From Candidatus Acetothermia bacterium (GTDB lineage: Bacteria > Bipolaricaulota > Bipolaricaulia > M55B111), in contig JBKGZT010000014.1 of the NCBI GenBank assembly GCA_046543235.1, positions 1-26,426 on the forward strand: 26,426 bases of DNA. Direction: 5' to 3'. The notes under the pieces were generated by a model. That model saw nothing but the letters and a program-made list of their open reading frames with translations. It made no database searches and was not told the origin of the DNA. The stretch's first letter is position 1. Every line of letters begins with the position of its first letter. Positions 1 to 26,426 of the stretch are shown one piece after another. A program made the translations under genes and the position numbers.

Positions 1-24
1 AGGTTTTAGGTAGGTGAAAATATC

Positions 25-420
25 ATGGTTCAAGTCCTGAAGAAAGAGCTAGATCTTTCGTTCGACGAGGCAGTAAACAAGGTTATAGAGACCGTCGAAA
101 AGGAATTTTCAGTCCTTATGGTAAAATCGATAGACGACGTCATCAGGGACAACCTGGGGCTGGAGGATTACCCGCTGAAATATACGACGATCCTGGCCTG
201 CGGGCCCCAGCTGGCCAAGTCCGCCTTGGACGTTTCCGAGGATATGGGGACGCTAATGCCCTGTTCTTTCTCCGTTTACGAAAAGGACGGCCGGGTTTTC
301 GCAAGCCATATCTCGATTATGAAGATAGGAGCCGAACTGGGTGTTGCTGATTCGGAAGCCATGGAACCGGTAATTGCCGAAACGGGCGGGAAGGTGGAAA
401 AGGTTTGGGAAGAGCTTTGA
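25..420 (+). CDS. DUF302 domain protein
   Basis: 131 aa; LSFDEAVNKV start, ILACGPQLA and LMPCSFSVYEKDGRVF motifs typical of DUF302; AGGTGA SD upstream. Confidence 0.85.
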   Translation: MVQVLKKELDLSFDEAVNKVIETVEKEFSVLMVKSIDDVIRDNLGLEDYPLKYTTILACGPQLAKSALDVSEDMGTLMPCSFSVYEKDGRVFASHISIMKIGAELGVADSEAMEPVIAETGGKVEKVWEEL

Positions 421-447
421 TGGCTGCTATTGAGGAGGAGATAAGCG

Positions 448-1833
448 GTGAAATCAAACGAACTTAACTCGACCTACGACGCCGCCGTGATCGGCTCCGG
501 TCAGGGTGGAACCCCGCTCGCCGTTTACATGGCAGAGCAGGGGTTAAAGACCGCGCTTATTGAAAGAGAACACGTCGGCGGTACGTGCGTAAACGAGGGC
601 TGTACGCCGACCAAGACGATGATCGCCAGCGGACGAGTGGCCCACCTCGCCAGGCGTTCCGGGGATTACGGCGTCAATACGGGAAAAGTCGAAGTGGATT
701 TTTCCCGGGTAAGGGAACGAAAAAGGGAAATCGTCGAAAGTTTTCGCCAGGGCAACCTCGAAAGGATTAAGGGGATTAAAGGACTGGACCTGATTCGGGG
801 TGAAGCTTCCTTTGATGGTCCACGTACTCTGGAAGTGAGGCAGGGAGAAGATGAGGGGTTCATTGAAGCCCGAAAGATATTTATCGACACTGGAGCCAGG
901 CCAGCTGCGCCTCCTATTGAGGGCCTCCACGAGGTCGATTATCTGGATTCTACCTCAATTATGGAACTGGAAGAAACCCCGGATAAGCTTCTGATAATTG
1001 GCGGGGGTTACATCGGGGTAGAGTTCGGCCAGGCCTTTCGCAGGTTCGGATCCGAGGTGACTATATTCCAGCGGAGTTCCCAGCTGTTGACTCACGAGGA
1101 CAGGGACGTGGCCGAGGCGGTGAGCTCAGTTCTCGAAGAGGCCGGGCTAGACGTGAGGCTCGGATACGAAGTCCGGAGCGTGGAAAAGATTCCCGGCGGC
1201 ATCAAAGTGATAGCCGGTGATTCCGCCGAAGAGACCGGAAGCCATCTGCTGGTTGCAACCGGTCGAGCGCCTAACACTAACTCCCTGGGCCTGGGAGCTA
1301 CCGGGGTCAACACGAACGAGCGGGGGTTCATAGAGGTAGACGATAATCTTGAGACCGATCAGGAAGGTGTATATGCCCTGGGCGACGTGAAGGGCGGACC
1401 CGCGTTTACCCACATATCATACGATGACTTCAGAATCCTGCGAGATAATCTGTTCGAGGGTGGGGATCGAACGGCTAAAGAACGATCGGTACCATATACC
1501 GTCTTCACCGACCCTCAGCTGGGACGGGTCGGGCTAACGGAGGAGGCCGCCAGGGAAGAAGGCTACGATGTCAGGGTGGCAAAGATGGGAATGGACGAGG
1601 TTGCTAGGGCCCTGGAGGTAGACGAAACACTTGGATTGATGAAAGCAGTCGTCGATGGCGAAACAGGGGAGATACTTGGGGCTTCCGTCCTCGGGATAGA
1701 AGGCGGGGAAATCGCATCGGCAATTCAGATAGCCATGATGGGTGATCTGACTTACAAAGATTTAAGAGAGGGCGTGTTTTCCCACCCCACTCTGGCGGAG
1801 TCGTTGAACAACCTGTTTGCGAAGCTTGACTGA
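448..1833 (+). CDS. Class I pyridine nucleotide-disulfide oxidoreductase (mercuric reductase-like / Lpd / RclA family)
   Basis: GSGQGG FAD motif, GGTCVNEGCTPTK redox dithiol, GGGYIGVE NAD(P)H motif, C-terminal HPTLAE; GAGGAGG SD before GTG start. Confidence 0.9.
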   Translation: MKSNELNSTYDAAVIGSGQGGTPLAVYMAEQGLKTALIEREHVGGTCVNEGCTPTKTMIASGRVAHLARRSGDYGVNTGKVEVDFSRVRERKREIVESFRQGNLERIKGIKGLDLIRGEASFDGPRTLEVRQGEDEGFIEARKIFIDTGARPAAPPIEGLHEVDYLDSTSIMELEETPDKLLIIGGGYIGVEFGQAFRRFGSEVTIFQRSSQLLTHEDRDVAEAVSSVLEEAGLDVRLGYEVRSVEKIPGGIKVIAGDSAEETGSHLLVATGRAPNTNSLGLGATGVNTNERGFIEVDDNLETDQEGVYALGDVKGGPAFTHISYDDFRILRDNLFEGGDRTAKERSVPYTVFTDPQLGRVGLTEEAAREEGYDVRVAKMGMDEVARALEVDETLGLMKAVVDGETGEILGASVLGIEGGEIASAIQIAMMGDLTYKDLREGVFSHPTLAESLNNLFAKLD

Positions 1834-1881
1834 GAGCCCCCCTTGAGAGCAGGTCGGTGAAGAAAATAACTCCGAAGATTC

Positions 1882-1922
1882 GGCGGGATTTATTGACAAT
1901 TCCCGCCTGGCCTCTGTATGTT
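1882..1922 (+). promoter_or_regulatory. Possible sigma70 promoter with -35 flanked by an inverted repeat
   Basis: TTGACA at 1893-1898, TATGTT at 1917-1922 (18-nt spacer); GGCGGGA/TCCCGCC inverted repeat at 1882-1907. Confidence 0.4.
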
Positions 1923-1963
1923 TATATCGTAAGCAGGTATTCGGGTAGAAAAAGGGGGTTACG

Positions 1964-2482
1964 ATGGAATCCGAACTGAGGTCTTTCGCTCTTGACGAGC
2001 TCATCGGCCACTCCATAGAGTCCGAAGAGGCGTCCAGGAGATTTTACAGCCAGTTTGTCGAGGCGGGAATCGGAAGGTTGGTTACCGAAAGGTTCGAGGG
2101 CCTGATGACCGACGAGGAGCTGCACAAGGAGGTTCTGCTCGGGTTGCACGAGGATCTCTACGGCGACCGGGATTACCTAACCCCGGAGAGCGACGATCTA
2201 CCTCCCCACGAGGACTTCGAGTCCCTGGAGGACGTGGAGAACCTGATAGATGCACTGGAGAAGGCAATGATCAACGAGAACAACGCGATTCGGGTCTATG
2301 AATACCTTTCGGAGGAGTATGAAGAGTACTCGGAAGTCTTCGGCTATCTGGCGGCGATGGAGCACGGTCATTACGAATCCCTGAAGCAGGAAAAAAAGCT
2401 CTACGAGCGCGTTCCAGGGGATGAAGAAAGCGGGACCGGCGACAGCCACTTCTGGAAATGGCTTGGCCTGGAAGGGATTTGA
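1964..2482 (+). CDS. Rubrerythrin/ferritin-like di-iron four-helix bundle protein
   Basis: Two E...ExxH units (ESEEASRRFY...DEELH; NENNAIRVY...MEHGH); no rubredoxin domain. Confidence 0.8.
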   Translation: MESELRSFALDELIGHSIESEEASRRFYSQFVEAGIGRLVTERFEGLMTDEELHKEVLLGLHEDLYGDRDYLTPESDDLPPHEDFESLEDVENLIDALEKAMINENNAIRVYEYLSEEYEEYSEVFGYLAAMEHGHYESLKQEKKLYERVPGDEESGTGDSHFWKWLGLEGI

Positions 2483-2886
2483 GTCCGGGATCACCGGTGG
2501 GGCGGAGTAGATGAGCGTTGACGGAATCGGAGAAGCCTTCTGGAAGCCTTATTTACCAATATTAGCTAAAAACTCCAGGATTCCCTGGGGAGAAATTGAC
2601 TGGTTAACATAACTGGATACGAGCTATCCATGGGTCAATGCACCTCCCCCATTCAGGTTTGGTACTGGCCCAATGCCGGTTCCGAATTGACACCTGGGTC
2701 TTCTTTTGTAAAAGAACAAAGACAGTGGTTACGACCCCTTTTCTACAATTCCCGTCACCCGGGGCGGGCTTCTTGACTTCAACTTTCACCCCCTGGAGCT
2801 GGAGCAGGATAGGTCCGAAAGCTAAACTTTTTAACCCGGAAGACTTGTAGCAGAATAGGATATCAGTTATAAAGCACCTGGAACAA

Positions 2887-4641
2887 TTGAAGGAGGTAAT
2901 GGCGGATACGATGTCGACGAGCAGACGGGAAATTAAACGACTCCTGGAGATATCTCCGGAGGCATTGTTCCTCGAGGACCCCGATGGGAAGATACTTGAC
3001 GTAAACGAGAGGGCCTGCAAGATGCTGGACTACGATAAGGAGGAACTGCTGAATCAAGAAGCCGGCAAGATAGTTCCCGACGATCACCCCGTATACCTGC
3101 CGGGAGAAATCGACGAGGCCACCCGGGCCGGCGAGATGATAGAGACCATCAATCTGAAAAAAGACGGCACGGAAGTACCGGTGGAGTTGCGGGGAAGGCT
3201 CCTGGAGCTGGAGGGAAAGCGGAGGGTGCTGGTCAGCATCAGGAACGTTGCGGAAAGGAAGCGGATGGAGGAGGAATTGAGGGAAACCAACAGGGAGCTT
3301 CGAAGGAGTCAGGAGAGGTACCGGAGCTACTTTGACGAGCTCGGGGACGCCATCTTCGTCACGGCCGTCGGCGGCGAGAACGAGGGAGAGATACTCGACG
3401 TAAACAGGCGGGCGGTAGAGCAGACGGGCTACAGCCGGGATGAGCTGATAGGGATGAATATCGAGGAAGACCTGAGTAAAGGAGAGCCGGAGTCGATTTC
3501 CCACGAAGAAGCTGACGATAAACTATCCGAGGGGGAGATGTTTAGCTTCCGAGAAAAGAAGGTTCGCAAGGACGGCACTCAGTACTGGACTCACGTCGTC
3601 GTGACCCCGATAGAGTACGAGGGTCGCCATGCTTCACTCTCGATTAACCGGGACGTCACCGCGGAAAGACGGGCCAAACTGTCATTGAGGGAGGAGAGGG
3701 ACAAGCTGAAGAGCCTCCACGAAACCGTAGTCCGTCTTCAAAACCTGGAGGAAGAAGAGGAGGTCCTTTGGGAAGCGGTCGAAGTTGCCGAGAACATGCT
3801 GGAGTTCGAGCTCTGTGCCATTGCCATGCTGGAAGGAGATTACCTCATTCCCAAAGCCAACTCATCAAACGTCGAACCCGAGGAGACGGCTACGTTTAAA
3901 GTAGGAGAAGGGTTAGCCGGTAGGACCATCCAGCGCGGGGAGACGATCTGGGGCGAGGACGTAAGGAACTATCCGGAAGCAAAGCCGACCAAGGACGACT
4001 TCAGGGCTTTTATCAGCGTCCCGATCGGGGAGCTCGGAACCCTCCAGGTTATCTCTAAGGAGGTCGGGAGCTTCTCCCGGCGGGACGTCAGATTGGCGGA
4101 GATACTCGCGGGCCACCTGCGGGAAGAGGTCAAACGGGTCCAGGCGGAACAGGAGCTGAGGGAACAAGCGACCCGGGACCCGTTAACCGGTTTATTCAAC
4201 CGCAGGTATTTCAACGAGACGCTCCAGAAGGAAGTGGAAAGATCCAAACGCTACGAGGAACCGATTGCCTTCGTGATGATGGACGTGGACAGGTTCAAGG
4301 AGATAAACGATCGTTACTCCCACCAGGTGGGCGACGAGGTGCTAAGGGAGGTGGCGGATCTGCTTAGGGAAAACGTCAGAGAAGCTGACACCGTCGTCCG
4401 GTACGGCGGCGACGAGTTCCTGATAATGTTGCCTGAAACCGACGGTGGCGTCACTTCCACCGTTACGAGGATCGAGCGGAAGCTTGAAGAGTGGAACGAA
4501 GGGTCGGACCTGATCGACTTCCCGATCGGCCTCGCGTTCGGTGTCTCCCACTGGTCGCCCGGTCAGGAACGGGATATAGAAGCGACCCTTAAGGAAGCCG
4601 ACAGGAAGATGTACGAGAACAAGCCGGATAAAAGTTATTAG
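2887..4641 (+). CDS. PAS-PAS-GAF-GGDEF diguanylate cyclase (start may be ATG 2899 or 2911)
   Basis: Two PAS repeats (ILDVNERACKMLDY; ILDVNRRAVEQTGY), GAF region, DPLTGLFNRRYF, DVDRFKEINDRYSHQVGD, intact GGDEF and RxxD I-site (READ). Confidence 0.95.
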   Translation: MKEVMADTMSTSRREIKRLLEISPEALFLEDPDGKILDVNERACKMLDYDKEELLNQEAGKIVPDDHPVYLPGEIDEATRAGEMIETINLKKDGTEVPVELRGRLLELEGKRRVLVSIRNVAERKRMEEELRETNRELRRSQERYRSYFDELGDAIFVTAVGGENEGEILDVNRRAVEQTGYSRDELIGMNIEEDLSKGEPESISHEEADDKLSEGEMFSFREKKVRKDGTQYWTHVVVTPIEYEGRHASLSINRDVTAERRAKLSLREERDKLKSLHETVVRLQNLEEEEEVLWEAVEVAENMLEFELCAIAMLEGDYLIPKANSSNVEPEETATFKVGEGLAGRTIQRGETIWGEDVRNYPEAKPTKDDFRAFISVPIGELGTLQVISKEVGSFSRRDVRLAEILAGHLREEVKRVQAEQELREQATRDPLTGLFNRRYFNETLQKEVERSKRYEEPIAFVMMDVDRFKEINDRYSHQVGDEVLREVADLLRENVREADTVVRYGGDEFLIMLPETDGGVTSTVTRIERKLEEWNEGSDLIDFPIGLAFGVSHWSPGQERDIEATLKEADRKMYENKPDKSY

Positions 4642-4645
4642 CCAC

Positions 4646-5428
4646 TCAACTTTTTCCCTCGTCGGTCTCCGTGACGTGATCGAGGAGTAGTTCCCGGACT
4701 TCCTCCAGCCTTCTCGGCTTCTCATCTGACAGGCTTTCGATGAAACCCTCCAGGTCGAGTCCGTCGAAGGGCCTGGAGTCCGTCTTCTCAAAGACCCCCT
4801 CGGCCGTTACCCTGTATTCGTCCTTATCCGGGTCCCAGCGGAAGACCTCACGATGTCCGTCCTCCGCCGATTCGTGGACCCGGTGGATTTTGCGGACAGT
4901 TTGCCTACCGGAGCGGTTCATCTTCATGGTAACTATCAAATCCAGCGAGTTGAACTCGGGCTTTTCCAGCCCCACTGGCTGTTTTAACAACTTGTCCCTG
5001 ATCCCCTTGAGGCTCTCCGCGTGCAGGGTGGCTGCTATCCTCTCGCTTCTCGCCGCCTGTAAGAAGTGACGTGCTTCTCTCCCCCAGATGTAGCCGTAAT
5101 AGGGGGCGTCGTTCAGTTCGTGTGCAAGGTAGAGCGGACGGTACCCTTGGCGGGGTTTGGGTAGAGTGTTTCCCCGTTCGGCCGTCCGGATCTCCAGTCC
5201 GGGCGGAATCAGGTTCAGCAGGGCACCCATTAGGGTGGTCTTTCCCGTGCCGGATGGTCCCGCGGCGGCCAGGAGGGAATCCCCGAGCCAGATCCTCCGG
5301 ACGAGAAACTTGAGCATACGTTGGCTCAGCGTTTTAGCCTCCAGCAGGTCCGTCACGGTCAGGAACCTTCCACCCCGCTGGTTTAGCCTCCTGATTGCCG
5401 TCAGGTTTGCTTTTTCCAGGTCGTCCAT
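4646..5428 (-). CDS. Short stand-alone P-loop ATPase of the VirB11/CpaF/GspE secretion ATPase superfamily
   Basis: Walker A GPSGTGKTTLMGAL, His box ATLHA, C-terminal VFRWDP. Confidence 0.7.
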   Translation of the reverse strand: MDDLEKANLTAIRRLNQRGGRFLTVTDLLEAKTLSQRMLKFLVRRIWLGDSLLAAAGPSGTGKTTLMGALLNLIPPGLEIRTAERGNTLPKPRQGYRPLYLAHELNDAPYYGYIWGREARHFLQAARSERIAATLHAESLKGIRDKLLKQPVGLEKPEFNSLDLIVTMKMNRSGRQTVRKIHRVHESAEDGHREVFRWDPDKDEYRVTAEGVFEKTDSRPFDGLDLEGFIESLSDEKPRRLEEVRELLLDHVTETDEGKS

Positions 5429-5528
5429 CTCTCACCAGCTCCATGGAATTTTAGTTTAGTTCTTTCGCTTTTACAAAGGGAGGTTTGACCATATCTCTGT
5501 CCGGGCGGCCGCGACCCCGTTCGGCAGG

Positions 5529-6323
5529 TTATCTCGTCGTCCCGGATTTTAGTTCCCTGACAAAGTCTCGAACCTCATCCGGCCTCCTCCCTTCGGCTAT
5601 TCTTTTTACGATGGCGGAACCTACTATCGCTCCGTCCGCGCCCGCTTCCACCACCCGTGATATTCCCTCGGGGCTGGATAGACCGAAGCCGACGCAGATT
5701 GGAAGCTCCCCGCTTAGCTGAGCCGTGACGGATTTGATTGCCTCCGTCGTTAACTTCGCTACCTCCTCCTGGGCGCCGGTAGTGCCGGGCCGGGCCACGA
5801 GGTAAAGGAAGCCGGTCGAGCGTTCTGCGACCTCCTTTATCCTTGCCTGCGACGTGGCGGGAGTGACCAGGAACGGCGTCGCCACGGAGTGCTTTCTCGC
5901 CAGCTCGATGTAACTATTTCCTTCCTCGACGGGGAGGTCGGGTAAAATTACGCCGTCCACCCCGGTTTCGTCGCACCTATTTAAGAACTTCTCCTCGCCG
6001 AACTGGAACACCGGATTGTAGTAGCTCATTAACACTATTGGGGTCTCAATTGATCGTTTAGCCCTCTCGACTATTCGAAAGACGCTTGCCAGGTCTCCGG
6101 TCTCATCTATTGCTCTGTTCCCGGCTGCTTGAATCGTCTGGCCGTCCGCCACCGGGTCGGTGTAAGGTACGCCGAATTCGACGACGTCCGCGCCCCCCGC
6201 CGATAGGGATTTTAAGTATTCGACGGACTTCTTCGGACTCGGGTCCCCGGCCATCAAGTAAGCTATCAGAGCACCTTCCCCTTTCTCGTTCGTCGCTTTA
6301 ATCATCCTGGCGACTTCGTTCAT
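5529..6323 (-). CDS. trpA: Tryptophan synthase alpha subunit
   Basis: [36 protein letters not shown]. Confidence 0.98.
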
Positions 6324-7498
6324 TTTAACACCTTCCTGACGGTTTCCAGGTCCTTATCGCCGCGGCCGGACAGGGTGATCACCAGAGTCTCCTCGGAATC
6401 CATTTCCGAAGCTATTCTTAATCCTGCTTTGATCGCGTGTGCCGGCTCGAGTGCCGGAATTATTCCCTCGGTCTCCGTAAGTGTTTGAAAACCATCCAGC
6501 GCCCCTTCGTCCGAGACGCTGACGTAATCCGCCCGTCCTACTTCCTGGAACAGGGCGTGTTCCGGGCCGACTCCGGGGTAGTCGAGGCCGGCCGAGATCG
6601 AACTGGTTTCCTCGATCTGACCTCCGTCGTCCTGGAGCAGTTTGGTTCTCGCGCCGTGTAGCACTCCTTTGCTTCCGTAAGACAGGCTGGCCGCGTTACC
6701 TTCTTCGTTTCCTCCCGCCTCTACCCCGGTGAGGTCGACCTCTACGTCATCCGCGAATGGATAGAATGTTCCCATGGCGTTGCTTCCGCCCCCGACGCAG
6801 GCGACCAGGTGGTCCGGAAGACCTTCTCCTCTATTTTTCATCTGGGATTTGATTTCATCGCCGATCACCCGCTGGAAGTCCCGAACGATCATGGGATAAG
6901 GGTGCGGACCGACGACGGAACCTACCAGATAGTGGGTATCCTCCACGCTGCCGGACCAGTCACGGAGGGCTTCGTTGATCGCGTCCTTTAGTGTCTTACT
7001 TCCCGTCTCGACCTCGTGGACCTCTGCCCCTAACAGCTCCATCCTGAAGACGTTTGGCTTCTGTCTCTCGACGTCCACCGCTCCCATGTAGACCTCGACG
7101 TCCAGTCCGAGGACCGCGCCGGCCAGGGATGTCGCCACGCCGTGCTGGCCCGCTCCGGTTTCGCATATCAACCGTTCCTTGCCGGATCTCTTTGCCAGGA
7201 GGGCCTGTCCCATCACGTTGTTGAACTTGTGGGCTCCTCCGTGAAGGAGGTCTTCGCGTTTCAGAAAGATTCTCGCACCTCCTGCCACCTTTGTCAGGTT
7301 TTCGGCTTCGTAAAGCGGGGAGGGACGACCGCCGTAGTTTCTATTGTAGCTTTCCAGCTCGCTATTGAACTCCGGGTCGTTCCGGTATTCTTCGTGGACC
7401 TTCTCCAGGTCCTTCAGCGCCGGGCGAAGGATTTCGGGGACGTAGCTCCCCCCGAATTCCCCGTACTTTCCGGCCTTTGGATACTCGCTAAGTTGCAT
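6320..7498 (-). CDS. trpB: Tryptophan synthase beta subunit
   Basis: [16 protein letters not shown] (PLP lysine), [34 protein letters not shown]. Confidence 0.99.
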
Positions 7499-8141
7499 TT
7501 TCTTTCACCTCTTTTAGGAATTGGTTCGTTTTTTCGGGGGACTTTTCGCCGGCTATTTCCAGACCCGAGGCCGCGTCCACGGCGTAGGGTTTGACCTTTT
7601 CCACTGCTTTTCGTACGTTTCCCGGTTCGAGTCCGCCCGCCAGGATCACGGGAAATGGATCGACCGCTTTCCGGATCCTTCTGCTGAGTTCCCAGTCGTG
7701 GGTTTCTCCCGTACCCCCGGAGCGTCCTCCCGATTTGCTATCAAGCAGAATCCCGCTCACCGGGGATTCTTTCAGGTCCCGGGCCTTCCGTTCCAGCTCT
7801 TCACCGGAGCCCTCGACCGGTAGAAGGCCAATCAGGTCGATTAATCCCGGGACGACAGAGTCGATCTTCCTCAACTCGCCCTCGGAAAGTCTGGAATGCA
7901 ACTGGAGGTAGTCCGGGGCTACTCGCTTCGATAATCGGGCCAGCTTTTCAGGTTTGGTTTCCGTGGTTACCAGGACCGTATCGGTGAATAGGGGGACGCT
8001 TTCTACCAGCTTTGCTGCCCTTCCCGGAGTTAGGTTTCTCGATGATTCCGGAGTGGAGATTATGAAACCGACCGCGTCCGCTCCGGCGCTCGCGTCGATG
8101 TCGTCCCTGGTCTGATTCCCGCATATCTTGACTTTAACCAT
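7488..8141 (-). CDS. trpF: Phosphoribosylanthranilate isomerase
   Basis: [36 protein letters not shown]. Confidence 0.97.
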
Positions 8142-8922
8142 TGATTACACCGACCAGGCGTTTCAGGTGCTCTGCCGGGTTCCCGGCCCGGGAAAGGGAG
8201 GTGCCGACGAGGAAGGCATCCGCGCCGGCCCGACGTAGGAAATCGACGTCTTCTCCGGCTGATATTCCACTCATCGACCAGACTATCCGGTCCTTGTCGG
8301 CTTCGGCGAGAATCTCTGCAGTGGTGGATAGGGTGACTTCTAGGCTCCTTAGGTCTCGGTTGTTGATTCCGATCATCTCCGCCTCGGTTTCTAGAGAGCT
8401 TTTATACTCCTCCAGGTCGTTTACCTCCAGCAGGACTTCCAGTTCCAGCTGCTTGGCGTGTTCAATAGCCTCCTCCAGTTCCAAGAACGTCTGGCCTCGC
8501 TTGAACAGGCGGTAAATCAGGAGGACCGCGTCCGCCCCTGCTTCCCGGGCCCGGCGAATCTGCGAATAATCCATTATGAAATCCTTCATCAGGGTTGGGG
8601 CTCCCAGATCCGAAACTTCTTCCAGGTTATGCGTCGAGCCACCGAAGTGATCCGGATCGGTCAGGACTGAAAAACCGGCGGCACCTCCATCGAGGTAAAG
8701 TCGGGCGAGCTCCTTTGGCTTGAACTTTCCTTCGAACAGACTTCCCCGAGAAGGCGATTCCGGCTTGAGCTCGGCGATGACCGGGTTTAGGGTCCGACCC
8801 CCTATCTCCTCGACGAAGGAACGCCGGGGATTTCCGTCCGCGTCCGTCCCTTTTGGTTCGTAGTAACCGGACTTGATCCTATCTCTTGCCGAATTAGCTA
8901 GCTCGTCAAGGACGTCGTTCAT
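8134..8922 (-). CDS. trpC: Indole-3-glycerol phosphate synthase
   Basis: IAELKPESPS, SVLTD, LMKDFI, GADAVLLI, GINNRDL, FLVGTSL. Confidence 0.96.
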   Translation of the reverse strand: MNDVLDELANSARDRIKSGYYEPKGTDADGNPRRSFVEEIGGRTLNPVIAELKPESPSRGSLFEGKFKPKELARLYLDGGAAGFSVLTDPDHFGGSTHNLEEVSDLGAPTLMKDFIMDYSQIRRAREAGADAVLLIYRLFKRGQTFLELEEAIEHAKQLELEVLLEVNDLEEYKSSLETEAEMIGINNRDLRSLEVTLSTTAEILAEADKDRIVWSMSGISAGEDVDFLRRAGADAFLVGTSLSRAGNPAEHLKRLVGVING

Positions 8923-9992
8923 CTTGTCTTGGTGCCGGGGACTTCCCGCTCCAGGTCTTTGAACTTCTCCTCGTTACCTGCCATGGCAACGAGTTCCCTG
9001 GCAGCCCGGTATCCTCGACCGGAATAGATGGTCTTCCTGGCGACTTCGATTCCCTCTCCGATGGAGTCAGCTCCACCGGCTACGTATATTCCGGCACCGG
9101 CGTTTAGCAGGACGATGTCCCTCCGCTTTCCGGTATTTTCGCCCGAGAGGACCTCGAGGGTCAGTCTTGCGCTCTCCTCAGGTGGTAGGTCTCCAACGGC
9201 TGAGGGTTCGACTTCCGGCAGACCGAAGTCCCTCGGTTTGATTTCGTAGTGGTCGATTTCCCCGTTCCCCAGCTCCCCCACGTAGGTCCTCCCTGCCGTG
9301 GAGATCTCGTCCATACCCGGTTCGCCGTGGACGACCAGAGCCCGGCTCACGCCCAGCTTTTTCAGGACGAAAGGGAACTTCTCGACCAGCTCCGGTTCGT
9401 AGACCCCCATCAGATGTCTGTCGGCCGAAGCGGGGTTCGTCAGAGGGCCGAGCAGGTTGAACACGGTTCTTATCCCCAGTTCACTTCTGGGCCCTGCGGC
9501 GTGCTTCATCGCCGGATGGTGATTCGGGGCGTAAAGGAAGCCCAGCCCCGTCTCTTCGATTGACCGCTCGACCATTCCCGGGTCGGCGTCCAGATTTACG
9601 CCCAGGGCCTCGAGCAGGTCGGCGCTCCCGCTACGGCTGGTGTTGGACCGGTTGCCGTGTTTTGCCACGGGGTAACCGGCACCGGCGACGACGAAGGTAC
9701 TGATAGTCGAGATGTTGAAGGTCTTTACCGACGCTCCTCCTGTGCCGCACATGTCCATCAGTTCTCCGTCTACTTTGGGATCTATCCTGACTGCCTTGTG
9801 CCTCATCGTTTCCGCAAAGGCGGCGATCTCTCCCGGAGATTCTCCCTTGGCCTTGAGCCCTGCAAGTAAAGCACCTATATTGGTCTCGGCCGCGTCTCCG
9901 CTCATTAGTTTGTCCATGGCTTCCCGTGCGAGGTCGGGTTCCAGTCCCTCTCCGCTTGTAACCTTTTCTATTGCTTTCGACATCGTCTTCAT
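8919..9992 (-). CDS. trpD: Anthranilate phosphoribosyltransferase
   Basis: DMCGTGG, FNIST, KHGNRSNTSRSGSAD, RTVFNLLGPLTNP. Confidence 0.98.
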   Translation of the reverse strand: MKTMSKAIEKVTSGEGLEPDLAREAMDKLMSGDAAETNIGALLAGLKAKGESPGEIAAFAETMRHKAVRIDPKVDGELMDMCGTGGASVKTFNISTISTFVVAGAGYPVAKHGNRSNTSRSGSADLLEALGVNLDADPGMVERSIEETGLGFLYAPNHHPAMKHAAGPRSELGIRTVFNLLGPLTNPASADRHLMGVYEPELVEKFPFVLKKLGVSRALVVHGEPGMDEISTAGRTYVGELGNGEIDHYEIKPRDFGLPEVEPSAVGDLPPEESARLTLEVLSGENTGKRRDIVLLNAGAGIYVAGGADSIGEGIEVARKTIYSGRGYRAARELVAMAGNEEKFKDLEREVPGTKTR

Positions 9993-10615
9993 CGTGTATC
10001 ACTCCTGCAAATCCTTAGAAAGTTCTTCAAAATTTCCATTCCGTTCTCGGTCAGAATTGACTCCGGATGGAACTGCACGCCGTGGATCGGGTAGTCGTCG
10101 TGGCGAATTCCCATTATTTCGCCCTCCGTCGTCCTGGCGGTTACGTTTATCTTTTCCGGCAGGGATTCGGGTGAAAGCACCAGAGAGTGGTAGCGCGCCG
10201 CGGTAAACTCATCGGGTAGCCCGGCGAAAACCCCCCGGCAATCATGCTGGATCTTGCTCGTCTTGCCGTGGTAGAGGTCCTTGGCCGGTTTGACCCTTCC
10301 GCCGAACGCCACTCCGATTCCCTGATGTCCCAGGCAAACGCCGATCGTCGGGACTTCCGGAGAGAGCGTTTTCAGTACTTCGAGGGAAAGTCCAAAATAT
10401 CTGGTATCGTTTGGCCGGCCGGGTCCCGGGGAAATCAACAGTCCTTCGGGTTCGAGTTTTCTCAGTCTTTTTAGTTCTATCTCGTCGTTCCGGAATACGA
10501 GGGGCTCCAGTCCGAGCTCCCCCAGGTACTGGACGAGGTTGTAGGTAAAGGAATCGTAGTTGTCTATTACGACGAATCTTCTCTTCTTTTGACTATTGGG
10601 TTTCACGGGTATCAC
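9989..10615 (-). CDS. trpG: Anthranilate synthase component II (glutamine amidotransferase)
   Basis: IDNYDSFTYNL, SPGPG, GVCLGHQ, RYHSL, QFHPES. Confidence 0.97.
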   Translation of the reverse strand: MIPVKPNSQKKRRFVVIDNYDSFTYNLVQYLGELGLEPLVFRNDEIELKRLRKLEPEGLLISPGPGRPNDTRYFGLSLEVLKTLSPEVPTIGVCLGHQGIGVAFGGRVKPAKDLYHGKTSKIQHDCRGVFAGLPDEFTAARYHSLVLSPESLPEKINVTARTTEGEIMGIRHDDYPIHGVQFHPESILTENGMEILKNFLRICRSDTR

Positions 10616-12044
10616 CGCCCGAAATAGCTCTCTTCAGAGCCGCCAGCTTGTGATTTGTTTCTTCCCATTCCCCTGCAGGGTCCGAGTCCGCTACTATACC
10701 CGCACCCGCACGGAGCGAGAGCCGATTTCCGTACGTGAACAGGCTGCGGATCGTGATGCAGGTATCCAGGTCGCCGGTAAACGAGAGGTATCCGACTCCC
10801 CCTCCGTACGGTCCTCTGCGGCTGACTTCGAGCTCTTCGATTATTTCCATCGCTCGAATTTTTGGAGCTCCCGAGAGGGTTCCGGCCGGGAAGACCGTTT
10901 CGAAGGCGTCCATGGCGGACTTCTCCTCGGAAAGGGTGCCGTTTACTCTGGAGACCAGGTGCTGGACGTGGCTGAATTCCTTTACTTCCATGTATTCGGG
11001 TACTGTGACGGTTCCGTAATCGGCCACCCTGCCCAAGTCGTTTCGGGCCAGGTCGACGAGCATGTTGTGTTCCGCGCTTTCTTTTTCATCCGAAATCAGC
11101 TCCCGCCTCAGGTCGGCTTTCTCCTTCTTCGTCTCCCCCAGCGGTCGCGTGCCGGCAATCGGGTACGTCGTAACCTCGTCGTTCCTGACGGAGACAAGCT
11201 TTTCGGGGCTCGATCCTATAATCCGTCGATCGCCGAACTTCAGATGGTACATGTAAGGTGAAGGGTTTATGTCCCGGAGTCTTCGGTAGGCCTGGAAGGG
11301 GTCGCCGTCAAAAGCCCCGGAGAGTTTACGGGAGAGAACCGTCTGGTAGACGTCGCCGGCTCGTATATAGTTCCGAATTTCCTGGACGGCGGATTTGTAA
11401 GCTTGCCTCTCAAAGTCCGACTTCAATTTTTCTAGATCTAGTCCCTCCCCCTTTTTTTCGGGAGGTTCGGCGAGTCGTCTTTCCAACTCCGAGGATCGGT
11501 CCCCGTCGTAGGAGAAATACGTCAGGCTGTCGTCCCGGGAATCGTGAACGATCCCATCCAGGTATAGACCTGTCTCTAATTCGGGATAAGGGCCCTCGGA
11601 CCCGGGAGGCGAAAACTTCTCCATGTATTTAATCAGGTCGTAACCGGCATAACCCACCAACCCACCCAGGAACTTCCCCCGATCCGGTGTGGGGACTTTT
11701 ACGAGCCTCCTCTCCAGCTCCTTTAAAGCGGGCAACGGGTTTGAGGTTTTAAGAACTTCCTCTCCGTTTTCCTCGAAGCTTCCTTCGCTAAAAGTCAGGG
11801 TAGCTCGGGGGTTGAATCCGAGAAAGGTGTGTTTGGCCAGTTCTTCGGGTCCGGCAGTGCTTTCCAGAATGAAGCTATTTTCGAACCCCGCGTAAAGCCG
11901 ACGGTAGATCTCGAAGGGATCGTTTAGGTCCCAGTCGAGACGCTTTTTGGTGAGGGAAAGTTCACCTTTCGCAAAGGGAAGGAAATCACTCAGAAGTTGA
12001 TGTCTGGAACGCTTGGCTGTTTGGGGTGAGCCAAACCCGATCAC
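10593..12044 (-). CDS. trpE: Anthranilate synthase component I (true initiation site uncertain, see findings)
   Basis: ILES and NPSPYM feedback motifs, PIAGTR, EHNMLVDLARND, FPAGTLSGAPK, AGAGIVADS; first gene of the trp operon. Confidence 0.96.
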   Translation of the reverse strand: MIGFGSPQTAKRSRHQLLSDFLPFAKGELSLTKKRLDWDLNDPFEIYRRLYAGFENSFILESTAGPEELAKHTFLGFNPRATLTFSEGSFEENGEEVLKTSNPLPALKELERRLVKVPTPDRGKFLGGLVGYAGYDLIKYMEKFSPPGSEGPYPELETGLYLDGIVHDSRDDSLTYFSYDGDRSSELERRLAEPPEKKGEGLDLEKLKSDFERQAYKSAVQEIRNYIRAGDVYQTVLSRKLSGAFDGDPFQAYRRLRDINPSPYMYHLKFGDRRIIGSSPEKLVSVRNDEVTTYPIAGTRPLGETKKEKADLRRELISDEKESAEHNMLVDLARNDLGRVADYGTVTVPEYMEVKEFSHVQHLVSRVNGTLSEEKSAMDAFETVFPAGTLSGAPKIRAMEIIEELEVSRRGPYGGGVGYLSFTGDLDTCITIRSLFTYGNRLSLRAGAGIVADSDPAGEWEETNHKLAALKRAISGGDTRETQ

Positions 12045-12069
12045 CCAAATTTTTCATGCGTTCTTTCAT
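11986..12069 (-). CDS. Candidate second upstream ORF MKERMKNLGDRVWLTPNSQAFQTSTSE, overlapping trpE out of frame
   Basis: GGAGGT SD (12080-12075) 5 nt before ATG 12069; single TGG at 12033-12031; TGA at 11988-11986. Confidence 0.5.
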   Translation of the reverse strand: MKERMKNLGDRVWLTPNSQAFQTSTSE

Positions 12070-12103
12070 TCTGCACCTCCGTAAGTTTCTTGGAATTGAA
12101 AAT

Positions 12104-12133
12104 AAAAAAACTACGGGCAGAAATTGCCCATAG
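12104..12133 (-). terminator. Attenuator (intrinsic) terminator of the trp leader
   Basis: Minus strand CTATGGGCA-ATTTC-TGCCCGTAG followed by T7. Confidence 0.9.
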
Positions 12134-12198
12134 TGTAAGCTAAACTGGTTTGGAGCCACTTTAGGGTCGTACTCCAAACCTTACGTGAGCCAGAGCCA
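12104..12198 (-). promoter_or_regulatory. trp ribosome-mediated transcription attenuator
   Basis: Hairpin GGTTTGGAGT...GCTCCAAACC (12180-12147) right after the leader stop; alternative pairing of CCCTAAAGTGGCT with AGCTTACACTATGGG takes up the terminator 5' arm. Confidence 0.8.
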
Positions 12199-12264
12199 GT
12201 GAAAGTTCTTGTACAATGCTTTTGTTTTTGCCGTAACTTTTACCTCCAACTTTAAAGTGTTCAT
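12181..12264 (-). CDS. trpL: trp leader peptide MNTLKLEVKVTAKTKALYKNFHWLWLT (27 aa)
   Basis: Translated by hand; TGG CTC TGG near the 3' end; AGAGAGGT upstream; lies between the promoter and the attenuator. Confidence 0.85.
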   Translation of the reverse strand: MNTLKLEVKVTAKTKALYKNFHWLWLT

Positions 12265-12297
12265 TATTGCAGACCTCTCTTTGATTAAGTGATGGGA

Positions 12298-12326
12298 ATT
12301 ATAGGAGGCTGGTTTAAGGTTGTCAA
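12298..12326 (-). promoter_or_regulatory. sigma70 promoter of the trp operon
   Basis: Perfect TTGACA (12326-12321)-N17-TATAAT (12303-12298). Confidence 0.9.
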
Positions 12327-12714
12327 GATGATGAAGGTGCGGCTGCTGCTCGAAAGTAAGAACCTGGGAGCTTTGGCAACCCAGAAGTTAGACCTCAACT
12401 GGAGTCAACTTCCCCGCCCCTCCGGCAAGGCTTATAAGGAAACTATTTAAAACGAAAGTTATCTTCTCCGAAGATCCGAGACCCAGCAACCACAGTCCCT
12501 ACGAGCGGTTATGGGTTTTATTTAGGCTAAAAGGCCCAACAATAATTATCTCAACCCGTCCGTGGTATTGCTGGAAGGCGTTCTCCGCAATTTCAGCAAC
12601 CGGGTAACGAACTCCTAAGGGTATCCGGACATAGGCCGGAATTTCTAGTTAAATCACTCAAAAGTAGATTAGAATATAAAGTTCAAATTCATAGGAAGCT
12701 GAGGAAAAAGATTT

Positions 12715-12741
12715 GAACCGGGCCGACTTTTGGCCCGGTTC
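12715..12741 (-). terminator. Probable terminator hairpin downstream of hsp20
   Basis: 10-bp perfect stem GAACCGGGCC/GGCCCGGTTC, 15 nt after the stop; imperfect T-runs on both sides. Confidence 0.7.
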
Positions 12742-12756
12742 GCTTTTAAACTCTCG

Positions 12757-13218
12757 CTACTCGATTTCCACTTCAAAGGTATCTTCCTCGGTGAGCGATT
12801 CGCTCAATTCAACTTGAATATCGAGCACGCCGTCTTCAAAGGTACCCTTTAACTTCTCGTTACTATCCACTTCTTCGGGGAGCGCGAAGGTCCTTCTGAA
12901 CTTACCGTAGCGCCTCCCTCTGTGGATGTAATTGGCGTCCTCTTTTTCACCTTTCTGTCTGGTTTCACCGGTGACGATCAGTTGATCGCCCTTGACCTTG
13001 GTTTCGATGTCGTCCTTGCTTAATCCCGGCAGCTCCATTTCGTAATGGAGCACGCCGTCTTCCTCGTAAATGTCGGTGTTACCGAATCTTCCCAGACTTG
13101 AACTGCCAAAGAAGCTCCTGTCCAGATCCTTGAAGAGTTCGTCCAGCAGTCCACCGCTGCTAAAGGGAGATGGAACCTGATCGTCCGAACTCCTTCGTCT
13201 TCTGTTGGGTAGTGCCAT
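12757..13218 (-). CDS. Hsp20/alpha-crystallin small heat shock protein
   Basis: TDIYE, ELPGLSKDDI, RRYGKFRRTFALP, FEDGVLDI; GGAGGT SD 7 nt before ATG 13218 (ORF track starts at 13233). Confidence 0.95.
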   Translation of the reverse strand: MALPNRRRRSSDDQVPSPFSSGGLLDELFKDLDRSFFGSSSLGRFGNTDIYEEDGVLHYEMELPGLSKDDIETKVKGDQLIVTGETRQKGEKEDANYIHRGRRYGKFRRTFALPEEVDSNEKLKGTFEDGVLDIQVELSESLTEEDTFEVEIE

Positions 13219-13246
13219 TATGGCCACCTCCATTTATTTTTTCATT

Positions 13247-13273
13247 TTAGCAGAGTTATGGTTGCTTTGCTAA
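13247..13273 (-). promoter_or_regulatory. CIRCE-like inverted repeat (candidate heat-shock repressor operator)
   Basis: Minus strand TTAGCAAAG-N9-CTCTGCTAA versus canonical TTAGCACTC-N9-GAGTGCTAA; starts 4 nt downstream of the -10 box. Confidence 0.7.
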
Positions 13274-13277
13274 TTTA

Positions 13278-13305
13278 ATTATAAAAGGGATCGGCATTTT
13301 GTCAA
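13278..13305 (-). promoter_or_regulatory. sigma70 promoter of hsp20
   Basis: TTGACA (13305-13300)-N16-TATAAT (13283-13278). Confidence 0.85.
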
Positions 13306-13443
13306 GCCTGGAGAATTATCGTGGTCCGGTCCATGTGGTGGGAATTATTCCGATTACGATATTTTGGAAGGAAGGGGGCTAAGGAGTCACCGGCGTGAAA
13401 GAAGAAGAATGGTATCGGGTAAAATGGGATAGCCACCCTGAAA

Positions 13444-13851
13444 CTATCCCTCACAGACGTTAATCTGGTTAACCTGCTCCTCCGGAACTCCACAGTAACC
13501 AAGCAGCTCTTCGTTTTGTTGGACGGTTCGGCAGATACGACATATCCTCTTCGACAGGTCATCGACCTCCTCTTGCACGAGGTCCTCGGCCAGGTCTGTT
13601 ATCATTTTGTAGGTTCTGGGGTCCCTCTTTCTGATCTTCCCCCGCTTTTCACCCACGTACTGCGAAACCGCCGACTGGCTTATCCCGAGGAGGTTGCCCA
13701 CGGCCTTCTGTGTCAGGTCCATCTTCACCAGTTCCCTGGAGAGGCACGCTCTGATACAGGGGACTACGTGCCAGATAGCGACCTCGCATGGCTGTTTTAG
13801 GACAGGTTTCGTCTTGTCCTTGCCGCTCTTAAGCTGTTGCTCGCTACTCAT
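13444..13851 (-). CDS. HTH transcriptional regulator (archaeal-type, COG2522-like) with multiple Cys
   Basis: PCEVAIWHVVPCIRA N-terminus, HTH LTQKAVGNLLGISQSAVSQY, C-terminal CRIC; ATG 13851 preferred over TTG 13860. Confidence 0.8.
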   Translation of the reverse strand: MSSEQQLKSGKDKTKPVLKQPCEVAIWHVVPCIRACLSRELVKMDLTQKAVGNLLGISQSAVSQYVGEKRGKIRKRDPRTYKMITDLAEDLVQEEVDDLSKRICRICRTVQQNEELLGYCGVPEEQVNQINVCEG

Positions 13852-13993
13852 ATTTGACAAATCACCGGATGTTATTATAAGCTGGTCCTAAGTGGAAGTC
13901 CGTACCTGATCGTTCTTTTTTTGGCTGGTCTTGCCAATTTTGGCTCGGAAAACTCCAATTTTATCCTCTATACAATAATTCTGTTAACCGCCA

Positions 13994-14011
13994 TTATTAT
14001 CATGATAATAA
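13994..14011. promoter_or_regulatory. Perfect 18-bp palindrome, candidate operator
   Basis: TTATTATCATGATAATAA in the divergent intergenic region. Confidence 0.55.
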
Positions 14012-14134
14012 ACCCGATGCCTTGCGGCAACTAAAAGATCGTACATCTGATTATTAGTTGATCGAGCTGGGGTAACGAGGTCTTTTTGTGAAATAGGATT
14101 ATCGTTTGCCGGTCTACGGGGAAAGCTCCTGGCG

Positions 14135-14162
14135 TTGATTCAAGTGATTTAATTGTTATAAT
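14135..14162 (+). promoter_or_regulatory. sigma70 promoter with extended -10 for the downstream cluster
   Basis: TTGATT (14135-14140)-N16-TATAAT (14157-14162), preceded by TGn. Confidence 0.7.
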
Positions 14163-14163
14163 A

Positions 14164-14177
14164 ATTACAATTGTTAT
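14164..14177. promoter_or_regulatory. Candidate operator, copy 1
   Basis: ATTACAATTGTTAT near-palindrome at the predicted transcription start; identical copy at 24359-24372. Confidence 0.6.
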
Positions 14178-14260
14178 AAACACGAGGAAGCAACTATTTA
14201 AAGTGGCTGAGGCGAGTCTAAGGTTAACATCGGAAGAAAGTCGTTTAAGGAGAGGCGAAC

Positions 14261-14818
14261 ATGGCGGATAAAATTAGACTGCAGGTCGGGCGCAAAGAGG
14301 AAGGCGATCGGGTAGACGGGGTGAAGGTGGGACACGTCAGTTCGTTCGCTCTAATCCTGTCGATTCCGAAAGAGGGTGAGGAGGAGGCCAATCTCCCCGA
14401 GGTTCGTTTTCTCACCCAGGAAGGAAATACGTCGCCCGAACCCTACGGGCCGGACCGGGCAAGGACCTGGAAAAAGGCCAGCGAGTGGCTAATCGATAGA
14501 GTAATAACTCGCCATCCCAGGATAGAGGACAAAAGGTACGAAAACCGGGTTAAGGCCGAAAAGAAGTACCTTCACGGAGACCAAGAGCCCGATTATTACC
14601 GCTGGCAGGACGACGAGGAAAGCCTGGAGGAGGTAAGGCCTCTGTACGAAAGCGTGAGGAAGGAACTAATCGAGGAAATAGGAAGGCCGCGTAGGGAAGA
14701 TTTTGACCGACTTTTCCCTCACCAATACGATGACCCCGGGCTAAGCGAACGTGCCAGGAGGGCAGTGCGTGATCTGAAAGCCGTTTTCGGAGAGGAGATA
14801 CTGGTGTCGGATCTGTAG
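14261..14818 (+). CDS. Hypothetical cytoplasmic protein
   Basis: 185-aa ORF, AAGGAGAGG SD, host-like composition; no recognised motif. Confidence 0.75.
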   Translation: MADKIRLQVGRKEEGDRVDGVKVGHVSSFALILSIPKEGEEEANLPEVRFLTQEGNTSPEPYGPDRARTWKKASEWLIDRVITRHPRIEDKRYENRVKAEKKYLHGDQEPDYYRWQDDEESLEEVRPLYESVRKELIEEIGRPRREDFDRLFPHQYDDPGLSERARRAVRDLKAVFGEEILVSDL

Positions 14819-14915
14819 GGATGCGGAATGGAGGTGGTAGTTTTCATCTCGTTGGGTGTCAGGTTAGGTTGGAGTTCTTGATTCAATTATCCTATAACAC
14901 GGGGGTTTGTTAACA

Positions 14916-15503
14916 ATGACCGAGGAGATCAAGGAGAGAGAAGACGTAGTCGAAGAGGACGGAAGTTTGCTTGAAAACTTGAACAGGAGAGATTTCATCA
15001 AAGGTGCGGCCGCCGCGGTTGGAGGGATTGCCTTTAGCTCCCTGGCGGTTACCAACTTCGAGGCGGCGGCCGAGACAGGCCAGGACTACGTCATTGTTGC
15101 CGAAGTTGTCAAAGGTAGTTCCGGGTCCGTCGGAAAACCATGTGAGCTGACGAGCACGTTCAAGAAGGGCGAGCAGATAGTCTGGCACGCAGTGGTGTTC
15201 AGCGGGGAAACGGGAGAGAAGATAAACGACCACGAAGAAATCCAGGATAGAGGTCTTAAACTGCAGGTAGAGCTTGAAAACGGCGAGACGTTGGATATGA
15301 ATCACAGCGAGCACCCATCTGACGATTCGCCAAAGATCTATTATTGGGGAAGCTCCTGGAAGATTTCTCCGGGTGCCTCTACGGGGAAGTTGACCTATAG
15401 CATAACTGCGGAGGACGACGAAGGCCGTATGGGGAAACTGGAAATGTTTGGTGACAAGGAAGTGGATACATTTCCCCACGTGCTGACCATCGAAGAACGA
15501 TAG
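14916..15503 (+). CDS. Tat-exported beta-rich protein of unknown function
   Basis: NRRDFIK twin-arginine motif, hydrophobic stretch, AAA cleavage site; single Cys; GGGGGT SD before ATG 14916 (ORF track starts at 14907). Confidence 0.8.
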   Translation: MTEEIKEREDVVEEDGSLLENLNRRDFIKGAAAAVGGIAFSSLAVTNFEAAAETGQDYVIVAEVVKGSSGSVGKPCELTSTFKKGEQIVWHAVVFSGETGEKINDHEEIQDRGLKLQVELENGETLDMNHSEHPSDDSPKIYYWGSSWKISPGASTGKLTYSITAEDDEGRMGKLEMFGDKEVDTFPHVLTIEER

Positions 15504-15530
15504 GTTAGGAAGAGTTTAAAACTTATCCCG

Positions 15531-15566
15531 ACGAAAGGGGGGTGGTTGTCCCCCTTTCGTTTATTT
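15531..15566 (+). terminator. Intrinsic terminator or stabilising hairpin
   Basis: ACGAAAGGGGG...CCCCCTTTCGT 11-bp stem followed by TTATTT. Confidence 0.75.
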
Positions 15567-15725
15567 CACCACGAGTTTGACCCTCAGGGGAGTCCGGGCG
15601 CCAATATCCAGGGTATTTGCCTGTTATTAAACCGAACTGCCCTTGGATTGGCTCTGTATCCACGGGTTAACCTGGTAGCTGAAAGTTGCTGGCGTTATCG
15701 GGATTGATTGACTTGAGGAGGAAAG

Positions 15726-17204
15726 ATGGTTAAAGGTCAAGGAGAAAACAGGGGAATTATTCGCGATCTGGGTAAGATGCCCACGCCGGAATCCGGCTTT
15801 CAGGGGCGGCTGGAACTGGAACCTGAGGAGGGGAGAGTAGGAGAGCGGGTAAATCTGGCTGGCCGTAATCTCCCACCTGAAAAGCAATTTCAATTGATCT
15901 GGCGATCCCACTCCATGGACTGGGATATCGAGAGAAACTCCGACGGTGTCCTCTGGAAGAGGTTTCTCGGTTTTAATTATAGTGAGAGGCAGGAGTTGAT
16001 CGGGGAGGTGGAGACGGATCCGGAAGGACGCTTCGATCACGAGTTCGAGGTTCCGGAGGATTTCGGGGGAACCCACGACATCTACCTGGTAACGGAAAAG
16101 GAGAGGGTAAATAAGATCGGATTCCTGGTGGTTCCCGATTTCGACGTGGGGCCGCTTTCCGGCCCTTTTGGCTCGCCGATTACCGTCAAGGCCCGGGGGT
16201 TGCCCCTTCTGGTCCCTGAATCAGTGGATAACCCGCCCTACCACGTCTACTACGACAACAGCTATGTCGGGTTGATCAGTCCGGTTACGGCAAAGGGAAG
16301 TGCCGAGCTGACAATCCCGGCCACGGGCAAGCCTGGTCCACACGTAATTGACGTAGAGCGCTGTCAGTTCGGCAACGCCCATTCCTACAGACAGACGCAT
16401 ATTGGACTGCTTTCCCTGCCGGGTACGCCCGACCTCTCCTGGACCTTCGAGCTGGAGGAGGGTGAGCCCGTGCTTCCGCCGCCGATCGGCGAACAGGTTC
16501 CCTACAGCGTTCCGAGGGAAGGTTCCGGGTTGAAAGATGATCCCTCTTCTCCCGAGTTGACGACGGCCGAGAGGGCGTTCAGCATCCATGATTCCGTCTT
16601 GGTAAAAGGGGCCGGTTTCCCCCCAGGGACTTCCGTTCAGCTCGTCTGGCCGGAGCTGGAAGGGAGCAACATGAGAGAGGAAGGGTTCCAGGAAAGGGAC
16701 GCGGTTGCCCTGGAGGTCACTACGGACGAAGAAGGCCGCCTAGAGGCGGAGATTTCGCCGTCCCCGAAAACCGTTCAGGGTGGGCCTCATCCGATTCACG
16801 CCATGCTGGAGGGAAAGAAAGTTGCCACTACTTCGGCGATAGCCCTCCCGGAGTTCGAAGAACTCACCCCTGAATCCGGGCCGGTGGGGACCGGGATAAC
16901 TATCAATGCCCAGGGTGTGGGGTGGAACGAGCCCTGGAACCAGGTCACCATAGTCTACGATAACTCCTACATCGGCTATGCCTGCGGTGGCGACATTCCC
17001 GGTATAATCGAGGCAAAACTCAGGGCGACGGGCGAGCCGGGCTGGCACCTGATCGATATCTATCCGACCGTCCAGAAGCAGAGGAACTTTGCCAAAGAAG
17101 CGTTCGAGATTCCGTTCATTTATCGACTCCCCATACTTAATTGGGAGTCCCATCCGGAGGGTTATCATTTCCGTTACGCCTTCAAGGTCGAAGAAGGAAG
17201 TTGA
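15726..17204 (+). CDS. Uncharacterised protein with tandem Ig-like (IPT/TIG-like) modules, (AB)2 internal duplication
   Basis: Repeated P.SGP.G..IT..A.G, YDNSY.G and ATG.PG.H.ID motifs; GAGGAGG SD; no obvious signal peptide. Confidence 0.75.
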   Translation: MVKGQGENRGIIRDLGKMPTPESGFQGRLELEPEEGRVGERVNLAGRNLPPEKQFQLIWRSHSMDWDIERNSDGVLWKRFLGFNYSERQELIGEVETDPEGRFDHEFEVPEDFGGTHDIYLVTEKERVNKIGFLVVPDFDVGPLSGPFGSPITVKARGLPLLVPESVDNPPYHVYYDNSYVGLISPVTAKGSAELTIPATGKPGPHVIDVERCQFGNAHSYRQTHIGLLSLPGTPDLSWTFELEEGEPVLPPPIGEQVPYSVPREGSGLKDDPSSPELTTAERAFSIHDSVLVKGAGFPPGTSVQLVWPELEGSNMREEGFQERDAVALEVTTDEEGRLEAEISPSPKTVQGGPHPIHAMLEGKKVATTSAIALPEFEELTPESGPVGTGITINAQGVGWNEPWNQVTIVYDNSYIGYACGGDIPGIIEAKLRATGEPGWHLIDIYPTVQKQRNFAKEAFEIPFIYRLPILNWESHPEGYHFRYAFKVEEGS

Positions 17205-17216
17205 GAGGTGATATCC

Positions 17217-18554
17217 TTGTCCGAGAAAAATTTAACCGACTCGGGAGATGTATTTACAAGAAGGAATTTCCTCAAAATAGCCGGCGGGTCTCTGCTGGCG
17301 CTAACGGTGCCGGGTCTGGGATCGGAAGGTCTCGGTGCTTCCTCGAGTGATAAGCTGGAACTTGGCGGTATATTCTCGCTTTCCGGTCCTAATGCCCCCG
17401 TCGGCAGGACGATCAGGGACGGGGCGAGACTCGCCGTGGAGAGGATCAACCGAGAGGGTGGAATAGGGGGAGAGATAGAGCTCGATCTGGTTGTCGAGGA
17501 CGGAAAGACTTCTCAGACGGGCGCTTCCGAGGCCGCCAGAAGGTTGGCCAACAGGGGCGGGATAGGCTTCGCCCTCGGACCACTGATCGGTACCCACGGA
17601 CGGGCAACTCAGCCGATACTCGGAGGTGCCGAGATCCCGCAGATGTTCTTTGGAACGGACGTCGGCTTTACGGATAGACACGACGAGTACCCCCTCTCAT
17701 TTCGCTTCGGGACTCAAACCGCGCTACAATTCGTTCCACCGCTCGTATACGCGGTCGAAGAGAGGGACCAGGGGAAACTGTTCCTGCTCACCCCGAACAA
17801 CCAGCAGGGAGGGTCGATCGAGGAGGTAGTGCAAAACGCGGTTTCCCGCCTGGAGGAAGGAGAACTTGTCGGTTCCGAGTCCTACCCGCCGTTCAACCGG
17901 GACTTTTCCTCTTTGACCTCCCGGGTCTGGAATTCCGAAGCCGAGGGAGTAGTTATAGGTACCGGGGTTCCCGCCGACCTGGTTTCGGTCGCCCGTGAGT
18001 TCGATCGCCAGGGACTTGACCCTACCGAATTCGGCTACTATACGGGTCAGACTCCCAACGGAGCCGTCGCCTTTGAGAACCAGATAATGGACGAGGGGTT
18101 GGGAGAAGGTATAATATACTCCTGGCATTATGATAAGCGAGAATACGGACGTGTTTTCGAGAGGTCGGATCCGCCTGAGGAGGCGGAGAAAATGGAGGCG
18201 GCTTTCGAGGAGAGGTTCGGTTCCCCGCCGGATTCGGCGCCCTCCGCCAGCTGGGGATGGGGTGGTGTCCGTATAATTAAACAGGGAATCGAGGGATTGA
18301 TGGAAGAGCGTGGGAAGGAAGAAGTCCTGGAGATGGACTTAGGAACCCAGCTTCCATCCGAAGTAGTGGAATACCTGCTGCCGGAGAGTAAGGACGAGGT
18401 CGGTCCCGAAATAGAAACTCCCTTCGGGAACGCCGGGTTCCTCAGCTGCGGTCAGTTCGACGTCGGACTTGGCGTTGGGACGGTAAAGGACGGTGAAAGG
18501 TACCTCCTGAAGGATAGGGGCTATGGCAGGGAGATAATCCCACCCCTGTGCTGA
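17217..18554 (+). CDS. Liv-type (HAAT) ABC transporter substrate-binding protein, Tat-exported
   Basis: TRRNFLK signal; GGIFSLSGPNA, LAVERINREGGIGG, DFSSL; GAGGTG SD favours TTG 17217 (ORF track starts at 17208). Confidence 0.9.
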   Translation: MSEKNLTDSGDVFTRRNFLKIAGGSLLALTVPGLGSEGLGASSSDKLELGGIFSLSGPNAPVGRTIRDGARLAVERINREGGIGGEIELDLVVEDGKTSQTGASEAARRLANRGGIGFALGPLIGTHGRATQPILGGAEIPQMFFGTDVGFTDRHDEYPLSFRFGTQTALQFVPPLVYAVEERDQGKLFLLTPNNQQGGSIEEVVQNAVSRLEEGELVGSESYPPFNRDFSSLTSRVWNSEAEGVVIGTGVPADLVSVAREFDRQGLDPTEFGYYTGQTPNGAVAFENQIMDEGLGEGIIYSWHYDKREYGRVFERSDPPEEAEKMEAAFEERFGSPPDSAPSASWGWGGVRIIKQGIEGLMEERGKEEVLEMDLGTQLPSEVVEYLLPESKDEVGPEIETPFGNAGFLSCGQFDVGLGVGTVKDGERYLLKDRGYGREIIPPLC

Positions 18555-18567
18555 GGCGGGCGACACC

Positions 18568-20529
18568 GTGGGAGAGTTGACGAACCTGACCAGCTTTCTG
18601 TTCAACGGACTTCATCTGGGCGCTTACTACGCCATCGTGGCGGCAGGTGTCGCCATAGTCTTCGGCGTACTTGAGGTTGGTGACGTCGCCCAGGGCGGCT
18701 TGTTCACCCTCGGGGCTTACCTTACCTATTCCGTGACCTCGATACTCGGGTTGAACTATTTTCTCGCTCCGATACTCGTTGTACCAGTTACTGCTTCCGT
18801 CAGCGTCTTTTTCGGGGTGGTCGTCTACCGGAAGCTTCGGGATCACGGGATTGCGCCGACCTTCCTGGGGGCGGTGAGCCTGTTGATCGTTCTCCAGAGC
18901 CTCCTCGCGACGGCCTTCGGAGAGAGGGCGAAGACCGTAAGCTCGCCGCTGCTTCCTCGAACCGTTAAGATTGGACAGGCCAGGATATTTTCCCACAAGC
19001 TATTCGTGATTTTCGCGTCCCTCCTGCTGGCGTTCCTGGTCTGGTACTGGTTGAAAAGGACCCGCCAGGGCAAGTCGTTACGCGCCGTGGCTGGAAACAG
19101 GGAGGCGGCTTCCTTGGTGGGGGTAGATCCGAAGAAGGCGGCTATTATTGGGTTCGGAGTGGCTGGGGGTCTTTCCGGGCTCGCCGGCTTCCTGACCGCG
19201 CCTGTCTATCCGATTACGCCCTTTGCCGGACGGTTGACCGTACTCAAGGCATTCGTAATTTCAAGGCTGGCCCTGGGATCGGTTCCGGCGGTGGTCGGGC
19301 TGGCCCTGGTAATTGGCCTGGCCGAATCTCTGGCCTCCGGATACTTCCTGGGGGAGCTGAGCAACCTGATACCCTTCCTCCTCCTGGTAGTCGTAGCTCT
19401 GGCCAGGCCTGACACCATCGGGCCGGAGGAGAGGTATAGGGTACGAAACAGCTCCAGCTGGCGGATTCGTCTCTCCCTTCCCGGCGGTCAAAGTCCGGGC
19501 TGGCTCATCGGAGCCGGCGCCTTTGCGCTGCCTTTCCTTTTTGATTTGCCCTCCTATTTCTTTCACCTATCCATAATGGCGGGGACATCGGCGATGGTCG
19601 TCACCGGCGTCGACCTGGTCTATGGCTACGTCGGAACTCCGACGCTGGTCCATGGTGCCCTGTTCGGGGTCGGGGCTTATACCTCTGCCTTGCTTACGGG
19701 ATCTCTTGGTAGTTCTGTTTTTATTTCACTGGTGGCTGGAATCCTGGCCAGTGGGCTTGCGGGAGTACTGATCGGCGTTCTTGGCGTCAGGACCGGGAGG
19801 CACTGGACCTCGTTTACCTTCATTATGACGATAGTCTTTACGATAGTAGTGACCAACCTGGAGTCGATTACCGGAGGAGTAGGCGGGGTTTACGGGATTC
19901 CGGAACTTAAAGTAGGTTTCCCCGGTTTGGGCTGGCTGGCTTTGAACCCTTTTCAAAACAAGGAATCATACTACCTGCTGGTTCTCGGAGTTCTTAGTCT
20001 GGTGCTTTTGTTGAAAAGGGGGCTATTGGCCTCCTGGTTTGGGAGGGCCCTGAGGGCGATCCGGGAGAACGAGGTCCTTGCGGAGTCCGTGGGGATACCG
20101 GTCGACCTGTACAGGGTAGGGGGTTTTACGATCAGCGCCGGAATAGCCGGGGCTGCCGGATCGCTTTTCGCTCACTACGTCGCCTACATTCATCCGGAGT
20201 TATTCAACTTTATAACCTCCTTCGAGTTCCTGTTGATGAACAGGGTGGGAGGGATCGGGAGCGTAGTCGGCCCGATCCTGGGGTCCACTTCCGTTCTGAC
20301 GCTGGAAGAGTTGACGAAGGGACTTAGTCCTTACCTGGGGAGGGTGGTGACCGGCATTTTGCTAATATTGACACTGATCTATCTTCCGGGTGGAGCCCTT
20401 GGATTCCTGAAGAGGGTTTCCGCAAGGTTTCTTCCCGACGGACTGGTTCGGTTTAGGGGGAACGAGACCGAGTTAGACCGTCCCCGGAACGGGGACGAAA
20501 GAGGTGAAGGGAATGAAGGAGGTCCTTAG
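18568..20529 (+). CDS. Fused LivH-LivM-type ABC permease
   Basis: Two hydrophobic halves, each with the loop motif (GKSLRAVAGNREAASLVGVD; GRALRAIRENEVLAESVGIP). Confidence 0.92.
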   Translation: MGELTNLTSFLFNGLHLGAYYAIVAAGVAIVFGVLEVGDVAQGGLFTLGAYLTYSVTSILGLNYFLAPILVVPVTASVSVFFGVVVYRKLRDHGIAPTFLGAVSLLIVLQSLLATAFGERAKTVSSPLLPRTVKIGQARIFSHKLFVIFASLLLAFLVWYWLKRTRQGKSLRAVAGNREAASLVGVDPKKAAIIGFGVAGGLSGLAGFLTAPVYPITPFAGRLTVLKAFVISRLALGSVPAVVGLALVIGLAESLASGYFLGELSNLIPFLLLVVVALARPDTIGPEERYRVRNSSSWRIRLSLPGGQSPGWLIGAGAFALPFLFDLPSYFFHLSIMAGTSAMVVTGVDLVYGYVGTPTLVHGALFGVGAYTSALLTGSLGSSVFISLVAGILASGLAGVLIGVLGVRTGRHWTSFTFIMTIVFTIVVTNLESITGGVGGVYGIPELKVGFPGLGWLALNPFQNKESYYLLVLGVLSLVLLLKRGLLASWFGRALRAIRENEVLAESVGIPVDLYRVGGFTISAGIAGAAGSLFAHYVAYIHPELFNFITSFEFLLMNRVGGIGSVVGPILGSTSVLTLEELTKGLSPYLGRVVTGILLILTLIYLPGGALGFLKRVSARFLPDGLVRFRGNETELDRPRNGDERGEGNEGGP

Positions 20530-21238
20530 AACTGAAGGCCTCAGCCGAAAGTTCGGCGGGGTAGAAGCGGTATCCGGAGTTGACTTCTCCGTTGAGAAGG
20601 GACAGGCAGTCGGAGTGATCGGTCCCAACGGAGCGGGTAAAACAACCCTGTTTAACCTGATCAGCGGTTTTCTCCGGCCGAGTACCGGAGAAGTATATTA
20701 CCGCGGGGAGAGAATAACCGACTGGAGCGTCCACAGGAGGGTGGAGGAAGGCCTAACCAGGACCTTCCAGGTTAGCAAGGTATTTCCGAGGATGAGCGTG
20801 AGGGAAAACGTCCTTACCGGTACCTATACATCGAGGGGGTCGGGCGGACTCACCTGGCTGGTAGGTGAAAAGGATAAAAAAGGTGGTAGCCCGGAGGTTA
20901 CGGTTGAGAGAATCATGGAGGTTACGAAACTCGACGGTTACGAGGACAGGCTCGCGATGGACCTTTCCTACGGTTACAGGCGCAGACTGGAGCTGGCCGT
21001 TGCACTGGCCACGGACCCGAGGTTGCTCCTCCTGGACGAGCCCTTCAGCGGTACCAATCCGCTTGACCTTGACGAACTGGTTAATTTGTTGAAACTACTA
21101 AACGAAGGTGGGGTGACGATCCTGGTCGTGGAACACGACCTGGGTTCCATTATCAACCTAGTTGACAGGCTGATCTACATGGATTCCGGTAGGATGGTGG
21201 TCCCCGGTGAATCATCTTCTGGAAGTGGAGGATCTTGA
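20513..21238 (+). CDS. LivG-type ABC ATPase
   Basis: GPNGAGKTT, RTFQ, LSYGYRRRLELA, LLLDEP, VEHD; ATG 20513 (or GTG 20504). Confidence 0.93.
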   Translation: MKEVLRTEGLSRKFGGVEAVSGVDFSVEKGQAVGVIGPNGAGKTTLFNLISGFLRPSTGEVYYRGERITDWSVHRRVEEGLTRTFQVSKVFPRMSVRENVLTGTYTSRGSGGLTWLVGEKDKKGGSPEVTVERIMEVTKLDGYEDRLAMDLSYGYRRRLELAVALATDPRLLLLDEPFSGTNPLDLDELVNLLKLLNEGGVTILVVEHDLGSIINLVDRLIYMDSGRMVVPGESSSGSGGS

Positions 21239-21872
21239 ACTTCAGTTGGACTGTTTTAGAGTGCTGAAAGGGGTAAACCTTCGAGCGGAACGGGACGAGA
21301 TAGTTGCTCTGCTCGGGGAGAACGGGGCTGGGAAAACTATGACGTTGAGATCGATCGTGGGCCTGGAGAAGATCGATCGCGGTACCGTGAAATTCAAAGG
21401 AGAGGAAATCCAGAAACTCCCGGCTCACTCCCGGGTAAAGCTGGGGTTGAGCTACTGTCCTTCGGAGGAGAACGTCTTCCCGAGGATGAGCGTTCGGGAG
21501 AACCTGGAGATGGGAAAATACCTGTTTCCGGACGAGGTGGAGGAGGGTCTTGACCGGGCACTGCAGCTCTTTCCGGACCTGGCTGAATTCCTGGACCGGC
21601 TGGCGACGGAGTTGAGCGGTGGGGAGAAGAGGATGCTGGCCCTCGGCAAGTCCCTGATGACCGAGCCGGAACTGCTCCTCTTGGACGAGTTCTCCCTCGG
21701 CCTCTCCCAGGAGGTAGCACTCGAATTTTCGGCGAAGGTAAAGGAGGTAAACCGAACCGGTATTTCAGTATTGTTCGTCGAACAGAACAGGGCCCTGGCC
21801 GCGGACCTTGCCGGGCGGGAGTACCGGATGGTAGAAGGGCGGATAACGGAAGGATTCGGAACGGGGAGTTGA
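21207..21872 (+). CDS. LivF-type ABC ATPase
   Basis: [28 protein letters not shown]. Confidence 0.92.
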
Positions 21873-21880
21873 GGAGGACG

Positions 21881-23575
21881 ATGGAGTCCAAAATTCACGA
21901 CGTTCTGGTTGTCGGTGGAGGTGCGGCCGGCCTAAGAGCCGCTCTGGCGGCCGAAGAAGTCATGGGGGACGTGGCGGTAGTGTCGAAATCTCACGCCCTC
22001 AGGTCTCATTCGGTCGCGGCCCAAGGCGGTATTGCAGCTGCGCTGGCCAACAAGGAAGCCAACAGGGGTGACAGCTGGAAGCGGCACCTCGAAGATACGG
22101 TAAATGGCGGTGATGGCCTGGTCGACAGGGATGCCGGGAGGATACTGACCAAGAACGCCGCGGAGTCCGTTATTGAGCTTGAGCACATGGGAGTTCCGTT
22201 TAACAGGACGGAAGAGGGGACCCTAGACCAGCGCCCGTTCGGCGGTCATGACCAGCCCAGGGCGCTTTACGCGTCCGATAGGACCGGGCACGCGGTCCTC
22301 TACGCTCTTTACGGGGAGAACCTGAAGCAGGATACGGCCTTCTACAACGAGCATTACGTCCTTGACCTGATGAGCGAGGGAAGGACTATCGAAGGAGTGG
22401 TTTCGTACGATCTTAAGACCGGTGAGCTTGTCCTCCTGCGGGCGGGAGCCGTCGTGATGGCGACCGGGGGCTGCAGCCAGGTTTACCGGGTGACGAGCAG
22501 CGGTCGTTCAAGTACCGGGGATGGTCTTGGGATTGCCCTGCGTAACGGAATTCCATTGGAGGATATGGAGTTTATTCAGTTCCATCCCACTGGATTAAGG
22601 GACCGAGGAACCCTGATTACCGAAGCCGCTCGCGGCGAGGGGGGATACCTGAGAAACGATAAAGGAGAGAGGTTCATGGAGCGGTACGCGCCGGAAGAGA
22701 TGGAACTGGCGCCCCGGGACGTAGTGGTTCGGGCCATGGTCGAAGAAATAGCTGCCGGCCGCGGTATCGGCGGGAATGATTTCCTTCACCTGGACTTGAC
22801 TCACCTGAGCGAGGAGAAGCTTCGATCGGATCTGCCGACCGTGACGAGAATGGCGGAGGACTTCAAGCGGGTCGATTCCGCCCGGGAGCCAATACCGGTC
22901 CAGCCGACCGCACACTATTGCATGGGCGGGATCCCCACTGATTTGGAAGGGCGCGTGAAGAACGATTCCAACGGGGAGCGTTGGAATAACCTTTTCGCTG
23001 CAGGAGAGACCGCCTGCTTAAGCGTCCACGGGGCCAACAGGCTGGGGACGAATTCCCTGCTGGAGGCGGTGACCTTCGGGAAGAGGGCCGGTCGCGCCGC
23101 CGCGGGGCGAGCTTCTGAGATAAGCAACTCTAAAATGAGAGGGAATTACGAGAAAAGGTACGAAGAATTCCTCGATTTATTGCTGCAGTCCTCCGGGTCG
23201 ATCCGGGTGGCTACTCTGCGGAATCGGCTGAAAGAAGTGATGACCGAGGATTGTGGCTTACGGAGGGACGAGGAGGGTTTGAAAGAGGGTATAGAAACCA
23301 TCCGGGATTTGAAGGAGAAATTTCGAAATGAGCTGCAGCTGGTGGACCGGGGGAGGGAGTTCAACACGGAGTTGCGGGCGGCCCTCGAACTGCGTAACGA
23401 GTTGGAGTTTTCCGAAGCCATTGCTCGGGCGGCGCTAGCGCGCAAGGAGAGCCGAGGTGCTCACTGGCGCCGGGACTTCCCGGAGAGGGACGACGAGAAC
23501 TGGCTGGTACACAGTTTAACTCGAAGGAGTTCGTCCGATGAATTGGAAGTGGACCACTTTTCGGTAAGGAGGTGA
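21881..23575 (+). CDS. sdhA: Succinate dehydrogenase / fumarate reductase flavoprotein subunit
   Basis: [10 protein letters not shown] (covalent FAD His), [54 protein letters not shown] before ATG 21881. Confidence 0.95.
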
Positions 23576-24336
23576 AAGGACGTTCGTTAGGTACGGACGA
23601 CGAGCGGATGAGAGAAGTAGTTTTCGAGATCAACCGTTACGATCCTGAAACCGAGGAAGGTAGTTATTCTTCTCAGTTTCCTCTGAAGTTATCGGAGGAA
23701 GAATTGAGGGACCTTACCGTCCTTGATTGTTTGCTACGGATAAAGGAGGAAAAGGACGGCAGTCTTACTTTCAGGCACTCCTGCGGCCATGGGACCTGCG
23801 GATCCTGTGCGGTCTTGATCGATGGTGTGAACAGGTTGGCATGTGAGACTCAGGTTCTGGGGCTGATCGAGGGCGAGTCCGAGGACCTTATCGAGGTTGC
23901 CCCGTTGCCCGGTTTCCCCAGGATCAAGGATCTGGTGATTGACCTGGAGGATCTGTATCGTAAGGACGAGGAGGTCAAACCGTATTTGATCCAGAAAAAA
24001 CCTCCTCCCGCGGACCGCGAACGGCTTCAGTCCTCCGGGGAGCTAGAGGATATTCGGGAGGCGACGGATTGTATCATGTGTGGGGCCTGTACGGCTTCCT
24101 GCCCGACTTACTGGGACAAAAAGAGCTATCTTGGGCCCGCTGCCTTCGTTCGGGCTTACCGCTGGATTAACGATAGCAGGGACGAAGGGGGAGAGGAGCA
24201 CATGGAAGGCCTGGACGACGAGTCCAGCGGGGTCTGGGGCTGCAACAAGGTGTTTAACTGCTTGGATGCCTGTCCCAAGGATGTAGATACCGTGGGAATA
24301 ATAGAGGCTCTCAAGCGATCAGCACTGGGTTTTTAA
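23572..24336 (+). CDS. sdhB: Succinate dehydrogenase / fumarate reductase iron-sulfur subunit
   Basis: CGHGTCGSC...C (2Fe-2S), [12 protein letters not shown] and [12 protein letters not shown] (4Fe-4S/3Fe-4S). Confidence 0.95.
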
Positions 24337-24358
24337 CCTGGTAATCCGACGGAGTTAT

Positions 24359-24372
24359 ATTACAATTGTTAT
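24359..24372. promoter_or_regulatory. Candidate operator, copy 2
   Basis: ATTACAATTGTTAT, identical to 14164-14177, in the sdhB-doxX intergenic gap. Confidence 0.55.
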
Positions 24373-24447
24373 TGAATTCTTTTGCTCTGTTGTGTCGGAC
24401 TCATGTCAATTGCGAACTCGAACTATAAAAAGGAGGTAATAGATACC

Positions 24448-24942
24448 ATGTCCGAGGAGAGCTCTAAGGTCAATTCGTTTGGTTTAAAAGTTGCCCTGTT
24501 CTTTACCAGGGTGATTGCCGGAGCGAGCATGATCGGGCTGGGCCTAAGGTTGTTCATAGATGGCGGCTGGGGGGCCTGGAATTCTATAGGAGTCGTCCTT
24601 CCGACGACCTATCCCAGAGGACCGATAGGTGATATTTTTCTCAATTTCTGGGGAAACCAATTCGTAATTCAGCTATTGATCTGGGGAGCAGTTTTAGTTG
24701 GGCTCTCGCTGGTCTTTGGGGCCTTTCTACGGCTGGGCGCTTACGGCGGAATCCTTATAATGCTCATGCTTTACCTGGCAGTGATTCCTCCTGCTTCCGT
24801 GATCTTCAACCAGCATACGATTTACATTATGGTGTTAGCCATCCTGGCGGTATCCAGGGCGGGAGAAATCGGAGGAATAGATAGCTTCATCGGCGACCGG
24901 CTGGAAGAAAGATATCCCAAGCTCAGGTACTTCCTGGGTTAG
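24448..24942 (+). CDS. DoxX/DoxD-family membrane protein
   Basis: About four TM segments; TRVIAG, VGLSLVFGAFLRLG, NQHTIY, AGEIGGID, YPKLRYFLG; AAGGAGGT SD before ATG 24448 (ORF track starts at 24382). Confidence 0.75.
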   Translation: MSEESSKVNSFGLKVALFFTRVIAGASMIGLGLRLFIDGGWGAWNSIGVVLPTTYPRGPIGDIFLNFWGNQFVIQLLIWGAVLVGLSLVFGAFLRLGAYGGILIMLMLYLAVIPPASVIFNQHTIYIMVLAILAVSRAGEIGGIDSFIGDRLEERYPKLRYFLG

Positions 24943-25001
24943 CCCTCGATAAAGCTTGGAGGGGGTAGTTTCCTTGTCTGCTCTTTCAGAGAGTACGGAT
25001 T

Positions 25002-26276
25002 CTACGTCTTAACTACTTTCAGATAGGAGATATCCAGCTCCAGAGAACGCCCGAGCACCTCCTCCAGCGCCCTTTTAAGTTCCTTACCCAGGTTCGCGGG
25101 ATAAGTATCGGAACGGAGCCTAACCGTGGCGGCCTCGATTTTTTCGAAGAAGAGGCCGCTCTTTTCTACCCGGAACGAAGTTACCTCCGCACCTGCCTCC
25201 GCGGCACGCTCTTCGGCTGTAGTTCTTAGCTGTCCTATCATTTGGGCGTTATTCCTCATCTGATAGGTGACCAGAGCTAGAAAGGTGGCGACGACCAGCA
25301 GGAGGACTATCAGGACAAATAGCCTGCTTTTCGTAACTTTTTCCGCCCCTTCCTGTTCGTACCATCTACCCGGCTCGTAGCCCTGAAACCAGAGCGTGAA
25401 GGTCCCCGCCAGGTTGATGCTTACCATGTTGATTAGCAGCAGAATGGAAGCTCCTCCGGCAATCTGGACGTTTGCAATTGAGATTCCTATGCCGGCTGCT
25501 GCCGCGGGGGGCAAAAGGGCCACGGAGATCATCACGCCAACCAGGGCGGAATTAACGCCCGCCGTCAAGGAGAAGGCTCCCGCGAGGCCTGATCCCAGGG
25601 CGACGACGAGGCTAAGGAAGCCCGGGTTAAGCTGGTTGGTAATCTGGTTTAACGAAAGCAGGTCCAGGTTACCGGGTAGAAGGACGGCCAGCGCCAGCCT
25701 GGTAAACGCTATGCTGCTGGCTATAGCCAGCAGGACACCCAGTACCTGCTTTTTCGTAGCCTGAAGAAAAAGCTCCTCGTCGTTTATCACCGTGCCGACA
25801 CAGCTTGACATGGCCGGACCTATAAGCGGGGCGATTACCATCGAGCCGACGACTACCGCCGCGTTATCCATCAGGATCCCGGCGGTCGCGATGATCGAGG
25901 CAGCGATCAGTAAAAGATAGTAAGTCGGGGAAGGGGGTACGAGGTTTTTGGCGCTGGTTTTTAACTCCTGACGGGCCAGCTTGCTTTCGTCGGTCTCTTC
26001 CGATTCCTCGTATCTTTCCTTGAGCTTTTCGAATTCCTCGGCGACGATGGCCTCTGCCTTCGTGACCACCGTGAACCCGTTTTTTTCCAGGCCTTCGTCC
26101 CTCAACTCGTCCAGTACCTCTTCTACTCCCTCCTTGGGTATGGGAAAGAAGAGGACGTCGCTGTACTTCCTCTGGGAGGTCTCAGGGCTGACCACGTAGT
26201 CTATTCCCCGCTCCCTGAGCAGGTTGATAATTGCCTCTTTTTTTCCTTCCGGTATTACTGCCTGAATAAGTCTCAT
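25002..26276 (-). CDS. TIGR00341/DUF389 family membrane protein
   Basis: MRLIQAVIP N-terminus, AVVVGSMVIAPLIGP, LVGVMISVALLPPA. Confidence 0.92.
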   Translation of the reverse strand: MRLIQAVIPEGKKEAIINLLRERGIDYVVSPETSQRKYSDVLFFPIPKEGVEEVLDELRDEGLEKNGFTVVTKAEAIVAEEFEKLKERYEESEETDESKLARQELKTSAKNLVPPSPTYYLLLIAASIIATAGILMDNAAVVVGSMVIAPLIGPAMSSCVGTVINDEELFLQATKKQVLGVLLAIASSIAFTRLALAVLLPGNLDLLSLNQITNQLNPGFLSLVVALGSGLAGAFSLTAGVNSALVGVMISVALLPPAAAAGIGISIANVQIAGGASILLLINMVSINLAGTFTLWFQGYEPGRWYEQEGAEKVTKSRLFVLIVLLLVVATFLALVTYQMRNNAQMIGQLRTTAEERAAEAGAEVTSFRVEKSGLFFEKIEAATVRLRSDTYPANLGKELKRALEEVLGRSLELDISYLKVVKT

Positions 26277-26426
26277 CTACCAAGCCACTCCGCAGTGTTT
26301 TTGTGTTTAAGTGGGAACTGCTGCCGTTCGACGGTTGGCTCTGTGCGTCTTCCCTGCACTTTGTTTCCTCGAAAAGCCCAACTTCTGGGGACATATTTTG
26401 AGAAATCCGAGGGTTCGGTGCAAATA

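Follow-up and report, generated by a model that had tools for sequence, protein, structure and literature searches.

The trp region of this bacterium raises a simple question: how do ribosomes reach trpE, when the strong Shine-Dalgarno sequence ahead of it serves an ATG in another frame? The window, that is, the whole stretch of 26,426 nucleotides analysed here, carries the region on its minus strand, and the coordinates are collected in Table 1. The TrpE protein scores best against the families TIGR01820 (473.9 bits) and TIGR00564 (456.8 bits), under the curated cut-off in both cases, and the family profile starts at residue 43 of the reading that begins at GTG. The names trpG, D, C, F, B, and A for the rest of the operon come from gene position and a reading of the translations.

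Table 1. Features of the trp leader region and operon in the window, with the observation that supports or describes each.
Feature	Position	Strand	Observation
Leader peptide ORF MNTLKLEVKVTAKTKALYKNFHWLWLT, tandem Trp codons (WxW)	12181..12264	-	First tier
Terminator-like hairpin TATGGGC...GCCCGTA, then T7 (first-tier attenuator)	12104..12135	-	
Shine-Dalgarno GGAGGTG, serving ATG 12069	12074..12080	-	GGAGG(T) before ATG in 16/16 trpE loci
0-frame short ORF of 27 codons, MKERMKNLGDRVWLTPNSQAFQTSTSE, carrying the shift cassette	11986..12069	-	ATG 12069-12067, TGA 11988-11986
Internal Shine-Dalgarno-like hexamer GGTGAT (0-frame codons GGT GAT)	12040..12045	-	3 nt before the slippery codon
CGG, putative E-site codon during the shift	12037..12039	-	Synonymous Arg variation
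Putative shift heptamer GTT TGG C	12030..12036	-	P-site GUU, A-site Trp codon UGG, 3′ C completing +1 codon GGC
trpE (anthranilate synthase component I)	10593..12035	-	+1 frame, from putative landing codon TTT to stop
Remaining operon, six overlapping ORFs, trpG, D, C, F, B, A-like layout	5529..10615	-	ORF layout

A sequence-only reading of this DNA had described a strong Shine-Dalgarno with an ATG at 12069 opening a 27-codon ORF, and a trpE that lies in the +1 frame, is closed upstream by a TGA, and has at GTG 12044 a start codon without a good Shine-Dalgarno; both descriptions were borne out on the minus strand (GGAGGTG at 12080-12074). The TGA closes the trpE frame, which is +1 relative to the short ORF, three codons upstream of the GTG, and this GTG (12044-12042) is the sole start codon in the trpE frame of the window. 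For the 18 nt preceding a start, the predicted pairing with the 16S tail averages −13.1 kcal/mol at the short-ORF starts (54 instances) and −3.7 kcal/mol at the GTG of the motif, the value at random genome positions being −5.1 kcal/mol; the 0-frame start owns the strongest Shine-Dalgarno pairing in 50 of the 54. That a GTG stands in the trpE frame is automatic, since GGTGAT contains it and places it 9 nt ahead of the TTT.

We propose, and think it likely, that the answer is a programmed +1 frameshift of the prfB type at a hungry Trp codon in the A site, which would sense Trp-tRNA in series with a WxW attenuator. After initiation at the strong ATG (12069), the ribosome would read GGT GAT CGG GTT, so that tRNA-Val would occupy GUU in the P site with UGG waiting in the A site, while the GGUGAU behind would pair with the 3′ tail of 16S rRNA, as in prfB. 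With charged tRNA-Trp plentiful, UGG would be decoded, the 0 frame kept, and translation terminated at the nearby TGA (11988-11986), giving no TrpE. With charged tRNA-Trp scarce, the A site would be empty and the P-site tRNA could slip from GUU to UUU; GGC would be the next codon, and the ribosome would proceed into trpE and the operon. The ribosome would probably enter the trpE frame only under such scarcity. As an ordinary sense codon, UGG may permit very little basal shifting. A Trp-sensing shift at GUU-UGG-C, yielding ...GDRV and then GSP... of TrpE, had already been suggested from the window itself, and comparison with relatives makes it the best supported reading; it is favoured because the arrangement is conserved across the class, stands only before Trp-related genes, and is a near-copy of the prfB cassette. 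What the comparison shows is the conserved anatomy, the frame relations, the pattern of selection, the match to the prfB cassette, and the confinement to Trp-related genes; that the shift occurs, and that it responds to Trp-tRNA, is what we infer.

The first tier lies upstream. The element at 12264-12104 fits a trpL-type leader-peptide attenuator, having a short ORF, tandem Trp codons, and a terminator-like hairpin. Leader ORFs ending in W-x-W (WW in one case) precede 15 of the 16 trpE loci of relatives, the other one (L009) being cut by a contig end, and TATGGG...CCCATAG followed by a T-run is found 90–116 nt before the motif GTG in 13 of the 16. The frameshift module itself does not fit the trpL type, as it has a single Trp codon and no conserved structure, and no terminator lies between it and trpE. 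We suggest that the cassette would be a second Trp sensor, translational in nature, in series with this attenuator. The W-L-T of the short ORF, which had seemed to echo the leader peptide, is peculiar to the window, and relatives have WLA, WLG, or WPN.

The 16 trpE loci of relatives were located by protein homology, not by the motif, with TrpE identities of 43–66%. In all 16, the out-of-frame Shine-Dalgarno and ATG and the GTTTGGC are conserved, within a shared layout of a strong Shine-Dalgarno, an ATG, 8–10 variable codons, and a near-invariant motif, (G/A)GTG(A/G)TCG(G/A)GTTTGGC, whose codon phase is (G/A)GT GAT CGG GTT TGG C. The distance from ATG to GTG is 25, 28, or 31 nt, always 1 mod 3. 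The 0-frame ORFs run to 18–37 codons at trpE loci and to 10–13 codons at most trpS and TrpB-like loci. Across the class, the Shine-Dalgarno/start/motif pattern gives 52 matches in 42 of 184 genomes and its reversed control gives none, the related genomes not being independent samples.

The hexamer GGTGAT is complementary to the 16S 3′ tail ...GGAUCACCUCCUUUCU. The tail was taken from two genomes of the class that belong to other families and whose 16S ends in GGATCACCTCCTTTCT, no 16S being assembled in the MAG of the window or in the f1 genomes (0 of 3). Because the search pattern behind the table of 54 instances fixes 11 of its 16 positions, invariance there is circular. Every instance has TGG in the A site, and the UGA of the prfB type is absent. 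GTT precedes TGG in 37 of the 54, the window among them, and CTT in 17. The Arg codon at the E site is CGG in 49 instances, CGA in two, CGC in two, and CGT in one, and the +1-frame residue that overlaps it varies among G, E, A, V, and D. Arg is kept synonymously while the +1 residue changes, which shows that selection acts on the 0 frame at this position. A C follows TGG in 53 of the 54, whatever 0-frame residue it begins (L, P, H, or R); in the +1 frame the same C is the synonymous site of GGC. TGG is followed by G at three of four f8 trpS loci and by T in G086. Beyond TGG, coding lies in the +1 frame.

Structure offers no other account of these bases. No conserved fold was found round the cassette in the 16 relatives (alifold −2.0; single-sequence z from +1.0 to −2.3), and the stretch in the window folds no better than shuffles (z = 0.0). 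No such structure explains the invariant bases. The hairpin TTTGGGTGA/TCACCCCAAA that the sequence-only reading had drawn around the GTG is imperfect, with one extra C, is not the predicted minimum-energy fold, and is not conserved in the 16 relatives; this leaves the further suggestion, that translation of the short ORF melts it, with no conserved hairpin to act on. A permissive Rfam scan of the leaders L001, L057, and L064 gave no family over the module and no T-box, the only hits being a sub-threshold tmRNA elsewhere in L057 and an overlapping, far weaker match to permuted tmRNA.

The closest relative of the cassette is found within the same genome. The prfB frameshift site of this organism reads GGT GAT TAC CTT TGA C, and 28 of 30 prfB loci of the class show the hexamer, three nucleotides, CTT (27) or GTT (1), TGA, and C; the hexamer is GGTGAT or GGTGAC in 15 of the 28, the 3′ C is present in all 28, and these sites carry the same in-frame GTG. 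In G020, prfB has GGTGATCGGGTTTGAC and the trpE leader GGTGATCGGGTTTGGC, which differ at 1 of 16 bases. Written side by side, the cassettes are GGTGAT-NNN-CTT-TGA-C for prfB and GGTGAT-CGN-(C/G)TT-TGG-C for trp; in sequence, then, the trp module is the prfB cassette of the class with UGA changed to UGG. The internal Shine-Dalgarno-like hexamer, this parallel, and the loci described below had not figured in the sequence-only reading. Two observations on the P-site codon run against the favoured interpretation: only one of the 28 prfB sites (L320) has GTT followed by T, and tRNA-Val(GAC), re-paired on UUU, would meet a C–U mismatch at the first position.

The module also precedes trpS, a TrpB-like gene, and DAHP synthase genes across seven families of the class, and the genes that follow it are, with trpE, only these Trp-related ones; the same cassette would control them all. 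TrpE, TrpRS, and one DAHP synthase (L071) continue straight from the cassette in the +1 frame, without a Shine-Dalgarno-led start of their own. Among trpS loci, which were collected by protein homology, the cassette GGT GAT CGG CTT TGG C is present in 15 of 15 from family f5 (genera g7 and g12), with CGT as codon 1 at one locus and GGT as codon 2 at another, and variants of it occur at all four f8 loci and in G086. Ten trpS loci of families f2, f4, f6, f7, and f9 have no cassette, and eight of these have an ordinary Shine-Dalgarno-led start. A trpS-frame ATG is retained a few codons before the conserved protein body in 13 of the 15 f5 loci; as it lies soon after the short-ORF stop (some 8–17 nt by hand count), reinitiation is a second possible route at trpS, and this ATG, which has no Shine-Dalgarno, may provide basal synthesis. 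In L266 the trpS frame offers no start codon but the cassette GTG; in L276 that frame lacks an ATG and has one further GTG beyond the short-ORF stop. Because TrpRS makes the Trp-tRNA that reads UGG, the loop at trpS would be truly autoregulatory.

The TrpB-like gene, and the DAHP synthase gene at one locus, are separate from the +1 ORF instead of being fused to it. In the TrpB-like leaders the +1 ORF ends in PEQLEPAW in 15 of 17. The distance from the cassette to PEQLEPAW takes eight values (108–141 nt), every one a multiple of 3, and within the block all seven third-codon positions vary and none of the 17 other positions does. This coding-type substitution pattern, with indels that preserve the frame, makes it evident that the +1 frame of the TrpB-like leader is translated from the cassette on. 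Between the PEQLEPAW block and the Shine-Dalgarno of the TrpB-like gene, no conserved RNA structure was found (alifold −2.2).

A global scan with one genome per species gave at least 118 stretches, and inspection of the 80 loci listed from it found at least 8 true modules. Among the matches listed, the true modules all come from records whose titles name Bipolaricaulota, Acetothermia, Fraserbacteria, or “uncultured Thermotogae” MAGs, and the other 72 loci are inside genes or without the Shine-Dalgarno and start architecture. One-mismatch variants of a 15-mer (GTC, GTA, GCG, ATG, TTG, and others), sought as modules that had lost the GTG, were rejected at 29 of 29 places; having no Shine-Dalgarno-led short ORF or lying within long ORFs, they are chance matches of the VIGFG type. 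From a separate set of 30 loci, 26 are likewise chance matches and four (L052, L053, L054, and L056) are true trpE modules. In the genome of the window, 70 loose matches to hexamer-N3-NTTT show the architecture only at prfB, trpE, and the TrpB-like leader, and none is a version with another codon. We lean towards the view that the whole lineage (records titled Bipolaricaulota, Acetothermia, and Fraserbacteria) runs its Trp regulon on a frameshift switch. The prfB cassette would have been duplicated, or have arisen anew, with UGA replaced by UGG, and the ribosome's change of frame would yield TrpE, TrpRS, or DAHP synthase, or else a leader peptide through which the TrpB-like gene is opened. A first isolate of the phylum has been reported (bioRxiv 10.1101/2025.11.21.689855).

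Several simpler explanations have to be weighed against a Trp-sensing shift. The one raised with the window itself, an extra A in the A5 run (12054-12050), whether introduced by mistake in sequencing or assembly or by a recent inactivating mutation, deserves practically no credence. Deleting one A would indeed fuse ATG 12069 to trpE in the window; the run, however, is not conserved among relatives, and yet the 1 mod 3 offset is kept at all 16 trpE loci of other species. Moreover, contigs of four sequencing runs, from one study that may include the source sample, cover 11900-12211 or more at a word depth of 28–48 without an inserted or deleted letter, the check being one on contigs. It is also unlikely, in our opinion, that trpE simply starts at GTG 12044, with the short ORF as an overlapping upstream ORF that competes with it or tunes it. 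That GTG is invariant at the 16 trpE loci defined by homology, where in 14 no other start codon of the frame precedes it, and in the 54 instances, where the pattern fixes it; it is also inseparable from the Shine-Dalgarno-like hexamer and recurs in prfB sites as a by-product. By hand count, the short-ORF Shine-Dalgarno lies about 33–40 nt upstream of the GTG at trpE loci and 26–28 nt at trpS loci, and the GTG has no Shine-Dalgarno of its own, its mean pairing falling short of background. The short TrpB-like leaders are more favourable to such a start: they place the same Shine-Dalgarno some 11–14 nt away, and 7 of 17 have a TTG that lies 3 nt ahead of the GTG and about 11 nt from the short-ORF Shine-Dalgarno (both distances by hand count), with a pairing of −9.9 to −12.8 kcal/mol in the 18-nt window. 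Even so, a ribosome paused at UGG would mask the GTG, which would turn regulation in the wrong direction, and initiation there leaves unexplained the 3′ C, the restriction to NUU, the synonymous Arg with a free third +1 residue, and the identity with prfB.

Two further explanations accept that the cassette is functional. The shift might be constitutive, a recoding event of fixed efficiency or a relic that sets the level of expression or adds an N-terminal tag, without sensing Trp. The anatomy of the cassette supports shifting as such and not regulation, and at L266 and L276, where the trpS frame has no ATG, an essential enzyme may depend on basal shifting. We nevertheless regard this as improbable: UGG occupies the A site in every instance, only trpE, trpS, TrpB-like, and DAHP synthase genes follow the cassette, the genome of the window is without a version based on another codon, and a fixed rate would not need a codon read by the pathway's product. 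Alternatively, the short ORF could encode a TnaC-like arrest peptide, (G/S)(D/E/G)R(V/L)W, acting through occlusion, Rho, or reinitiation with no change of frame. Its residues are kept across codon changes (four different codons for Arg, GAA for GAT in G086, and either V or L ahead of W), the unfused genes together with a second conserved peptide, PEQLEPAW, at the end of the +1 ORF would suit such control, and so would the ATG soon past the short-ORF stop in 13 of 15 f5 trpS loci. However, since prfB of the same genomes encodes G-D-R-L ahead of its stop, the peptide may be inherited from the prfB cassette or constrained like it. Nor would an arrest peptide bring ribosomes into the +1 frame, whose translation from the cassette onward is evident from comparison and without which TrpE could not be made. 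The choice of GTT or CTT alone before W, and of C after TGG whatever the residue, are constraints on nucleotides. We consider this explanation very doubtful.

Programmed +1 frameshifting is known as a sensor for release factor 2 and, in antizyme, for polyamines; as a response to aminoacyl-tRNA supply, +1 shifting has to our knowledge been discussed only as error. The literature outside subscription journals yielded no account of this motif, nor of a frameshift at a Trp codon ahead of trp genes. If the Trp-sensing shift is real, hungry-codon frameshifting would for the first time be seen to serve as a regulatory sensor in nature, and would be a fourth way of coupling genes to amino acid supply, besides attenuation, the T-box, and protein repressors or TRAP; confirmation of the shift would add a new principle to the textbook mechanisms of amino acid control. 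The trpS case would be a closed autoregulatory loop like that of RF2, one base changed in the A-site codon would be enough to redeploy the recoding cassette, and some 16 nt plus a short ORF would make a compact, portable reporter of charged tRNA levels. For annotation, gene callers will start trpE, trpS, and DAHP synthase at the spurious in-frame GTG or call them truncated.

How does the module compare with known systems? Control from the 5′ leader is familiar in Trp-related genes, through the T-box, which responds to Trp-tRNA, and TnaC, which responds to Trp itself. TnaC needs no change of frame, and its conserved residues are unlike the conserved peptide (G/S)(D/E/G)R(V/L)W of the module. 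The T-box is also mentioned in PMC10327191. Attenuation of the trpL type shares with the module the sensing of charged tRNA-Trp by ribosome speed at Trp codons of a leader ORF, but it works through alternative hairpins and transcription termination, whereas the module would act on the reading frame.

Hungry-codon frameshifting, as studied by Gallant and colleagues, is described as a single-nucleotide shift at an A site left empty when an aminoacyl-tRNA is limiting (PMC5009743). The same 2016 review states that no natural use of such shifting to make a trans-frame protein under starvation was known (PMC5009743). It is known as an error process on laboratory constructs, unlike the switch proposed here for trp. 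The frameshifting literature treats +1 shifting as a race between A-site decoding and P-site slippage, and hungry codons raise it. Results with E. coli RF2 reporters show the lowest shifting with E-site codons of two G:C pairs; the trp cassette has CGG there, a point against the proposed shift. The heptamer of Ty1, CUU-AGG-C, is described in the same review as a P-site CUU that slips at a slow A-site sense codon lacking its tRNA (PMC5009743). As in the trp cassette, GGC is the first +1 codon. Ty1 differs in being eukaryotic, in having no rRNA-pairing stimulator, in having hunger built in through a rare tRNA-Arg where the trp cassette would read a metabolic signal, and in making a Gag-Pol fusion where the trp cassette would yield a regulated enzyme.

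The prfB site remains the nearest parallel. It consists of an internal Shine-Dalgarno-like element, a slippery NUU-U 3 nt further on, a slow A-site codon, and a C (PMC12421855, PMC5009743). With the trp cassette it shares the hexamer, the 3-nt spacing, an NUU-U sequence, the 3′ C, the codon phase, and a protein in the +1 frame. The logic at trpS would be alike, each gene product replenishing whatever decodes the codon in the A site. The prfB site senses the release factor at UGA, whereas the trp cassette has the sense codon UGG and would sense charged tRNA-Trp; ribosomes that do not shift terminate at the site in prfB, while those on the trp cassette would continue and stop later. Unlike prfB, the trp cassette sits within a leader ORF of 10–42 codons before several different genes, its +1 product is at some loci merely a leader peptide, and in family f1 GUU replaces CUU. 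Because its A-site codon is TGG and not UGA, the module is not a prfB site, though it would work like one.

In the window, a family scan assigns the first ORF of the trp run to anthranilate synthase component I (TIGR01820, 473.9 bits; TIGR00564, 456.8 bits, both somewhat below the curated cut-offs). Its frame is +1 to that of a 27-codon ORF, the 0 frame, whose ATG is preceded by a strong Shine-Dalgarno (SD) sequence; the trpE frame has GTG 12044 as its sole start codon, with a TGA three codons 5′ of it. Read on the minus strand, this arrangement is just as the sequence-only reading had described it. The leader ORF and the hairpin with T7 further upstream are a classical attenuator; among 16 trpE loci, a Trp-containing leader ORF is kept in 15 and the terminator in 13.

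Coordinates of the features discussed, in the window unless a contig or locus is named
Feature	Position	Strand	Remark
trpE-G-D-C-F-B-A, overlapping ORF run	12044-5529	minus	ORF layout
Leader ORF, C-terminal HWLWLT	12264-12181	minus	upstream of trpE
Hairpin + T7	12135-12104	minus	3′ of leader ORF
SD, GGAGGTG	12080-12074	minus	5′ of ATG 12069
27-codon 0-frame ORF, ...GGT GAT CGG GTT TGG CTC...	ATG 12069 to TGA 11986	minus	
Two upstream neighbours of the trp leader	12757-13233 and 13444-13860	minus	
prfB shift site, own genome, contig C86	about 56500-56535	plus	locus L293
PEQLEPAW leader, own genome, contig C17	about 14193-13900	minus	locus L057, outside the window
tmRNA (RF00023) match, locus L057	2370-2445		own genome, contig C17
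Cassette to DAHP synthase, G028, contig C31	about 17797-18810		locus L071

Contigs of all four runs compared carry C at 12160 and 12162 (plus-strand T in the window), between the leader peptide stop and the terminator; in two runs there are further differences at 12212 and 12231. All appear to be strain variants in the attenuator region. Upstream of the trp leader lie the genes for a small heat-shock protein (Hsp14/Hsp20-like; E 1e-17, below the cut-off) and for a protein of 138 residues that faintly matches a sigma-70 region-4-like helix-turn-helix (E 5e-4).

TrpE was searched in 41 related genomes, the window's own included, with a match in 17; the comparison set consists of the 16 oriented loci, counting the window's own, in which the 5′ end is present. 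Each has a GGAGG-type SD, an ATG, 8-10 unconserved codons and then (G/A)GTG(A/G)TCG(G/A)GTTTGGC, so that the set bears out an out-of-frame SD-ATG and GTTTGGC in 16/16. The cassette bases are near-identical, versus a TrpE identity of only 43-66%, and ATG to GTG spans 28 nt in 13 loci, 25 nt in two and 31 nt in one. We propose that this is probably a Trp-sensing +1 frameshift cassette of the type known from prfB, the release factor 2 gene.

Besides a second copy on contig C17 of the own genome, the exact 15-mer is present in most genomes of family f1. When 184 genomes of the class were searched with a pattern of GGTG, start codon and motif, 52 matches were found in 42 genomes, and none with the reversed pattern used as control; the matches listed from a global scan, one genome per species, include at least 8 true modules. 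The matches fall in families f1, f3, f5, f6 (one genus), f7, f9 and f10, and two f4 genomes (G148, G175) have one each without an SD-led short ORF. The instance set comprises 54 non-redundant modules, counts that cover related genomes and are not independent samples. The genes 3′ of the module are trpE, the tryptophan-tRNA ligase gene trpS (TIGR00233, 333 bits), DAHP synthase (NF006421, 447 and 420 bits) and a TrpB-like PLP enzyme (NF009057, 657-738 bits): the module is a regulon element. In genome G028 the +1 frame runs from the cassette through 54 low-complexity codons directly into DAHP synthase, itself upstream of trpE on its contig, while in G085 (locus L070, contig C50) DAHP synthase is unfused, ~270 nt 3′ of an 89-codon +1 ORF; thus, one enzyme is wired to the same switch in two ways.

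Judged from its pattern of variation, the +1 frame is the coding frame downstream of the cassette. The Arg codon is CGG in 49 of the 54 instances, CGA in 2, CGC in 2 and CGT in 1, changes that are silent in the 0 frame, and the overlapping +1 residue is G, E, A, V or D. The preceding codon of TGG is GTT (37) or CTT (17). The base 3′ of TGG is C in 53/54; since it opens L, P, H or R in the 0 frame and is the silent site of GGC in +1, the constraint must be on the nucleotide itself. The collecting pattern fixes 11 of 16 positions, and those were counted only in the homology-defined trpE and trpS sets. Before the TrpB-like gene in f1, the 0-frame ORF has only 10-13 codons (e.g., M-N-F-G-D-R-V-W-L-G-stop), and the +1 leader ORF of 42-64 codons ends with PEQLEPAW in 15/17 sequences, the number that fit the wobble-tolerant expression by which the block was found. 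Its distance from the cassette has eight different values (108-141 nt), every one a multiple of three, and its 24 nt vary at all seven third-codon positions and at none of the other 17; therefore, +1 translation would begin at the cassette.

The strictly conserved part is (F/S)(F/H)PEQLEPAW, the preceding 30-40 residues not being conserved, and it holds a second Trp codon, which is separated from the stop by 0-9 codons (mostly 2-3); might it be a second stall site or an arrest peptide? Besides the own genome, the peptide occurs at loci L058-L063, L080, L088, L091-L093 and L103-L105. No conserved hairpin was found at the unfused loci. About 1.3 kb from the own-genome leader lies an RF00023 match (42.1 bits, gathering score 47; 76 nt versus tabulated model positions 1-374), which is probably either a divergent tmRNA or a fragment.

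A comparison in which the motif was not the search key covered the 30 best trpS loci of the class. In f5 genera g7 and g12, GGT GAT CGG CTT TGG C precedes trpS in 15/15 loci, save for one with CGT as first codon and one with GGT as second; G086 has AGT GAA CGT CTT TGG T, and all four f8 loci have GGT GAT CG(T/C) CTT TGG, followed by G (three) or C (one). The cassette is absent from all 10 f2, f4, f6, f7 and f9 loci, eight of which have an ordinary SD-led trpS start; so loci with the module have lost the gene's own ribosome site, and loci that lack the module have one. An SD-less ATG shortly after the short-ORF stop, kept in 13/15 f5 loci, might give basal TrpRS by reinitiation. At L266 the cassette GTG is the sole in-frame start codon for trpS; L276 lacks an ATG in that frame and has one further GTG. 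No TrpE match was found in four f5 genomes searched (>= 90% complete), though f5 trpS carries the cassette; such genomes (G022, G025, G031, G040 and others) may be Trp auxotrophs tuning only the ligase.

For how ribosomes would enter the +1 frame, we consider the comparison with prfB decisive. The own-genome prfB has a textbook site, GAA ATA GGT GAT TAC CTT TGA C, with the RF2 body continuing in +1. Present in 60/61 sampled genomes of the class, prfB was fetched at 30 loci (L295-L323 besides the own), and 28 show the site. Its hexamer, the internal SD-like stimulator, is GGTGAT or GGTGAC in 15, GGTGAG in 2, GCTGAT or GCGGAT in 7 (f5), GGGGAT in 2, CGTGAT in 1 and AGCGAT in 1; always 3 nt follow (CGC 15, TAC or TAT 10, CAC 2, CGG 1), then CTT (27) or GTT (1), TGA and C (28/28). 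In its commonest form the site encodes G-D-R-L-stop, against G-D-R-(L/V)-W in the trp module; G020 has GGTGATCGGGTTTGAC in prfB versus GGTGATCGGGTTTGGC in the trpE module. The 16S tail GGAUCACCUCCUUUCU of two genomes of the class is complementary to GGUGAU(C). Of 70 loose hexamer-N3-NTTT matches in the own genome, prfB, trpE and the TrpB-like leader alone have both a short ORF in the 0 frame and a new one in +1. The class stimulator is GGUGAU, not the bacterial consensus AGGGGG; f5 has the weaker GCUGAU or GCGGAU in prfB and retains GGUGAU in the trpS cassette. Our script did not find the site at L295, where prfB may lack the frameshift, or at L302, near a contig end.

An assembly error, one extra A in the A5 run, had been offered as the mundane account of the frames, but it fails: the run is not conserved, the offset is 1 mod 3 in all 16 trpE loci, and contigs from four runs of one study, which may include the source, have no indel at the site. 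It is possible that the +1 protein is instead initiated at the in-frame GTG. However, SD pairing there averages -3.7 kcal/mol, whereas the 0-frame start averages -13.1 and random genome positions -5.1; in 50/54 instances the 0-frame start has the strongest SD, and prfB carries the same GTG, which is a by-product of a hexamer placed 9 nt before the landing codon. The hairpin suggested around the GTG is imperfect, differs from the predicted fold and has z = 0.0 versus shuffles, and no conserved RNA structure was found around the site. The 0-frame stops lie 29-86 nt beyond the trpE GTG and are therefore not positioned for coupling. The conserved peptide of the short ORF could also matter in itself.

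In the accepted model, a +1 shift at such a site is a race: either the A-site codon is decoded first, or the P-site tRNA first slips onto the overlapping UUU. With UGG in place of UGA, charged tRNA-Trp would become the competitor of slippage: ribosomes would stay in the 0 frame and stop early when Trp is plentiful, making no TrpE, and would shift to +1 and make it when Trp is scarce. At trpE, this switch and the WxW leader-peptide attenuator would act in series; at trpS the autoregulatory loop would close on itself, as in prfB; at unfused loci the shifted ribosome would translate the leader ORF, and our guess is that this opens the downstream gene by protection from Rho. The own MAG, its tRNA set incomplete, has one each of tRNA-Trp(CCA), tRNA-Val(GAC) and tRNA-Leu(GAG). 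Re-pairing of GUU on UUU leaves a first-position mismatch, and in E. coli RF2 reporters shifting was lowest with E-site codons of the CGG kind; yet CGC occupies this position in 15/28 class prfB sites.

We found no description of the motif, or of a Trp-codon frameshift before trp genes, in full-text searches of the literature, and a 2016 recoding review (PMC5009743) states that of hungry-codon frameshifting for trans-frame proteins under starvation "no examples are known". According to the same review, the yeast Ty1 site CUU AGG C has GGC as its first +1 codon, the same as the trp cassette. The closest likeness is to prfB, which the module would resemble in its working but whose defining in-frame stop codon it does not have.
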